A DNA stretch of 64,000 nucleotides from Candidatus Parcubacteria bacterium. GTDB taxonomy: Bacteria; Patescibacteriota; Minisyncoccia; Phycocordibacterales; PALSA-1337. Positions 1 through 64,000 of the stretch are shown piece after piece. The translations under genes were made by a program, and so were the position numbers. The stretch covers positions 8,454-72,453 of the forward strand of contig JBDLTF010000004.1 in assembly GCA_039799225.1 (NCBI GenBank), read 5' to 3'. Every line of letters begins with the position of its first letter. The first letter of the stretch is position 1. The notes below the pieces were generated by a model, which worked only from the letters and a program-made list of their open reading frames with translations, was not told the origin of the DNA and made no database searches.

Positions 1-1
1 G

Positions 2-241
2 ACTGGAACACCGAATATGTTCACCAAGCTCCAGAAGCCCGTGGCGATAGACCTCGACCAACTCGCCCTTTCACCTGAGGAGCGCTCCATTTGTACATAT
101 ATAAGGAATGAAAGTTTGTCGGCAACTGACCTTATTGAGAAAACTTCTCTATCCGTATCGAGCTTCAACATACTCATCACCGAACTCGAGCTCAAAGGGC
201 TCGTGAGAGGTGAAGGTGGACGTTGGAGGATGAAGGTATAA
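2..241 (+). CDS. dprA: DNA processing protein DprA, C-terminal winged-helix part (5' end cut by window edge)
   Basis: Reading frame is open from the window edge with no stop before pos 241. The C-terminal motif LSPEE..L..EL.....LELKGLV...GG.W matches the DprA C-terminal wHTH domain. Position immediately upstream of topA matches the conserved dprA-topA synteny. Confidence 0.6.
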   Translation, partial: TGTPNMFTKLQKPVAIDLDQLALSPEERSICTYIRNESLSATDLIEKTSLSVSSFNILITELELKGLVRGEGGRWRMKV

Positions 242-280
242 TTTGCCACCTTCTCTACTATCATGTAATACTTAGCCTCA

Positions 281-2587
281 ATGAAGCTCGTCATAGTCGA
301 GTCCCCATCCAAATCAAAGACCATCACCAAATATCTCGGTGACGGTTTCGTTGTGCGTGCATCAGTCGGACACGTGCGTGACCTCCCCAAGTCCAGCACC
401 AAGGCCATCGATATCCCTGGAGGATTCGTCCCTCACTATGAAGTCGTCGCCAAGAAAGAAGATGTCATCGCTGATATCGCCGCTCAGGCCAAGAAAGCTG
501 ATGAGATTATTCTCGCGTCAGATCCGGACCGTGAAGGAGAAGCTATTGCGTGGCACGTTGCTGAAGTACTCCGTGATCGACTCGGCAAGAGCGTCAACAA
601 GAAACTCAAGCGCATCACCTTCCACGAGATTACCAAGGAAGCTATTCTCGATGCACTCGCTCATCCACGCGAGATCGATGAAAATCTCAAGGAGGCTCAA
701 GAGGCTCGCCGCGTGCTCGATCGCATCGTGGGATACGATCTCTCCGGCATCATCTGGAAGAAGGTTCGTTACGGCCTATCAGCTGGACGTGTGCAGTCCC
801 CTGCGTTGCGCATAATAGTAGAGCGCGAACGCGAGATCAAAGCGTTCATTCCTGAGACCTACTGGGCTATCGCCGGACAATGGAAAACACCGAAAGGTGA
901 AACTCTCAGCCTCATCTGCTCCAAGGAACCTCGCGAGAAGAAAGAGGTTGATGAGATTCTTGCAAAAGCGAAGAAAGAATCGTGGAAGATTGTAGATGTC
1001 GAAGAGTCTGAACAGAAGAGATCCCCACGCGCACCATTCATCACCTCCACACTCCAGCAGGCAGCCAGCTCACGCCTCGGATTTTCACCATCACGCACCA
1101 TGGGTATCGCACAGAAACTCTATGAGTCTGGAGCTATCACCTACATGCGTACTGACTCCACCAACCTTGGTCAACAAGCGCTCGATCAGATCGGCTTCAT
1201 CGTCAAGAAAGAATACGGCGAGAAATATCTTTCATTCCGCAAATACAACGCCAAGAGCAAGAATGCACAGGAAGCTCACGAAGCCATTCGTCCGACACAT
1301 TTCGACAAACAGAATGCTGGTCACAATGACGAGCAGAAGAGACTCTATCGTTTGATTTGGCAGAGAGCAGTTGCATCACAGATGGCAGATGCTCAGCTCG
1401 CTCGTACCAAGATTATCGCCAATATTGAGAGCGATGAGATTCCAGACTTCGAGGCAACTGGTTCACGCGTCATCTTCGATGGCTGGCTCAAAGCTGATCC
1501 TGAGTCCAACGGTGAAGAAGTTACTCTTCCTGCTTGCGCGCGTGAAGAAAAGCTCAACCTCATCTCTATCGAATCACAAGAGAAGCAGACTCTCCCACCA
1601 CCTCGCTATACTGAAGCTGGCCTCATCAAGGAGCTCGAGAAGCGCGGTATTGGACGTCCATCAACGTATGCTTCGATTTGTAAGACTATCGAAGACCGTG
1701 GCTATGTAGAGAAAGAAGGTCGCTCGCTCAAACCTACCGATACTGGTGAGGTCGTTTCCTCATTCCTGGAAGAATACTTCTCCACTTACATCAGTGATAC
1801 CTTCACCGCGGAAATGGAAGACAAGCTCGACGGTATCGCCAATGGTACACACAAATATCTCACGACACTCAAGGAATTCTACGGACCATTCCACAAAGAT
1901 GTGAAGTCCAAGGAGAAAGTTGCCAAGGCTACCAACCTCGGTGCAGCAGATGCAAAATTTAAGTGTCCGAAGTGTGGAGCATCTCCTATGGAAATCAAAC
2001 TCGGCAGGAATGGTAAATTCATTTCTTGTTCACGTTATCCTGATTGTGAAGGTGCACTCACGCTCGATGGTGTTGAATTCAAGAAGGACGAACCTATCGG
2101 TATCGATCCAACAACCAATCTTCCTATATTCGTCTTGAATGGTCGTTTCGGTCCGTATGTTCAGCTCGGTGCCAAAGTTCCAAAGGTTAAGAAAGTGAAG
2201 AAGCCAAAAAAGCCTAAGGCGAAGAAGGGCAAGAAAAAAGAAGTTGTCGAAGTCGCTCCAGAAACACCAGTTGTCGTAGAAGTTCCCGCTGCGCCTGCCG
2301 TCAAACCACGCATGGCCTCCATTCCTAAGACTATGGATCCGTCCAAGGTCACTATCGCGGATGCTCTCAAGTACTTGAGTCTTCCCCGCACACTCGGTGT
2401 AGATCCCAAGACTGGTTTGGATATAGTTGCGAACAATGGTCGCTTCGGTCCATATGTCGTTTCCAATGGAAATTTCAGATCTATCAAGGCTCCTCTCGAT
2501 GTCTATGAGGTCACTCTCGAACAAGCACTTGCTTTGCTCGCTATCGAGAAGAAACCACGCGGATTCCAGAAGAAGAAAAAGGATTAG
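281..2587 (+). CDS. topA: DNA topoisomerase I
   Basis: N-terminal Toprim motif MKLVIVESPSKSKTI...GHVRDLP, catalytic core, C-terminal Cys4 zinc ribbon (CPKCG...CSRYPDC), two GRFGPYV repeats and a Lys-rich tail. Confidence 0.95.
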   Translation: MKLVIVESPSKSKTITKYLGDGFVVRASVGHVRDLPKSSTKAIDIPGGFVPHYEVVAKKEDVIADIAAQAKKADEIILASDPDREGEAIAWHVAEVLRDRLGKSVNKKLKRITFHEITKEAILDALAHPREIDENLKEAQEARRVLDRIVGYDLSGIIWKKVRYGLSAGRVQSPALRIIVEREREIKAFIPETYWAIAGQWKTPKGETLSLICSKEPREKKEVDEILAKAKKESWKIVDVEESEQKRSPRAPFITSTLQQAASSRLGFSPSRTMGIAQKLYESGAITYMRTDSTNLGQQALDQIGFIVKKEYGEKYLSFRKYNAKSKNAQEAHEAIRPTHFDKQNAGHNDEQKRLYRLIWQRAVASQMADAQLARTKIIANIESDEIPDFEATGSRVIFDGWLKADPESNGEEVTLPACAREEKLNLISIESQEKQTLPPPRYTEAGLIKELEKRGIGRPSTYASICKTIEDRGYVEKEGRSLKPTDTGEVVSSFLEEYFSTYISDTFTAEMEDKLDGIANGTHKYLTTLKEFYGPFHKDVKSKEKVAKATNLGAADAKFKCPKCGASPMEIKLGRNGKFISCSRYPDCEGALTLDGVEFKKDEPIGIDPTTNLPIFVLNGRFGPYVQLGAKVPKVKKVKKPKKPKAKKGKKKEVVEVAPETPVVVEVPAAPAVKPRMASIPKTMDPSKVTIADALKYLSLPRTLGVDPKTGLDIVANNGRFGPYVVSNGNFRSIKAPLDVYEVTLEQALALLAIEKKPRGFQKKKKD

Positions 2588-2677
2588 AATATAGTTTGAC
2601 TTCTGTCAAACAGATAGGTATTGTTTATTTAGCAAAGAAATCGTTCTTTGTGAACCCCAACAAAATAGGAACTAGTA

Positions 2678-3076
2678 ATGAAAACAGTACTCGTCGTCGG
2701 AAGCGATGAGGTGCTCAAGATGATCATCAAGAAATTGAATTCGATCTTCATAAACACCTTCTCTTTCTTCGAAGTATCGCAGGGCCAAGCAGCCTTGCTT
2801 GCTCTCAAAAGACTCGCTAGCGAAGGTACACCCGTCGTAGCCGTCATCAGTGAATTCAAGCTATCAATGTCACCTATCAATGGTGCAGGCTTCATCAACC
2901 AAATGAACCTCCAGGGATACGGGAACATACCCGTCTTCTTTCTATCAACCACGGATGTGGCTGACAGCATTGTGCTCAATTACAGTCATCGCCTCATCAA
3001 GAGAGCGCCGAACGGCAATGTGTACTTCGGCGACCTCAATGTAGCTTTCGAGTCACTCGCAAAAGCTGATCCTTAA
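2678..3076 (+). CDS. single-domain CheY-like receiver protein lacking the phospho-acceptor Asp (pseudo-receiver)
   Basis: 132 aa with a receiver-like beta-alpha pattern (VLVVGS..., AVISEFKLSMSPINGAGF, IPVFFLSTTD). The acidic pocket residues are replaced. Has its own terminator. Confidence 0.35.
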   Translation: MKTVLVVGSDEVLKMIIKKLNSIFINTFSFFEVSQGQAALLALKRLASEGTPVVAVISEFKLSMSPINGAGFINQMNLQGYGNIPVFFLSTTDVADSIVLNYSHRLIKRAPNGNVYFGDLNVAFESLAKADP

Positions 3077-3094
3077 CATCAGCTTCACACCATC

Positions 3095-3123
3095 AACCGC
3101 CTCCCCCGAGGCGGTCTTTTTAT
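3095..3123 (+). terminator. rho-independent terminator
   Basis: ccgcctc-cccc-gaggcgg hairpin followed by a T-run. Confidence 0.6.
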
Positions 3124-3132
3124 ACAAAAGTC

Positions 3133-3170
3133 CCGCCGATACCATAGATATCGGCGGGGTTGAATATGGA
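3133..3170 (-). terminator. hairpin terminator for the 3174..3446 gene
   Basis: 10-bp stem cccgccgata/tatcggcggg. On the minus strand it is followed by a U-rich tract. Confidence 0.4.
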
Positions 3171-3173
3171 CTA

Positions 3174-3446
3174 TCAGCGCGGAAAAAGTTCGGCGATGAT
3201 ATCGGAAATGACTGGATAGGTATCCCTGTTCGCGAAGCGGGTCAAGCTATTCCCGATACTGCGACAATTTACCATGCCATAGCTGGCGAGCAAACTTCTG
3301 ACTCGGTTGCGAATCATCGGATCATCAGGATCAGAACAAAGATCCTTGAACGGCTCCGATTCGAAAAACGCATGTTTGCCTTCAGCGAAAGATGCTTCGG
3401 GTACATGCATATCCAACTCCAACTGGGCGGTTGTGGTTGCACTCAT
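3174..3446 (-). CDS. hypothetical protein (90 aa)
   Basis: ORF with its own downstream hairpin. No recognisable motif. Confidence 0.35.
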   Translation of the reverse strand: MSATTTAQLELDMHVPEASFAEGKHAFFESEPFKDLCSDPDDPMIRNRVRSLLASYGMVNCRSIGNSLTRFANRDTYPVISDIIAELFPR

Positions 3447-3774
3447 AATATAAGAACCTCCAGGGGCAAGTATACCTCATCGCCGCAACTATTCAATGCG
3501 AATTCACATTGACAACAATCCCCTATATGCAAGAATTGTTCCGGAGCACTCCTGTATGCGAACATGATGCACGCCATGACTAAAGCTCTTTACGTGCTAT
3601 CCAGACTTCCGGCCTCTGTCCTTCGAGGGGCGCTGCCACCTTGGCTGTAGGGAGGAAATCACAGCCATATGAGGTTCGCACCTCTAGGCATCTGGAAAGG
3701 TCCGCACTAGCCCAACGGAAGATTGTAGGTGCGCGACTTGACGAACGGGTATTAAGATATCATGCCTAACGTCT

Positions 3775-3818
3775 CAAAAAATAACGCCAGCCGCACAGGA
3801 GCGGCTGGTTTTTTTATT
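3775..3818. terminator. bidirectional intrinsic terminator (A-run, GC hairpin, T-run)
   Basis: Hairpin ccagccgc-acagga-gcggctgg flanked by A6 and T9. Terminates parB on the minus strand. Confidence 0.6.
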
Positions 3819-3828
3819 ATACCTAAAC

Positions 3829-4803
3829 CTACAACGAGAAATTCTTGAGTGAGTAAATCTCCTCATTCTCTTCTTTGGCAGCCTCAGCAGGAGCACGATC
3901 ATCGACTGGTGCGGCGTCAGCAGCAGGAGCATCTGGCATCTGAACAGCCTCTTTCGAAACTGATGCTTCAGACTTCTGATTGTTCAATTTCTCAAGAAGA
4001 GTCCTGAGATCATCGGGACTGAAGAAATCAATCGTGACAGTACCTCCCTCCTTGGTTTTCTCGATACGCACGCGCGTGCCAAGAGTTTCGGTGAAGTTCT
4101 TCTCCATCTCAATCATCGTAGGGTCGAGATACTTGCCCTTATTGCGAATGCGCTCAGTGGCGACGCGGCGAGAAAGTGATTCTGCTTCACGGACAGTGAG
4201 CTTCTTGGACATGATCTCCTTGAAGAGCACAACCTGTTCATCAGGACGATCGGTCAACATCAAGAGTGGGCGAGTATGACCTTCTGAAATCTTACCTTCT
4301 TCGAGTGCAGTAATCATATCGTCTGGAAGAGCGAGGATACGCATACTGTTGGAAACATATTCACGGCTCTTACCCACCTTCTCAGCGATCTGAGCCTGCT
4401 TGAGTCCGAATTCTTTTGCGAGACGCTCGAATGAACGGGCACGGTCAACAGGATTGAGATCTTCGCGCTGGAGGTTCTCAATGATAGCCATCTCGAGCTT
4501 GAGCTGACTGTCCTGCTCTCCACTGCGGATGAGGACGGGTACCTGAGCGAGACCAGCGAGCTTGGATGCGCGGAGACGGCGCTCTCCTGAGACGAGCTCA
4601 TACTCGACGGTCATACCTCCTCCTTCATGGAACACTTCATTACGAGTCACGACAAGCGGCTGGAGCACGCCATACATGCGGATAGATTCTGACAAACTCT
4701 TGAGGGCTTCCTGGTCAAATTCGCGGCGCGGCTGATAAGGGTTGGGGCTCACCTTCTCGATCTCGACCCAGAAGATAGCATCGTTTACATAATTTGAAGA
4801 CAT
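3829..4803 (-). CDS. parB: ParB/Spo0J-family partition protein
   Basis: Conserved ParB N-domain (GERRLRASKLAG, VPVLIR), HTH region (QAQIAEKVGKSREYVSNSMRIL) and an acidic C-terminal tail. No parA is adjacent. Confidence 0.9.
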   Translation of the reverse strand: MSSNYVNDAIFWVEIEKVSPNPYQPRREFDQEALKSLSESIRMYGVLQPLVVTRNEVFHEGGGMTVEYELVSGERRLRASKLAGLAQVPVLIRSGEQDSQLKLEMAIIENLQREDLNPVDRARSFERLAKEFGLKQAQIAEKVGKSREYVSNSMRILALPDDMITALEEGKISEGHTRPLLMLTDRPDEQVVLFKEIMSKKLTVREAESLSRRVATERIRNKGKYLDPTMIEMEKNFTETLGTRVRIEKTKEGGTVTIDFFSPDDLRTLLEKLNNQKSEASVSKEAVQMPDAPAADAAPVDDRAPAEAAKEENEEIYSLKNFSL

Positions 4804-4851
4804 GCCCGTATTTTATCAGAGCGCAGCGATAATGAGAAATATCAGTGCCTG

Positions 4852-4879
4852 TTTGATTTCAGGCCGTTTTCGGGTAGAC
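4852..4879 (+). promoter_or_regulatory. sigma70-like promoter TTGATT-N16-TAGACT upstream of tRNA-Leu(CAA)
   Basis: Hexamers with 16-nt spacing end about 11 nt before the tRNA 5' end. Confidence 0.35.
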
Positions 4880-4890
4880 TGTCAGGTATC

Positions 4891-4975
4891 GCCGGGATGG
4901 CGGAATTGGTAGACGCACACGACTCAAAATCGTGCGGAGTAATCCATGGGAGTTCGATTCTCCCTCCCGGCACCA
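4891..4975 (+). tRNA. tRNA-Leu(CAA): tRNA-Leu(CAA), type II, CCA encoded
   Basis: Cloverleaf folded by hand: acceptor gccggga/tcccggc, anticodon loop cuCAAaa, long variable arm, T-arm gggag-ttcgatt-ctccc, discriminator A, CCA. Confidence 0.9.
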
Positions 4976-5136
4976 CAAAACAATAAGACTATCCGGAACT
5001 CAATGCCGGGAAGTGAGTCGCCTGCGCGACTCACGTGGGAGAATCGAAAAGGTTGAGCATATTTTCGAAGAGCTCTGCTCTGAGAAAATGCGAAACCTGT
5101 ACAGGTCCTGTAGGGACCGATTCCCTCCCGGCACCA
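4976..5136 (+). ncRNA. conserved tRNA-Leu 3'-trailer structured element, copy 1 (unclassified)
   Basis: About 160 nt directly after the tRNA. Hairpin 5013..5034 (gtgagtcgc-ctgc-gcgactcac) and hairpin 5062..5088. Conserved blocks CGAAAAGGYTGAGCAT and GCGAARCC. Ends with a second copy of the tRNA T-arm and acceptor 3' strand (cgattccctcccggcacca). A homolog with compensatory stem changes lies at 22508..22663. Confidence 0.4.
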
Positions 5137-5199
5137 CAAAACGAAATATAAAAAAGGACCGCCAAAGCGATCCTGTGAAAGGTTACGAGAATTCGAGCA

Positions 5200-5910
5200 T
5201 CACCGCACCGCAATACGTCCGATGACATTGTCAATCTCAACTTGAAGCGGGGTGACGAGCCAAAGCTGGCGATTCACTTCCCTGACCAAAGATCCAACGA
5301 ACTCCTTGAGACCCCACAACATGAACCAACCAATGAAACGATCTCTCTCAAAGAGAGGCCTCAAAAACTCAGGTGTGATTTCGACCAACCGATTACTGTT
5401 TGGTATCCACATATAGTTTCCCGTATTCGCAATGACCACCATGGCACCGACGTACCCTTCGAGCCCGGGGATTATCGAAGGGGGGACCACTGGATTAAAT
5501 TCGCGAGGATAAAAACTTGCAAATACTTTGATTTCTTCGCGCAACACCCCTTCAGGAAGCTCGGGCTGAGAATCATTCCGAGCATCTACCAACTGAGCTT
5601 CTTCAAGGGTCTTCGTGGGTACACGAAGGTGGTGCTCACATTTTGAATTAACATGCCCGAGCGCCCGCATGACGATCTGAGCCAAAACCTCTGCAGGGAT
5701 TTCAGTCAACTTTACCATATCCTTGCCATAGATTACCGTCGCGAGACGATATGTCTCATCATCCTCGAATCGCTTCAAATCAATCCGTTGCGGATGCAGC
5801 TCCTGAGCTCGACGCAACGTCGCACTCAACCTGAGTGCTCTCGGTGAAAATTCACCTGTGCCTTTCTCTACACCTTCGGGAGGTTTCGTTTCTTGATTCA
5901 TAGTTTTCAA
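5200..5910 (-). CDS. hypothetical protein (236 aa)
   Basis: Longest ORF in this interval. Chosen over the antisense 5242..5646 ORF. No recognisable motif. Confidence 0.45.
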   Translation of the reverse strand: MKTMNQETKPPEGVEKGTGEFSPRALRLSATLRRAQELHPQRIDLKRFEDDETYRLATVIYGKDMVKLTEIPAEVLAQIVMRALGHVNSKCEHHLRVPTKTLEEAQLVDARNDSQPELPEGVLREEIKVFASFYPREFNPVVPPSIIPGLEGYVGAMVVIANTGNYMWIPNSNRLVEITPEFLRPLFERDRFIGWFMLWGLKEFVGSLVREVNRQLWLVTPLQVEIDNVIGRIAVR

Positions 5911-5964
5911 TCTTTCTGTTGTGTTCGCCTTCGTGGCGATTCTACAAAAAACCCTACATTAAAT

Positions 5965-5992
5965 TTGTAAAAAAGTAAATACCTGCTATACT
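5965..5992 (+). promoter_or_regulatory. sigma70-like promoter TTGTAA-N16-TATACT upstream of miaA
   Basis: Hexamers sit 19 nt before the miaA ATG in an AT-rich divergent region. Confidence 0.35.
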
Positions 5993-6010
5993 CTCCTTTC
6001 GAACATATTC

Positions 6011-6928
6011 ATGACCACCTCAGCCGCAAAACCAAAGCTTATCGTCATCGTCGGCCCTACCGCGTCTGGTAAGAGCGACCTTGCAGTACGCATGGCACAA
6101 AAATACAACGGTGAAGTCATCTCCGCCGACTCACGCCAGGTATACACTGGCCTCGACATTGGTACGGGAAAGATCACCACTGCCGAAATGCAGGGTGTCC
6201 CTCATCATCTCCTCGATGTCATGAGTCCACACGAACGCATGACTGCCATCGACTGGAAGGTTCTCGCTGAGAAAGCAATCGACGATATCATTTCCCGCGG
6301 CAAGCTCCCTATCATCTGTGGTGGCACTGGTTTCTATATCTCCGCACTCATCGATGATCTCGGTTTCCCTGACGTGGAAGCAGATACGGATGAACAGAAA
6401 GAGCTCGAGGAGAAGTCTGTCGACGAACTCTTCATAGAGCTCAAGAAGGTAGATCCTGCTCGCTCCTCGACCATCGACCCCAAGAACAAGCGTCGCCTCG
6501 CACGCGCCATCATCATCGCTCGCAGATTGGGCGCGGTACCTCCAGTGACCAAACCAGTCGAACCGAAATACGACGTACTCATGATTGGTATCAAGTGGTC
6601 GGATGAAGAGCTCAAGGATCGCATTCAGAAAAGATTGATCTCTCGCGTTGATGGAGGAATGATTGAGGAGGCTCAGAAATTGAACTCACCTGAAGGTGTA
6701 AACCTCTCATTCGAGCGCATGGAAGAGATGGGACTCGAATATAGATATCTCGCATATCTCTTGAAAAAAGAATTGACCAAAGAACAGCTCGTTGAGCGTC
6801 TCTCATCCAAAATCTGGCAGTATGCCAAGAGGCAGATGACCTGGTTTAAGAAAGATACTCGTATCCAGTGGTTCGCACCAAATGAGTTTGGTGATGCTGA
6901 GAAGAAGATCGAGGAATTCACCAAATAA
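6011..6928 (+). CDS. miaA: tRNA dimethylallyltransferase
   Basis: P-loop GPTASGKS and the conserved ADSRQVY, ITTAE and PIICGGTGFY blocks. Confidence 0.9.
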   Translation: MTTSAAKPKLIVIVGPTASGKSDLAVRMAQKYNGEVISADSRQVYTGLDIGTGKITTAEMQGVPHHLLDVMSPHERMTAIDWKVLAEKAIDDIISRGKLPIICGGTGFYISALIDDLGFPDVEADTDEQKELEEKSVDELFIELKKVDPARSSTIDPKNKRRLARAIIIARRLGAVPPVTKPVEPKYDVLMIGIKWSDEELKDRIQKRLISRVDGGMIEEAQKLNSPEGVNLSFERMEEMGLEYRYLAYLLKKELTKEQLVERLSSKIWQYAKRQMTWFKKDTRIQWFAPNEFGDAEKKIEEFTK

Positions 6929-7185
6929 AAAAGCGACATCCGAGGAGGACGTCGCTTAAGTGGAACCGGAGGAGTGTTCTGCCATTCGATTTGCTCTGCC
7001 ATGAAAAGGCGCGAGCGTACGAAACAACTTCCTCAGATATGGTCATCTCGCCGAATTCTCACGAGAGACAGGTCCTTGGCTATGAAAAAGCGTGGAGACC
7101 AATCGCGGGAATGCGAACGGAAAGAAACATATCTACCTCATGGTATGGTACTTGATTCCGTTAACTATTATAGCACACTAAATAT

Positions 7186-7225
7186 AAAAAATCAAGCGCA
7201 CCCCATAGAAGCGGTGCGCTTGTGA
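7186..7225 (-). terminator. hairpin terminator downstream of aroD
   Basis: aagcgcacc...ggtgcgctt stem. A U-tract follows on the minus strand. Confidence 0.4.
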
Positions 7226-7242
7226 TTACGAAGCAGTCGAGC

Positions 7243-7935
7243 TCATTCATCGACGAGCTCAGCCAGTCTCTCCCTGATCTCCGATGCTTTCCATTGGCCA
7301 GACACAACTTTGCCACTAAGAAAGCCATAGACAAGCGTCGTCTTGGCAGAACCGAAGAGAAGGCGGGATACCTTTCCATATGCTGGACCCATCGCCATAG
7401 CGGCAACTGGAATGCCATATCGAGCCTCGAGGCTACCAGCACAGGTGATGAACTGTCCGAGCTCCGCCAAGGTATCGGGGAAAAAAGCCACCTTGAATAT
7501 GTCACCCCTTTGCACAGTGCACGCGACCGCCGCATTGCACACATCGAGAGGATCGAACGGGCTTTCGAATACGTGTAAGGAGATGATAAGTCCGACACCT
7601 TGCTTCTTCGCCTTGTCGATAACTTGTTTCATCTGGATAGCCGTTGATGCCTCGACATCAATGAGTGTAGCGAGGTCCAAGTAACGCAGGTAGAGCGCGA
7701 TACGCTTTCGCGGATCGAGAGGGGCATTACCCCTTTCTCCCGCACAACGGACAGTGATGATGAGCGGCCGCTCCAGTTTTTTGAGCAAGCGCTTGTTAGG
7801 GGCATACTTGTCTGCCCGGAGTTCGAAGAGGTCGATACTCCCGGGATGGTCGACGGCTAGCCACAGGTCATCTTCCGACGCTATGACGCCCACGACATTG
7901 GTTCTGCCGAGGATTTTCTTGAGTTTTGTTTTCAT
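7243..7935 (-). CDS. aroD: type I 3-dehydroquinate dehydratase
   Basis: Alignable blocks with AroD from memory: PLIITVR vs PLLFTFR, ISLH-F-SP vs SNHDFHKTP, FKVAF-P vs IPKIALMP, PVAAMAMGPAYGKVSRLL...FGSA vs PIITMSMAKTGVISRL..FGSA. Confidence 0.7.
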   Translation of the reverse strand: MKTKLKKILGRTNVVGVIASEDDLWLAVDHPGSIDLFELRADKYAPNKRLLKKLERPLIITVRCAGERGNAPLDPRKRIALYLRYLDLATLIDVEASTAIQMKQVIDKAKKQGVGLIISLHVFESPFDPLDVCNAAVACTVQRGDIFKVAFFPDTLAELGQFITCAGSLEARYGIPVAAMAMGPAYGKVSRLLFGSAKTTLVYGFLSGKVVSGQWKASEIRERLAELVDE

Positions 7936-8002
7936 AGGTTCACTCCAATCTGAACCTATCCAACCATAAATATAAAAAGGTGTAAAGCACTTGTTTGCAA
8001 AT

Positions 8003-8040
8003 AAAAAAGGCGACTCATATGAGCCGCCTTGAAACTAACA
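8003..8040 (-). terminator. hairpin + U-run terminator downstream of 8045..8389
   Basis: aaggcg-ctcatatgag-cgcctt structure. T6 follows on the minus strand. Confidence 0.45.
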
Positions 8041-8044
8041 AAAC

Positions 8045-8389
8045 CTACTTCCCTTTGTCGAACTGCATGTGACTCGGCGGAAGAGCCGGTGGTTCACATG
8101 TGCGTCTGAACGTGATTTTCCTGACACCATTGATCTTCGCCGGAGATTCATCAGCCTTAACCCAGATATGTTGCTGGGCCATAAACCGATAGAATAACCT
8201 CCGAGAAAGCGGTGCGCCGAAGGTTTTGAGCATCCTACGGAGATCTTCCCCTTCAACAGCCTTACCGTTCAGAAGCGTCGGCAACAACCGACGAGCTTTT
8301 TCGAGATTGTGAGCTACCAAGACGACTCTGGCGATGACTATGAGAGCCCCGATAACTGCTGCCACTAAGATGATTTTCATGTAGTCCAT
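8045..8389 (-). CDS. small single-pass membrane protein, paralog 1 of 3
   Basis: N-terminal TM helix followed by an ~85-aa basic cytoplasmic domain. Shared pattern with the next two genes (L..K, G..E.LR..LK..G..LS...FY..M, C-terminal RR cluster). Confidence 0.5.
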   Translation of the reverse strand: MDYMKIILVAAVIGALIVIARVVLVAHNLEKARRLLPTLLNGKAVEGEDLRRMLKTFGAPLSRRLFYRFMAQQHIWVKADESPAKINGVRKITFRRTCEPPALPPSHMQFDKGK

Positions 8390-8424
8390 AACCTAAACCT
8401 ACCTTTCTTTTGAGAGAACCTGTG

Positions 8425-8763
8425 TTATCCGACCGATCTATCTGACAATTTCCGCCGGCGGTACCGCATGAAGAATCCAACCTCGCCAGTAGAATCATCA
8501 TCTACTTCTTCACTGATGATGTATGTCTTCAAACTCTTGGCGACTGCGCGCAGGAGACGTGGACCAACGCTAATGTCCCGCTTCCTCAGGTTAATGATGA
8601 TCTCATGCTCGCTGGAGAATTCGTCTTTCATCAATCCTGGCAGAGCTTCGCGTACTTTACTGCTCAAGTGCTGTCTACGAATGATGTAGATCAGACACGC
8701 TGCGACTACCGCCGATACGATGTATATCATGGTGTTCCTTTTGGTTGTGTTGTACTTTTGCAA
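8425..8763 (-). CDS. small single-pass membrane protein, paralog 2 of 3
   Basis: Same architecture as 8045..8389 and 8887..9210. Confidence 0.5.
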   Translation of the reverse strand: MQKYNTTKRNTMIYIVSAVVAACLIYIIRRQHLSSKVREALPGLMKDEFSSEHEIIINLRKRDISVGPRLLRAVAKSLKTYIISEEVDDDSTGEVGFFMRYRRRKLSDRSVG

Positions 8764-8794
8764 AACAATACCACTTTATACAATAAAGTCAACG

Positions 8795-8870
8795 GTGAAT
8801 TAAAAAGACCGGACATCATCGCGATGTCCGGTCTGTCGTGGTCACTGTTCACCCTGTTTAAATGACCGCG
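8795..8870 (-). repeat. intergenic repeat copy A: terminator hairpin plus conserved flanking motif
   Basis: aaaaagaccggacatcatcgcgatgtccggtc (10-bp stem) followed by a conserved gttcaccct.tttaa block. About 80 percent identical to 9270..9345. Confidence 0.6.
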
Positions 8871-8886
8871 ACAAAGTAATCTGCAA

Positions 8887-9210
8887 TCAACCCACCCGAA
8901 TAATTTCTGGACGCAACTGATACTGTCGTCTTTGTATTTGAACTCCATCGACATATACCGGAACATCTCTCTGGTTGATCATCCCTTCTAAAGTCGACAT
9001 GTGGTTATAGAATGCAACGCCAGATAGACTTACACCCCGCTCTTTGAGTTTCTTTCTAACCTCTCGAGCATCGATCCATTCGTGACCAATGATGTCTCCA
9101 GGAATCATGCTGCTGGCCTTTTTGAGTTCGCACTGATTATATAGACCCCAAACAAACATGATTGTTCCGAGAAACACCGCCAAAAGTATTACACCCACGA
9201 GAGTTTCCAT
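8887..9210 (-). CDS. small single-pass membrane protein, paralog 3 of 3
   Basis: Same architecture. The HTH-like segment ERGVSLSGVAFYNHMSTLEG is suggestive only. Confidence 0.5.
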   Translation of the reverse strand: METLVGVILLAVFLGTIMFVWGLYNQCELKKASSMIPGDIIGHEWIDAREVRKKLKERGVSLSGVAFYNHMSTLEGMINQRDVPVYVDGVQIQRRQYQLRPEIIRVG

Positions 9211-9269
9211 ACGTGCCTTTCGTTTTTTTGTTTGTACCTGTTTATTCAGATAATACGATATTTAGAAGA

Positions 9270-9345
9270 TAAGTCAAATTAAAAAGGCCGGACATCATCG
9301 CGATGCCCGGCCCCGTCGAGACCCTAGTTCACCCTTATTTAAGAA
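9270..9345 (-). repeat. intergenic repeat copy B (terminator hairpin plus conserved motif)
   Basis: aaaaaggccggacatcatcgcgatgcccggcc ... gttcacccttatttaa. Acts as terminator for 9339..9881 on the minus strand. Confidence 0.6.
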
Positions 9346-9881
9346 GTCTCGACAGATTCTGTACCTTCCAGCTCATACCACGGTAATGGCCGAAGCTTCC
9401 TGTTAATATCAATGAGATACCGGACACTGAGTCGTTCACACTCTTTTGGGATTGCAGCACGAACCTGCTCCACAATCATCCGATCAAACATGTCGATGCG
9501 ACACTGAACATCGCAGTGCAGAGCAGATGATACCCTTATAACCGTCGAACGTTTGATGGCCATCTCATGTGCCATCCAATTTACGTCTCCTGGTCCCGGC
9601 ATCTCAACCTGTTCCAATGCCTTCAAGGTCTGTAGACGCACCAGTCGAATGTACAACCACTCCGGCAAGACACAGTCGACAACCTTGGCATCCGAACTAC
9701 TCATCGTAATGAGTCCTGTTGATGTAAACTCCGGTATTTCCTTACAATCACAGAGCACATCTCTCAACACTTCCATAAATGTCCTCATAAAAAAGATCCT
9801 TTCAGGAACATTTATACACCTAAATACATATGTTGTCAAGTAACAAAAACCACCCCTTTCGGGGCGGCTTCTGTTGTGCAC
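9339..9881 (-). CDS. hypothetical Cys-containing cytoplasmic protein
   Basis: The ORF-track start is GTG. The likely start is the internal MRTFMEVL. CDC and HCDVQC motifs. No TM segment. Confidence 0.4.
   Translation of the reverse strand: MHNRSRPERGGFCYLTTYVFRCINVPERIFFMRTFMEVLRDVLCDCKEIPEFTSTGLITMSSSDAKVVDCVLPEWLYIRLVRLQTLKALEQVEMPGPGDVNWMAHEMAIKRSTVIRVSSALHCDVQCRIDMFDRMIVEQVRAAIPKECERLSVRYLIDINRKLRPLPWYELEGTESVETS
9842..9870 (-). terminator. hairpin + U-run downstream of 9896..10375
   Basis: ccgccccgaaaggggtgg followed by TTTTTG on the minus strand. Confidence 0.45.
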
Positions 9882-9895
9882 TATGCACTGAGAGG

Positions 9896-10375
9896 TTACT
9901 TATTGTTCACTGCCTCGAGAGCCTTGAAGACTGACGCGGTGTTGGAATAACGAGTAGACCTGACAACTGCGAGACTTGAGCCGGTGGCAGTACCTGACTG
10001 GCATGCCTGAGCTGAAGTCGCACATCCGATCTCGAAGGAGAGGCCTGAGAGGCCTGCCTCTGCTGCGGACGGAATCCAGGTAGCTGTGCCATCATTGGCA
10101 GTAGCGCCAGAGATCGTACGGACCACTTCATAACGATTTGGATTGCTCGAAACCTTGCGGATAAGACGGATACTGACCGTCGATCCAGAATAGTTCGATG
10201 AAGACCACTTAATCGTCTGAGCCTGTCCCATCTCGAAGTTTCCAGAGACAGGAGCCTTGAGAGTGAGCTTAGCGCTCGACGTAGCTGCCTCTGCCATTAC
10301 AGAGCTAGCGACAACGGCGAGAGTAATTATGGCAATGATCACAATAACGTTCCTGAACATGCTGGTTTTCTTCAT
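9896..10375 (-). CDS. secreted Ser/Thr-rich protein with signal peptide
   Basis: Signal peptide MKKTSMFRNVIVIIAIITLAVVASSVMA. Beta-rich, Ser/Thr-rich mature part. Confidence 0.55.
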   Translation of the reverse strand: MKKTSMFRNVIVIIAIITLAVVASSVMAEAATSSAKLTLKAPVSGNFEMGQAQTIKWSSSNYSGSTVSIRLIRKVSSNPNRYEVVRTISGATANDGTATWIPSAAEAGLSGLSFEIGCATSAQACQSGTATGSSLAVVRSTRYSNTASVFKALEAVNNK

Positions 10376-10427
10376 ATCTGAATATGATTATTTGTAACGT
10401 TATATATTATATCATATCTAGATTTAT

Positions 10428-10447
10428 TGTCAATAGGCATATTGACA
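10428..10447. promoter_or_regulatory. palindromic operator-like site TGTCAATA-N4-TATTGACA in a divergent AT-rich promoter region
   Basis: Perfect 8-bp inverted repeat overlapping a TTGACA -35-like hexamer, between the divergent genes 9896..10375 and 10487..11056. Confidence 0.3.
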
Positions 10448-10486
10448 TGCCCAAAATAGCTTGGTATTCTCTCACAGAAAGCACTT

Positions 10487-11056
10487 TTGAAATCTATGAA
10501 CAAAATCTTCATCGTTACAGCGGGCGAAACAACGCTCAGCCCCTCCTTGCACCTAGCTGCACTCTCTGAAAAAGGTATGTGGCAGGCTTCATGCATTAAT
10601 ACAACGCTCGAGACATCATTCGGCTTGATATTGTATGCTCCAACCGCGGGTGCATCACAGACTGCACATATCATCGCTGGAGTAGAATCAGCTCTTCCCG
10701 AGCGGATGACTGAGCTTTGCTACCAACAAGGTGGCGAGGATGAACACAATATCTCCATGTCGCTAAAAATTGTCGGTGATACTGCACCTATATCTGAACA
10801 CTTTCGTCGAGGTATGGAAGATTCTCTCCGGAGACTGGGATCTGCGGCGCATATGCGGATCATGAATCTCATTGAGGCACGGAAGCCTCGATCGACACTG
10901 ATCATCGCTGATCCGCTCATTGCACCAGTTCTCGCATTTATGATGAGCGAGAAACATCACTCATCGAGAAGGTTTACCGAACGAGCACTCGGTCCGTGTC
11001 AGGGATACATGCTTAGTTCGAATGGTAATGGGTTCGTGCAGGTAGCTGAGATCTGA
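10487..11056 (+). CDS. hypothetical protein (189 aa)
   Basis: ORF with a strong downstream terminator. Weak resemblance to the histidine-phosphatase fold, but the RHG motif is absent. Confidence 0.45.
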   Translation: MKSMNKIFIVTAGETTLSPSLHLAALSEKGMWQASCINTTLETSFGLILYAPTAGASQTAHIIAGVESALPERMTELCYQQGGEDEHNISMSLKIVGDTAPISEHFRRGMEDSLRRLGSAAHMRIMNLIEARKPRSTLIIADPLIAPVLAFMMSEKHHSSRRFTERALGPCQGYMLSSNGNGFVQVAEI

Positions 11057-11077
11057 TTACCTAGAATACCCTACGCA

Positions 11078-11110
11078 AACCCCGTCACAAAATGACGGGG
11101 TTTTTATTTT
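11078..11110 (+). terminator. rho-independent terminator
   Basis: ccccgtca-caaaa-tgacgggg followed by a T-run. Confidence 0.65.
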
Positions 11111-11111
11111 A

Positions 11112-11185
11112 TGGCGGGCGATCGAGGAATCGAACCTCGGACAGCGGTTTTGGAGACCGCAGTTATGCCACTTAACTAATCGCCC
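11112..11185 (-). tRNA. tRNA-Trp(CCA): tRNA-Trp(CCA), CCA encoded
   Basis: Reverse complement folds as acceptor gggcgat/atcgccc, anticodon loop with CCA, T-arm cgagg-ttcgatt-cctcg, discriminator G, CCA. Confidence 0.85.
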
Positions 11186-11245
11186 ATTAAAAAAGAGAGT
11201 GGACTAATCCTACCCTCTTTTTTGTCGTTATGCAAAGCGCTGAGA

Positions 11246-11401
11246 CTATTTCTTCGCTTCCTTGAAGACTACGTGCTTGCGGAGGACAGCACTGTACTTC
11301 TTAAGCTCGATCTTGCGCTCGACCTTCTTCTTATTCTTGCGGGTCCAATAGGTCTCGCCAGTCGACTTGTTCTTGATTTGTATGAGTTGGTCCTGTGACA
11401 T
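11246..11401 (-). CDS. rpmG: 50S ribosomal protein L33
   Basis: Hand translation gives MSQDQLIQIKNKSTGETYWTRKNKKKVERKIELKKYSAVLRKHVVFKEAKK (51 aa). Below the ORF-track size cutoff. Confidence 0.75.
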   Translation of the reverse strand: MSQDQLIQIKNKSTGETYWTRKNKKKVERKIELKKYSAVLRKHVVFKEAKK

Positions 11402-11463
11402 GTGGGTAAAATGATGTCGCTGTACTATACCCTATCAGACGAGCGAATGCAAGGCTTGAGACA

Positions 11464-11500
11464 CCAGTCAGGGACAAAAAAGACCGCCACGATTGCTCGG
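11464..11500 (-). terminator. hairpin + U6 terminator downstream of 11536..12585
   Basis: agaccgcc...ggcggtct stem followed by TTTTTT on the minus strand. Confidence 0.5.
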
Positions 11501-11535
11501 GGCGGTCTACTGAATCTCACATAGTCAATCGGCTG

Positions 11536-12585
11536 TTAACCCTTGCCGCCGGTGTAATAGAACTGCGGCTGGCCGAACTTGGTCCAGTTGAATTTCACGA
11601 TACGGTACTCGCCGGCCGGGAATTTCATTTCCGTAGGCTTGGTCGTATCGAGATCGACCGTAAGCACCCTACCCTGCGTGATGAGTTCGATTTCCATCGA
11701 GTATGGGCGCTCGAGATACGGCTTACCATCCTGAACGAGCCCGAGCACATCAATGGTCATATCCTGCTTGCCGACAAGGTTCAGATAGGCCGTCGGAAGT
11801 GCGTAGGTCTCCAGAATCTTGAGCGTAGCGGATCCCGCTGAAGCAGTCGTGAGCTGATAGTGCCCATCGACCGAATAGTTGTCCATCTCATAGGTAGAGG
11901 TTGCCGGCTTTGCGACCGGGTCGCTCACTTTGTAGGTGACAACTTTGCCATCGGTATATTTGACCCACACGATCATGTTGGTATACCGAGACAACCATTC
12001 AGGCCAGAACAACTGACCGTCCCTGACCTGCACGTAGACAGCATCTGCGGTTTGTCCGTCCTCATTGAGAACGAGCACATTCGCTTCGCTGACGTCACTG
12101 AGAATGGGGATTTCCCACATCCAAAGATTGACGTGGATACCATTGGTAGGAGTGATGTTCTTGGCGATGGCATTACCATTGCCATAGAACAACAGATTCC
12201 AGTTCGTATCGTACAGATACGCGTATGAATCGACGCGGTCGTCTTGATTCTTTATCCAATAGCTAAACGGCACGGCGAAGAGTTTCTTGAGGATATCTTC
12301 ACCTGATGTACCATTCGTGTCCGTCGAGTTCACAGTTCCCTTGCGACTCCAATCCATACTGGGGGAATATGTGTACCGCCCGCCGTAGGCCGCGATCTTG
12401 AGCGCATAACTGCGCAAGAGATCAGGGCTCTGAATTTGAGGCAAACTAGTCGGGTGATCTGCAGCGATGGCCGTGAATGAGAGAAGCGCCGCCAGGATGG
12501 CGAGCGCGAACAGGTTCTTCAGTTTCATAGTTTCTTTCGTTTCTGTATTTCCGTATTGTTTTCGTTGTTTTTTGTTTGCTACCAA
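11536..12585 (-). CDS. secreted hypothetical protein (signal peptide)
   Basis: Likely start at the internal MKLKNLFALAILAALLSFTAIAA (around 12525). Trp/Tyr-rich beta-type sequence. Confidence 0.5.
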   Translation of the reverse strand: MVANKKQRKQYGNTETKETMKLKNLFALAILAALLSFTAIAADHPTSLPQIQSPDLLRSYALKIAAYGGRYTYSPSMDWSRKGTVNSTDTNGTSGEDILKKLFAVPFSYWIKNQDDRVDSYAYLYDTNWNLLFYGNGNAIAKNITPTNGIHVNLWMWEIPILSDVSEANVLVLNEDGQTADAVYVQVRDGQLFWPEWLSRYTNMIVWVKYTDGKVVTYKVSDPVAKPATSTYEMDNYSVDGHYQLTTASAGSATLKILETYALPTAYLNLVGKQDMTIDVLGLVQDGKPYLERPYSMEIELITQGRVLTVDLDTTKPTEMKFPAGEYRIVKFNWTKFGQPQFYYTGGKG

Positions 12586-13026
12586 TTACTGTTGTTCCGC
12601 GGCTTTGCGCTTCTGCGCTTCGATAAGCTCACGGATCTGCGCTTCGGGAATAGGCGTAGGCCTTTGATCTGTTGACGACCCGAATGCAAAGCTTCCACGC
12701 TGTTCTGTGATAGCGATCGACGTATCGACCACCACCGGCGCTGAGACAACCTCAATCGCCATTTCTTGTTCGACCGGAACGACTTCAGTTGCAACTTGCA
12801 CTTCAGTCGGTTCAGGAACAGGATCATTCGATGCCGTTGCCTTCTTGCGACACGTGAGTGCTACAAGAATTACCACGACAAGCATGACCGCTGCGCCGAG
12901 GGTCAACAAACTGGGTTTTTGACTGTTGGTCTTCATAGGTTCTCCGTTTCGAGCACCAAACAAATCACACACTCTCACAGCCATGCGAGAGATATCATCG
13001 TTTTGATTGACATATGTGGTTTGCAA
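12586..13026 (-). CDS. membrane-anchored hypothetical protein
   Basis: Internal start MKTNSQKPSLLTLGAAVMLVVVILVAL is likely. TM helix followed by an acidic Pro/Val/Glu-rich region. Abuts the downstream gene. Confidence 0.4.
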   Translation of the reverse strand: MQTTYVNQNDDISRMAVRVCDLFGARNGEPMKTNSQKPSLLTLGAAVMLVVVILVALTCRKKATASNDPVPEPTEVQVATEVVPVEQEMAIEVVSAPVVVDTSIAITEQRGSFAFGSSTDQRPTPIPEAQIRELIEAQKRKAAEQQ

Positions 13027-13151
13027 GGAGCAAAAAAGCCCATAACGGGCTCATATAAGGTTTGGGAGTAGTATAGCATATATAAATGCATTTGTCAATG
13101 CTCCTCTGAAAGCCGCCTTGAAATACAGCCACAGAAGAGTACAATGGCCAT

Positions 13152-14351
13152 ATGAAAGGCCTCCTCACCTGGCTCTCTCGCCGACGCTACCCCTACCAGC
13201 CGCTTATCACGGTCAATATCTCTCGCCGTCGCCTCATCGCCAATCTGCACCGATTCATGGAGATAGCTCCCAAGCACGCCGTCGCACCAGTACTCAAGAG
13301 CAACGCATACGGTCATGGGCTCATCGAGGTTGCCAAAATTCTTGAGATGGAACGACGTCGTCCGACCTCAAAGAATGGATCGATCCCCTTCTTCGTTATC
13401 GACTCATACTTCGAGGCACTCGCTCTGCGTGCCGCTGGTATCAGAACTCCGCTCCTCATCATCGGATATACTCGTCCAGAAATTATTGCCAATGCACGAC
13501 TCAGAGGAGTATCGTTCACAATCACGAGCATGGAAACTCTTCGTCATGTGGTGAACTTCCAACCGTCCACATTGAGCTTTCCTCCCTACAAAAAAATCTC
13601 TGTGCACCTCAAGATAGATACAGGTATGCATCGCCAAGGAATCTTGCCTGAGGAACTCTCTCAACTCAACGAAATTCTCGAGGTAAATCCCGCTATTGTG
13701 GTGACCGGCATCTGCTCTCACCTTTCCGATGCCGACAATCAAGATCCTTCCAATACTGAATCTCAACTAAATGTCTGGAATGATATTGTGAAGAAACTAT
13801 CTGCGAATTATTTAACCATCGAGCACATTCACATAAGTAACACTGATGGACATCGTTTCGTCGCAGATGCACATGCAACACTTTCTCGTCTCGGCATCGG
13901 TCTTTATGGAATTGCTGACACTGCTCCACTCGGCGAACATATGTCTCTCGAGCCTGTTATGCGTATGGAGACCATAATTACTGGTGTGAAGAATCTCAAG
14001 CGCGACGAAACTGTCAGCTATGGAAATTCATTCAAGGCGGAATCAGATATGCTCATCGCAACTATTCCCGTCGGCTACTATGAAGGTATCGATCGACGTC
14101 TCTCAAACATCGGTACAATATTGGTCGGTGATGAAGATGTTCCCTGCCGCATCCTTGGACGCGTCAGTATGAACATCACTATCATTGATGTCACTCATGT
14201 ACCTGACGCAAAAATTGGCATGAAAGTAACTGCTATTAGTAATGATACAGAGGATCAGAACTCTATCGTGCAAATAGCCAAGAAATGCCAGACCATCCCT
14301 TACGAGATTGTAGTGCACATTCCTGAGCAACTGAAGAGAGTGGTGATATAG
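13152..14351 (+). CDS. alr: alanine racemase
   Basis: PLP-lysine motif PVLKSNAYGHG and the C-terminal GRVSMN block. Confidence 0.85.
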   Translation: MKGLLTWLSRRRYPYQPLITVNISRRRLIANLHRFMEIAPKHAVAPVLKSNAYGHGLIEVAKILEMERRRPTSKNGSIPFFVIDSYFEALALRAAGIRTPLLIIGYTRPEIIANARLRGVSFTITSMETLRHVVNFQPSTLSFPPYKKISVHLKIDTGMHRQGILPEELSQLNEILEVNPAIVVTGICSHLSDADNQDPSNTESQLNVWNDIVKKLSANYLTIEHIHISNTDGHRFVADAHATLSRLGIGLYGIADTAPLGEHMSLEPVMRMETIITGVKNLKRDETVSYGNSFKAESDMLIATIPVGYYEGIDRRLSNIGTILVGDEDVPCRILGRVSMNITIIDVTHVPDAKIGMKVTAISNDTEDQNSIVQIAKKCQTIPYEIVVHIPEQLKRVVI

Positions 14352-14388
14352 AGAATAACCGTAGGGCTTGAGGTTACTCTTGTGATAA

Positions 14389-14417
14389 ATCAAAAAACTG
14401 CTAGAATCATGGAGTTA
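14389..14417 (+). promoter_or_regulatory. sigma70-like promoter TTGTGA-N16-TAGAAT upstream of tRNA-Tyr
   Basis: Hexamers with 16-nt spacing about 9 nt before the tRNA 5' end. Confidence 0.4.
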
Positions 14418-14425
14418 TCGAAAAT

Positions 14426-14508
14426 GCGCCGTTCGGATAGCGGCTATTCCAGGGGACTGTAAATCCCCGGCCCTATGGGCATCGCTGGTTCGAGTCCAGC
14501 ACGGCGCA
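14426..14508 (+). tRNA. tRNA-Tyr(GTA): tRNA-Tyr(GTA), type II
   Basis: Acceptor gcgccgt/acggcgc, anticodon loop cuGUAaa, long variable arm, T-arm gctgg-ttcgagt-ccagc. Confidence 0.85.
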
Positions 14509-14525
14509 CAAACACAATGTAAACG

Positions 14526-14553
14526 AAAAAGCGCCCATACTCTGAGCGCTTTT
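14526..14553. terminator. bidirectional terminator between tRNA-Tyr and clpB
   Basis: aaaaagcgc...gcgctttttt. Confidence 0.6.
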
Positions 14554-14555
14554 TT

Positions 14556-17255
14556 CTACTTCTGCGCCATAACACTCGGCATCACGATAGGACTCTCGCC
14601 TTTCTGTTTCTTCTTCACTTCGAAAGTGAATGAAGGTTGAACTTCACCTTTACCTGCTGGCTTGATACCAACTTCGATGATACCTCCCTTGCTGACAGAC
14701 TGTGCAATAAGAAGATTTGCGACTGGCGTGAGAATCTTGGTCTGAATGAGACGCTTGAGCGGACGAGCACCATACTGTGGGTTGTAACCCTCCTTGGCGA
14801 GATATTCGTAGACTGCAGGAGAGATGTTAAGAGTGATCTGCTTCTCAGTGAGACGCTTGACCACCTGCTCCACCTGGATCCTGACGATATCCTTGATAGC
14901 CTCATGCGAGAGGATGTCGAAGATGATGGTGTCATCGAGACGATTGAGGAATTCTGGTCTGAAATACTCCTTGAGAGATGACATAACCTTGTCTTTAGCT
15001 TCGAGATAGTTGTTCTTGTCGCGATTGTCAGTGTCACGAGCGAAGCCAAGCTTCTCCATGCGCTCGATGTGCTGAGCACCAATGTTAGAAGTCATGATGA
15101 TGACAGTATTGCGGAAATTGACCACGCGACCCTTGGAGTCAGTGAGACGACCGTTGTCGAGCACCTGAAGGAGTACGTTGAATACTTCTGGATGAGCCTT
15201 CTCGATCTCATCGAAGAGAATGACGGCGTACGGACGATGACGAACCATTTCGGTGAGACCTCCTGCTTCATCATAGCCAACATATCCTGGAGGTGCACCG
15301 ACGAGCTTGGAGACACTGTGCTTCTCCATGAACTCTGACATATCTACGCGAATGAGTGCCTTGTCATCATTGAAAAGGAATTCTGCGAGTGCCTTGGTGA
15401 GCTCAGTCTTACCTACACCGGTAGGTCCGAGGAAGATGAATGAACCGATCGGACGATTTGGATCAGCGATGCCTGCGCGTGAACGGCGGATAGTATCTGA
15501 AATTTTCGAGACTGCCTCATCCTGACCGACGATGCGCTTCTTGAGCTCGTCTTCCATGCGAGTGAGCTTGATAGCCTCTGACTCGAGCATTCTTGTAACA
15601 GGGATTCCTGTCCAGCGAGAAACTACACCAGCGATATCTTCGGCGTTGATTTCCTCCTTGAGGATGCGGCGTGATGACTGGAGCTTCTTGAGACGCTTGG
15701 ACTTCTGATCAAGCTCCTTCTCGAGTGCAGGAATGGTGCCGTAGCGGATTTCAGCGGCCTTGGAGAGATCTGCGCGTGCCTCTGCCATCTCTGCTTCCAT
15801 ACGGAATGATTCGAGTTCCTTCTTGATGCGCTTGATCTCGCTGATAGTCTCCTTCTCATTGGTCCACTTGAGCTCAAGCTCTGAGGTGCCTTCCTTGAGA
15901 TCAGCAATCTCCTTCTCGATCTTGGCCATACGAGCCTTTGATTCCTTATTGGTCTCCTTCTTGAGAGCTTCACGCTCTATCTCGAAGCGCATAATCTTGC
16001 GACGAGTCTCTTCGAGCGCAGGAGGCATATTCTCGAGTGAGATGCGGAGACTAGAAGCGGCCTCATCGATGAGGTCGACGACTTTGTCTGGCAAGAATCG
16101 GTCGGTGATATAACGGCTGGCGAGATTGACTGAGGCAATGATGGCATCATCCGTGATACGAACGCCGTGGAAGAGCTCATACTTCTCTTTGACACCGCGG
16201 AGGATAGCGATAGCATCATCTGGTGACGGCTCGTTGACGAATACTGGCTGGAAACGGCGAGTGAGTGCAGGATCCTTCTCGATGTATTTCTGATATTCCT
16301 TGAGAGTGGTTGCTCCGATAGCACGAAGTTCACCACGTGCGAGCGCCGGCTTGAGCATGTTGGATGCGTCCATAGAACCCTCTGATGCACCAGCACCAAC
16401 GAGCGTATGGATCTCATCGATGAAGAGGATGATTTTGCCGTCAGACTTCTCAACTTCCTTCAAAATATTCTTGAGACGCTCTTCGAATTCGCCACGATAC
16501 TTGGTACCAGCGATGAGAGAGCCGAGATCGAGCGAGACGAGCTCCTTATCCTTGAGAGATTCAGGAACATCACCCTGCGCCATGCGAAGCGCGAGACCTT
16601 CTGCGATAGCAGTCTTACCGACACCAGCTTCTCCGATGAGAATCGGGTTGTTCTTGGTGCGGCGTGAGAGGATCTGGATGATACGCATGATTTCTGCGTC
16701 ACGACCGATGACAGGATCGAGGCGATTTTCCTTGGCGAGCTTGGTGAGTGAGCGAGCATACTTGAAAAGTGTACGAAGCTTCTTAGGCTCGGTCTCTTTG
16801 ATAGCTGGATCTTTCTTGAGCTCTTCGATAATCTTGGATACAGCTTCACGCTCAATCTTGAAACGTGAGAGTATGTCGCGTGCGATACATGGTGTATCGA
16901 ATACCGAGAGGAAGAGATGTTCGGTTGAAACAAACTCATCCTTGAGAGCCGTAGCAACGCGCATCGAATTGTCCAAGATCTGCGCGAGATCTGGTGTGAG
17001 GTATATCTGATATGACGGTGAGAGCACATTTGATCCCTCAGGAGCCTCGATCTGTTCGAGGACAACGTCGAGCATCATAGGTGTGTCGATCTCCATCTTA
17101 TCGAGGATAGATGCGACCATACTCTCTTCCTGTAGCATAAGGGCGCACAAGAGGTGCGCAGGATTCACGTGGTTCTGGCCGCGCTCAATCGCGAGCTCGT
17201 GTGCTCGGCGGAGGGCTTCGCGGGCCTTAGTTGTGAGCTTATTCATTGGAGGCAT
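14556..17255 (-). CDS. clpB: ATP-dependent chaperone ClpB
   Basis: Clp N-domain, two AAA+ modules ([18 protein letters not shown]) and the long coiled-coil middle domain typical of ClpB. 899 aa. Confidence 0.95.
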
Positions 17256-17403
17256 ATGTATATATAGTACTACGAAAATGAGTGTTTAGTCAAACATGTC
17301 CCCTATCCTGCTTAGTGCGACGAACGAGACTCAAATTTCTTTCATGAAAGAACCTCCAGTACACATAAAGTGTACAGGGTAACGCAGAAAATGTGAAGTT
17401 TGA

Positions 17404-19674
17404 CTACTTCGCGACCTTGATTGCCTCATCAAACTGGATAGAGAGGAGCCTTGATGCCCCATCGGCACCCATAGTGACACCATAGAGCACACCGGCGCGC
17501 GACATAGTCTCGCGGTTGTGGGTGATAAGAATGAGCTGGGAATGCTTGGAAAGATTCTCAATCATGTCGCCATACTTCTTGGAGTTTGCTTCATCAAGTG
17601 CCGCGTCAGTCTCGTCGAGAATAATAAATGGTGGTGGATTGACCTGTGATACTGCGAAAAGGAGTGCGATTGAAGTAAGTGCACGTTCACCACCCGAGAG
17701 CATCATAAGACCCTTCACCTTCTTACGTGGAAGACTGACACTGACTTCAAGACCTTCCGGACCATCCTCCTGACCTTCTTCTACATTCATGCCATCTTCA
17801 GGCATTTCTCCTGAGAGTGCGTCGCTCAAATCATCCATGTCACTCTTCTTGCGGCGTTTCGTTTCCCTGATAACAGAAAGTTCAGCCTTACCACCACCGA
17901 ACATGAGTGAGAAATATTTCTGGAACTCAGTATTGATCTTGAGGATACCTGATTTGAATTCATAGTCGATGCGAGTATCGAGATCAGCAATAAGCATGAG
18001 GAGTTCCTTCTTGGCACGTGCGAGATCTTCAAGCTCCTTGCCGAGGAACATGTCGCGCTCCTCAGTCTCACGATATTCCTTCATGACCTCCACACCGCCA
18101 GCCGCACCAGAGTCTTCGAGACGAATCTTTATCTTCTCGATCTGCTTGCGACGAGCTTCTTGTGCAGGACGATCCTGTGCCGCAAGCTCACTGATATCAC
18201 GAGGATACTGCACGGCTTCCCTACCTGCCATCATTCCCGCTTCACCAAGCTCACGTTTGAATGCTTCCTCTTTATATGAGATATCATTCAAGCGCGCAGT
18301 GAGGTCATTCACCATATGTCTGACCTCATTCTGGCGTGCGATGATGCGGAATACATCTTTCTCAGCATCACGGTTGGTATCCTTCTCTTTTTCGATGTTC
18401 CTCTTGAGCTCGTCGTAGTCACGAACAAGCTTGGCCTCCTCTTCGGAGATCGAAGTCAACCTTCCTTCCAATCGGGAACGCTCGCGAGAGATCTTCTCGA
18501 TTTCCTTCTCCGCTTCACCAATGAAAGCTGAGTCTGTATTCGTACGATGACTAGCAATGAAACTGCGGAGTGCAGAAACAACTTCGACGAATAATTTCTT
18601 AGCATCCTCAATTGATTTGAAATCCTCAATAGTGCGCACGATCTCCTCAACATCCTTGAGATAAACAGTCTTCAACTCTTCATTCCTAATTCTCGACTGC
18701 TCCTTCTCAATAGCGCGCCTATTCGCGGAAATTTCACCTTCAATGCGACCCAATTCACGACCAATCTGATCTTTCTCGGTGCGAGTAATAGAAAGTTTAC
18801 CCTCAAGCATAATGAGTGCATCACTTTTCCTGTCAGCAGTCTTGGAATCAGTCAGTATCTTCTTGGCGTGTTCCAATTCCCTGTCGAGCTGCGCCAATTC
18901 CGCCTTGGGACCAGCAACCTCTTTCTCCAATCGAGAACGCTCGCTCGCGAGATGTGCGTCCTCATGTGCAAAATATTCCTGATACAGGGTGACCAATTCT
19001 TTGCGCATCTCTTCAGCCTTCTCTACCTTCTCGACCTGCTTCTTCAAAAATTTCAAATGAGGTGCAATCTCTCTGCGAAGCGACTCGACACGTTCCATGT
19101 TCTCGTCAGTCTTCTCCAATTTCCTGATGCTCTCCAATTTCTTCCACTGGTATATTTTCAAACCAAGCGCATCTTCAATCATCTCTCTGCGTTCACGAAT
19201 AGATGCAGAAAGTATTCTGTCAGCTTCACCCTGAGAGATGATATGGTGACCAGTCGCACCGATATGAGCTGTCGCCAGAAGTTCAACAATATCCTTCAAG
19301 CGCACCTGCGTTCCATTCAAGAGATATTCATTCGTATTGTCGCGATGCACAACGCGCTCGATGGAAACTTCATCGAAATCAATTCCTGCAAAAAGACGGC
19401 TCGAGTTATCGAATGTCACCTTCACGCTCGCCCTGTTTGCTCTACCAGCCGCTGCAGGTCCATCTCCACCTCCGTTCCAGATCATGTCTTCACCTCTCTT
19501 CCCACGGAGTGATTTGATCGACTGTTCACCAAGAACGAAGCGAAAAGCTTCAGCAGTATTTGATTTTCCTGAGCCATTTGGACCAACAATACTTGTTATC
19601 GATGTCGTGAACGACAAAGACGACTTCTTGGCGAAAGATTTGAAGCCGGAAAGTTCGAGAGACTTGAGATACAT
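17404..19674 (-). CDS. smc: SMC-family chromosome-segregation ATPase, short form without recognisable hinge
   Basis: N-terminal Walker A GPNGSGKSN, long coiled coil, C-terminal signature LSGGERALTSIALLFA and Walker B FIILDETDAALD. Only 756 aa. Confidence 0.75.
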   Translation of the reverse strand: MYLKSLELSGFKSFAKKSSLSFTTSITSIVGPNGSGKSNTAEAFRFVLGEQSIKSLRGKRGEDMIWNGGGDGPAAAGRANRASVKVTFDNSSRLFAGIDFDEVSIERVVHRDNTNEYLLNGTQVRLKDIVELLATAHIGATGHHIISQGEADRILSASIRERREMIEDALGLKIYQWKKLESIRKLEKTDENMERVESLRREIAPHLKFLKKQVEKVEKAEEMRKELVTLYQEYFAHEDAHLASERSRLEKEVAGPKAELAQLDRELEHAKKILTDSKTADRKSDALIMLEGKLSITRTEKDQIGRELGRIEGEISANRRAIEKEQSRIRNEELKTVYLKDVEEIVRTIEDFKSIEDAKKLFVEVVSALRSFIASHRTNTDSAFIGEAEKEIEKISRERSRLEGRLTSISEEEAKLVRDYDELKRNIEKEKDTNRDAEKDVFRIIARQNEVRHMVNDLTARLNDISYKEEAFKRELGEAGMMAGREAVQYPRDISELAAQDRPAQEARRKQIEKIKIRLEDSGAAGGVEVMKEYRETEERDMFLGKELEDLARAKKELLMLIADLDTRIDYEFKSGILKINTEFQKYFSLMFGGGKAELSVIRETKRRKKSDMDDLSDALSGEMPEDGMNVEEGQEDGPEGLEVSVSLPRKKVKGLMMLSGGERALTSIALLFAVSQVNPPPFIILDETDAALDEANSKKYGDMIENLSKHSQLILITHNRETMSRAGVLYGVTMGADGASRLLSIQFDEAIKVAK

Positions 19675-19692
19675 TGTAGTTTGAATATTTTA

Positions 19693-19722
19693 ACATAAAA
19701 AGCGCCCTAGGTTGGGCGCTTG
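19693..19722 (-). terminator. hairpin terminator downstream of 19726..19986
   Basis: aaaagcgccc-taggtt-gggcgctt. Confidence 0.5.
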
Positions 19723-19725
19723 AAA

Positions 19726-19986
19726 TCATACTTTCTCATCACCTTCTCCAGAACCATCGACACCCCAAAGATCCGCGCAAAGGATACGTTCTTCACCATT
19801 GGGCGCCCTGATAATGATCTGACAACCATCTCCTTCAAAATGCTGTAACGAATCGAGCAACATTAGAGAACGCCTAAATACCGAGGTTAGGTCTAGACCA
19901 CTCTTTTCCATTATTTCTGATATTCTTTGACGAACTTCGGGAGTAAGAACTATGTTGATTTCACCAGGCAACTGTTCTCCAGCCAT
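19726..19986 (-). CDS. small ribbon-helix-helix-like protein
   Basis: N-terminal beta-strand INIVLTPEV followed by helices RQRISEIMEKSGLDLTSVFRRSLMLL, which fits the RHH pattern. Confidence 0.35.
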   Translation of the reverse strand: MAGEQLPGEINIVLTPEVRQRISEIMEKSGLDLTSVFRRSLMLLDSLQHFEGDGCQIIIRAPNGEERILCADLWGVDGSGEGDEKV

Positions 19987-20037
19987 AATAAATACCTTTC
20001 GTTGAATTTAACAGACTATACCAGAAGATAGTGCTCC

Positions 20038-20757
20038 CTACCACCCCTTAGCCTCCAACGCCTTCTCTGCTGCTTGCTGCTCTGCTTCCTGCTTGGACAT
20101 ACCCGTTCCTGCTGCGACTTGAACATCCCTAAGGAATACACCGAGAGTGAATTTCTTGTCATGATCAGGACCAACTTCTTTGAGTGTCTTATAGGTCGGC
20201 GTGATACCCATCTTCTCCTGTGCCTTCTCCTGGAAGCGACTCTTGGCATCGATCCAGAGCTTATCTTTCACAATGATATCGATGTCGATGTAATTCAAGA
20301 TCTGATCTGAAATGAACTGCGCAGCTGCATGATATCCCTGATCCATATAGATGGCACCGATGAGAGCCTCGACTGCATTTGCGAGAATGACCGAACGGGC
20401 ACGACCAGTATCTTTGGCCTCACCCTTCGAGAGGAGCATGAATTCATTGAGACCAATATGTTCAGCGACCTTCGTGAGACTGACGGTGTTCACGATAGCT
20501 GAACGATATGCGGTGAGCTCACCTTCTGCCTTGTGCGGATATTTCAAGAAGAGGAATCCGGTGACCGCCAACTCCAAAACAGCGTCTCCGAGAAATTCGA
20601 GGCGCTCATTGTGTTCCATGCCAGTACCCTTGTTCTCATTGAGGTACGAGCGATGTGTACATGCTGCACGGAGCAAGTTTACATCGTTGAATGAAACGCT
20701 GATCTTTTTCGAGAGTTTTTCGAGATTCTGTTGCATGTTACTTCTCCTCACTAACAA
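20038..20757 (-). CDS. rnc: ribonuclease III
   Basis: RNase III signature ERLEFLGDAVLE and a C-terminal dsRBD. The likely start is the internal Met near 20736, adjacent to the stop of the upstream gene. Confidence 0.9.
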   Translation of the reverse strand: MLVRRSNMQQNLEKLSKKISVSFNDVNLLRAACTHRSYLNENKGTGMEHNERLEFLGDAVLELAVTGFLFLKYPHKAEGELTAYRSAIVNTVSLTKVAEHIGLNEFMLLSKGEAKDTGRARSVILANAVEALIGAIYMDQGYHAAAQFISDQILNYIDIDIIVKDKLWIDAKSRFQEKAQEKMGITPTYKTLKEVGPDHDKKFTLGVFLRDVQVAAGTGMSKQEAEQQAAEKALEAKGW

Positions 20758-21643
20758 TCGTCACTGCTTTGGTAACTATCGGGAGGATATCATTATAGAA
20801 ATTGAGTTCGAGAATGTCGGCGAGCTTGAACCACTTAGCATCATCAAGTCCTGGCTTCTTCGCAAGAGCGAGGTCAGTAAACTTCGACTCTGCGAGATAG
20901 TAGTGAACCTGTTTCCTGATCTTACCAATCTCAGGATCGTTGGCAATATATTCATTCTGACCGAGGTCTTCCTTAATCTTCACATCGAGACCGATTTCTT
21001 CTTTGACTTTGGCGACGGTGCCATCCTTTGGATCCATATCCTGAGGGATTTTTCCCTTGGAAAGGGTCCAGTGGCCGAAAATGTCGTGCACGAAGGCAAA
21101 GAAGATATCAGACTCATGGCGCGCATATACGATGGCGCCTCCGAGATGCTGGACAGGCATCTGTTCATACGGGACCTCGGCAGGTTTCTTCTTCTTGGGA
21201 GCCTGTGGAGCGTCCTTACCTGGCTCACCAAGCTCCTTGTAGACCGCACCGAGCACACCGTTTACGAACCTACCCGATGTTTCGCCGCCGAATGTCTTGG
21301 CGAGCTCGATAGCTTCGTTGATAGCAACCTTGGCAGGAACCTCATCACGGTCAGAGAAGATGAGTTCGAAGAGACCGAGGCGGAGAACATTACGATCAAC
21401 CGGAGAAATCTTCTCGAGTGGCCAGTCAGGAGCGGCCTTGGTGATGATATCGTTGAGATCCTGCTTCTTGGCGATAATACCCTTCAAAAGGGCTTCTATG
21501 AATGAGACATCAGTCACACCTGGAGCAAATTCCTTGGCATTACGAGTAACAATGGCGGAAACGTTTTCGTCATGCTGTCCACGAGCATCCCACTCGAAGA
21601 GTGATTGGAGAACTACAGACCTTGAGAGGTGTCTATTTGCCAT
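20738..21643 (-). CDS. nusB: transcription antitermination factor NusB fused to a C-terminal Nudix-like domain
   Basis: NusB blocks (LQSLFEWD, NVLRLGLFEL, AINEAIELAKTFGGETSGRFVNGVLG). A Lys/Pro linker leads to a Nudix-fold-like region whose Nudix box (GKIPQDMDPKDGTVAKVKEEIGL) is only partly conserved. Confidence 0.7.
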   Translation of the reverse strand: MANRHLSRSVVLQSLFEWDARGQHDENVSAIVTRNAKEFAPGVTDVSFIEALLKGIIAKKQDLNDIITKAAPDWPLEKISPVDRNVLRLGLFELIFSDRDEVPAKVAINEAIELAKTFGGETSGRFVNGVLGAVYKELGEPGKDAPQAPKKKKPAEVPYEQMPVQHLGGAIVYARHESDIFFAFVHDIFGHWTLSKGKIPQDMDPKDGTVAKVKEEIGLDVKIKEDLGQNEYIANDPEIGKIRKQVHYYLAESKFTDLALAKKPGLDDAKWFKLADILELNFYNDILPIVTKAVTIVSEEK

Positions 21644-21748
21644 TGTAATGAAAGAACTTGGTGATGGATTATGTGCTTCTACGAAACCTTCAATTCAAAG
21701 TCAGAAACATTCCTGACGTTTTGGACTTTGAACTTCCTATTTCGAACC

Positions 21749-21967
21749 CTATTTCTTGGCAGCCGTTGCCTTCTTCGCCTTCTTGGCGACCTTAGCAGCG
21801 AGGTCAAGGACCTTGCGTCCATTGTACCATCCACAGCTCATACAAACCGTGTGTGCCTTGCGGCTTGCGCCACAATTGGAACATGTCGAAGCGCGCCCTG
21901 CTGAGAGAGCGTGATGCGAACGGCGGTTATTACGATGTGAGCGCGTTGCGCGCATGCGGACTACCAT
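21749..21967 (-). CDS. rpmF: 50S ribosomal protein L32
   Basis: RSHRNNRRSHHAL... with the CxxC..CxxC zinc ribbon and a Lys/Ala tail. Confidence 0.85.
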   Translation of the reverse strand: MVVRMRATRSHRNNRRSHHALSAGRASTCSNCGASRKAHTVCMSCGWYNGRKVLDLAAKVAKKAKKATAAKK

Positions 21968-22179
21968 GGGAAGTAGTATTGCATATTATTTTATTTTTCG
22001 CAAGAAGTGGGTCTTTTTGAGCACCCTAAATCAAACATAGTTTGCCAATTACGAGAAAATACGGTAGATTGTTCTGTACGTGGTTTGTTCTGATAGTGCG
22101 CCCATATCTTCGCTTTGCTCGATATAGGCGCTGCGCTCGGACGAACCGCGAATGCAAGCATTCACGATCGTCCTCACTT

Positions 22180-22252
22180 GCGCCCATAGCTCAGCTGGTA
22201 GAGCAGATCCCTCTTAAGGATAAGGTCGTAGGTTCGATCCCTACTGGGCGCA
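22180..22252 (+). tRNA. tRNA-Lys(CTT): tRNA-Lys(CTT)
   Basis: Acceptor gcgccca/tgggcgc, D-arm gctc-agctggta-gagc, anticodon loop cuCUUaa, T-arm gtagg-ttcgatc-cctac. No CCA encoded. Confidence 0.85.
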
Positions 22253-22279
22253 CAAATCGAGGGCTCGCAGATTTGTGCG
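22249..22279 (+). other. 10-bp inverted repeat hairpin overlapping the tRNA-Lys 3' terminus
   Basis: cgcacaaatc-gagggctcgca-gatttgtgcg. The 5' arm includes the last 4 nt of the tRNA. Confidence 0.5.
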
Positions 22280-22425
22280 AGCCGCAGGCCTGACGAGGCC
22301 GAGCGGGCGACCAGCAGGTCGTGCCGGCGGAGGCTTCGCGAGATTTTCTAGCAAGAAAATACTCGTGACCACAAATCAAAATAAAGTCGCGTAGAAATAT
22401 GTTAGGCTAGTAGATACGATTTCCC

Positions 22426-22507
22426 GCCGGGGTGGCGAAATTGGTAGACGCACGTGGCTTAGGACCACGCGGAGCAATCCTTGGAGGTTCGAGTCCTCTC
22501 CCCGGCA
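22426..22507 (+). tRNA. tRNA-Leu(TAG): tRNA-Leu(TAG), type II
   Basis: Acceptor gccgggg/ccccggc, anticodon loop cuUAGga, long variable arm, T-arm ggagg-ttcgagt-cctct. No CCA encoded. Confidence 0.85.
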
Positions 22508-22663
22508 CAAACGAACGAAGTGAGTTTTGTGTTGGGAGCAAAGCGCCTGCGCGCTTTGCGAGAGAGGACTCGAAAAGGCTGAGCATGTTTTCTCGGAGCA
22601 AGCTCCGAGAAAACGCGAAGCCTATACCGCGCCTGTAAGGCGAGAGTCCTCTCCCCGGCCACA
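22508..22663 (+). ncRNA. conserved tRNA-Leu 3'-trailer structured element, copy 2 (unclassified)
   Basis: Homolog of 4976..5136. Hairpin 22537..22558 (gcaaagcgc-ctgc-gcgctttgc) and hairpin 22587..22612 (ttttctcggagc-aa-gctccgagaaaa). Same conserved blocks. Ends with a copy of this tRNA's own 3' end (gagtcctctccccggc). Confidence 0.4.
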
Positions 22664-22676
22664 CTAATATCCACAC

Positions 22677-23087
22677 TTGACACGGACATCTTTCCGTGCT
22701 ATTTTTGTGTTTGGAAAACCTGTTCTTACTATTACTATGATACTGATGCCCACTGAAACCAATCGGACTCCTGTCGTTTCACCTGCAGCTCCCCAAAAAA
22801 TCAGAGGCCACATCTTGGTCCTGATCGCCGGAGAATCGACCCGTGAAGTTGTTCGGATCGGACTCGAAAGGGTTGGATATACGGTAACCGCCCTCAGTTG
22901 CCCCGTGAAGGCGCTCTGCAAGTTTGCAAGCGACCCTTTCATCAAGCAGATTATCGTCTGCGAACAGATCGCCTGCGATGACGGTAGCGACCTCATGCGC
23001 CGGGCAAACAAACTCGGTAAGCAGGTTGTCCCGTTCACCTACGGAAACAGTGTCGACCCGACTGACATCCTTAGTTTGACCTCATAA
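22677..23087 (+). CDS. single-domain CheY-like receiver protein lacking the phospho-acceptor Asp (pseudo-receiver)
   Basis: Likely start at MILMPTE (around 22737). Receiver-like pattern HILVLIAGE ... IIVCEQIACDDGSDL with the acidic pocket degenerate. Confidence 0.35.
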   Translation: MTRTSFRAIFVFGKPVLTITMILMPTETNRTPVVSPAAPQKIRGHILVLIAGESTREVVRIGLERVGYTVTALSCPVKALCKFASDPFIKQIIVCEQIACDDGSDLMRRANKLGKQVVPFTYGNSVDPTDILSLTS

Positions 23088-23114
23088 CACACTCACTCAC
23101 CTCACCGCCGCACT

Positions 23115-23148
23115 GGTTCAACTAGTGCGGCGTTTTTATTTCCAAACC
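23115..23148 (+). terminator. rho-independent terminator
   Basis: ccgccgcact-ggttcaa-ctagtgcggcg followed by a T-run. Confidence 0.65.
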
Positions 23149-23186
23149 CCATTATAAGGTCTCATTTTAGGCCTTTTTCGAGGGTA

Positions 23187-23215
23187 TTGACTTTTCCCAT
23201 ATATAGTAGTATAAT
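23187..23215 (+). promoter_or_regulatory. strong sigma70-like promoter TTGACT-N17-TATAAT
   Basis: Consensus-like hexamers with 17-nt spacing upstream of the 23284 start. RBS aaaggaa. Confidence 0.6.
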
Positions 23216-23283
23216 AGCGCCCAGATACTGTCCTACAGTGAGTGCTGTTTGACAACGACATACACGACAACAAAAGGAACCCC

Positions 23284-25956
23284 ATGTCCGCGCCTACTAT
23301 GAACCATACGAAAGTATGGATTGACGGAACGAACCTGTGTTGGGAGGGAGAGGTTGATATGTCCGATTTGGCCATTATCATTCCCCTTTCCAACTCAAAA
23401 CTGTATCAGTTCGTCATTGCCCCCCTCCATTTCAACGGAGGAACATCCTCATCACCGAAGATTGGACTCTGCGATATCACCCCGGCGTACTCCATTGTGA
23501 TTGAAAGACTTTTCGGCGTCTACGCGTTGAAAGACGCATCTAGACTGCCGTTGAGCCTATCATTCCAGATGGGAGTCTCGCCGACGATGTACAGAAGCAC
23601 CAAACTCGGTGAGTCAACGAGTGATCAACTGATCTCTCGACAACTGGTCCGAGAAGACCTCCCCGATGAGCGTTTGTGCACTGTCACCTTCGATCCGCGA
23701 AAGTGGGTCGAACAGATGAACGAGCAGAAAGCTCAGGAGGAAGTCCTTCACGAACATCAGGTAAACGAGAAACCTCCCGGTCTGTTCAGATCAATACTAT
23801 CGGGAATCTCGCACGTACTAAACCTTAGTTATACAAACCGTATTACAATCTCACAAACTGAACTCGTCGAGATTGAAAAACAAACTAATGGTCACGTGCC
23901 CGCATCTCCGACAATAACCGAAATCGAAACCAACGGCCACGCATCTGCGGAGGCCACAACAAATCAAACCAAACCAGAAACGACAGACAAACCTACACAG
24001 AAAGAACCGATTGCTATGATAAATTATAAAGTTGAACTGACGGGCGGCACGCTTATCGTAAGCGAGCTCCCCTCAACGGTCGTCGACGTCTCGATCCAAC
24101 TCTTCGATGGAGATACTGCGCTGAGTCAAGAAATCCTCGCAGTAAGCCAACGTGGTGTCATCATCACTGATGGTACACTCAAAGTTGAAGACGTGTTCCA
24201 CAGACTCGACCTCGAAGTGGGGAAAGTTCCGAACACGGTCATCCTCCTCAAGATCACTCCGAAAAGTTCGGATGCATCAGAGGAAATTAAGCCGGTTAAT
24301 CATGTCGTGAACGGAAGCGAGATCATCGACATTCTCACGCCTGTAGCGCAAGCCGCTCCAGCTGTGATGTTCGCTCCTATCCTTGTACCGACTCCAGCTC
24401 CTACACCCACCACCCCTCCGGCTCCTGAACCGTTGCCTGAGGAAAAGGTGTTGGATACACAGCAAGGTCGGCTCAATAAGCTCAAGAACGACCTCAGGAA
24501 CAAGAAACTGATGAGCCAGGTCTTGTTGGTATATCTCGTGGAGATGGCAAACGCCATCGATAGCACCTTGTGCACCCTGCGGGACAAGAAGTTCGCCAAT
24601 AACGAACGTGCTCAGAAACTCCTGCCGGAAGCGGTCGAGACCGCGAAAGCAATCAACTATATCCGTGTTGAAAAATGGGAAAAATGGCCCGAACTCAGCG
24701 ATATCCTTGATGAACTCAATACACGCATCCGCAATCTCGGATGTACGGAAGGTCAACCGGGGGCCGCACTCAAGAACGAGCTCGACCAAATCGCAGAGTC
24801 CGTACACAAAAAGAATTGGAGCTCTGTGACACCAAAAATCCTCGAACAGGCCCTAAATAATGCCAGGGGGCTCATCAAGAAATTGGCTGCGGCTGAGGAT
24901 GAAGTGATCAAGCGGTCCGGAGAGTTGGAAAAAGAACTCGCCGAACAGCGCAAGAAGACTGAGGAACAGGCTGCTGAAACTGCGCGGCTCACCGCGGAAC
25001 TGGAAGAAGCTCGAAATAAGCCGGCTCAAACGCCGTCTCCGAACAGCCCTCCGGCACCGACGGTAGCTGCGCCTGCACAGGCACCAGCTCAGACTGAGAC
25101 CGCAACGGCGGGAGCACCTCCCGCAGGAGCTCCGCCGACAACATCGACGACTCCGAGTTCAGCAAGCAATCCGCTCGTGATCATATTAGCGGTCGTGGCG
25201 GCACTGCTCGCTGTAATGCTCATCGTGAGCCTCATCCAAGATCGTAAGTGGACATCGGACGCGGTACCACCAAATGGCACCGTGGACTCGAGACCTCCGC
25301 TTCCGATGCCGACGACAAATCGGCTGCCTGACTGGGCGAACCCGCGGATACTGGGTTACTACCAGGCACTCGTTGCAGCAGGAGTATTGTCGGGAACGAA
25401 CGTTTCGTCGTCTGGTTCTGTTTCTGCCATGAACAATAGCAGTAACTACATCAACGGCCACAGCTTCGTGAACGGCAATGGGTTCCAGCTCAACTACATG
25501 TTGCCGCCGACGAACCAGCCGACTATCATTGTGACCAATGTTAGTATCACGGTCACGAACGTGACGGCTTACGAGCCTCAACAAAAAGGTTGCACAACAC
25601 CGCCGCAAGCACCGGCATGCGGAGATGGAACACCTCGTCAAAGTTGCATTCCAAGTGGAGCGCAACTCTTGTCCGACGGGAGTTGGGTATTCAAAAGAGA
25701 CCTCAACCCCGGCGAGATGCACGAATACCGTGGGGATCAACAGATGATCCTGTCCGTAGTCTGGGCGAATGCTCCGACTCCGTACTTCACGGTCAAGCAT
25801 CAGCGAGATGACGGGTCATGGGAATCAGAAGACTCAAACTCTGATACGGATACCACGGACTCCACACACCGGTTAGTGCTCGACAGGAATGCTCCTCATT
25901 CAGCACAAATTACCGCGACATGGCGTCCGAGGCACACCGTTCAACGACGAGCATAG
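23284..25956 (+). CDS. large bitopic membrane protein: coiled-coil and Pro-rich N-region, single TM, Ser/Thr/Asn-rich extracellular C-region
   Basis: Start chosen at the ATG after the RBS (the ORF track begins at an upstream alternative start). TM helix PLVIILAVVAALLAVMLIVSLI. PAPTPTTPPAPEP and AQAPAQTETATAGAPPAGAPP low-complexity tracts. Confidence 0.6.
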   Translation: MSAPTMNHTKVWIDGTNLCWEGEVDMSDLAIIIPLSNSKLYQFVIAPLHFNGGTSSSPKIGLCDITPAYSIVIERLFGVYALKDASRLPLSLSFQMGVSPTMYRSTKLGESTSDQLISRQLVREDLPDERLCTVTFDPRKWVEQMNEQKAQEEVLHEHQVNEKPPGLFRSILSGISHVLNLSYTNRITISQTELVEIEKQTNGHVPASPTITEIETNGHASAEATTNQTKPETTDKPTQKEPIAMINYKVELTGGTLIVSELPSTVVDVSIQLFDGDTALSQEILAVSQRGVIITDGTLKVEDVFHRLDLEVGKVPNTVILLKITPKSSDASEEIKPVNHVVNGSEIIDILTPVAQAAPAVMFAPILVPTPAPTPTTPPAPEPLPEEKVLDTQQGRLNKLKNDLRNKKLMSQVLLVYLVEMANAIDSTLCTLRDKKFANNERAQKLLPEAVETAKAINYIRVEKWEKWPELSDILDELNTRIRNLGCTEGQPGAALKNELDQIAESVHKKNWSSVTPKILEQALNNARGLIKKLAAAEDEVIKRSGELEKELAEQRKKTEEQAAETARLTAELEEARNKPAQTPSPNSPPAPTVAAPAQAPAQTETATAGAPPAGAPPTTSTTPSSASNPLVIILAVVAALLAVMLIVSLIQDRKWTSDAVPPNGTVDSRPPLPMPTTNRLPDWANPRILGYYQALVAAGVLSGTNVSSSGSVSAMNNSSNYINGHSFVNGNGFQLNYMLPPTNQPTIIVTNVSITVTNVTAYEPQQKGCTTPPQAPACGDGTPRQSCIPSGAQLLSDGSWVFKRDLNPGEMHEYRGDQQMILSVVWANAPTPYFTVKHQRDDGSWESEDSNSDTDTTDSTHRLVLDRNAPHSAQITATWRPRHTVQRRA

Positions 25957-25969
25957 TGCTCTGAACATT

Positions 25970-26012
25970 CACGCCCCTCACTTATCTACGGATAGGTGAG
26001 GGGCTTTTTTAT
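25970..26012 (+). terminator. rho-independent terminator
   Basis: gcccctcac...gtgaggggc followed by a T-run. Confidence 0.6.
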
Positions 26013-26059
26013 ACCTCAAAAACCCCTCAACTAGGCCTTTATTGGTGATAAGCCTAAAC

Positions 26060-26089
26060 TTGACTTTTGCATATAAAGTGTGCTATAAT
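26060..26089 (+). promoter_or_regulatory. strong sigma70-like promoter TTGACT-N18-TATAAT
   Basis: Very similar in extended sequence to the promoter at 23187..23215. Confidence 0.6.
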
Positions 26090-26211
26090 ATATGCAGAAT
26101 TGTGAAGCTGTATCCGTGTGGATACTCCCCTTTGACAATCGAATACGGTTTCAACAAAACAACACCTGGGTGGCTGAAATGCTGCCCTACAAAGAGAAAG
26201 AAAGATAGTAT

Positions 26212-27246
26212 ATGAAAGAAAGAACCCCTGCACCTCCTTTGAGGTTTCCTAAAACAACGGTAGGCGAGTCTGCTGAGAAAGAGATCCCTTTGAAGAAATT
26301 CAAGGAGACCCCTCTGAACATCCGATTCGTCCACGGAATAGATGTAGGCGCATTGGTAATAAATTTACTGTGCGTCATCTTCCTATTCATTGTTATCCGT
26401 TTCATCCTTGGGAGCGCCCAAGGGATCAGGATTCATCCTGCGCTATTGTTGGCAATTCCATCGATATGCGTGACTGCAATCATAGTGTTCTTCCAGCATC
26501 GCATGTGGATGGTCGCCGACGCTCAGACCGCGGTGAAGTATCTCGACCCGCTTATCAGCGTCATCGACGTGTACTTCCAAGGTTTTCATTTCGTTCCTTG
26601 GTATTCAAAATCCGAGAACGATGTGACAAACTTCCAGAAGCACACCGAGATCAATGCACGACAAGCCGATAATACGGCTATCACATTCCAAACACTGGAC
26701 GGATACGACGTTGCGGTAAATCTCGTTTGTTTCTTCAATAGACGAGAAGAAGAGTCTGCTCTCAAGAAGTCCTTGAAGTACACAATGGAAGGACTCAACA
26801 CGAGAACACGTGCCATGATCGCATCGAGACTCTCTACCTTCGGTGGATTAAACACCTATCAGACTCTTCTTGAAAACAAGGACGGAGTCGCTGAGTGGAT
26901 CTCGGCGATGTTCGGCGGTGAAAATTCAACTTCACCGTATGAAGAAGAGGCTGGGTTACGCATCTTCGATCCGCTCATGGTTTCATTCGACCTGACAGCT
27001 GATTCGAAGAGAATCTATGCGGACAAAGCAAAAGCAGCTGCCTTCACTAGTTCATTCAGAGAACTGGCTGGAGAAGATGCCAAGCTCAATCCAAAAGATG
27101 CTGCCGATGCAGTACAAGTTGCAACTGGCACCGCCACGCGCAATATCAATAGTCACACGCACGAATATGTAGGTATCACCCCAGGAATCACAGTATTCGC
27201 ACCCGGAGGTGGGGACATCGCCGTCGGAACGAGAGGAGGTAAGTGA
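26212..27246 (+). CDS. membrane protein with SPFH/band-7-like domain (tentative)
   Basis: Two N-terminal TM segments, then a region resembling the SPFH core (GFHFVPW, ITFQTLDGYDVAVNLVCFFNR) and an Ala/Lys-rich coiled coil. Confidence 0.4.
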   Translation: MKERTPAPPLRFPKTTVGESAEKEIPLKKFKETPLNIRFVHGIDVGALVINLLCVIFLFIVIRFILGSAQGIRIHPALLLAIPSICVTAIIVFFQHRMWMVADAQTAVKYLDPLISVIDVYFQGFHFVPWYSKSENDVTNFQKHTEINARQADNTAITFQTLDGYDVAVNLVCFFNRREEESALKKSLKYTMEGLNTRTRAMIASRLSTFGGLNTYQTLLENKDGVAEWISAMFGGENSTSPYEEEAGLRIFDPLMVSFDLTADSKRIYADKAKAAAFTSSFRELAGEDAKLNPKDAADAVQVATGTATRNINSHTHEYVGITPGITVFAPGGGDIAVGTRGGK

Positions 27247-27249
27247 GTT

Positions 27250-27735
27250 ATGGCTGAAACAAAAGAAAAAGCAAAAGAAGGCAAGGAAAACAAGGGTGCG
27301 TTGAAGAAGAAGTTATGGATCGTTGGGATACTGGCTGTAATAATTCTCTTCTTGTCATTCCTGTTCACCTCTCCGAGCGTCGAGAATACAGGTGCCCACG
27401 TCAAAGGATTCGTATCCTGTGGCGTCGTCACCGTTGACAATACGCTCAGCGAGAGTATTGAAGTCGGACCAGACGAAGATATCGTCCAACAGAAAGTCAC
27501 TCGCGGCGTCGAATGGGAAAAATTCATCAATGGTCGGCTCGTCAGATATTACCCTGTCGGAAAACCATGGGTAGATGTCATCCCAGACGATCAGATCGGA
27601 GAGATTGAAACCGTTTCGTACCGAGTACGAGGCGACCAGCATGTCACTATGCAGATCGCTTACGCCAAGTTCCCAAAGGGAGCAAAAGTACCACAGGAGT
27701 GGTACCAAGCTGCATTGGCAACTATCGGTAAGTAG
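27250..27735 (+). CDS. membrane-anchored hypothetical protein (161 aa)
   Basis: Lys-rich N-terminus, one TM, beta-rich domain. Probably co-transcribed with 26212..27246 (4-nt gap). Confidence 0.5.
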   Translation: MAETKEKAKEGKENKGALKKKLWIVGILAVIILFLSFLFTSPSVENTGAHVKGFVSCGVVTVDNTLSESIEVGPDEDIVQQKVTRGVEWEKFINGRLVRYYPVGKPWVDVIPDDQIGEIETVSYRVRGDQHVTMQIAYAKFPKGAKVPQEWYQAALATIGK

Positions 27736-27755
27736 CCAAGAAAACACAAAGCCCG

Positions 27756-27786
27756 CGAAGCAATTCGCGGGCTTTTTTCATGGATG
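27756..27786. terminator. bidirectional terminator
   Basis: gcccgcgaa-gcaa-ttcgcgggc followed by a T-run. Serves the convergent genes on both strands. Confidence 0.65.
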
Positions 27787-27804
27787 AATGTATGACTCGG
27801 TTCC

Positions 27805-28089
27805 TTACCTTCCTAGTTCTAGAACTGTATTCGATATGACGTAGATAATTCCCCAGGCAGATGTCATGATGAACATGCCAATAATGCCACCAATCATACT
27901 CTTCTTGCCTGCCTCTCGAGATTCATCCTTGCCCCAGACGACCTGGAAAACTCCATAGGTGAACACGACTATAGCAATCGCGAACATTAAGCCAACGACT
28001 GGTTGGATGATGTTCGATATGATGGGATTGAGCACATTGCCGAATGCGTTGGCATCAACCTTTGCATAGGCTGTGGATACGAGATCCAT
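27805..28089 (-). CDS. small two-TM protein, VirB2/TrbC-pilin-like architecture (array member 1 of 5)
   Basis: 94 aa. Two hydrophobic helices separated by a short charged loop (GKDESREAGKK). Confidence 0.45.
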   Translation of the reverse strand: MDLVSTAYAKVDANAFGNVLNPIISNIIQPVVGLMFAIAIVVFTYGVFQVVWGKDESREAGKKSMIGGIIGMFIMTSAWGIIYVISNTVLELGR

Positions 28090-28094
28090 GGAGG

Positions 28095-28454
28095 CTAGTT
28101 GACCTGGTCAGGATACTGAACGCGAGGATACTGGTTGACAGGAGCGGTAGTATCGGTGCGGAAGGTGTTGCTCAAGATGCGTACGAGACCCCAGATAGAC
28201 AAGATGACGAAGAGACCAACGATACCCCAGATAATGCCACCCTGATACTCCTTGCGCTTGTCTTCTGAATTACCACTCATGATGAAGCGGACAACGTTGA
28301 AGATGATCCAAATAACCGCAAAAGCGATAAGAATCTGGATGAAGGTGTTACCAAGATTGGTAAGCTTATAAGTAAGTGTGTTGACGTCGGTGATTGCCTG
28401 GGCAAAAGCGACTGACGGCAAGAAAGAAACGAGGGCTGCTATGATCTTTTTCAT
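28095..28454 (-). CDS. small secreted two-TM protein, VirB2/TrbC-pilin-like architecture (array member 2 of 5)
   Basis: Signal peptide MKKIIAALVSFLPSVAFA. Two TM helices with loop SGNSEDKRKEYQGG. Confidence 0.5.
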   Translation of the reverse strand: MKKIIAALVSFLPSVAFAQAITDVNTLTYKLTNLGNTFIQILIAFAVIWIIFNVVRFIMSGNSEDKRKEYQGGIIWGIVGLFVILSIWGLVRILSNTFRTDTTAPVNQYPRVQYPDQVN

Positions 28455-28565
28455 AATAATGCGTTGATTTATATGGATAACTGATTATAGGTACTATTAT
28501 ATCACAGGAGATTACGTGTCTATGGCCAAATGTGGATTACTCCTGATTACTTTCCTAAGGAAATA

Positions 28566-29006
28566 CTAACGAGGCACTTGATTCAAGCTACCATTTGAAA
28601 GCGGAACCTGGTTGAGGCTACCATTGGATGTTGGGCTTGAACCCCCTCCTGGGAATATATTGGTGAATGAATTCCATCCGGCAGGCCTATTGGTGTCATT
28701 TTGGAGCCCAAAAGTATTCTGGAGGATATTGACGAGACCCCACATAGAGAGGATGACGAAGAAACCGATCAAACTCCACATGACATAAGGTCCAGCCTCT
28801 TTCCTCTCAGCATCGGCCATAATGAAGTATTTGATGACATGATAGACGAACATCACCACGGCAATACCCATCATGAGGACGAGAATCCTATTCGCATAGG
28901 TGATTATGAGATCTATGAGCGAAGCGAGGGTCTTATTCGTTGCCGCGAATGCAACTGTTGGAAGAATACTTGAAACGAAAGTGAAAAGAGCTATTTTTTT
29001 ATTCAT
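28566..29006 (-). CDS. small secreted two-TM protein, VirB2/TrbC-pilin-like architecture (array member 3 of 5)
   Basis: Signal peptide MNKKIALFTFVSSILPTVAFA. Loop ADAERKEAGPY. C-terminal repeat SNGSLNQVP x2. Confidence 0.5.
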   Translation of the reverse strand: MNKKIALFTFVSSILPTVAFAATNKTLASLIDLIITYANRILVLMMGIAVVMFVYHVIKYFIMADAERKEAGPYVMWSLIGFFVILSMWGLVNILQNTFGLQNDTNRPAGWNSFTNIFPGGGSSPTSNGSLNQVPLSNGSLNQVPR

Positions 29007-29020
29007 AAAATTTACATGTA

Positions 29021-29488
29021 TTAATTATTCAAGGCGTTTTGTGCGCTCTGTATAGTACGCTGATCCACGACACCGCTCGCCGACAAGGTGTTAATCACTA
29101 CTTGTATGATGATGCGCGCACCGATCACCACAGCTACTCCTATAATAATCCAGGAAAGCCATCCTTTGAGCCTGTTCATCTCCTCTGGATTACCACGAGC
29201 AAGAATGAATTTTAAGCCCACCCAAATGAGAGCAAGTACAGCAGCGAGAACGACAATATAGCTGAATATTTCGACAAAGCTCTGAATGAGACCACCGACA
29301 GAATCGACTTTAAGCGGATTGGTAAGTTTTACAAACCCTTGACTATTGGTTGGCTGACGATTGACGTCATCAGGTTGTCTATTTACATCATCAGCCGCAA
29401 ACAATGGAGACGGAATAACTACCGAGAGGAGAAGCAGGCTGCCTAAAACCCATCTGACGCACTTATTTTTTATAGTGATAAATTTCAT
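29021..29488 (-). CDS. small secreted two-TM protein, VirB2/TrbC-pilin-like architecture (array member 4 of 5)
   Basis: Start taken at the ATG for MKFITIK (the ORF track extends to 29527). Signal peptide, DDVNRQP x2 repeat, loop ARGNPEEMNRLKGW. Confidence 0.5.
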   Translation of the reverse strand: MKFITIKNKCVRWVLGSLLLLSVVIPSPLFAADDVNRQPDDVNRQPTNSQGFVKLTNPLKVDSVGGLIQSFVEIFSYIVVLAAVLALIWVGLKFILARGNPEEMNRLKGWLSWIIIGVAVVIGARIIIQVVINTLSASGVVDQRTIQSAQNALNN

Positions 29489-29492
29489 AGGT

Positions 29493-29966
29493 TTAAGGAT
29501 TTCCGAGCAGAGTCTTGAACGCCGCATTATCAGTCAACCAACTCAGTATCTGATACACGATGAACCATGCTGATAGCATAATTATAAACCCTGTGAAGAT
29601 TTTCGGAAAGATGGCATGAGCCTTCGTTTTGTTGGCAGGGACACCACTGATGTAGAGCCAGCCAGCCCATGAAAATGCAGCTATCGAAGCGAATACACCA
29701 AGCACCATCATAATATTGATGAGGTGTTGTACCTGAAGCATGATGCCATTGAAATCGCAGGGTACATATTTTGGATCCTTTGCAGTATTCGCACCAGCAG
29801 GACCATCACAGACAACAATCTTGAAGGTTGACTTGGTCGGATCAGAATATGCTGGATTAACTTCGGTCGCAGCATACACTGACAGAGATCCTGTAGTAAT
29901 GAACAAAAAGCCTAGAAATATAACTGCTGCTTTTGAGAGTATGTTCTTCATATTATTTGGTTGCAT
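29493..29966 (-). CDS. small secreted two-TM protein, VirB2/TrbC-pilin-like architecture (array member 5 of 5)
   Basis: Signal peptide ...AVIFLGFLFITTGSLSVYA. Loop GVPANKTKAHAIFPK. Two Cys residues. Confidence 0.5.
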   Translation of the reverse strand: MQPNNMKNILSKAAVIFLGFLFITTGSLSVYAATEVNPAYSDPTKSTFKIVVCDGPAGANTAKDPKYVPCDFNGIMLQVQHLINIMMVLGVFASIAAFSWAGWLYISGVPANKTKAHAIFPKIFTGFIIMLSAWFIVYQILSWLTDNAAFKTLLGNP

Positions 29967-31251
29967 TCTTGAGAATTATATCGTATTCATTCCCGGCATC
30001 TTGAAGAGCCTGTATCATAATCTTGCGTCCGCTCGAAATCGCCTCTGTCATATCAGCGAATATACTTCTCGAAGCTGCAGGATCAGCATCGACCCATGTC
30101 TTACCGATAAGCGCTGCCTGATTGAATATCGTCACATACGGATCTGTAGAACCTCGAGCAATCACATCCCTACGCACTGTTGGAAGGTAGAGAGACTCAT
30201 TCAACTGAGCGAGGTTGTCTGGAGAAGTGAGGATGGACATGACTTGGAACACTGCATTCGGGACCGGTGAAGCTCGGACTATCGAGAATCCATTGAGACG
30301 TGCATACGCAGCTTTGACTCCCCCCGTGCGAATCTGTGGAAGTGGAGCGACATCGAAGTTCAAGTTCGGATTCTTGGTACGAATATCGTTGAGCTCTGAT
30401 GCGAAGCCGAAGTATGTGGCGAGCGTACTCGAAAGGAATGCTGATTTCGAAGGTGGGAGGCCTCTGTTCCAGGAATAGTCAGCATTTGTTGGATCGATGA
30501 ACTTAGTGAAGAATTCGAGCGCTGGAGCAGGATCAGCTGAAGCATTCACTTTGAGTGTACTCTCCGCAAAACCATCCGCATTAACCACGGTCACTGGGTT
30601 GCCGACCTGCATGATGAGCGTGCCGAGTATCTCGCGTGCATTGGTGAGATTGGTGAAATCTCCGAGAGCTATGGCTGTCTTACGAATGTTACCATTTTGA
30701 TCCTTGGTGGTGAGACGCTTATTAAGGCCGGTGAATTCATCCCAGTAGCGCGGATAGGCTGCGATACCTGCAGCGTTGAATGTATCTCTATTCCAATACA
30801 TCATGAGTGGATCTACGGTAAATGGGAGGGCGAGAATGCCATTATCATTGAGATATATACGTGCCTCATCGATATAACTATCGATAAATGTGCGTTGTGG
30901 CAGAGCAGTATATGGGACAAGCGCGAGCTTATCATAGTGCGGCAACAGCATATCGACAGGTATCAAGATGCCATCAGGACCAGTACCACGTGCCAAGGCT
31001 GCAATAAAGTCTTGAGAGAAATTTGAGGTAGTCTTCTGTACATAAGTAACAGAAAGTGGCTGCGCCAGATTGGTGTTTATCTTGGAGACATAGAGATCGA
31101 AAGTGTCCTTAGGAAATGTTCCCCAGATAGTTACTGCCGGTATCGTCTCATCTACTGACGATCCCTTGTAGAGCGCGAATGCAGCGACTCCCCCGATAAG
31201 AAAAAGAATGAACAGTGCGAGGGTAATGAGTTGGAATTTACTTATCTTCAT
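29953..31251 (-). CDS. membrane-anchored extracellular solute-binding protein (family-1-like SBP), no adjacent permease or ATPase
   Basis: N-terminal TM anchor. SBP_bac_1-like blocks (VTIWGTF, GTGPDGILIP, YPRYWDEF). Confidence 0.6.
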   Translation of the reverse strand: MKISKFQLITLALFILFLIGGVAAFALYKGSSVDETIPAVTIWGTFPKDTFDLYVSKINTNLAQPLSVTYVQKTTSNFSQDFIAALARGTGPDGILIPVDMLLPHYDKLALVPYTALPQRTFIDSYIDEARIYLNDNGILALPFTVDPLMMYWNRDTFNAAGIAAYPRYWDEFTGLNKRLTTKDQNGNIRKTAIALGDFTNLTNAREILGTLIMQVGNPVTVVNADGFAESTLKVNASADPAPALEFFTKFIDPTNADYSWNRGLPPSKSAFLSSTLATYFGFASELNDIRTKNPNLNFDVAPLPQIRTGGVKAAYARLNGFSIVRASPVPNAVFQVMSILTSPDNLAQLNESLYLPTVRRDVIARGSTDPYVTIFNQAALIGKTWVDADPAASRSIFADMTEAISSGRKIMIQALQDAGNEYDIILKNATK

Positions 31252-31267
31252 AGTGATGAATGTTTAT

Positions 31268-31783
31268 CTATCGAGCAAATACGAGACCGTAATGGTGATC
31301 TCCGGCATTAAAAGAATCCTCGAACTTGAATCCGTTTTTTACAAAAAGCGCCTGAGCTTTTGCCGCTGATACGAGATTCTGGGGACTCATCGGACTCACC
31401 TCGCTCCAATCGATAACAAGTACTTTGCCACCCGGCTTCAGAATGCGCTTGAGCTCAAGACAGAAATCATCGGGCTTCTCTATCTGAAAGAGCACATTCG
31501 AGGCAATAACGCGGTCAGCAATCGATTCGCGGAGCTTGGTGCCACCAATCTTCTCAGCATTGCCCCAGACAACCTCTATGTTTCTGACACCCTGATTACT
31601 TGCAACTGTACGCAGACGCTCGAGCAAATCCTTCTGAACGTCTACAGCATACACACGACCACTCGAACCAACTCTCTTGGCGGCTTCTATACTATAGAAT
31701 CCTGATCCGGCGCCAATATCGACTACCTTCATACCATCGATGAGGCCAACTTTGGCCAGATTTGCAACTGGGTCGGAAAACAT
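31268..31783 (-). CDS. class I SAM-dependent methyltransferase
   Basis: Motif I VVDIGAGSGFYS, motif II VYAVD, post-II VIASNVLF. The ORF-track N-terminal extension overlaps tRNA-Ser, so the start was set at MFSDPV. Confidence 0.7.
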   Translation of the reverse strand: MFSDPVANLAKVGLIDGMKVVDIGAGSGFYSIEAAKRVGSSGRVYAVDVQKDLLERLRTVASNQGVRNIEVVWGNAEKIGGTKLRESIADRVIASNVLFQIEKPDDFCLELKRILKPGGKVLVIDWSEVSPMSPQNLVSAAKAQALFVKNGFKFEDSFNAGDHHYGLVFAR

Positions 31784-31847
31784 AGCCTTATTATACGGCC
31801 AAAATGACCTATCACGAAATAGGGTTTGGGGACAATGATTACTCCTG

Positions 31848-31934
31848 CGGAGGGTAGGAGATTCGAACTCCTGATACCCGTTAAGGTATGCCACCTTTCC
31901 AAGGTGGTGCACTAGACCACTATGCGAACCCTCC
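31848..31934 (-). tRNA. tRNA-Ser(GGA): tRNA-Ser(GGA), type II
   Basis: Reverse complement: acceptor ggagggt/accctcc, anticodon loop uuGGAaa, long variable arm, T-arm ggagt-tcgaatc-tcc. Confidence 0.85.
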
Positions 31935-32015
31935 ATGCAGACGCCACAATACCACGAAACTTCCCTTCTTTCCATTTTTTGAGCGCAGGGAAGGCATATT
32001 TTCTTGAAAACCGTT

Positions 32016-32939
32016 CTACCACCTTCCACTTGATCCGCCGCCGCCAGAGGAACCTCCTCCGAAGCCGCCGAAGCCTCCCGACTTACCACCATGTCCACCG
32101 AGGACCATTGGCCAGAATCCTCCTCCACCGGAGCCTGGCGGTCTCTTAGAAACGATAAAATCAAAAAGGAGGCCGAAGAGAGTGAGGAGTACAATCGCAC
32201 CGATACCTATAGGGAAGAAGCCGGTGAAGATTCCTACGATTCCACCCGCGAGAGCACCAAGAATGCCGCCGAGCCACCACGATTTCGTGGCGCCCAAGAT
32301 ACGACTCAATATATTTATGACAATAATGAAAGCAAAAAATATTCCCTGGAAATTCCAACCCGACGAACCAGTTGATTTTGGTTCCACAGAATATTGCGCT
32401 GCCTCAGGAGAACCACTGATGATTGCCGTCAGTGCATCTACTGCATCAGAAATTCCCTGTCCATACTTTCCTTCTTTGAAAGCCGGCGTCATGACATTCC
32501 TTATGATGTTTCCCGCCTGAATATCAGTCACCGCACCCTCTATACCGTAACCAGTCTCTATACGCATCTGACGATCATTCACTGCTACAAGGAGTAGAAG
32601 TCCGGTATCTGTTTCCTTATTGCCAATCCCCCATTCTTTGAACAATTTTTCAGCATACGACTCAATAGTCTCATCGTCACCAATAGTTGAAATAGTTACA
32701 ACAACAACCTCCGCTCCTGTCGTTTGATTCAAGCTGATCAGTTTCTGACCTATACTCTGAATTTCTTGACTAGAAATGATTCCTGCAAAATCATTCACCA
32801 GACCAGTCGGCTTACCAGGACTTGTGTAGGCGAAAGAGGTAGGGGGAAGAAAGAAGGAGGAAGAAAGAATTGCTACACATACAAAGAAAACCCACGGAAT
32901 AGCGCGGGTCTTCTTCTTACTTCTTACTTCATACTCCAT
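32016..32939 (-). CDS. TPM-domain (TLP18.3/Psb32/MOLO-1-like) protein with C-terminal TM segments and Gly-rich tail
   Basis: LVNDFAGIIS...VVVVTI...LLLVAVNDRQMRIETGYG is typical of the TPM phosphatase domain. GGGSSGGGG tail. Confidence 0.75.
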   Translation of the reverse strand: MEYEVRSKKKTRAIPWVFFVCVAILSSSFFLPPTSFAYTSPGKPTGLVNDFAGIISSQEIQSIGQKLISLNQTTGAEVVVVTISTIGDDETIESYAEKLFKEWGIGNKETDTGLLLLVAVNDRQMRIETGYGIEGAVTDIQAGNIIRNVMTPAFKEGKYGQGISDAVDALTAIISGSPEAAQYSVEPKSTGSSGWNFQGIFFAFIIVINILSRILGATKSWWLGGILGALAGGIVGIFTGFFPIGIGAIVLLTLFGLLFDFIVSKRPPGSGGGGFWPMVLGGHGGKSGGFGGFGGGSSGGGGSSGRW

Positions 32940-32946
32940 GCTTCTT

Positions 32947-33507
32947 TTACTGTACCAAATCTACCTTAGGTGCATTTTCTGCTCCAGTCTGAGCTTCAAA
33001 ATATTCAATCACATCGAAACCGAACAATGATGCAAAGATATTCTTCGGGAATTTCTTGATAGTCGTGTTGAATGTCTTAACACTCTCGTTGAAACGGCCA
33101 CGTTCGACAGAAATCCTATTCTCGCTACCTTCAAGCTGAGTCATGAGGTCCCGAACGGTCTCAGATGATTTCAATGTCGGATAGTTCTCGACAATAACGA
33201 GAAGGCGGCTCAATGCAGATTCCACTTGGTTTGCAGCAGTAGCCTTGTCTCCGACAGACTGAGCACCAGAATACTTTGCACGAGCATTGGCAATATCCGC
33301 AAAAACGGTCTGTTCTTGATTGAGGACACCTTTGACTGATGCTACGAGATTGGGAATAAGATCGAAGCGGCGCTGATAGAGAGTCTCAACCTGTTGCCAC
33401 TGAGCGGTCACCGCTTCACGTGCAGCAACGAGACCATTGTATGAAGACCATGTATAAACGACCGCGACGAGGGCAAGAATACCAACGATAAGGAGCGTTT
33501 TCTTCAT
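32947..33507 (-). CDS. lemA: LemA family protein
   Basis: N-terminal TM followed by LemA blocks (NGLV..RE.V...W.QVE..YQRR.DLIPNLV, VENYP.LK). Forms the conserved LemA-TPM gene pair. Confidence 0.85.
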   Translation of the reverse strand: MKKTLLIVGILALVAVVYTWSSYNGLVAAREAVTAQWQQVETLYQRRFDLIPNLVASVKGVLNQEQTVFADIANARAKYSGAQSVGDKATAANQVESALSRLLVIVENYPTLKSSETVRDLMTQLEGSENRISVERGRFNESVKTFNTTIKKFPKNIFASLFGFDVIEYFEAQTGAENAPKVDLVQ

Positions 33508-33525
33508 AGATTGGATGTTATTTGA

Positions 33526-34221
33526 TTATTTAGCTGGGCTTACTGTGGTCTCATCCTTACCCTGAGGTCCAACAACGAATGCGAATGTCTTAACCATATC
33601 TGTGAATGCTACATCCGTAGAAGCGACGATAGCTTTGTTGTTGTTCTGAGCCTGAGTTATGTTTGATCCAGTCAAACCCTTGTTTGCAGGGTCAAGAGTG
33701 ATGGATGAGAAGCTGAACATATAACAGACGCCTTCCTTCTGAAGTGAGTACATGCGGTTGAAGTAGTTGCGACCCTGAACCAAGTTGCTCATAGAGATTG
33801 TGTTCAAAGTGCTCTCTCCGACCTTGATAGTGCCACGATCCTTGATGGTGGTCACCGGTGGGAATGAACACTTGCCTGAGAAGACATTGATGTCTGACTG
33901 GAGCTTGGCGACGGTAGAAACCTGCGCCTTATCTATAGGAATGATGAATGATACACCAAGGTCAGCCTCGGCCTTCTCCCAGACAGTCGGATATTTGACC
34001 GAGAAACCGAGCTCAGCATTCTGATACTCAGATGTCTGACTTGAGACCTTGGTAGTCTCAGAAACCGGCGCTGAGACTGTATCATCACCACGATCTGATG
34101 ATGAAGTCTTGGAATCTGTCGGTGCTCCGCGGAAATACGAGACTGCGACAACTGCGAGGATTATGATAACGATGCCGATGATAAGTTTCTTCATGATAGG
34201 GATTGGCGCACTAGGGCGCAC
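33526..34221 (-). CDS. membrane-anchored hypothetical protein
   Basis: Likely start MKKLIIGIVIIILAVVAV. Ser/Thr-rich linker then a beta-rich domain. Confidence 0.5.
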   Translation of the reverse strand: MRPSAPIPIMKKLIIGIVIIILAVVAVSYFRGAPTDSKTSSSDRGDDTVSAPVSETTKVSSQTSEYQNAELGFSVKYPTVWEKAEADLGVSFIIPIDKAQVSTVAKLQSDINVFSGKCSFPPVTTIKDRGTIKVGESTLNTISMSNLVQGRNYFNRMYSLQKEGVCYMFSFSSITLDPANKGLTGSNITQAQNNNKAIVASTDVAFTDMVKTFAFVVGPQGKDETTVSPAK

Positions 34222-34352
34222 AGCTTATAAATAAAAGGTATGTCCCAGTATACCACCTATAGAGCGGTCAATACATATTGACATACATGCAAATTATATT
34301 TCATAAAGTTCTCGACTTGCATAAACTCGCAGGTATGCTACCATGCATGGCA

Positions 34353-34574
34353 ATGAAGTCTCTCCTCCCGTATATACAGATCATCTTGTCGGTGTTTCTG
34401 ATTGCCGCTATCCTCATACAGCGCACAGGCGCTCAAGTCGGCGGAGCTTTCGGTGGTGGCGACAATTTCAGTTCAGCATTCCATACCCGCCGCGGATTCG
34501 AAAAGAGCCTCTTCATTGCAACTATCATCATCGCAGTACTCTTCGCAGCCTCAGCATTGATCAACCTCCTCTAG
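34353..34574 (+). CDS. secG: preprotein translocase subunit SecG
   Basis: MKSLLPYIQIILSVFLIAAILIQRTGAQVGGAFGGGDNFS... two TM helices with the Gly-rich loop typical of SecG. The ORF track starts upstream at 34278. Confidence 0.7.
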   Translation: MKSLLPYIQIILSVFLIAAILIQRTGAQVGGAFGGGDNFSSAFHTRRGFEKSLFIATIIIAVLFAASALINLL

Positions 34575-34629
34575 AGATTCTCTCTAGTTCCGCTCGGGCT
34601 CAGGATTTCTGAATTCCCTTTTATACACC

Positions 34630-36369
34630 GTGACCGAAATATCTCAAAAAGAATTCCGTTGGAAGCGCGGACAACGCATCCTCGACTATATCAATCGCTT
34701 CTCATCTACCGAAAAAGCGATATTCGGCTTTTTTTGCATCGCAGGCGTCATCTCTGCGCTCATCATGGCCCAATCCATCAATATCCGATTCTCAACCAAA
34801 GTTCCGGCCCGTGGCGGTTCAATCCATGAAGGTGTCGTCGGCTTGCCACGCAATATAAACCCAATACTCGCCATCACCGATGTAGATCGTGATATCTCAT
34901 CTCTCGTCTATTCTGGCCTTATGAAGTACTCCGACGGAAAACTGGTGACTGACCTCGCTCAATCATACAAAGTATCCGATGACGGACTAGTATACAGCTT
35001 CAAGCTCAAGCCAAATGCATCATTCCACGACGGCAAACCTCTAACTGCTGAAGATATCGCCTTTACCATACAGAAGGTGCAAGACCCTGCACTCAAGAGT
35101 CCTCGCCGTATCGACTGGGCCGACATATCGGTCAAGGTAGTTTCCGCCACCGAGATAGAATTTATCTTGAAGCAATCCTATACACCGTTCCTCTCGAATA
35201 CCACCATAGGTATCTTGCCCAAGCACATCTGGGGCTCAGTGAGCGATGATCAATTCATCTTCAGCCAATACAATACAACTCCAATAGGATCTGGTATCTA
35301 TAAGATATCTTCGGTCTCTCATGATTCTGGAGGTATACCAACATCATATGATCTCGTGTCATGGCGCGGATATTACGGCAAGGCACCTTATATACCTCGT
35401 ATCTCTTTTGAATTCTTCGCCGATGAAGAAGATGCGCTCATCGCTCTCGATCAAGGATATATAGATAGTATTCCTTCACTATCTCCATCCGCTGCTCACA
35501 CTCTCGCGACAAACACAGCTCAAGGATACGATGTACTCTCTGCACCACTCCCACGCATATTCGGCATATTCTTGAACCAGAGCCAGGCACCCATCCTCTC
35601 CGACAAGGTCGTGAGACAGGCTCTCGACATGTCCATAGATCGTACCGCTCTCGTAGAGGCTATCCTCAAAGGATACGGAGCTCCCGTCAACGGTCCAACA
35701 CTCCTTACTATATCTACAAGCACAAATCTCATTGCTGCATCATCGAGCGGTATGGTTTCCGCACAGGCACTCCTCGTCAGGAATGGCTGGAAGCATGGTG
35801 AGGATGGTGTGATGAGTAAGAGACCAAGCAAGTCGACCGCAAGTACAACTATCTCTTTTAATATTTACACTGCAGACAGCCCAGACCTCAAGCAAGCTGC
35901 TGAACTCGTAAAAGAAACATGGAATGCCATGGGCGCTCAAGTCGAGGTCAAGGTCTATGAGCAGAATGACCTCTACCAAAACATTATTCGCACACGCAAA
36001 TATGATGCTTTGCTCTTCGGAGAAGCAATCGGTAAGGACCGCGACTTGTATGCCTTCTGGCATTCATCCCAGCGCAACGCCCCAGGCCTCAATATCGCCA
36101 TGTATGCAAACAGTAAGACCGACAAGATCCTCGAAGATATGCGTACAACGAACGACGATGCTGAGCGAGTAACGAAATATACCCAGTTCGACCAGCTTGT
36201 TCGCGCCGACATCCCTGCAATATTCCTCTATGTTCCTGACTTCATCTACGCAGTTCCGAAGTCAGTGAGGGGTATAAACCTCGGATCGATGTCGGCGCCA
36301 GCAGATCGTTGGAGTTCCGTCGGAAACTGGTATATAGAGACCGAACGCGTATGGAATATATTTAATTAA
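34630..36369 (+). CDS. ABC transporter substrate-binding protein, family 5 (peptide/nickel type), N-terminal TM anchor
   Basis: SBP_bac_5-like size and blocks (ARGGSIHEGVVG, YSGLMKY). Confidence 0.8.
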   Translation: MTEISQKEFRWKRGQRILDYINRFSSTEKAIFGFFCIAGVISALIMAQSINIRFSTKVPARGGSIHEGVVGLPRNINPILAITDVDRDISSLVYSGLMKYSDGKLVTDLAQSYKVSDDGLVYSFKLKPNASFHDGKPLTAEDIAFTIQKVQDPALKSPRRIDWADISVKVVSATEIEFILKQSYTPFLSNTTIGILPKHIWGSVSDDQFIFSQYNTTPIGSGIYKISSVSHDSGGIPTSYDLVSWRGYYGKAPYIPRISFEFFADEEDALIALDQGYIDSIPSLSPSAAHTLATNTAQGYDVLSAPLPRIFGIFLNQSQAPILSDKVVRQALDMSIDRTALVEAILKGYGAPVNGPTLLTISTSTNLIAASSSGMVSAQALLVRNGWKHGEDGVMSKRPSKSTASTTISFNIYTADSPDLKQAAELVKETWNAMGAQVEVKVYEQNDLYQNIIRTRKYDALLFGEAIGKDRDLYAFWHSSQRNAPGLNIAMYANSKTDKILEDMRTTNDDAERVTKYTQFDQLVRADIPAIFLYVPDFIYAVPKSVRGINLGSMSAPADRWSSVGNWYIETERVWNIFN

Positions 36370-36404
36370 TCAATAGAAAAACATTAACACCGTAACAGAC
36401 TAGA

Positions 36405-38468
36405 ATGAACAATATCAATCAACCAAACAATCAGAAGCCTGCTGAACAACCAGCAGGACAAGGCGCAGGACCTTCCCCTCGTCCACGCTTCCAATATCGT
36501 GGTGGTCACCGTCATGGAGGTCATACGCGCACACTCCGACCTGATGGAGCACGCCCTCCTCATCAGGGTAAACCTTCTGATGGACGTCCTGCACCTGCAG
36601 GCTCTCCACATCGCGTTGTGCTTGGACGTGGCGCACACAAACCGCTACCTACTGGCAGCAAGCCGGGGGTCAAACACGTCGCTGGAGCACGCATGCAGAT
36701 CGTCCGTCCTGATGCCGCAAAACCTATGCGCCGTGGACCAGCATCCAAGCCACTCATCCGTCGCGAAGGAGACAGAATTCCTGCTCTTGCAGCCGACAGT
36801 ATCCGTATCATTCCACTCGGCGGTGTTGAAGAAATCGGTAAGAACATGACTGCTATCGAGTATGGCGACGACATCATCGTGGTCGACATCGGTATCCAGT
36901 TCACCAACGAGAACACTCCTGGTGTCGATTTCATCTTGCCCAACACTCATTACCTCGAGGAACGCCAGGATCGCGTACGCGCCGTTCTCATCACTCACGG
37001 CCACCTCGACCATATCGGTGCTATACCATATATCATGCCTCGTATCGGCAATCCGCCGCTCTATACACGCCTCCTTACTTCCGTTTTGATACAGAAGCGC
37101 CAAGAAGAATTCCCTCATGTGCCTAAGCTCGATATTCAGGTTGTTGAGAAAAACAGCACCATCACTGTCGGTAAGCTCAAGGTTAAGTTCTTCTCAGTCA
37201 CCCACACCATTCCTGACGCTATGGGTCTCATCATCGAGACTCCATACGGTTCTATCGTACACACCGGCGACCTCAAGCTCGACCATATGGATGGTATCGT
37301 TTCCGACGAAGAGACTGCTGAATACGATCGTGCCTTCGCCAATGAGAAGGTGCTCATGCTCATGGCAGACTCGACCAACGTTGAGAACCCTGGCTTCTCA
37401 ATGCCTGAGAAGACCGTGCACAAGAACCTTGAGATGATCATTCAGAACATGCAGGGCCGCCTCATTATCGCTACGTTCTCGTCACTCCTCGAACGTCTTC
37501 TCAAGATTACCGAGTATGCTGAGAAATATGGCAAGAAAGTCATCGTCGAAGGACGCAGTCTCAAACAGAACATTGAGATTTGTAAGAGCCTCGGTCTCGT
37601 GAAGGCAAAGAAGGAGACTTTCATCTCTGTCGATGATATCGATAGCTATCCTCCAGAACGTATCGTTATTCTTTCGACCGGAGCTCAGGCCAACGACTTC
37701 TCCGCTCTCGTGCGCATGTCCCAGAAGAACCATGCCAAGATCAAGCTCACTCCACGTGACACTGTCGTCCTCTCGTCATCAGTCGTCCCAGGAAATGAGC
37801 GCGCCGTTCAGACCCTCAAAGACAACCTGTCTCGTCAGGGTGTAAAGATTCTCCACTATCGTATTGCCGACGTTCACTCGTCAGGTCATGCGAATCGTGA
37901 TGAGACCGCTTGGATTCACCGCAAGATCAAGCCGAAGTTCTTCATGCCACTCCACGGATACCACTACATGCTCCGTGCGCACTGTGACATCGCCAAGGAT
38001 ACCAACGGCCTCGCTGAGAGCGACGTAGTCATCCCAGACAATGGTTCAGTCATCGAGATACAGAGTGCGGGAACAAAGATAGTGAAGCTCAAAGAGAAGG
38101 CTCCATCAGGTCTCGTGCTTGTGGATGGATTCTCAGTCGGTGATGTGCAGGAAGTGGTCATCCGTGACCGCCAGGCACTCGCTCAGGATGGTATCTTCAT
38201 CATCTTCGGTATCGTCAACGCCCAGACTGGTAAGCTCCGCAAGTCCCCTGATATCATTTCCCGCGGATTCGTCTATCTCCGTGAATCACAGGAACTCCTC
38301 CATGAGGTACGTATCCTCATCAAGGAAACCGTCGAGAAGTCTTCCCAAGGCCAGAATCCAATCAATATGGATGTGGTCAAGGAAAACATTACCGACGCTG
38401 TGTCCCGATTCCTCATGCAGCAGACTGCGAAGAGACCGATGGTCATCCCTGTGTTGCTTACTATATAG
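36405..38468 (+). CDS. rnj: ribonuclease J with ~125-aa basic Pro/Gly/His/Arg-rich N-terminal extension
   Basis: Metallo-beta-lactamase HxHxDH motif (THGHLDHIG), beta-CASP and C-terminal domain matching RNase J. The low-complexity N-terminus comes before the core starting at IRIIPLGGVEEIG. Confidence 0.85.
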   Translation: MNNINQPNNQKPAEQPAGQGAGPSPRPRFQYRGGHRHGGHTRTLRPDGARPPHQGKPSDGRPAPAGSPHRVVLGRGAHKPLPTGSKPGVKHVAGARMQIVRPDAAKPMRRGPASKPLIRREGDRIPALAADSIRIIPLGGVEEIGKNMTAIEYGDDIIVVDIGIQFTNENTPGVDFILPNTHYLEERQDRVRAVLITHGHLDHIGAIPYIMPRIGNPPLYTRLLTSVLIQKRQEEFPHVPKLDIQVVEKNSTITVGKLKVKFFSVTHTIPDAMGLIIETPYGSIVHTGDLKLDHMDGIVSDEETAEYDRAFANEKVLMLMADSTNVENPGFSMPEKTVHKNLEMIIQNMQGRLIIATFSSLLERLLKITEYAEKYGKKVIVEGRSLKQNIEICKSLGLVKAKKETFISVDDIDSYPPERIVILSTGAQANDFSALVRMSQKNHAKIKLTPRDTVVLSSSVVPGNERAVQTLKDNLSRQGVKILHYRIADVHSSGHANRDETAWIHRKIKPKFFMPLHGYHYMLRAHCDIAKDTNGLAESDVVIPDNGSVIEIQSAGTKIVKLKEKAPSGLVLVDGFSVGDVQEVVIRDRQALAQDGIFIIFGIVNAQTGKLRKSPDIISRGFVYLRESQELLHEVRILIKETVEKSSQGQNPINMDVVKENITDAVSRFLMQQTAKRPMVIPVLLTI

Positions 38469-38484
38469 TTCCCTAACAAATAAA

Positions 38485-38515
38485 AAACTCCCTTCGAAGG
38501 GAGTTTTTTATTTGT
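38485..38515. terminator. bidirectional terminator
   Basis: aaaaaactccc-ttcg-aagggag followed by a T-run. Confidence 0.65.
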
Positions 38516-38520
38516 AATCC

Positions 38521-39975
38521 CTACAATCCCTGCAATGGATTTATCATAGTACGCTGAATCTTCTCTGCATTCGCCATTGCGCTAGTACCGTAGTTCAAAA
38601 TCCATCCTGAAGCTGGACATGCTTTGCCGGAGAAGTATTTACATGCCGCATTGCGTTCAGCCGTATAGGTCTGCCCTCCCGCTCCATTATCTTTTAGAAG
38701 CATCGATGCTGCCATAAATGCATGTTCTGGACTCCATGGATTGGGCATAGATGATATTCCAAGGGCAGCTCTCAAACGATTTACATACAGCACCCAGGTA
38801 GAAGGTATAAACTGAGCTGGACCCATAGCACCACCCCAACCAATTGGCGCACCACTATTATCATATACTGGCTGCCAACACGAAACACGAGTCGTATTTG
38901 GATCTCCATTGAGAGCCTCCACAATATTCAAGAATGGAGGCACATCACGCGTGGGATGCATGACGCGAGACTGAATACTTCCTGTATTTGCCCCACGACC
39001 ATTTCCTGTCGTTGGGTCTGTCATGTAGCACGATCCGATCTGTTTACCAAAAGTTGCATCACTACCCAAACTTGATTCCTGGGCGAATATACCGAGAAGG
39101 AATGCTGCTCTAACACCTGTCTTTCCCTCTGCCTCAAGTGCATATCGATATGCATCGCCGAATGGAATCGCTTGCCCTCCACCAGCAAGAGGAAAGAGTG
39201 CTGCACGTATCTGTGCGGCTTGTGCGGCCTTTTGTGCTATCAATGTCGAGTACTCCTTCTCATTCAACTTACTGATTGTCAGAAGGTTCTGCTTCTCTTT
39301 CTCATCAGCTTGAATATTCTTCTGCTCCTGCTGGATGGCATAGCGTGCATCCGTCTCTGTATTGCGACGCTTCTCAAGACTGCTTTTCTCTGCTTGAGTT
39401 TCAGATTTGTCCGACCTGATTTGCTCGAATGTAGACTTGAGACTCTCTTGGACAGAAGCGAGTGTGTCGAGGTCCTTCAAAGCTCCAGAGACACTCAACT
39501 GTGACAAGAGCACCTCTGGCAGGCTGTATGAGCCCGTCTCATTGGTTTTGCGCATGATGACTGCCAAGGTATCTTTGCCACGCTCAATACGTCCATCGAG
39601 CGTATTGATATGACTCTCTTTGCTCTTGATATCCTTTCCAAGACTCTCGATAAGGAGATTCTTGGCCTTGATATTGAGCTGAGCAACCTTGATCTTGGCA
39701 TCAAGAACGGCAATATCTCTCTGGAGTGACGAGCTCTGTGCTTGAGTAGTCAACAGAGCTGCCTCAGCCTGCTTCTTTTCAGCCTCGACCTGTACAAGAT
39801 CCTTCTCGAGCTTAGCTTTCTGCGCAGGGGTTAATTCTTGGGCCAATACGGAAGGAATCGTCAGGGGAATGAACAGAGAAAAAACTGGGGAAAGCATAGC
39901 TATCCCGACAATAAGAAAAACAGTATATTTGGGCATGTATCGGACAGTATTCATGTAGTTCTTATAGTATAGCAA
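38521..39975 (-). CDS. cell-wall hydrolase: N-terminal coiled coil plus C-terminal lytic transglycosylase (MltB/SLT-like) domain
   Basis: Signal/TM, long Lys/Glu/Gln-rich coiled coil, then FLLGIFAQESSLG...GAMGPAQFIPSTW, typical of the lytic transglycosylase fold. Confidence 0.6.
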   Translation of the reverse strand: MLYYKNYMNTVRYMPKYTVFLIVGIAMLSPVFSLFIPLTIPSVLAQELTPAQKAKLEKDLVQVEAEKKQAEAALLTTQAQSSSLQRDIAVLDAKIKVAQLNIKAKNLLIESLGKDIKSKESHINTLDGRIERGKDTLAVIMRKTNETGSYSLPEVLLSQLSVSGALKDLDTLASVQESLKSTFEQIRSDKSETQAEKSSLEKRRNTETDARYAIQQEQKNIQADEKEKQNLLTISKLNEKEYSTLIAQKAAQAAQIRAALFPLAGGGQAIPFGDAYRYALEAEGKTGVRAAFLLGIFAQESSLGSDATFGKQIGSCYMTDPTTGNGRGANTGSIQSRVMHPTRDVPPFLNIVEALNGDPNTTRVSCWQPVYDNSGAPIGWGGAMGPAQFIPSTWVLYVNRLRAALGISSMPNPWSPEHAFMAASMLLKDNGAGGQTYTAERNAACKYFSGKACPASGWILNYGTSAMANAEKIQRTMINPLQGL

Positions 39976-39996
39976 GACGTAACAAAAAATCGTACC

Positions 39997-40030
39997 TTAC
40001 AGTACGATTTTTATGTGATGATTATTATAG
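39997..40030. terminator. bidirectional terminator downstream of rplY
   Basis: aaaaaatcgtac-cttaca-gtacgattttt. Confidence 0.6.
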
Positions 40031-40032
40031 TC

Positions 40033-40701
40033 TTATTTCTTCTCAGGAGCCTTTGCGTCAGCAGCAGGAGCATCGCCTTCAGCCTCAACCTTACCCTTCT
40101 TCTCAACTTCGATAGCAGACATGTCGATTGCTGCAGGAGCCTCCTCAACCTCTTCCTTGGCAACTGCGATAGATGCAATGACCTCATCAGCGCTAATCTT
40201 GAGCTCAACACCCTTAGGGAGTGCGAGATCACCAGCCTTGATAACATCAGTGAGCTGAGCGAGCTTGGTGACATCAACAGTGATGTCGTGTGGGAGATCG
40301 CGAGGAGCAGCCTCGATTTCGAGCTCACGGTGAACCTTAACGAGAATACCACCGAAGTCCTTGACTGCAGGAGCTGTTCCAACGAACACGAGAGGAACTG
40401 AAACCTCAACCTTCTTACCCTTCTCGATTACATAAAAATCTGCATGACGAGCATCACCAGAAAGTGGATGAACATCAACCTCGTGAATGAGAGCTTCGTG
40501 CTCGGCACCAGCGGCATCCTTGAGAATAATGACTGATGACTCGCCCGCTTTCTTCCAAACCTTAGTGAACTCCTTTGCGTTGATAGATATAGCGGTGGAA
40601 GCTTCCTTAGGACCGTAAAATACCGCTGGCATAAAGCCAGTAGCACGCACTTTCTCAGGCGTGAGCTTCAAATCGCGCTTTTCGATGGTTAATGACAACA
40701 T
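40033..40701 (-). CDS. rplY: 50S ribosomal protein L25 / general stress protein Ctc, with acidic and Ala-rich C-terminal extension
   Basis: MLSLTIEKR...RATGFMPAVFYG...HEVDVHPL matches the L25/Ctc N- and beta-barrel domains. Confidence 0.8.
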   Translation of the reverse strand: MLSLTIEKRDLKLTPEKVRATGFMPAVFYGPKEASTAISINAKEFTKVWKKAGESSVIILKDAAGAEHEALIHEVDVHPLSGDARHADFYVIEKGKKVEVSVPLVFVGTAPAVKDFGGILVKVHRELEIEAAPRDLPHDITVDVTKLAQLTDVIKAGDLALPKGVELKISADEVIASIAVAKEEVEEAPAAIDMSAIEVEKKGKVEAEGDAPAADAKAPEKK

Positions 40702-40742
40702 GGGGGCTATCTTACACTATTATTGAGCGAGATGCAAGGATG

Positions 40743-41555
40743 CTATGGGCTTTGTATTGATTTGTTATAGATAGCAAACCTATCTAGGTACCCTCTGAGT
40801 CCGATTGAACCGAAGCCTCCGATATAAAGAGGTGCACTACCTGTCCACGTAAGCATGGGACTATTTGAATAAGCATCCTTCTTGCCATCAATATAAATTA
40901 CCCATTTCTCACTTGCGGAATTCGACCAAGATATGAGAACGTGAGACCATTGGTTTAATGGCAATGATTTTGTTGATGCTATAACGATAGAATCACCGAA
41001 AGCGACATTATTCCCAAGCCGGATTTGGCCGCTACTGCTGAATTGTATCCACCTACTCCCGACAAAACCAATGAGATCATTATCTGCTATTGAGGTGGGA
41101 TACACCCAGAAGGATATACTGCCATTATTCACATCGAATTTTGCTATAGTGTAATCATATGGATTCCTATTACAAGCGGTGCTGGCATTTGAATAAAGTA
41201 CCATACCTAATGATCCAATGTTACCTCCAGTGGTCGAAATCGAACTGACATCTCTAATTTGTGCGCTTGAACACGCAAGAGTCGCTGAATAACTAGCGGT
41301 ATTTGTAAGCGTCACTCCCATTGCAACAGGAGTCGTTGTGGCAGTATTGAAATCAAATAGAGCTACCGCATCCGCTCCCCAAGCTTGATATAAATTCCCT
41401 TCAAATGTCTGTACCGAAGCAATCCTCCCTTTCTCCCTTGCACCATTAAGGCTCACCAACACAACACTCGAGAGCATACCTATGATCGAGATGACCACAA
41501 GAAGCTCAATGAGCGTGAAGCCCTTGTTCCCTCTATGATTTGAGGTGATATTCAT
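40743..41555 (-). CDS. type IV pilin-like protein with C-terminal LamG/concanavalin-like lectin domain
   Basis: Prepilin N-terminus KGFTLIELLVVISIIGMLSSVV (class III signal with the conserved Glu). The C-terminus resembles a LamG domain (ISFWVYP...NDLIGF...IRLGNN). Confidence 0.7.
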   Translation of the reverse strand: MNITSNHRGNKGFTLIELLVVISIIGMLSSVVLVSLNGAREKGRIASVQTFEGNLYQAWGADAVALFDFNTATTTPVAMGVTLTNTASYSATLACSSAQIRDVSSISTTGGNIGSLGMVLYSNASTACNRNPYDYTIAKFDVNNGSISFWVYPTSIADNDLIGFVGSRWIQFSSSGQIRLGNNVAFGDSIVIASTKSLPLNQWSHVLISWSNSASEKWVIYIDGKKDAYSNSPMLTWTGSAPLYIGGFGSIGLRGYLDRFAIYNKSIQSP

Positions 41556-41566
41556 AATCGAAGTAA

Positions 41567-41686
41567 TTAAAGGAAGTACTTGATGACAATGATCGTGGCG
41601 ACGATGTTCGCAACGACAGTCATGGAGAAAATGATGTAGATAGATCTCGGGAGCTTGGGATGATGTGTCTTAAATTTTAGCTTCAT
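41567..41686 (-). CDS. 39-aa putative TM peptide sharing a C-terminal ...IVIKYFL with the next gene
   Basis: Hand translation gives MKLKFKTHHPKLPRSIYIIFSMTVVANIVATIIVIKYFL. Below the ORF-track cutoff. Speculative. Confidence 0.25.
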   Translation of the reverse strand: MKLKFKTHHPKLPRSIYIIFSMTVVANIVATIIVIKYFL

Positions 41687-41937
41687 AGGAAGTATTTTAT
41701 TACGACGAACGTGATAATAATATTAATGATGACCATTCCAATAAGTATCGCTTGTCCCATATTAGGCGACTTCACAATACCCTTCTTCATGAGCCACTGA
41801 ATCATCTTCGGCTCATTCCCGCCCATCTGCTGCCCCGGGAAACTATACTGCTGCTGAGTCTGCTGAAAACCACCCGCAGCAGGGATATGCCGCGCGTATT
41901 TCAGGCTATCCTCATCGAATTCAACACCTGATGACAT
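41683..41937 (-). CDS. 84-aa protein with Gln/Gly-rich N-part and C-terminal TM helix ending VVIKYFL
   Basis: The ORF has a C-terminal TM helix AILIGMVIINIIITFVVIKYFL. Confidence 0.4.
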   Translation of the reverse strand: MSSGVEFDEDSLKYARHIPAAGGFQQTQQQYSFPGQQMGGNEPKMIQWLMKKGIVKSPNMGQAILIGMVIINIIITFVVIKYFL

Positions 41938-42009
41938 AATGGTAGGTTAATTATAGCAAATACCGCTGCTTACCTTGTGTCTAGAATGGGGACAGCTCGA
42001 GAAGGATGC

Positions 42010-42873
42010 TTATGCTCCCGTAACGATTCTGAGCTTCTCTTCGATAACCTTCTGCATAGCCAACTTAGCTGATTTGAGATACTTATAGGGAGCGACCTCG
42101 TCTGGATTGTCAGAAAAGGCCTTGAGAAGACCAGATCTATACGCGATACGGAGCTCTGTATTCACATGAACGATGGCGACGCCCGCTTTGACTGAAGCGC
42201 GAATATCTTCGGCACTGTTACCAGAAGCTCCATGAAGGACGAGTGATACACCTGCGGCACCTGAAATTTCTCCAACACGCTCAGTATTGAGCGCAGGATC
42301 ACCTCCTTTGACGACGCCGTGAATGTTTCCGACGGCTGGAGCAAGGAGATCAACTCCTGTTTCCTGTACGAATTTCGCTGCATCTTCAGGCTTGGTCATA
42401 GCGGCGTCACCGACTACAGCTCCCTCAGGGATAGCGTCGAGAATCTTCGAGGAAGTACCAATGAAGCCAAGCTCACCCTCTATGAGCACATCGCGACCCG
42501 AAGCACGGGCATATTCGACGCATTTCTTGGCCTGAGCAATGTTTTCTTCGAAACTGAGCTGTGCACCATCGAAGATAGCCGCATCGAAACCTGCATCAAT
42601 AGCCTCTTTGACGCGTTCAAATGAGTAGGTGTGATCCGCATTCAAGAAAACAGGCTGTCCACGCTCTTCACGGATACTCTTCACAATAGCGGCAATCTGA
42701 TGGACACCGACATAGTCGCGCTCACCCTCAGAAACACCGATAATAACAGGGACATTGAGCTCCTTGGCTGCATCGACGACTGCCCAGACTCCATCAAGTG
42801 TTGAAATATTAAAATGACCTATGGCGACGTGATTTTTCCTCGCCTCAGCGATATATTCTCGTAGTGATTTCAT
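42010..42873 (-). CDS. fba: class II fructose-/tagatose-bisphosphate aldolase
   Basis: The MKSLREYIAEARKNHVAIGHFNISTL N-terminus and the DLLAPAVGNIHG and LVLHGASG blocks match the class II aldolase family. Start set at MKSLREY. Confidence 0.85.
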   Translation of the reverse strand: MKSLREYIAEARKNHVAIGHFNISTLDGVWAVVDAAKELNVPVIIGVSEGERDYVGVHQIAAIVKSIREERGQPVFLNADHTYSFERVKEAIDAGFDAAIFDGAQLSFEENIAQAKKCVEYARASGRDVLIEGELGFIGTSSKILDAIPEGAVVGDAAMTKPEDAAKFVQETGVDLLAPAVGNIHGVVKGGDPALNTERVGEISGAAGVSLVLHGASGNSAEDIRASVKAGVAIVHVNTELRIAYRSGLLKAFSDNPDEVAPYKYLKSAKLAMQKVIEEKLRIVTGA

Positions 42874-42951
42874 AGGGCAATTATAGCATATTAGGAAATA
42901 GGAGCCCGTCCCCACCTGACGAGTAGACACAATTCATGATAAAATAATCCT

Positions 42952-43950
42952 ATGTTCCACAAGAAGCTCGACCTCATCGCCATTGGCGACATAACCACCG
43001 ACGCGTTTATTCGCCTCAAGGAAGCAGAAGTTCACTGCAAGATAGACCATGGAGCATGCGAGATCTGCATGCCATTCGGTGACAAGATTCCCTTCGAATA
43101 TGCAAAAGTTGTCAAAGGTGTTGGTAATGCCGCCAATGCCGCTGTCGCTGGCGCACGCCTCGGACTCAATTCCGCCCTCATAGCCAACATCGGTGACGAC
43201 CAGAATGGCCGTGAATGTAGACTCGAGCTCCAGAAGAATGATGTTATCGAAACATATGTGAAGACGAACAAGGGTAAAGCGACGAACTACCACTTCGTGC
43301 TCTGGTACGGCGATGAACGTACTATCCTCGTCAATCACGTGGATTATGATTACGAGCTCCCTAAGAAACTTCCTGCACCCAAGTGGCTCTACCTCACATC
43401 GATGGCTTCGAACACATTCCCGTACCACATGGCCATCGCTGACTATATAGAAGCAAACCCTGATACACGTCTCGCATTCCAGCCAGGAACATTCCAGATG
43501 AAGCTCGGATTCGATGAGCTCAAGCGTATCTACGCACGCACTGATATCTTCATCGTCAACGTCGAGGAAGCTCAGCGTATGCTCAAAACCGATAACAGAG
43601 ACGTCAAAGAGCTGATGAAAAAGCTCCATAGCTATGGCCCTAAGCTCATTCTCGTCACCGATGGACCGAAGGGTGCCTACATGTTCGATGGTGATCACTA
43701 TTACTTCATGCCGATATATCCGGATCCGAAGCCTCCGATAGAGCGCACTGGCTGTGGAGATGCATTTGCTTCAACATTCGTCTGTGCACTCGCAAAAGGA
43801 AAATCACCCCTTGAGGCTCTTACCTACGCTCCAGTCAATCCGATGTCAGTCGCGCAGTTCGTCGGTGCACAAGAAGGTCTCCTCACTGATCAGCAGATCG
43901 AATGGTGGCTCAAGCAAGCCCCAAACGACTATCGTGCTCGCGAAATCTAG
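42952..43950 (+). CDS. PfkB-family carbohydrate kinase (ribokinase-like)
   Basis: PfkB signature 2 (RTGCGDAFASTF) and the N-terminal GG-type motif. 332 aa. Confidence 0.8.
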   Translation: MFHKKLDLIAIGDITTDAFIRLKEAEVHCKIDHGACEICMPFGDKIPFEYAKVVKGVGNAANAAVAGARLGLNSALIANIGDDQNGRECRLELQKNDVIETYVKTNKGKATNYHFVLWYGDERTILVNHVDYDYELPKKLPAPKWLYLTSMASNTFPYHMAIADYIEANPDTRLAFQPGTFQMKLGFDELKRIYARTDIFIVNVEEAQRMLKTDNRDVKELMKKLHSYGPKLILVTDGPKGAYMFDGDHYYFMPIYPDPKPPIERTGCGDAFASTFVCALAKGKSPLEALTYAPVNPMSVAQFVGAQEGLLTDQQIEWWLKQAPNDYRAREI

Positions 43951-45134
43951 CTTCGTGACTTTTTGAATTCTTCCCAAGTACCATCAACAATGGCTTTTCG
44001 TGCGTCTTTCGCGAGATGCACCAGGAAGTAGAGATTGTGAATCGATACGAGCGTCGCAGCAAACATTTCCTTGGCCCTGAAAAGGTGTGCGAGATACGCC
44101 TTTGTGTAATTTGTACAGGTATAACAACCACATCCTGCATCTATCGGTGCAAAATCTGTCTTGAATTCTGAATTGAGGAGATTGATTGTTGATTTTCCCT
44201 TACTTCGTACGTAAGCAGAACCGTTACGTGCAATCCTCGTCGGTGCAACACAGTCGAAGGTATCGATACCATTCTCAATACCGAGTATAAGATCCTCTGG
44301 TGCACCGATGCCAAGCAAGTGACGTGGCTTACCCTCGGGTAATTCATCGACGACCCAACCGACCGCGATAGCGATATCTTCTTTGTCGAACGAACCACCG
44401 ATACCGAAACCATCGAAGTCCATACCGCCAATCGTACGTGCGCTTTCTTTTCTCAAATCTTCATGCCGACCACCTTGGACAATGCCGAACAATGCGCGAT
44501 TCCCCTCTTTATTCATTTTTTTGTGAGCCTCGAGACTTCTACCTGCCCAACGATGCGTGCGATCCATAGCTTCTCTCTGATATTCATATGAAGCCTGCGG
44601 TGAAGTACATTCGTCAAAAGCGAAAATGATATCTGCAGCGATTGCATGCTGTATTTCAATAGATCTCTCTGGTGTAAAGAAATGTGTGCTTCCATCAAGC
44701 ACTGATCTAAACTCGACACCGTCTTCAGTAACCTTGGCAAAATTCTCGCCATGGGTCTCTTCTGCTTCTTTTTCAACTTCGCGACCACCGCGCGCACCAA
44801 TCTTGGACGCAGTCTTGTTGAACGCCGCACCAAGTGAGAATGCCTGGAAACCTCCGGAATCAGTAAATGTAGGTCCTGGCCAATTCATGAACTTCCCGAG
44901 TCCACCAGCTTTCGTAAGTATTTCAGTCCCTGGTTGGAGATAGAGATGATAGGTATTGGCGAGAATGGCGTCTGCACCGAGCGTTTTGACCTGCTCAGGA
45001 GCGAGTGACTTCACCGTCGCCTTGGTACCTACAGGTATGAATGCTGGTGTCTCAATAGCGCCATGAGGAGTCTGGATGGTGCCTGCGCGGCCACGACCGT
45101 TGGGGAGCTTCGCGTGAATATCGAATTTGAGCAT
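43947..45134 (-). CDS. tgt: queuine tRNA-ribosyltransferase
   Basis: MLKFDIHAKLPNGRGRAGTIQTPHGAIETPAFIPVGT is the typical TGT N-terminus, plus the C-terminal zinc site (CGCYTC...H). The ORF-track start (45188, GTG) is an artefact of the inverted repeat. Confidence 0.9.
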   Translation of the reverse strand: MLKFDIHAKLPNGRGRAGTIQTPHGAIETPAFIPVGTKATVKSLAPEQVKTLGADAILANTYHLYLQPGTEILTKAGGLGKFMNWPGPTFTDSGGFQAFSLGAAFNKTASKIGARGGREVEKEAEETHGENFAKVTEDGVEFRSVLDGSTHFFTPERSIEIQHAIAADIIFAFDECTSPQASYEYQREAMDRTHRWAGRSLEAHKKMNKEGNRALFGIVQGGRHEDLRKESARTIGGMDFDGFGIGGSFDKEDIAIAVGWVVDELPEGKPRHLLGIGAPEDLILGIENGIDTFDCVAPTRIARNGSAYVRSKGKSTINLLNSEFKTDFAPIDAGCGCYTCTNYTKAYLAHLFRAKEMFAATLVSIHNLYFLVHLAKDARKAIVDGTWEEFKKSRS

Positions 45135-45164
45135 GTGAGTCAAGAATACGGAATTATCGTGGAG

Positions 45165-45292
45165 AGCGCAAGCAGCACAGCGCGGCACGTGTGTTTTGTA
45201 TGTGCCATGTTTCGTACTGAAAACTAAAATTTATTTAACCAAATAAGCATGGCACATACAAAACACACGTGCCGCGCTGTGCTGCTTGCGCT
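45165..45292. repeat. perfect 45-bp inverted repeat (arms 45165..45209 and 45248..45292) with 38-bp AT-rich spacer, in the tgt/LOG divergent promoter region
   Basis: agcgcaagcagcacagcgcggcacgtgtgttttgtatgtgccatg and its exact reverse complement. Explains why both flanking ORF-track entries begin MPRCAACAL. Confidence 0.9.
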
Positions 45293-45352
45293 TTGTGCGC
45301 TCGGAGGTCACAAGTGGCATACATCCTTACTTGGAGATATAATAGGACGACT

Positions 45353-46045
45353 ATGCATAATGAACACACCGGACCCCTGTCGCGCAAAGACATTCACGCC
45401 GACACGACCAAACGCCACCTCGATCAGATTAACAAGGAGTTCAAGGACGGTTTCGATTTCTTGAGGAAGTATCCAAAATCAGTCACTATCTACGGATCTG
45501 CACGCACCAAGCATGGTAGCCATGAATGGAAGCAGGCTGAAGAGCTTGGACACAAGATCGCCAAAGAACTCAAATACGCCGTCATCACTGGCGGAGGACC
45601 AGGCACCATGGAGGCTGCTCACAAAGGAACCAAAGAAGCCGGCGGACAATCTGTTGCACTCGGTATTGAATTGCCACATGAAGGTAACACAAATCCATAT
45701 GCTACAGACCGTCTTCAATTCACGTATTTCTTCTCAAGGAAGGCGATGTTGAACTTCGCCGCAGAAGCGTATGTATTCTTCCCCGGAGGTTACGGAACTT
45801 TCGACGAGCTCTTCAGCACAATGACTCTCATCCAGACACGTAAGATTCCATCAGTACCGGTCATTCTTGTCGGATCGAAATTCTGGAATGGTCTCTCTGA
45901 CTTCATCATCAAGAATATGCTCCAGCAGCAAGAAGCAATCGCTGACTATGATATGGATATATTCAAGATCACTGACGACCTTGACCAGGTCATCGAGATC
46001 ATCCGCACAGCGCCAGTCAGTGAGTGGTGGAGAAACATCAACTAA
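45353..46045 (+). CDS. LOG-family (TIGR00730 / Rossmann-fold nucleotide-binding) protein
   Basis: VTIYGSARTK...ITGGGPGTMEAA...FPGGYGTFDELFS match the LOG family. Start set at MHNEHTG. Confidence 0.8.
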   Translation: MHNEHTGPLSRKDIHADTTKRHLDQINKEFKDGFDFLRKYPKSVTIYGSARTKHGSHEWKQAEELGHKIAKELKYAVITGGGPGTMEAAHKGTKEAGGQSVALGIELPHEGNTNPYATDRLQFTYFFSRKAMLNFAAEAYVFFPGGYGTFDELFSTMTLIQTRKIPSVPVILVGSKFWNGLSDFIIKNMLQQQEAIADYDMDIFKITDDLDQVIEIIRTAPVSEWWRNIN

Positions 46046-46065
46046 TATAATTGAGTTAGGTACGA

Positions 46066-46098
46066 AAAACACCGCAGTTCCCTGCGGTGTTTTTTGAT
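46066..46098. terminator. bidirectional terminator
   Basis: aaaaacaccgcag-ttccc-tgcggtgtttttt. Confidence 0.6.
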
Positions 46099-46129
46099 CA
46101 AGCTATTATTTCCTAGAGTCTGAAATACG

Positions 46130-49100
46130 TTAGATAAGATAATTCTCAACAACCCAACCTATTATTCCGTTGAAAGTAACATACCACCAATAATAACCTC
46201 CGGCTGAAACACCATTTGAGGCATTTGCAACAATTGTACCTAAGGTACCATCAACAACGGTGCCCAAAACAGTAGCTGTTGCCGACGGAGCAGAGCGGAT
46301 ATTTAAGAATGTTCCTGTTCCAGAAACTCGAACCTGTTGACCAGTAGTGAAAGCACCTTGGCTTTGGGATGACGAGGTTGATGGAACAGTGACCATGGAG
46401 ACGGTAGCTGGGGCTGTAGCACCACTGACGATAGATCCGTAATCATTCGGATAGCATGTTGTTGCGCTGAATGTGCCACTATTATTCAGACTACGTGATT
46501 CCCAACAAAGCTGGGCTGGAGACTTATTAACCTTACCTGCAGCGTCGCCAGTGCCACCAGAAACATCAGGACCAATAAGTGGCCATGGAACTGAAACTGG
46601 GAACCAGGAAGGTTTGGAACTATAAATCATAGAAGCAGGAATTGTCTGGTTTGATGGTACCGCTACATCAGAGGAAACCTCAGAAGCGACGAAACGTGAG
46701 GCATCATTGAAGTAGTCATAGTTACCCCAACGAACCAAGGTAGAGCTAACCTTAGGATCAGGATAGCCGCTAGGAATTGCGTAGTTATCGTACGCAGTAG
46801 TACTACAATTGCTGATGTTTGGGTATCCGAACTGATAAACACCAGGGGCGTTACAGCCAGTAGCATATGCTGCAGGATTCTGTTGTGAAGACCCGAGCAC
46901 GTTACCAACGATGTTGTAGTAGTAGCCGAAGCGCTTGATCCAGACAGCATCTCCCCTTGCAGTCGAACCATTCGGATTGAAGCCGGTGAAATAGTTGCGC
47001 AACAGAGTTCCTTGACCCGCACCACCGAAGTAACCATCCATACCCCACATCTCACCAGTGTTTCCTTCGTAAAGGTTATAAGCATTATACGGAGCATGGC
47101 CATCATCAAAGGTCCAAGTCACCATATATGAACCACCTCCCCAATCGACTGATCCATAAACATAGTTGTAGCCAATATAGAGACCACTGCTACTATTATT
47201 AACTTCAATTGCGGGGAAGTTCTTATTGAAGATATTATTCTCAACCCTCGCATTGCTATTGGCACCGTACGGACCACCGTAGAAGTTGAGACCGCTGTTA
47301 TTAGGTCCTGATGAGCCTTCGTGGATATATGAATCACGAACCTCAAGGTTAACAGTGCCGAGAATAGTGAAGTGGTAGCCGACGCTGCGACCTGATTCGA
47401 TACCCTTCATCCAACAGCTATCACAGTACTGAATGTCCGTGTTGCCGTTTGTAGTGTTGTGTTCAAGCTTGAGATCTTCAATACCGACATTCTTTGTAGT
47501 GCTCAGGAATGTATGTTTGATTTTCGGAGTGCCTTGAGAGAAATCAAAGATGAGCGGATTGCGAACAGTGATGGTATTCCCGCTAATCCCGGTAATGACA
47601 TTAACTTGAGTGAGTGAACGGCCAGCATCGTGACTAGCAACAAAGGTAGGATCATCGAGACGATCGAGCTCGAGCATCAATCCGACAGTGAGACCTGCAG
47701 TCGATGCGACAGTGAAGGACGAAGATCCTTTGGCACCACCTCCGGTAAGTGCTACGCCACTTGTCGAATTGTATCCGCTACCAATCCTAAGAATGTTACC
47801 ACCTGACAGAATAGTCTTGTCTGCTCCCGCACCACGGAGAGTAACATTACTGTTGTAAATCAGGATCTTGTCAGACAAGTTGTATGTGCCGGCATTGAGA
47901 AAGACGACGCCATTGTTACATGAGCTGATAGCACTGTTGATTGTTGCTGCGGTTGCCCCAGGATTGAGTGTGGCACAAATAGTAGTACGGTTTGGGATGC
48001 CTCCAGGAACACCGGTGTATTTCCAGTCGATGGTACGGTTAGCAGCTTGAAGAGAACTCAGAATATTAGTGCCGACAACAATCGTCACCGTCACACTCGC
48101 ACTCTTGCTCGTCGATACATTTCCTGCGGCATCCTTAGCCCAAGCATAGAGAGTCTTGGAGCCTGCGGATGCAAAGGTGTATGTAGTAGGAGCAGCTGAT
48201 GTCCAACCTGTAGCTGATGCTGTTGGTGCTGATGATGACTCGGTAATGAGGTATCCTGTTACACCGACTGCGTCTGTAGCAGTGAGAGTAGTGATAGGAA
48301 CTGTGAGAGATGATGAAGTTGAAGGGATGGTGAAGACTGAGACGACTGGGGCGGTGGTGTCGGAAGTTGGGATGGTGCCACCATAGTAGCAGGCGGACGA
48401 GTCGAATATCCCTCCTCCTGCGAGATTTTGGTTCTCGAAGCATTCTTGTGCAGGAATCTTTCCATTCAAGAGCGTCCCCGGATTGCTTGCGCTCGGACCA
48501 TACGCTGGCCAAGCAAGTCCACTTCTCCACCATGAAGGACGAGATGCTAGATAAAGCGAGTTAGGAATGTTCTTTGATGCATCTATTGTGTCCGGACGCT
48601 CAGCAACGTTCCATCTCACCGTGTTGGTCACAGAATCCCAATTACCCCACCTGAGCAGAGTATTCAAGGTTTGAATGTCATAATTCGATGTCGAAGGCTG
48701 TGCTGCATTCCAATATCCAATCGAATAAATCACATTATCACTTCCTAGATTGGTATTGTTAAACTCATATGTGCTCGTCTTTCCCGTGGTCCCCAGCACA
48801 TTACCGACGACAGTAGTGTTTAGGTGTTGTGCCCAGACATACAGCGCAATCCTGTAGGCAAAAACTGATGTATTTGTCGAATCATATCCATAGAGCCTAT
48901 TCCTCAATATAACCTCGTTACCTCCAGAACCCCAGCCGTTGTCCAACGAGATCGAGGTAAGAGCATTCCCTTCGTACAGGTTCGAATATGTGTGTCCGAC
49001 ATGAGGCTGTGCTCCAGCAGCCATAACGTTAGGCTCCGACTGCGGGTCGATGTAGTTATACGAGATCACTGAGCCGCTAACTGGAGTAGTCGGAACGATC

Positions 49101-52100
49101 TGCCATCCATTATTCATAATATTGTTCTCGATAAGATACGCCGAGCCTGAACCGAGCTCTATACCATAATGAGTAGGTCCTGCGCCGACAGAATCATGAA
49201 TATAACTGTCTCGAATCTCTCCTCTGTACGAGTACCAGCCGAAGTTCACAGCAGACCTCACGTGTCCGATTGTTTCGACGCCTTTTACCCAGCAGTTTGT
49301 ACAGAAATTGAAGGCAATGAGATCGCTCGCGGTGCCATTCTGCCCGTCAACTTTCAAGTTCTCGATGCCGGCATATTCCATATTCCCATTTGTCCAGGTG
49401 AATACTTGTGGAGACAGACTCGACTTGAACGTGAAGTAGAGCGGATTGTCCAAAGTGATAGTGTTCCCATTTATAGCTTTGATCTTCACGACCTGGAATT
49501 GTATCCTCGTGTTTCCACCATAGAATGATGTGCCATTCCTAACATTTGATTGAGTGCCATATGAGCCTGTCGGACTGACCTTCAAAGAAGTATCGTTCAA
49601 CTGATCGATGACAATCGTCTGATTCACTTTGAAAGCGGCCGGGACACTCGCGAGAGTAATGTTTGTACTTCCCTTCGTATATCCTCCCACAACATCGACG
49701 ACGGACAGAGAGCCTCCATCGCCACCTCCGTACGGCGAAAACTTTATAGAACTACCAACTTTGAGAATTGTCGATGCTCCTTCTCCTCGCAACACTACTG
49801 GTCGTGTGATGGATAGTCCATTTGAAAATGTATATGTTCCAGCAGGGATACGTATCACCGTCCTCAGAGGACAGTTACTTATCGCTGTCTGAATCGATGC
49901 CGCGTTTCCTGCGGTGACCGTATTCGTGGTGCAGTTAGCTAGGTTTGGTATTCCTTTGGTTCCATCTGATCCGATCACTCCCGCTTGCGTCCAATCGGTC
50001 GTACGATCGGCAGGTATTGCTTCAGCGCTTCCTGTCACAACCGTCACTGTCACACTTGCACTCTTGCTCGTCGATACATTTCCTGCAGTATCCTTAGCCC
50101 AAGCATAGAGAGTCTTGGAACCTGCAGATGTGAAGGTATATGTAGTAGGAGCAGCTGATGTCCAACCTGTAGCTGATGCTGTTGGTGCTGATGATGACTC
50201 GGTAATGAGGTATCCTGTTACACCGACTGCGTCTGTAGCAGTGAGAGTAGTGATAGGAACTGTGAGAGATGATGAAGTTGAAGGGATGGTGAAGACTGAG
50301 ACGACTGGGGCGGTGGTGTCGATGACCGTACCCGCCTGTGTCGTAGCCGATGCTCCTGCAGAGACTGCAGAGAGGTTACCTGCAGCGTCATATGCGCGAA
50401 CAGTGTAGGTATATGAGGTGCTTGGTGACAAACCAGTAGTGTTCTGGAAGGTTGTAGCTGCTGGGGTGATATTTGCGATCTGAACACCAGCTCTGAAGAC
50501 CTGATATCCTGTTACACCGACGTTGTCAGATGAAGCGCTCCATGAAAGATTGATTTGTGATGAAGAGACTGCGGTGGCGGTGAGGTTTGCGGGAATGGTA
50601 GGTGCGCTGGTGTCAGTGACAACAGTAGTGTTGAAGATTGCATTGACGCTTGTGTTTGCATTCAAAGTGAACGAACAAGTTGTTGCAGTACCAGTACATG
50701 CACCTGACCATCCTGCGAAGGTTGATCCAGCTGAAGCTGCAGCAGTCAATGTGACTGCCTGACCTGCGTTCCCTGTTGAAGTACAGGTGGTTCCGCAGTT
50801 GATTGAACCAGTCGAGGTGACTGTACCTGTGCCGGTTCCTGACTTGGTGACGGAGACGGTGTATGAAGTCTGAGTAGGTGGAGTGACCGAGCTATAAAGT
50901 GAGCTAACTTCAGCTGCGCTCAATGCACCATTGTATACGCGAACTTCATCAATCTTACCCTTGAAATATTCCGATGAGCCGTTCCATGAGCCTATGAGGA
51001 GGTTCGACGCAGTGTTGGTGAATGCACCAGCACCTGATGTGACAAGAGCTCCATCTATATATAGACGGTTAGTGGTTCCATCATATGTCTGGACGACGTG
51101 TTTCCAGACGCCTGAGGCGATAGGAGTTTGTATGACATTGGACCATGTTGAACCATTACCGACACTGGCGTACACTGTATTATTATTTCTAATTTCGAGA
51201 CCGAAAGAGTACTCTTTCATGATTATAGAACCCCATTCTCCTGCCTGAGTTGCGGAGAGATTGATCCATGCACTGAGAGAGAACTTCGCTGAACCAACGT
51301 TTCCAGCATTCAAATATGCACTGGTACCATTGAGTGTAAGACCATTGCCTGCTACACCCGTTGTCCATGTAGGACCACCAACGAGGGTGGCGGTACCAGA
51401 GTTTCCTGATGAATCAGTAGCGGTTGTACCTGAACTCTGGTTGAGGTTCCAGTTACGAAGAAGAGCTGTACCTGCTGGTGCTGCAGCGACTGTTACCGGA
51501 ACAGCGCTCGAAGTAGTAACTGCCCCGTCATTGTCGGTAGCACGTGCAGTGATGCTATATGTTCCTGCGGCTACACCAGTCCATGTATATACATACGGGA
51601 ATGAAGCGTCTGCACCGATAAGTGTTGATCCGCTGTAGAATTCAACATTAGTAATTGATCCATCAGAGTCAGTTGCAGTGACAGGAATGTAAAGAGCTGC
51701 TGCAGGAGCCGTTCCAGAGACAGATATAGTGCTTAGAGTGACCGCAGGAGCAACATTCGCCAGGGTCGTAACCGTCCTTCCAGATGTCTGTGCTGAATGA
51801 TTCCCTGCGGCGTCATATGCGTCGACGGTATATGTATATGATGTTCCCTTCGTGAGGCCGCTGTCATTGAATGAAGTATTAGTAACTGCTCTTATCGGTG
51901 TTCCATTGCGGAATACACGATATCCGGTGACTGCAACGTTATCCGTTGAGGCTGCCCACGAAAGAGTGAGTGATGTCTGTGTGACATTTATAACGTTCAT
52001 GTACGTTGGTATCGTAGGAGCGGTGACATCTGGAGGAGTTACTGTTGTAAATGTGTAGTTACCTGATGTAGTGAGGTTTCCTGCTGCATCACGAGACAAT

Positions 52101-53152
52101 ATCCTATAGTTGTAGAGTGTTCCTCCGGTAAGGCCCGAGAGTGACTGACTGCGAGAAGTTGCTCTTTGGGAGGGAGTAGTGACTGTGCTGTTACCGTACG
52201 AAGTAGTCAATCCATATTCGACATAATCATTAGAAGCTTCACTGGTGGTCCAGGAAACTGTAGCTCCTGTTTGAGAAATATTTGAAGCAGATACCGATGA
52301 GATTGTAGGAGCTGTGGTATCTGATGGAGGAGTGACTATGACGCTTGAAGGAAGCATCTCAAAATATGCATGTGCAATCTGTGCTCCTGATGTCGGAGCG
52401 GTAGTATTGAGAGTAACCGATGTGCCCGCACTGCTCGAAACTTTATTGCGTTGGATGATGGCGTAGCTATCTTGTCCTGATATATCATATGGATCACTTA
52501 CAGATTGTCCTGATCCTGGTACAGGAATTCCTGCCTGCTTCCAATCTGCAGTGACCATCCATCCCCATGATTGATCTCTCGTCGATGTATATGAATTATT
52601 AACTGTACCAGAGACTCCCCTGCCTCCACCGATTGCGCCTATTGGTTTTGCAGCATCAGCACCGGTGACAACAAGCACCTTGAGCATCGCATACCGTGTA
52701 CTCGGATTAGTCGACTGTTGAACCACGCTCACTCTTATCGGATCTGACGCAGTCACTGGTGCTGTATACACATAGACCAAAGTGTCATCTGTATTCACAG
52801 TCCCGTATTGAGCTCTCTGCGTATAAGTATTTACCCCGAGATTGTCTGTCACTGAAGAAATACTGTTGGGCTGGCCCACATTGGAGTTGGTAGCGATGAT
52901 AACATAGAGCATCGAGCCTGCCGGAGGAGTGAAGGAAGCCGTTCTCAAAATCTCCGCATTGCCCTTAACCGTTGCCGGTGTTGAACGATCAATCGTCAAA
53001 TTTCCCGCAGAAGCTACCTGTGCAACCTGCGAAATCGGCGCAACGATGGTGAGCGGTGAACTCGGCGATGCATTGAACACGATATAGCCGAGTGACAGAG
53101 CCGTTACGCAGAGCGCGACGACTGCAAGACCTACTGCTGGGAAACTCTTCAT
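46130..53152 (-). CDS. giant secreted surface protein (2340 aa): signal peptide, Fn3 repeats, LamG/ConA-like lectin domain, two Ig-like plus right-handed beta-helix modules, C-terminal SH3b-like domain
   Basis: Signal peptide MKSFPAVGLAVVALCVTALSLG. Fn3 modules with the DN.GV.GY.V.R motif. LamG block GTSAYLNAGN...WKHVVQTYDG...GKIDEVRVYN. Parallel beta-helix repeats (IENNIMNNG, VENNIFNKN, GYNYV). C-terminal ...GGYYWWYVTFNGIIGWVVENYLI. Confidence 0.85.
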   Translation of the reverse strand: MKSFPAVGLAVVALCVTALSLGYIVFNASPSSPLTIVAPISQVAQVASAGNLTIDRSTPATVKGNAEILRTASFTPPAGSMLYVIIATNSNVGQPNSISSVTDNLGVNTYTQRAQYGTVNTDDTLVYVYTAPVTASDPIRVSVVQQSTNPSTRYAMLKVLVVTGADAAKPIGAIGGGRGVSGTVNNSYTSTRDQSWGWMVTADWKQAGIPVPGSGQSVSDPYDISGQDSYAIIQRNKVSSSAGTSVTLNTTAPTSGAQIAHAYFEMLPSSVIVTPPSDTTAPTISSVSASNISQTGATVSWTTSEASNDYVEYGLTTSYGNSTVTTPSQRATSRSQSLSGLTGGTLYNYRILSRDAAGNLTTSGNYTFTTVTPPDVTAPTIPTYMNVINVTQTSLTLSWAASTDNVAVTGYRVFRNGTPIRAVTNTSFNDSGLTKGTSYTYTVDAYDAAGNHSAQTSGRTVTTLANVAPAVTLSTISVSGTAPAAALYIPVTATDSDGSITNVEFYSGSTLIGADASFPYVYTWTGVAAGTYSITARATDNDGAVTTSSAVPVTVAAAPAGTALLRNWNLNQSSGTTATDSSGNSGTATLVGGPTWTTGVAGNGLTLNGTSAYLNAGNVGSAKFSLSAWINLSATQAGEWGSIIMKEYSFGLEIRNNNTVYASVGNGSTWSNVIQTPIASGVWKHVVQTYDGTTNRLYIDGALVTSGAGAFTNTASNLLIGSWNGSSEYFKGKIDEVRVYNGALSAAEVSSLYSSVTPPTQTSYTVSVTKSGTGTGTVTSTGSINCGTTCTSTGNAGQAVTLTAAASAGSTFAGWSGACTGTATTCSFTLNANTSVNAIFNTTVVTDTSAPTIPANLTATAVSSSQINLSWSASSDNVGVTGYQVFRAGVQIANITPAATTFQNTTGLSPSTSYTYTVRAYDAAGNLSAVSAGASATTQAGTVIDTTAPVVSVFTIPSTSSSLTVPITTLTATDAVGVTGYLITESSSAPTASATGWTSAAPTTYTFTSAGSKTLYAWAKDTAGNVSTSKSASVTVTVVTGSAEAIPADRTTDWTQAGVIGSDGTKGIPNLANCTTNTVTAGNAASIQTAISNCPLRTVIRIPAGTYTFSNGLSITRPVVLRGEGASTILKVGSSIKFSPYGGGDGGSLSVVDVVGGYTKGSTNITLASVPAAFKVNQTIVIDQLNDTSLKVSPTGSYGTQSNVRNGTSFYGGNTRIQFQVVKIKAINGNTITLDNPLYFTFKSSLSPQVFTWTNGNMEYAGIENLKVDGQNGTASDLIAFNFCTNCWVKGVETIGHVRSAVNFGWYSYRGEIRDSYIHDSVGAGPTHYGIELGSGSAYLIENNIMNNGWQIVPTTPVSGSVISYNYIDPQSEPNVMAAGAQPHVGHTYSNLYEGNALTSISLDNGWGSGGNEVILRNRLYGYDSTNTSVFAYRIALYVWAQHLNTTVVGNVLGTTGKTSTYEFNNTNLGSDNVIYSIGYWNAAQPSTSNYDIQTLNTLLRWGNWDSVTNTVRWNVAERPDTIDASKNIPNSLYLASRPSWWRSGLAWPAYGPSASNPGTLLNGKIPAQECFENQNLAGGGIFDSSACYYGGTIPTSDTTAPVVSVFTIPSTSSSLTVPITTLTATDAVGVTGYLITESSSAPTASATGWTSAAPTTYTFASAGSKTLYAWAKDAAGNVSTSKSASVTVTIVVGTNILSSLQAANRTIDWKYTGVPGGIPNRTTICATLNPGATAATINSAISSCNNGVVFLNAGTYNLSDKILIYNSNVTLRGAGADKTILSGGNILRIGSGYNSTSGVALTGGGAKGSSSFTVASTAGLTVGLMLELDRLDDPTFVASHDAGRSLTQVNVITGISGNTITVRNPLIFDFSQGTPKIKHTFLSTTKNVGIEDLKLEHNTTNGNTDIQYCDSCWMKGIESGRSVGYHFTILGTVNLEVRDSYIHEGSSGPNNSGLNFYGGPYGANSNARVENNIFNKNFPAIEVNNSSSGLYIGYNYVYGSVDWGGGSYMVTWTFDDGHAPYNAYNLYEGNTGEMWGMDGYFGGAGQGTLLRNYFTGFNPNGSTARGDAVWIKRFGYYYNIVGNVLGSSQQNPAAYATGCNAPGVYQFGYPNISNCSTTAYDNYAIPSGYPDPKVSSTLVRWGNYDYFNDASRFVASEVSSDVAVPSNQTIPASMIYSSKPSWFPVSVPWPLIGPDVSGGTGDAAGKVNKSPAQLCWESRSLNNSGTFSATTCYPNDYGSIVSGATAPATVSMVTVPSTSSSQSQGAFTTGQQVRVSGTGTFLNIRSAPSATATVLGTVVDGTLGTIVANASNGVSAGGYYWWYVTFNGIIGWVVENYLI
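48135..48420 (-). repeat. intragenic near-identical ~290-bp repeat, copy 1 (Ig-like module of the giant protein)
   Basis: Encodes TTAPVVSVFTIPSTSSSLTVPITTLTATDAVGVTGYLITESSSAPTASATGWTSAAPTTYTF.SAGSKTLYAWAKD.AGNVSTSKSASVTVT. The identical antisense shadow ORF MEPADAKVYVV... appears at both copies. Confidence 0.85.
50115..50410 (-). repeat. intragenic near-identical ~290-bp repeat, copy 2
   Basis: Same peptide block as 48135..48420 with only a few substitutions. Confidence 0.85.
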
Positions 53153-53312
53153 AGTATTAATACGGTTAACCTTTTGTAATTACCCTATATTATATATTAT
53201 ATAGTGTATTCTTGCCCTTTACCTTGGGGAGAACCACCCATAAATTACTAGTTTAAATGGCTTAAAATATGAGATACATCTGCGTCTCTACCATTTACTC
53301 ATCATGCACGAA

Positions 53313-53340
53313 AAACACCGCTCGAAAGCGGTGTTTTTCT
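53313..53340. terminator. bidirectional terminator downstream of the RRM protein gene
   Basis: aaaaacaccgc-tcgaaa-gcggtgttttt. Confidence 0.6.
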
Positions 53341-53361
53341 GAGTAGTCTGTCCTCAGGCTA

Positions 53362-53613
53362 TTATGCCTTTGGGCGAGCCTCTGAGACGACGATCTTGCG
53401 ACCATCGAGCTCTGAGCCATTGAGCTTCTCGATAGCTGCTGATGCATCTGCATCAGAGCCCATCTCGACGAAACCGAAGCCCTTTGAGCGGCCGGACATC
53501 TTGTCCATGATAACTGCTGCCGACTCGACGGCACCTGCCTGTTCGAAGTGTGACTTCAGGGTCTGGTCAGTAGAACCCCAGGCAAGACTGCCTACGAAAA
53601 GTCTCTTTGACAT
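53362..53613 (-). CDS. RRM-type RNA-binding protein
   Basis: RNP2 LFVGSL and RNP1 KGFGFVEM motifs. 83 aa. Confidence 0.85.
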   Translation of the reverse strand: MSKRLFVGSLAWGSTDQTLKSHFEQAGAVESAAVIMDKMSGRSKGFGFVEMGSDADASAAIEKLNGSELDGRKIVVSEARPKA

Positions 53614-53737
53614 TTTCTTTGATTACCCGCACAACGAATCACTTGCGTAACACGCTAGCGGAACTCTCGTACATTATGCTAACGCGTGGAAGTGACGAGA
53701 AACTTACACAGGAGCAGTATAGCATACTATACAGCAA

Positions 53738-53772
53738 AAATCAAGCCCCTATAAGGCCTTGATTGAGCGTTC
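53738..53772 (-). terminator. imperfect hairpin + U5 downstream of the second giant gene
   Basis: aatcaaggcc-ttatagg-ggcttgatt followed by TTTTT on the minus strand. Confidence 0.45.
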
Positions 53773-53810
53773 TTATGCGATTATGAGAGTCTAAATGACT
53801 CTAGAAAAGG

Positions 53811-56800
53811 CTAGAACTCATATGCACCGCGAGACCAGGTCGATCGAGTTTTACCCACAAGATCCCTGCTCCACTCAGAGACATACCCTGAGACATTGCT
53901 GAGATTCATACCAGCAGTTGTATTGGACTTCAGAGTTAGGTTGTCAGTGCTGTAATCAGTGAAGAGTGCACTCGTGATACTTGTTTGAACATTTGCTTCA
54001 CTTGCTGATCCTGAATATGAAGTTGTGCCGTCATACGCATTATATGCACGAGTGGTAGCTGCACCATGCGAAGTACCTGGAGTGTTGAGCCAGAGGTTGT
54101 TGTAGACGAGATTGTTCGATCCTGTCTGGAATGCGATACCTTCATTGTAACCACTTACCTTATCGACGATGGTGTTATTGAAGACCTTCGCATTCGTGAA
54201 GTTTGAACTTGCAGCCTCGCTGAAGCCAAGTAGACCGTCACCAAGATCGGAGTTCCAGATAACATTTCCGTAGAACTGGAAGTTGTCAGCACCCGTCATA
54301 GCGATGATCGCTGTACCAGCTACACCACGGAACTTATTGAATCTGATGACGAAATTCTTACCGCAACCGTTGTAGTAACACGAGATCGCTTCTCCATGGT
54401 TATTGACGTTTGACTTGGTATTGTCGAAGGCATTGTATTCGACAAGCATGCCGTCGATATATTCACCGGTCGTCCTGCTCGCGAATATAGGCACGTTACC
54501 GTTCTTGAAGTATGAACGAGCAACTACGATGCCCTGCTGTGTTCCTGGATATCCTCCAAATGAGTAGAGGTCCAAGCTATAGCGACGAACTGCGGCAGTC
54601 TCGAGAGTTGTAGGTTGCTCGAGAACCATATTCTTGATCTGTATGTACGAGCTGTTCTTGCCGACATAGATCTGCTGTTGCGCGCCAGAAATCTTGAATC
54701 CGTAGCTGGTTGCATCGAACCAATCTGACTCATTACGAGCTGATCCATCGAAAACCCAGTAGCTGCTATTGAAATCAACAGTTCCGGTAATAGATGCTTG
54801 AGTCGTACCATACGAAGATGCCCAGCCTGTCTCAGTACCATGATCGGCTGTAGTCGCCTTCTTGAGAGTAATATAAGAAGAACCGCTTGGAGCCGTCGAG
54901 AATTCACGCTCTACATACGATCCTCCAGCGACATAGTATGTTACACCGCGAACAGGTACGAAGGTTGACCAGTTGAGTGGACTTGACCAGCTTGATCCAT
55001 CCCCTGCGCCATTCGAAGTGACATATTTACAAGTTCCCGTACAGCTTGAAGCAACTGTGCCGGTGAATTCATAGGCACCCATATCCCAGATACCGTCTGA
55101 TCCACGAGTCTTACCATCCATATCAGTATTGTATGGCGATGCAAGAGTAGTTGCACCAGAGTATGCAGAAGCGAGGCGGAAGTTCTTCGTAGCAGGGCTC
55201 ACGAATCTGCTCGAAACATACGATGCACTATCCATGATGATATTGTTGGCTACCGCATTTCCTGTTCCACTCGCATCTACAGAACAAACTCCGAGACAAT
55301 TAGCTACTGTATTGTTGTAGACGAAGCTATTTGAGAACGGCTTACTAGACCAGCCGGCGATAGATCCGTTGCTTATCGTGCTGTAAGTAGGGTTACCTGT
55401 CCTGAATATAAGGTTTCCATATACCTTCCAGCCACTTCCACTCATCATGATTACTCCTGTACCCTCGATATCCTCCCATGCATTGTATCGTACGACCGAG
55501 TTACTCGATCCATCACCAAACAATCCTTCAGAGTGCTCTTCACACGCAGTGGTATTGAGAGACTCGTTTCGAGCAATGTAGTTGTATTCGATGACACCGT
55601 TAGACATTCCCTCAAGGTCGAGGTTCATGTTACCGACATCATGTATATAGTTGTATGCAATATTGATGTTCGAATATGATCCGTAGTACATGAAGATACC
55701 CTTGTTGTGCAGAGTACAATTTGCACCATCATCTCCTCCTCCCTGTATCTCAGTATGTGCAATGGTCAAGTTGCTGAGAGTTGTCTGACTTCCGGTACAT
55801 GCTGCACCGACACAGACTGCGTATCCTGTATTTTTTGCGACCTTGAATCCGTAATCAATACTATTGAGATTGAGTGAACCTGCTCCCTTCTGTCCATCAA
55901 TCACAAGATCACCACCACGAATTTCCCATCCAGTAAACTGGGCTGCTCCTGTACCATACGAATCGCTCCAACCTGTGCTGGTTCCATGACACTGAGCAGT
56001 TGTCTTACCCAATGTTGAACAAGTAGCATTGTCGATCGCTTTCAAGACCGTAGCAGTACCTGTTCCTGAAGGATTGAAAATTTGAGCTCCATAGTTTCCG
56101 CTCGCAACATAGTATGTTGTACCGCGAGCGAGGGTGCTTGGAATAGCTCCGAGAGCATTGGTCCAGTCAGAACCATTTCCGGTCGCTCCAGAACGCACAT
56201 AGTATGTGGACCCTGTAGTCACGACTGTACCAGCTGTTTGGCTTGCTCCGCGCATAGTACCAACAAGACCTGACATATCAGTACGATACTGAGCAGCAAT
56301 AGTCGTATCACCTGCATTTGTTGCACTAATCAAAGAATAGTTCCCTGCTGCGCTGTTAACGAATGGATTTCCTGTTCCGATCTGACCAGTTGCTTCTGTT
56401 GGAACATTTGTAGCGCTGAAGTATGCATTGTAACTAGCTGCAACTCCTGCACTTACTGATGCTCTCGTATTATAAATTAAATTGTTTTTAACAATGTTTC
56501 CTGATCCACCGAAGCCGACCCAATCACCGAGCAGTGATGAGTTGAGGACTGTGTTGTTGTAGATCTTCGCATTGTTGAGCGGATATGCGGTAGTTCCTGC
56601 GACGATACCATTACCCACCATGACGGTATCAAATATGTTTCCGTATACTTCTACCCCGTTGAGAGGTCCATTGTTTGCGACAATAATACCTGTCATTGAA
56701 CCGCTATTTCCCTTGAAGAGATTGTACCTGACGATAGCGTTGGTGGTATTTCCGCTTGAATTGAACCACTCTCCATGATGCGCATCTGTAGATGCACCAT

Positions 56801-59800
56801 TGAGTGCAACGTTCCTCTCGAATATCCATCCATCTGCTGATCCATGAATATTAACTCCTCCCTGATATCCATTGAGGAGCGAATGATTCAAGGTTAGTCT
56901 GTTAACTGCAGTTACCTGAGTACCAACTTCGAGGAAAATCTTCTCGACATCGGTTGTTGGAGCCTTCGCTGCAACGTGAGAAATTGTTATATCGCTGAAT
57001 GTTCTATAGCTTGAATCTCCGATAAAGAAACCATTTGTGAGGCCGTCTGCGAACCTAAATCCATACGCATTCGGATCTGAGCTCATTGATCCTGTTACAC
57101 CATCAATATTCCAGTACGATGAGGTGATGTTGATTCCTGAACTGAATACAACTTGTCCAGATCCTGTACCCTTGATTGTGATAGCTTGTGTGCCACTCTC
57201 AGGAGTGCTAAGAGTTCTTCCTGCGTAAGTACCTGAAGAAAGTACATATGTATTACCGCGAACGAACGTAGTGCTCGACCATGTCGATGGAGTTACGTTG
57301 ATTGTCGTTCCAGACTGAGGAGCGGTGTACGAGGTGAGATAATTCTCAACTGCCCAACCAGTTACCCCGTTGAGAGTGACGTACCACCAGTAATACCCTC
57401 CTGCCGAAATGCCGTTTGCGGCATTTGCAACGACTGTACCAGTAGTACCATCAACTGCTGTACCTACAACTGAAGCGCTTGCTAATGCTGATGAACGAAT
57501 ATTGAGGAATGTTCCTGTTCCCGAAACCTGAATCTGCTGACCAGCAGAAAACTTGGTCGAGGTGGTAGGAGGAGTAACAATTACTTGAGTAACTGAGTTG
57601 TAGAGGGTGCTGACCTCAGCAGATGTAAGTGCCCCGTTATAAACGCGGACCTCATCGATCTTTCCATTGAAGAATTCTGATGAACCATTCCATGAACCGA
57701 TGAGAAGGTTCGATGATGTATTGGTGAGTGAACCTGTACCAGATGCGACAAGAACTCCATCTACATAGATGCGGTTGTTTGTACCATCATACGTCTGAAC
57801 AATATGCTTCCAGACACCTGAGGCAATAGGAGCTTGAACTGTGCCCGACCATGATGATCCATCACCGACTGATGCGTATACGACACCATTATTCATTTCG
57901 AAGCCGAAAGAATTCTGTTTGATGACAACGGAATGCCAAGCGCCTGAAGAATCAGGGGTTGCGTTGACCCATGCGCTCAATGTGAATGCTGCGGAACCAA
58001 CATTGCCTGCATTCAAGTACTGACTAGTACCATTGAGTGTAAGACCATTCCCTGCTACACCAGTAGTCCAAGTAGGGCTACCAACGAGAGTAGCGGTGCC
58101 TCCATTTCCTGATGAATCTGCAGCTGAAGTACCTGATGACTCATTGAGGTTCCAATAGCGAGATACAACTGTTGTGACTGGTGTCGCGACCTGTGTCGTT
58201 GCAGATGCTGCAGTAGAAGCAGCAGATGAATTTCCTGCAGCGTCATATGCGATAACAGTATATGAGTATGCTGTTGAAGCAGTAAGACCGGTGTTCTGAT
58301 AGGTAGTACCTGAAGTAACGAGTGCAATTTGTGTTCCTGCCCTCATGATTCTGTATCCTGCTACACCGACATTGTCGGTAGAAGCTGTCCACGAGAGATT
58401 GATTTGTGATGAAGAGACTGCTGAAGCAGTGAGAGACGTGGGGGTGGTAGGACCGCTGGTGTCGGTCGAGACTGGAGGAGTAACGATGGTTCCTGAACCG
58501 AAGTATGTCGTTCCCCTGTCGAGCCCATCACTTGCAGTACCCTTACCGAGTGATCCAACAGCGAGCTGCCATCCTGCCCAAGTAGTTGGGACAGTTCCAC
58601 CAACGAAGGTTGGGGTTCCGATGATTGAGTTGGTTCCGATAGCCTGTCCTGCAGTAGTACCGAGGTTATTATTTGCAGTACAGCTTGCTGCGCCACACCA
58701 ATATGGAGAAGCACTATTAACGAGAATGTTGTTCTTGAAGCTCAAGTTCGCAGAATCAACTCCTCCGTACTTACCCCAATTTGCATCACCCTGAGTATAG
58801 AAGGTGTTGTGCTCAATAACAGCACCGCTTGTTGGTGCGTTGTAGCTCCAATTGTGTCTTGAATTGGTGATGAGGTTGTTATTGAACTTCAATGCTGAAG
58901 TACCCCAGTCATGATGCTGGAGAGTGACTTCAACGTTGTCGAACCAGTTGCCGCTGACTACGATATTTGCGTTTGGAGCGGAGTCCACAATCTGGATAGA
59001 GTCACAGTGAGGATCATTGAGTGGATCAGATCCGCAGGGAGCCTGAAGAAGGTCCCTAAGAATATTTCCTGGGCCAATGATAATGTTGTTAACTGATCCG
59101 GCCATCTGGATACCGTCTCCCCCAGTCTTTGAGCCTGATGGAAGTGCTGCTCCAGGTTCACCTTGAATAAGGTTATTCTTGATAGTCACGCCGTTAACGG
59201 AAGTAATAGTAATCTTACCTTCACCTCCGGTTGCACGGGTCATGATCATCGTATTGCCATCAATGAGGATGTTTTTGTTCGAAGAGTCACAACCTTGTGC
59301 ATTATCGTTGACGCTAATACCTCCAGTGTCCTGAACCCAAGTGTTATTGACGAGCTGGATGTTGGTGCTACACCTGCTGATAGCGGCATTGCTCAACGTC
59401 ATACTCTCGAGACGGATATAGTCAGAGTTTGAGAAAACTGGACTCATTTGTGCGCTTACGCCCGAGACAGACTTCACCGTGACCATGCTGGTTCGAGCGA
59501 TGTCAGTAAAGTTGACTGCGCTATAGTTACCTGAGTTGAGACAGATGGTTGAATCTGCTGCTGCACTCGAGACAGCTGATGCAATGTTCGCACCCGTGCT
59601 CAAAGTCTGGGTACAACCAGCTGAAACTGTACCTGTATATTCATACGCACCCTTATCCCAAGTACCCCCTGTTCCTCGAGTATTTCCGAGAGCATCAACA
59701 TTGTATGGTGATGCGAGGCTTGCTCCAGAAGGAGTTGCTGCCTTGAGTCTGAAATCGAGGTTTACATAATCCACGAAAGGATCAGTGGTTCCTGTTGTTG

Positions 59801-62800
59801 CACCTGTTTCGCCAGTACCTGTAATGCTTGAAGTTATGTAGTGGTTATTGTCGAAGGTAGCAATCGAAGATTTTATACCTGTCGATACACCGTAGAACAA
59901 GTTGTTCGATGCGACGTTTCCTGTTACTGGTGCAGTGAAGAGTGCACCGAAGACAACACCGTTACGAATATTAACGAAGGTGTTGTTATAGACCTTGAGA
60001 TTGGTGACAGTACTTACTGTCCATGAACCGATCACACCGTTTCCTGCTTCCCATGTCTGTCCGGGAAGCTGATAGAAGACGTTACCATAGACTTTGAAGT
60101 CATTTCCTTCGAACATGAGACCTCCTGTTCCCTCTGCATATGCGAACAAGTTATTCCTGAAGGTCCAATTGCTTGATCCTCCCCAGATAGATGCAGTCTC
60201 TGCATGTTCTCCGGCAGTGCTCTCCATCATTCCTGTATATGTGTTCTCAATAACTACGCCTGTTGCTGCGACATTCGAGAAGAATATCGTGCGACCCATG
60301 TCATGCAAGTATGCGTATGACAAAGTGAATCCTGAGCTTGGTCCTGAGCGGAATGAGACGGCATCATTGTTCGGGAATGCTCCATCTATGTCGCCATGAT
60401 CTCCTTCAACTTCTATGTGTCTTACGGTTACACCAGTTCCTGAAGTGACGAGTATTCCCTCCTGACCGATTCCTGCATTCACTTTGAAACCAAATGGTGC
60501 ACTCAAACCTGTCCAATTACCGAGACCTCCTCCTGTCTGACCATCGACGAGAACATTGCTTGTGCTGAAGGCAAGAGTTCCTGAGAATATTGCCTGACCA
60601 TCTCCATATGTTGAGACCCAGCCAGTATTCGTACCATGATCAGCTACTGTAGCCTTCTTGATTGTTATCACTGTGGTTCCTGCATCATCCACTGTATAGC
60701 CAGGATATGATCCATCAGCTATGTAGTATGTGCTACCTCTTGTAAGAGTAGCTGGAAGAGCTGCAAGAGCGTTGGTCCAGTCAGCTCCGTTTCCAGTAGC
60801 TCCTGAGCGGATATAAACCGTGGTTCCAACAACTCCCTGCGTTGTAGCTGATGCTGCAGTAGAAGCAGCAGATGAATTTCCTGCGGCGTCATATGCGATA
60901 ACTGTATATGAGTATGCTGTTGAAGCAGTAAGACCAGTGTCCTGATAGGTAGTACCTGAAGTAACAAGAGCTACCTGAGTTCCTCCTCTCATGATTCTGT
61001 ACCCTGCTACACCGACATTGTCGGTAGAAGCTGTCCATGAGAGATTGATTTGTGATGAAGAGACTGCGGTTGCGGTGAGTGCAGAAGGAGTGGTAGGACC
61101 GCTGGTGTCGACAGTTGTATTGAATACTGCATTAACAATCGTATTAGCATTCAAGGTGAATGAACATGCTGCAGCAGTAGTACAACCAGTAGCACCTGAC
61201 CATCCTGCGAAGGTTGACCCGGAGGCAGGAGTAGCAGTCAAATTGACTGTCTGATCTGCGTTCCCTACTGAAGTACATGTGGTTCCACAGTTAATTGAAC
61301 CGGTCGAGGTGACTGTACCTACTCCTGTACCTGACTTGGTGACGGAGACGGTGTATGTGACTGGAGTAACTATTCCAGTGAATTCATACGCACCGATATC
61401 CCATCCAGCTCCCTGAGGGCGAGTGACACCATTCCTGTCGGTGGCATACTCTGAAGCAAGTGCTATTCCCGCATTGATAGCGGTTGATGCTGAGCTCAAG
61501 GTGTAGTCCTTGTTGGTAAGATTGGTGAACTGATCGACCGTTGTGACGAGGTTGTTGCTCTGAGCAGCAGTACCCCACGTAGGAGTAACTCCATTATTAT
61601 AGAAGAGGTTGTTGTATCCCGTTGAACCTGCTGAAAGGGCTGATTTGAAGGAAATCGACTCAGCAACAGGGCCTACAACGGTATTGTTATACAGAGTTAT
61701 GGTACCGCTATATGGACCACCTCCTTCTGCGTTACCTTGCGCAGTGACTGCCTGAGGATTTTTTACATTATTCGCAATATAGACTGCATCATGGAAAACG
61801 TTGTTGTATGCCTTCCAGTTTCCAGAATAGACGAAGTACAATCCCATGGTATCCCAGTTATAGATCTCATTGTTACGGAAAACCGAGTCTGGGGAATTCT
61901 GCAAGTAGGTCGTATTTGGGTGAATATCAACTCCTGCCGGCTGAAGCACGACGTCATGCAATTTTGTATACTCGATCAACATGTTTGGTGCACCTGCAAT
62001 CTGGATGAGCGTCTCTGATCCATGGAAATCAGAGTGGCTGATGGTTAAGTTCGGGAGCGTTTTACCACTGAAAAATCCTGCATACATTGCCCTTGTAGTG
62101 AGTGTATACGGATATGGTGCTGTTCCTGCTGGTCCTGCGACTTCCATATACTTGAACGTGATATTCGGCATCTGACTCAAAACCTGAATAGCGAGCTCTA
62201 GACCTACCCCTCCATGACCGAAAGCAATCTTAATTCCATACTCATAGCTTCCATCAAACGTGATATAAGCAGAATCAAAGATCTGTATTCTAGGGAAGAC
62301 GGCTTGACCGACTCCATATGCTGAGTTCCAACCAGTCTCAGTTCCATGAACGGTAGGAGATGCTTTCTTGATAGTTATGAGTTGAGTTCCAGATACGGGT
62401 GTATTCAAATTATAATATCCGTAGCTACCCGTCGCGAGATAGTAAGTTGCACCACGAACCAAGGTTGCTGGGAGTGCTCCAAGCGCATTGGTCCAATCAG
62501 ATCCATTACCTGTTGCACCTGGACGGACATAGTAGGTGGTGCCAGTAACAACTGCTGCAAACGTCGCAGTAACAGTCGTATTTGCATTCACTGTGATGAC
62601 GCAAGTAGATCCTGAGACTGTCGATCCACAACCTGTCCATGAGACGGTGTGTCCTGAGGTGGTAGGGGTTGCAGTGAGAGTTACTACTGTTCCTGCGGCA
62701 TAAGTAGTTGCATTAGGAGACCTTGAGATAGTACCTCCGGTTCCTGCAGCTGTGGTAGTGAGGGTGTATGTAGCACCTACCTGTGTCGTTGCAGATGCAG

Positions 62801-64000
62801 CGGTAGAAGGTGCAGATAGATTTCCTACAGCGTCATATGCACGAACAGTGTAGGTATATGAGGTGCTTGGCAACAAACCAGTAGTATTCTGGAAGGTTGT
62901 AGCTGCTGGAGTAATGTTAGCTATCTGAACACCAGCTCTGAAGACCTGATATCCTGCTACACCGACGTTGTCAGATGAAGCTGTCCATGAGAGATTGATT
63001 TGTGATGAAGAGACTGCGGTGGCGGTGAGGTTTGCAGGAATGGTAGGTGCGCTGGTGTCAGTTGTATTGAAGATTGCATTAACAGCTGTGTTTGCATTCA
63101 AAGTGAATGAACAAGTTGTTGCAGTACCAGTACATGCACCTGACCATCCTGCGAAGGTTGAACCTGCTGCCGGAGTAGCAGTGAGAGTAACTGCCTGACC
63201 TGCGTTCCCTGTTGAAGAACAAGTGGTACCACAGTTAATAGAGCCAGTCGAAGTGACGGTACCTGTACCAGTGCCTGACTTGGTGACGGAGACGGTGTAT
63301 GACGTTGGGTTTGAAGGAGTAACCGAATTGAAGAGCAAGCTAACTTCAGTTGCTGTGAGAGCACCGTTGTATACGCGAACTTCATCAATCTTACCCTTAA
63401 AATACTCCGATGAGCCGTTCCATGAGCCTATGAGAAGATTTGCTGAGCTATTTGTGAATGCACCAGCACCTGAGGCAACAAGAGCTCCATCTATATATAG
63501 ACGGTTGGTAGTTCCATCATATGTCTGAACAATGTGCTTCCACACACCTGAAGGTATGGTGGCCTGAACTGTATTAGTCCAAGCAGATCCGTTACCGACA
63601 CTAGCGTATACCCTGCCATTGCTCATCTCGAAACCGTAGGAGTTTTGCTTGATAACAATCGCATGCCAATCACTCGTCGCAGTAGTTGAAACATTGACCC
63701 ATGCGCTCAGACTGAACTTTGCAGGACCAATATTGCCTGCATTGAGATATGCGCTGGTGCCATTGAAGTCGAGACCATTCCCTACGACACCAGTAGTCCA
63801 TGTAGGACCACCGACGAGGGTGGCGGAGCCACTGTTGCCAGAAACATCCGCAGCAGTCGTTCCAGATGTCTGGTCCAACGTCCAATAACGAAGAAGTGTC
63901 GTTGAGGTAGGTGGCGGGGAGACTGTGACCGTGACGATATTTGAGGTGGACACTGCCCCATCGTTATCAGTTGCGCGCGCGGTGATATTGTATGCGCCAA
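53811..64000 (-). CDS. giant surface protein (more than 3380 aa, N-terminus beyond window): multiple LamG lectin domains, Fn3 repeats, beta-helix modules, internal SH3b-like domain. Paralog of 46130..53152
   Basis: No signal peptide at the first in-window Met and the frame stays open to the window edge, so it is 5'-truncated. Three LamG blocks, Fn3 DN.GV.GY motifs, PbH1-like repeats, internal GGYYWWYVTLNGVTGWAVENYLT. Confidence 0.85.
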   Translation of the reverse strand, partial: GAYNITARATDNDGAVSTSNIVTVTVSPPPTSTTLLRYWTLDQTSGTTAADVSGNSGSATLVGGPTWTTGVVGNGLDFNGTSAYLNAGNIGPAKFSLSAWVNVSTTATSDWHAIVIKQNSYGFEMSNGRVYASVGNGSAWTNTVQATIPSGVWKHIVQTYDGTTNRLYIDGALVASGAGAFTNSSANLLIGSWNGSSEYFKGKIDEVRVYNGALTATEVSLLFNSVTPSNPTSYTVSVTKSGTGTGTVTSTGSINCGTTCSSTGNAGQAVTLTATPAAGSTFAGWSGACTGTATTCSFTLNANTAVNAIFNTTDTSAPTIPANLTATAVSSSQINLSWTASSDNVGVAGYQVFRAGVQIANITPAATTFQNTTGLLPSTSYTYTVRAYDAVGNLSAPSTAASATTQVGATYTLTTTAAGTGGTISRSPNATTYAAGTVVTLTATPTTSGHTVSWTGCGSTVSGSTCVITVNANTTVTATFAAVVTGTTYYVRPGATGNGSDWTNALGALPATLVRGATYYLATGSYGYYNLNTPVSGTQLITIKKASPTVHGTETGWNSAYGVGQAVFPRIQIFDSAYITFDGSYEYGIKIAFGHGGVGLELAIQVLSQMPNITFKYMEVAGPAGTAPYPYTLTTRAMYAGFFSGKTLPNLTISHSDFHGSETLIQIAGAPNMLIEYTKLHDVVLQPAGVDIHPNTTYLQNSPDSVFRNNEIYNWDTMGLYFVYSGNWKAYNNVFHDAVYIANNVKNPQAVTAQGNAEGGGPYSGTITLYNNTVVGPVAESISFKSALSAGSTGYNNLFYNNGVTPTWGTAAQSNNLVTTVDQFTNLTNKDYTLSSASTAINAGIALASEYATDRNGVTRPQGAGWDIGAYEFTGIVTPVTYTVSVTKSGTGVGTVTSTGSINCGTTCTSVGNADQTVNLTATPASGSTFAGWSGATGCTTAAACSFTLNANTIVNAVFNTTVDTSGPTTPSALTATAVSSSQINLSWTASTDNVGVAGYRIMRGGTQVALVTSGTTYQDTGLTASTAYSYTVIAYDAAGNSSAASTAASATTQGVVGTTVYIRSGATGNGADWTNALAALPATLTRGSTYYIADGSYPGYTVDDAGTTVITIKKATVADHGTNTGWVSTYGDGQAIFSGTLAFSTSNVLVDGQTGGGLGNWTGLSAPFGFKVNAGIGQEGILVTSGTGVTVRHIEVEGDHGDIDGAFPNNDAVSFRSGPSSGFTLSYAYLHDMGRTIFFSNVAATGVVIENTYTGMMESTAGEHAETASIWGGSSNWTFRNNLFAYAEGTGGLMFEGNDFKVYGNVFYQLPGQTWEAGNGVIGSWTVSTVTNLKVYNNTFVNIRNGVVFGALFTAPVTGNVASNNLFYGVSTGIKSSIATFDNNHYITSSITGTGETGATTGTTDPFVDYVNLDFRLKAATPSGASLASPYNVDALGNTRGTGGTWDKGAYEYTGTVSAGCTQTLSTGANIASAVSSAAADSTICLNSGNYSAVNFTDIARTSMVTVKSVSGVSAQMSPVFSNSDYIRLESMTLSNAAISRCSTNIQLVNNTWVQDTGGISVNDNAQGCDSSNKNILIDGNTMIMTRATGGEGKITITSVNGVTIKNNLIQGEPGAALPSGSKTGGDGIQMAGSVNNIIIGPGNILRDLLQAPCGSDPLNDPHCDSIQIVDSAPNANIVVSGNWFDNVEVTLQHHDWGTSALKFNNNLITNSRHNWSYNAPTSGAVIEHNTFYTQGDANWGKYGGVDSANLSFKNNILVNSASPYWCGAASCTANNNLGTTAGQAIGTNSIIGTPTFVGGTVPTTWAGWQLAVGSLGKGTASDGLDRGTTYFGSGTIVTPPVSTDTSGPTTPTSLTASAVSSSQINLSWTASTDNVGVAGYRIMRAGTQIALVTSGTTYQNTGLTASTAYSYTVIAYDAAGNSSAASTAASATTQVATPVTTVVSRYWNLNESSGTSAADSSGNGGTATLVGSPTWTTGVAGNGLTLNGTSQYLNAGNVGSAAFTLSAWVNATPDSSGAWHSVVIKQNSFGFEMNNGVVYASVGDGSSWSGTVQAPIASGVWKHIVQTYDGTNNRIYVDGVLVASGTGSLTNTSSNLLIGSWNGSSEFFNGKIDEVRVYNGALTSAEVSTLYNSVTQVIVTPPTTSTKFSAGQQIQVSGTGTFLNIRSSALASASVVGTAVDGTTGTVVANAANGISAGGYYWWYVTLNGVTGWAVENYLTSYTAPQSGTTINVTPSTWSSTTFVRGNTYVLSSGTYAGRTLSTPESGTQAITIKGTGSGQVVFSSGINITSSYWNIDGVTGSMSSDPNAYGFRFADGLTNGFFIGDSSYRTFSDITISHVAAKAPTTDVEKIFLEVGTQVTAVNRLTLNHSLLNGYQGGVNIHGSADGWIFERNVALNGASTDAHHGEWFNSSGNTTNAIVRYNLFKGNSGSMTGIIVANNGPLNGVEVYGNIFDTVMVGNGIVAGTTAYPLNNAKIYNNTVLNSSLLGDWVGFGGSGNIVKNNLIYNTRASVSAGVAASYNAYFSATNVPTEATGQIGTGNPFVNSAAGNYSLISATNAGDTTIAAQYRTDMSGLVGTMRGASQTAGTVVTTGSTYYVRSGATGNGSDWTNALGAIPSTLARGTTYYVASGNYGAQIFNPSGTGTATVLKAIDNATCSTLGKTTAQCHGTSTGWSDSYGTGAAQFTGWEIRGGDLVIDGQKGAGSLNLNSIDYGFKVAKNTGYAVCVGAACTGSQTTLSNLTIAHTEIQGGGDDGANCTLHNKGIFMYYGSYSNINIAYNYIHDVGNMNLDLEGMSNGVIEYNYIARNESLNTTACEEHSEGLFGDGSSNSVVRYNAWEDIEGTGVIMMSGSGWKVYGNLIFRTGNPTYSTISNGSIAGWSSKPFSNSFVYNNTVANCLGVCSVDASGTGNAVANNIIMDSASYVSSRFVSPATKNFRLASAYSGATTLASPYNTDMDGKTRGSDGIWDMGAYEFTGTVASSCTGTCKYVTSNGAGDGSSWSSPLNWSTFVPVRGVTYYVAGGSYVEREFSTAPSGSSYITLKKATTADHGTETGWASSYGTTQASITGTVDFNSSYWVFDGSARNESDWFDATSYGFKISGAQQQIYVGKNSSYIQIKNMVLEQPTTLETAAVRRYSLDLYSFGGYPGTQQGIVVARSYFKNGNVPIFASRTTGEYIDGMLVEYNAFDNTKSNVNNHGEAISCYYNGCGKNFVIRFNKFRGVAGTAIIAMTGADNFQFYGNVIWNSDLGDGLLGFSEAASSNFTNAKVFNNTIVDKVSGYNEGIAFQTGSNNLVYNNLWLNTPGTSHGAATTRAYNAYDGTTSYSGSASEANVQTSITSALFTDYSTDNLTLKSNTTAGMNLSNVSGYVSEWSRDLVGKTRSTWSRGAYEF

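Follow-up and report, generated by a model that had tools for sequence, protein, structure and literature searches.

Two genes that are read away from each other, tgt and a LOG-family gene, are separated here by a gap that holds a 128-bp palindrome (45165-45292), and the question is what such a structure is, how it came to lie between two promoters and whether it does anything there. A preliminary description of the locus offered an operator, a MITE or REP-like element, an attachment or origin-like site, or an attenuating structure common to both mRNAs. We compare these proposals, and a number of others, mainly by means of the orthologous locus in relatives. The best reading is that of a lineage-specific DNA palindrome rather than an RNA element. 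It would be a resident palindrome that arose through inverted duplication, owes its lasting symmetry to template switching, is prone to deletion and serves at most as a promoter spacer, and to this explanation as a whole we would give roughly an even chance.

The features are collected in Table 1, in the coordinates of the window, by which we mean the whole stretch of 64,000 nucleotides (64 kb) that was analysed. An exact reverse-complement check bears out the perfect 45-nt arms and the 38-nt spacer of the preliminary description. When one mismatch is allowed, the pairing extends to 48 nt (45165-45212 with 45245-45292), leaving 32 nt unpaired between. Folding of the palindrome strand yields -103 kcal/mol as RNA and -70 kcal/mol as DNA (z ~-15), and none of 200 shuffles is as stable, so that the claim of a structure beyond chance is upheld. 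The arm helix of 45 bp contains zero G-U pairs, and a T-run 3' of the full hairpin is absent. The sub-hairpin within the left arm is probably incidental, and for promoter-like matches of the type GTGCCA-17-TAAAAT, 0.6 are expected per region by chance.

Table 1. The palindrome, the flanking genes and the proposed promoter elements, in window coordinates.
Feature	Position	Strand	Length	Remarks
tgt (tRNA-guanine transglycosylase)	43947..45134	-		PF01702, E = 2.5e-135; read away from the palindrome
tgt -10 hexamer TATTCT	45143..45148	-		8 nt ahead of ATG; tgt read as leaderless
tgt -35 hexamer TTGCGC	45166..45171	-		nt 2-7 of the left arm; 17-nt distance to the -10; putative promoter role
Left arm	45165..45209		45 nt	Exact reverse complement of 45248-45292; homologous to arms in L009, L088 and L094
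Sub-hairpin GGCAC...GTGCC in left arm	45184..45206	+		Mirrored at 45251-45273 (minus strand); terminator-like in a consensus scan
Weak promoter-like match GTGCCA-17-TAAAAT	45202..45230	+		Inner left arm and spacer; 9/12 consensus, candidate only
Spacer	45210..45247		38 nt	AT-rich; outer 3+3 nt still pairing, with one mismatch; no conserved core
Right arm	45248..45292		45 nt	Last 30 nt form the end of the independent Logan contig L001
Conserved block TTGTGCGCTC	45293..45302	+		Directly 3' of the right arm; kept in the window, L002, L004, L087 and L088, one change in L009
LOG core promoter GTGGCA-18-TATAAT	45314..45343	+		10/12 consensus; -10 ends 9 nt ahead of ATG; read as leaderless
LOG / TIGR00730-family gene	45353..46045	+		PF03641 and PF18306; named TIGR00730 by sources; read away from the palindrome

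The palindrome is by far the longest inverted repeat of the window; the next-longest, of 20+20 nt at 38476-38515, is read as a terminator. No second copy of the 45-mer or of an internal 20-mer was found in the 64-kb window with up to three mismatches allowed, and a low-stringency BLAST search of the element against the same 64 kb returned no further copy. Two matches of the 45-mer or the 20-mer occurred in none of 100 shuffles. The flanks of the element carry no direct repeat (...GTGGAG / element / TTGTGC...).

The Pfam matches agree with the earlier assignment of the flanks to divergent tgt and LOG genes, and the arms lie 30 nt from the tgt ATG on the left and 60 nt from the LOG ATG on the right. 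The Tgt protein (P0001) is identical to MEN9913001.1 of a Candidatus Parcubacteria MAG, encoded on a contig of 78 kb. The window has the gene content of an ordinary stretch of CPR chromosome, with TopA, ParB, MiaA, ClpB, SMC, NusB, RNase J, L25, FBA and PfkB together with two giant surface proteins, and the neighbours of the palindrome are tgt, LOG, PfkB, FBA and one giant surface protein. Only 21 nt separate the divergent FBA and PfkB genes, and the ends of pfkB and tgt overlap; because the gene packing is this extreme, the 218-nt gap between tgt and LOG is unusual for the window. The divergent LOG-tgt pairing is kept down to ~60% Tgt identity, and the flanks on both sides are syntenic with dozens of relatives. 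Among the Pfam-scanned ORFs, we found no DNA-binding regulator near the palindrome, and no transposase, recombinase, invertase, integrase or dnaA in the window.

The spurious GTG-initiated ORF extensions that had been pointed out on both strands are indeed present. They are identical, run into the arms (ORFs 43947-45188 and 45269-46045), and have counterparts in the database proteins of relatives, which are mis-extended in the same way (P0002, 404 aa; P0005, 430 aa; P0121, 257 aa). This is an annotation problem, in that the arms give false N-terminal extensions to both genes in public records.

A replication origin was considered on account of a minimum of the cumulative GC skew at ~44-50 kb. 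However, no DnaA box is found nearby, the closest DnaA-like 9-mers being more than 4 kb from the palindrome and their count below the shuffle mean; dnaA is missing from the window ORFs and parB is 40 kb off. An attachment site was rejected as well, since there is neither an integrase nor a tRNA nearby (no tRNA within 13 kb). The origin-like or attachment site of the preliminary description can thus be set aside. A parS-like reading of CACGTG was also discarded, because CATGTG stands in its place in L009 and L088, as judged by eye.

We consider next where transcription starts, all promoters being deduced from sequence conservation. Of 29 distinct sequences upstream of tgt, 28 have a TAnnnT hexamer 5-9 nt ahead of the ATG, and all 19 distinct LOG upstream sequences have a TATAAT-like hexamer 5-9 nt, mostly 9 nt, ahead of the ATG. 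In many relatives, the gap from start codon to start codon is just 15-60 nt. Leaderless transcription of both tgt and LOG appears to be the only workable reading, with the layouts TTGCGC-17-TATTCT-8-ATG for tgt and GTGGCA-18-TATAAT-9-ATG for LOG. In L002, the TTGTGCGCTC block lies 16 nt ahead of the LOG TATAAT, the position expected of a -35. On the tgt side, a TTGCTn or TTGCGC block stands at the same -35 distance whether or not a relative has the palindrome. Since the palindrome-free relatives have TTGCTn there, the outer arm would be ancestral promoter sequence.

It is important to note that both promoters would fire away from the palindrome, which would therefore be part of neither mRNA. 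The idea of an attenuating structure shared by the two transcripts falls with this geometry. An intrinsic terminator or attenuator was rejected for the same locus, as the palindrome is upstream of both core promoters, the -10 boxes are 8-9 nt ahead of the ATGs and there is no T-run. Binding of Tgt to UGU-containing sub-hairpins of the arms, as a form of autoregulation, was also considered; the arm is outside the tgt mRNA.

Among the checks proposed earlier, conservation at the orthologous locus proved to be the informative one. Homologous palindromes occur there in graded form, and all of them start with AGCGCAAG. The series comprises the window (arm/spacer/arm 45/38/45 nt, perfect), L009 (JAGOQK010000004; 43/36/43 nt, perfect), L088 (JGI Ga0558718_29093; 43/41/43 nt, 3 mismatches), L094 (26/15/26 nt, 2-3 mismatches) and remnants of 12/11/12 nt in L002, L003 and L087. 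In simple neighbour-joining trees of two proteins, LOG and Tgt, the window, (L002, L004, L087) and (L009, L088) form one clade. This placement of the window and the remnants together with L009 and L088 suggests that the long form is ancestral to the clade.

The arms contain blocks that are conserved in sequence and not in pairing alone, namely AGCGCAAGCA and GCGCnGCAyGTGTGT. The outer 10 nt and the ~15-nt block are kept in the long forms and, for the most part, in L094, while the inner ~20 nt vary freely and are still complementary. The deletion forms and the outgroup L010 each retain one copy of the ~15-nt block. As to the spacer, that of the window is weakly similar to that of L009 in the same orientation (a score reached by 2 of 500 shuffles), and that of L088 is not similar. 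It is barely conserved, and would therefore be devoid of a functional core. On the other side, an insert of 120-130 bp has been retained in three species-level lineages with very compact genomes, which hints at a selected role beyond pure neutrality.

The comparison of the arms is the most telling part of the analysis. The aligned arms of the window, L009 and L088, the three long forms, differ among species in 25 of 50 columns, 21 of which are mirrored exactly in both arms throughout; the count was made on an arm-only alignment, the whole-element MAFFT alignment being not symmetric and hence set aside. Gaps occur in nine of the 25 variable columns. The arms of the window and of L009 are set apart by 6 substitutions as well as 12 gap columns; within each of the two species, the arms match without a single mismatch. 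Concerted evolution of the two arms, at the level of DNA, is thus evident. The mirrored indels and the strict Watson-Crick symmetry argue for arm-to-arm copying of DNA, and not for selection on an RNA helix. Template switching is known to turn imperfect inverted repeats 'perfect or more perfect', and a 4-bp indel was removed in this way too (PMC7202029). A (quasi)palindrome maintained by template switching has two signs, mirrored changes that include indels and central deletions flanked by microhomology, and both are present here.

The deletions are seen best in L002 and L004, which are one species, the nearest relative (1208 of 1215 nt of tgt identical between the two, and 228 of 228 nt at the 5' end of LOG). 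L002 has 12 nt of the left arm fused to 23 nt of the right arm. In L004, 30 nt of the left arm are followed by the final 8 nt of the right arm. CACA and TGTG microhomologies mark the junctions. The two forms are better explained by two independent deletions, each of which would have taken the centre and most of one arm out of a full-length palindrome. A single inversion was considered as the source of the difference and fits less well. It should be added that the concerted evolution of the arms, the deletion derivatives and the repeated formation of palindromes in the tgt-LOG gap, which is described below, are visible only through the relatives.

The gap itself was compared over 45 divergent LOG-tgt loci. 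Spacers of up to 91 nt have no unusual folding, except in L050, whose 27-nt gap forms, together with the two start codons that it includes, one perfect palindrome. Of the longer spacers (94-218 nt), on the other hand, nearly all are hairpin-rich (z -2.4 to -13.9), with L004 and L022 as exceptions. The hairpin-rich gaps belong to at least five unrelated sequence families, represented by the window family, L008, L005-L007, L018 with L025, and L019. The 27+27 zero-spacer palindrome of L008 includes a mirrored 18-nt hairpin unit that is single-copy in L095. The pair is a direct example of the birth of a palindrome by inverted duplication.

More widely, a scan for perfect inverted repeats (arm length 16 nt or more, spacer length 30-130 nt) gave ~21 cases in 617 kb of loci plus the window, where ~0.01 would be expected by chance according to our own calculation. 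No significant sequence likeness was found between the window element and the other palindromes of the relatives, the coding ones included, and in the searchable literature we did not find a description of such palindromes in CPR bacteria.

Several of these other palindromes have features of their own. Seven of the ~21 inverted repeats are inside the tgt coding sequence, in frame and at variable surface-loop positions. In an orthologous tgt insert of L023, L015 and L029, the stem is preserved by mirrored changes in spite of altered amino acids. One group, called family A here, combines a conserved core of ~70 nt with variable perfect stems; it is found in L018, L025 (twice) and L073, and within tgt coding sequence in L021 and L023. 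Its core had no match in the viral scan. Another element is present twice in the tgt gene of L073. In yet another one, the centre has opposite orientations in the collinear L015 and L029, with 88% identity on the opposite strand compared to 78% in the flanks. As a group, these palindromes recall the Rickettsia palindromic elements (RPEs) and the Correia elements (PMC10969869).

Taken together, the history of the window palindrome could have been as follows. It would have been seeded in the ancestor of a small clade of Paceibacteria, at a small hairpin beside the tgt -35 hexamer, and have grown by inverted duplication or expansion, such that the hexamer is now the outer end of the left arm. During replication, one arm would be copied from the other, either by quasipalindrome template switching or by short-tract gene conversion, and substitutions and indels would as a consequence show up in both arms together. 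Deletions at short direct repeats take out the centre and most of one arm, as the remnants in L002 and L004 show. As to its effect, which would probably be confined to the DNA level, the core promoters would be ~130 bp further apart than in relatives, and the polymerases may no longer compete for one gap of 25-80 bp. We infer both the copying mechanism and the benefit of the element as a spacer or insulator. The palindrome may also absorb negative supercoils via hairpin extrusion. This last part of the model is weak, because extrusion of a cruciform from duplex DNA is disfavoured by a spacer of 38 nt, as follows from established physical chemistry. In all, the role of the palindrome is most likely that of unstable spacer DNA rather than of a classical regulatory site.

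The alternative to be weighed first is that the palindrome is nevertheless a selected regulatory DNA site through which tgt and LOG would be controlled together, either an operator for a dimeric or tetrameric regulator, a target of a cruciform-binding protein, or a supercoil-sensitive cruciform. Its position between the two -35 regions and overlapping that of tgt is what one would expect for such a site, the conserved outer 10 nt and ~15-nt block would suit protein binding too, the element has been retained in three lineages with compact genomes, and the conservation of the divergent pairing suggests co-regulation. However, arms of 45 nt placed 38 nt apart are far above known operator sizes, and the exact symmetry extends into the freely varying inner arms, where binding does not need it. 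Furthermore, the centre was lost twice independently in the species of L002 and L004, no regulator gene is adjacent, and the long spacer is against extrusion. For the operator of the preliminary description, the dyad over the tgt -35 and the conserved blocks thus speak in favour, while the length of the arms and a symmetry that is kept where the sequence varies make it a poor fit. We consider a selected site of this kind unlikely, albeit with enough in its favour to be kept in mind.

A second alternative is a mobile palindromic element of the MITE, Correia or RPE type, which would have transposed into the promoter gap and left a resident copy. Relatives do carry multi-copy palindromic elements, such as family A and the pair of copies in the tgt of L073, and the size and the terminal inverted repeats (45-nt arms on a small non-coding element of 128 nt) suit the class. 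Correia elements, moreover, are located upstream of genes, bear promoters and can be inverted (PMC10969869). Against this, the element is single-copy in the 64 kb even at low stringency, and an exact search with a 21-mer of the inner arm gave 0 matches in GTDB genomes, JGI metagenomes and IMG/VR, three public collections that do not hold the source genome. BLAST against phages and plasmids gave no match. A target-site duplication is missing, and the Pfam-scanned ORFs of the window do not include a transposase. The outer arm derives from the ancestral promoter and was not imported, and presence and absence fit vertical descent, with one orthologous site, a monophyletic clade and shorter forms that are deletion derivatives. 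An RPE-like insert in particular was rejected, as the palindrome is intergenic and without sequence similarity to the coding palindromes of the relatives. The MITE or REP proposal therefore has little support in the sequence covered, and we regard a mobile origin as quite doubtful.

A broader version of this thought can be formulated on the basis of the other palindromes described above. Paceibacteria may harbour an undescribed class of hairpin-forming insertion elements, analogous to the RPEs, in promoter gaps and in protein surface loops, and the tgt-LOG palindrome could be a retained member that was co-opted as an insulator or coupler that acts on the DNA, senses supercoiling and lies between the two leaderless promoters. 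Such elements would be recognized by their variable perfect stems and, for some of the families, by a three-way-junction core that is conserved. If true, this would explain why unrelated palindromes have become fixed in this gap in at least five lineages. We put it forward as a speculative and rather improbable reading.

Two further scenarios are far less probable. In the first, the palindrome is an inverton, the arms of which flip the 38-bp spacer with a -10 box, the inner arm end acting as -35, so as to boost LOG and tgt alternately. The GTGCCA-17-TAAAAT match has a geometry that would survive the flip, and the centre of another element is inverted between L015 and L029. Yet the spacers of the window and L009 share their orientation, the promoter match agrees at 9/12 positions and is of a kind for which 0.6 are expected by chance, an invertase or recombinase gene is absent from the Pfam-scanned ORFs of the window, and the difference between L002 and L004 fits two deletions better. 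In addition, known invertible segments are much longer than 38 bp. We find an inverton very hard to defend on these grounds.

In the second, the palindrome acts as RNA, that is, as a long-hairpin small RNA, an RNase III target or a shared attenuator. The RNA hairpin is very stable, as given above, and the changes between species are compensatory. But both core promoters are outside the palindrome and point away from it, and no T-tract follows the full hairpin. The zero G-U pairs in 45 bp and the mirrored indels point to copying at the DNA level. An Rfam 15 scan of the window at gathering scores returned 5 tRNAs only, a permissive scan of 44900-45500 gave only sub-threshold matches to generic miRNA hairpins, and eight relatives had no Rfam match. 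An RNA role thus seems highly improbable.

An assembly artefact, i.e. a palindromic misjoin, is hardly credible: long palindromes can confuse de Bruijn assemblers, and a Logan contig does break inside the arm, but this contig (L001, from the unrelated run SRR30127145 and with an identical LOG protein) ends exactly 30 nt into the right arm, the k-1 break expected of a true inverted repeat if Logan used k = 31, as we assume, and the flanks are syntenic with many relatives while homologous palindromes are found in the independent assemblies L009, L088 and L094. As a whole, then, the preliminary description was right in recognizing a non-chance palindrome in a divergent promoter region, and its attenuator, MITE or REP, and origin or attachment readings have not found support in the data analysed.

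The resident palindrome, maintained by arm-to-arm copying, is of interest beyond this locus. It offers a natural record over several species of the birth of a palindrome, of concerted evolution with mirrored indels and of decay by deletion, which are otherwise known mainly from work with engineered reporters. It also points to a route by which compact CPR genomes may acquire non-coding DNA, as nearly every expansion of the tgt-LOG spacer is palindromic. Should the palindrome turn out to be under selection, it would represent a DNA-level element of a new type, located between leaderless promoters.

Finally, it is instructive to compare the element with known systems. The closest in mechanism are the lacZ quasipalindromes of E. 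coli (PMC7202029), in which arm-to-arm copying erases imperfections, and this suits the mirrored changes and the near-perfect arms seen here. Those cases are short engineered or hotspot repeats that were followed over single mutational steps, whereas the present arms are natural, 45 bp long and compared across several species.

The Correia/NEMIS elements of Neisseria and promoter-proximal MITEs (PMC10969869) are likewise palindromes of 100-200 bp just upstream of genes. Promoter hexamers can be provided by their ends, and the class is reported to undergo inversion as well as processing by RNase III (PMC10969869). Correia elements, however, have many genomic copies, conserved terminal repeats and target duplications, while the element described here is single-copy in the available sequence, has no duplication and occupies one orthologous site. 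The Rickettsia palindromic elements (PMC10969869) are similar in being palindromic inserts of ~100-150 bp in a reduced genome, and the in-frame tgt palindromes of the relatives are comparable to them. They differ in forming multi-copy families with most copies in frame in ORFs; the window element is intergenic, single-copy in the 64 kb and unrelated to the coding inserts.

Dyad operators of divergent promoters, lastly, share with the palindrome a symmetry that lies between the -35 regions and overlaps them. Here, by contrast, the arms are several-fold longer than operator half-sites and stand 38 nt apart, no regulator gene is adjacent, and the symmetry extends to stretches in which the sequence is not conserved.

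Only 21 nt separate the start codons of FBA (-) and PfkB (+) (window 42931-42951), and the 3' ends of pfkB and tgt share 4 nt (window 43947-43950). The genome is thus compact, and the 218-nt gap between tgt and LOG is unusual. This divergent pair of tgt and a LOG/TIGR00730-family gene (window 43947-46045 and some 45 related loci) is retained down to ca 60% Tgt identity, and at the related locus L050 a single promoter, perfectly mirrored, serves both genes. Enzymes of the LOG type are nucleotide N-glycosidases, and the conserved pairing suggests that LOG could release a queuine- or preQ1-type base for salvage by Tgt. In one relative (L089:1059-2336 and L090:1060-2337), tgt alone is flipped relative to its neighbours, giving the order pfkB +, tgt +, LOG +, compared to pfkB +, tgt -, LOG + in the window.

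The cumulative GC skew has its minimum near the palindrome (window 44000-50000), where neither DnaA boxes nor dnaA were found, and parB is located at window 3829-4803. The turn may be a composition effect of two giant minus-strand genes. Another perfect palindrome, with 20+20 nt and zero spacer (ACAAATAAAAAACTCCCTTC / GAAGGGAGTTTTTTATTTGT, window 38476-38515), separates the convergent genes for RNase J (36405-38468, +) and an unannotated product (38521-39975, -), and looks like a bidirectional intrinsic terminator. Elsewhere in the window, one ORF combines a NusB and a NUDIX domain (20738-21643, -) and is overlapped on the opposite strand by a 384-aa ORF lacking a Pfam match (20351-21505). A tRNA-Tyr (GTA) at 14426-14509 is called by ARAGORN, but not by the Rfam tRNA model at gathering score.

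The palindrome between tgt and LOG also affects annotation, as GTG-started gene calls run into its arms on both sides (window 43947-45188, -, and 45269-46045, +). Since gene callers start ORFs at GTG codons in palindrome arms, public protein entries of the relatives (P0002, P0005 and P0121) have N-termini that are falsely extended by 9-52 residues.

The relatives contain a repeated element, called family A here, in intergenic gaps as well as inside tgt (see Table). Its conserved core (…CACGGATATTT…AATTCCTCGnGCTCGC…) spans ca 70 nt and has a predicted three-way-junction fold, and its perfect closing stem varies in sequence among the copies. No match to family A was found in Rfam or among viral contigs. 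At the related loci L015 and L029, which are collinear with 78% identity over 2.1 kb, an inverted-repeat element (L015:815-924, L029:785-890) has a 76-nt centre whose two versions match at 88% identity on opposite strands, and the loop has therefore been inverted in one lineage.

Table. Palindromic inserts in tgt and family A copies at related loci.
Feature	Locus	Coordinates	Remark
tgt insert	L050	2529-2648	
tgt insert	L023	3622-3746	orthologous copy in L015 and L029
tgt insert	L060	3355-3440	
tgt insert	L067	3345-3425	
tgt insert	L069	2178-2313	
tgt inserts	L073	2834-2917; 3168-3253	two
tgt insert	L086	3711-3785	
tgt insert	L021	3284-3374	also counted as family A copy
family A	L018	2847-2965	
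family A	L025	2807-2967; 5648-5760	two
family A	L073	2405-2447	
family A	L023	3339-3373	

The inserts within the tgt coding sequence of the relatives are in frame and form perfect or near-perfect palindromes, with arms of 17-42 nt and spacers of 36-94 nt, and they are positioned in variable surface loops. In the orthologous insert of L023, L015 and L029 the amino acids differ, and the stem is preserved via mirrored substitutions. We found no account in the literature of such in-frame tgt inserts in CPR bacteria; those of the relatives are similar to the Rickettsia palindromic elements.
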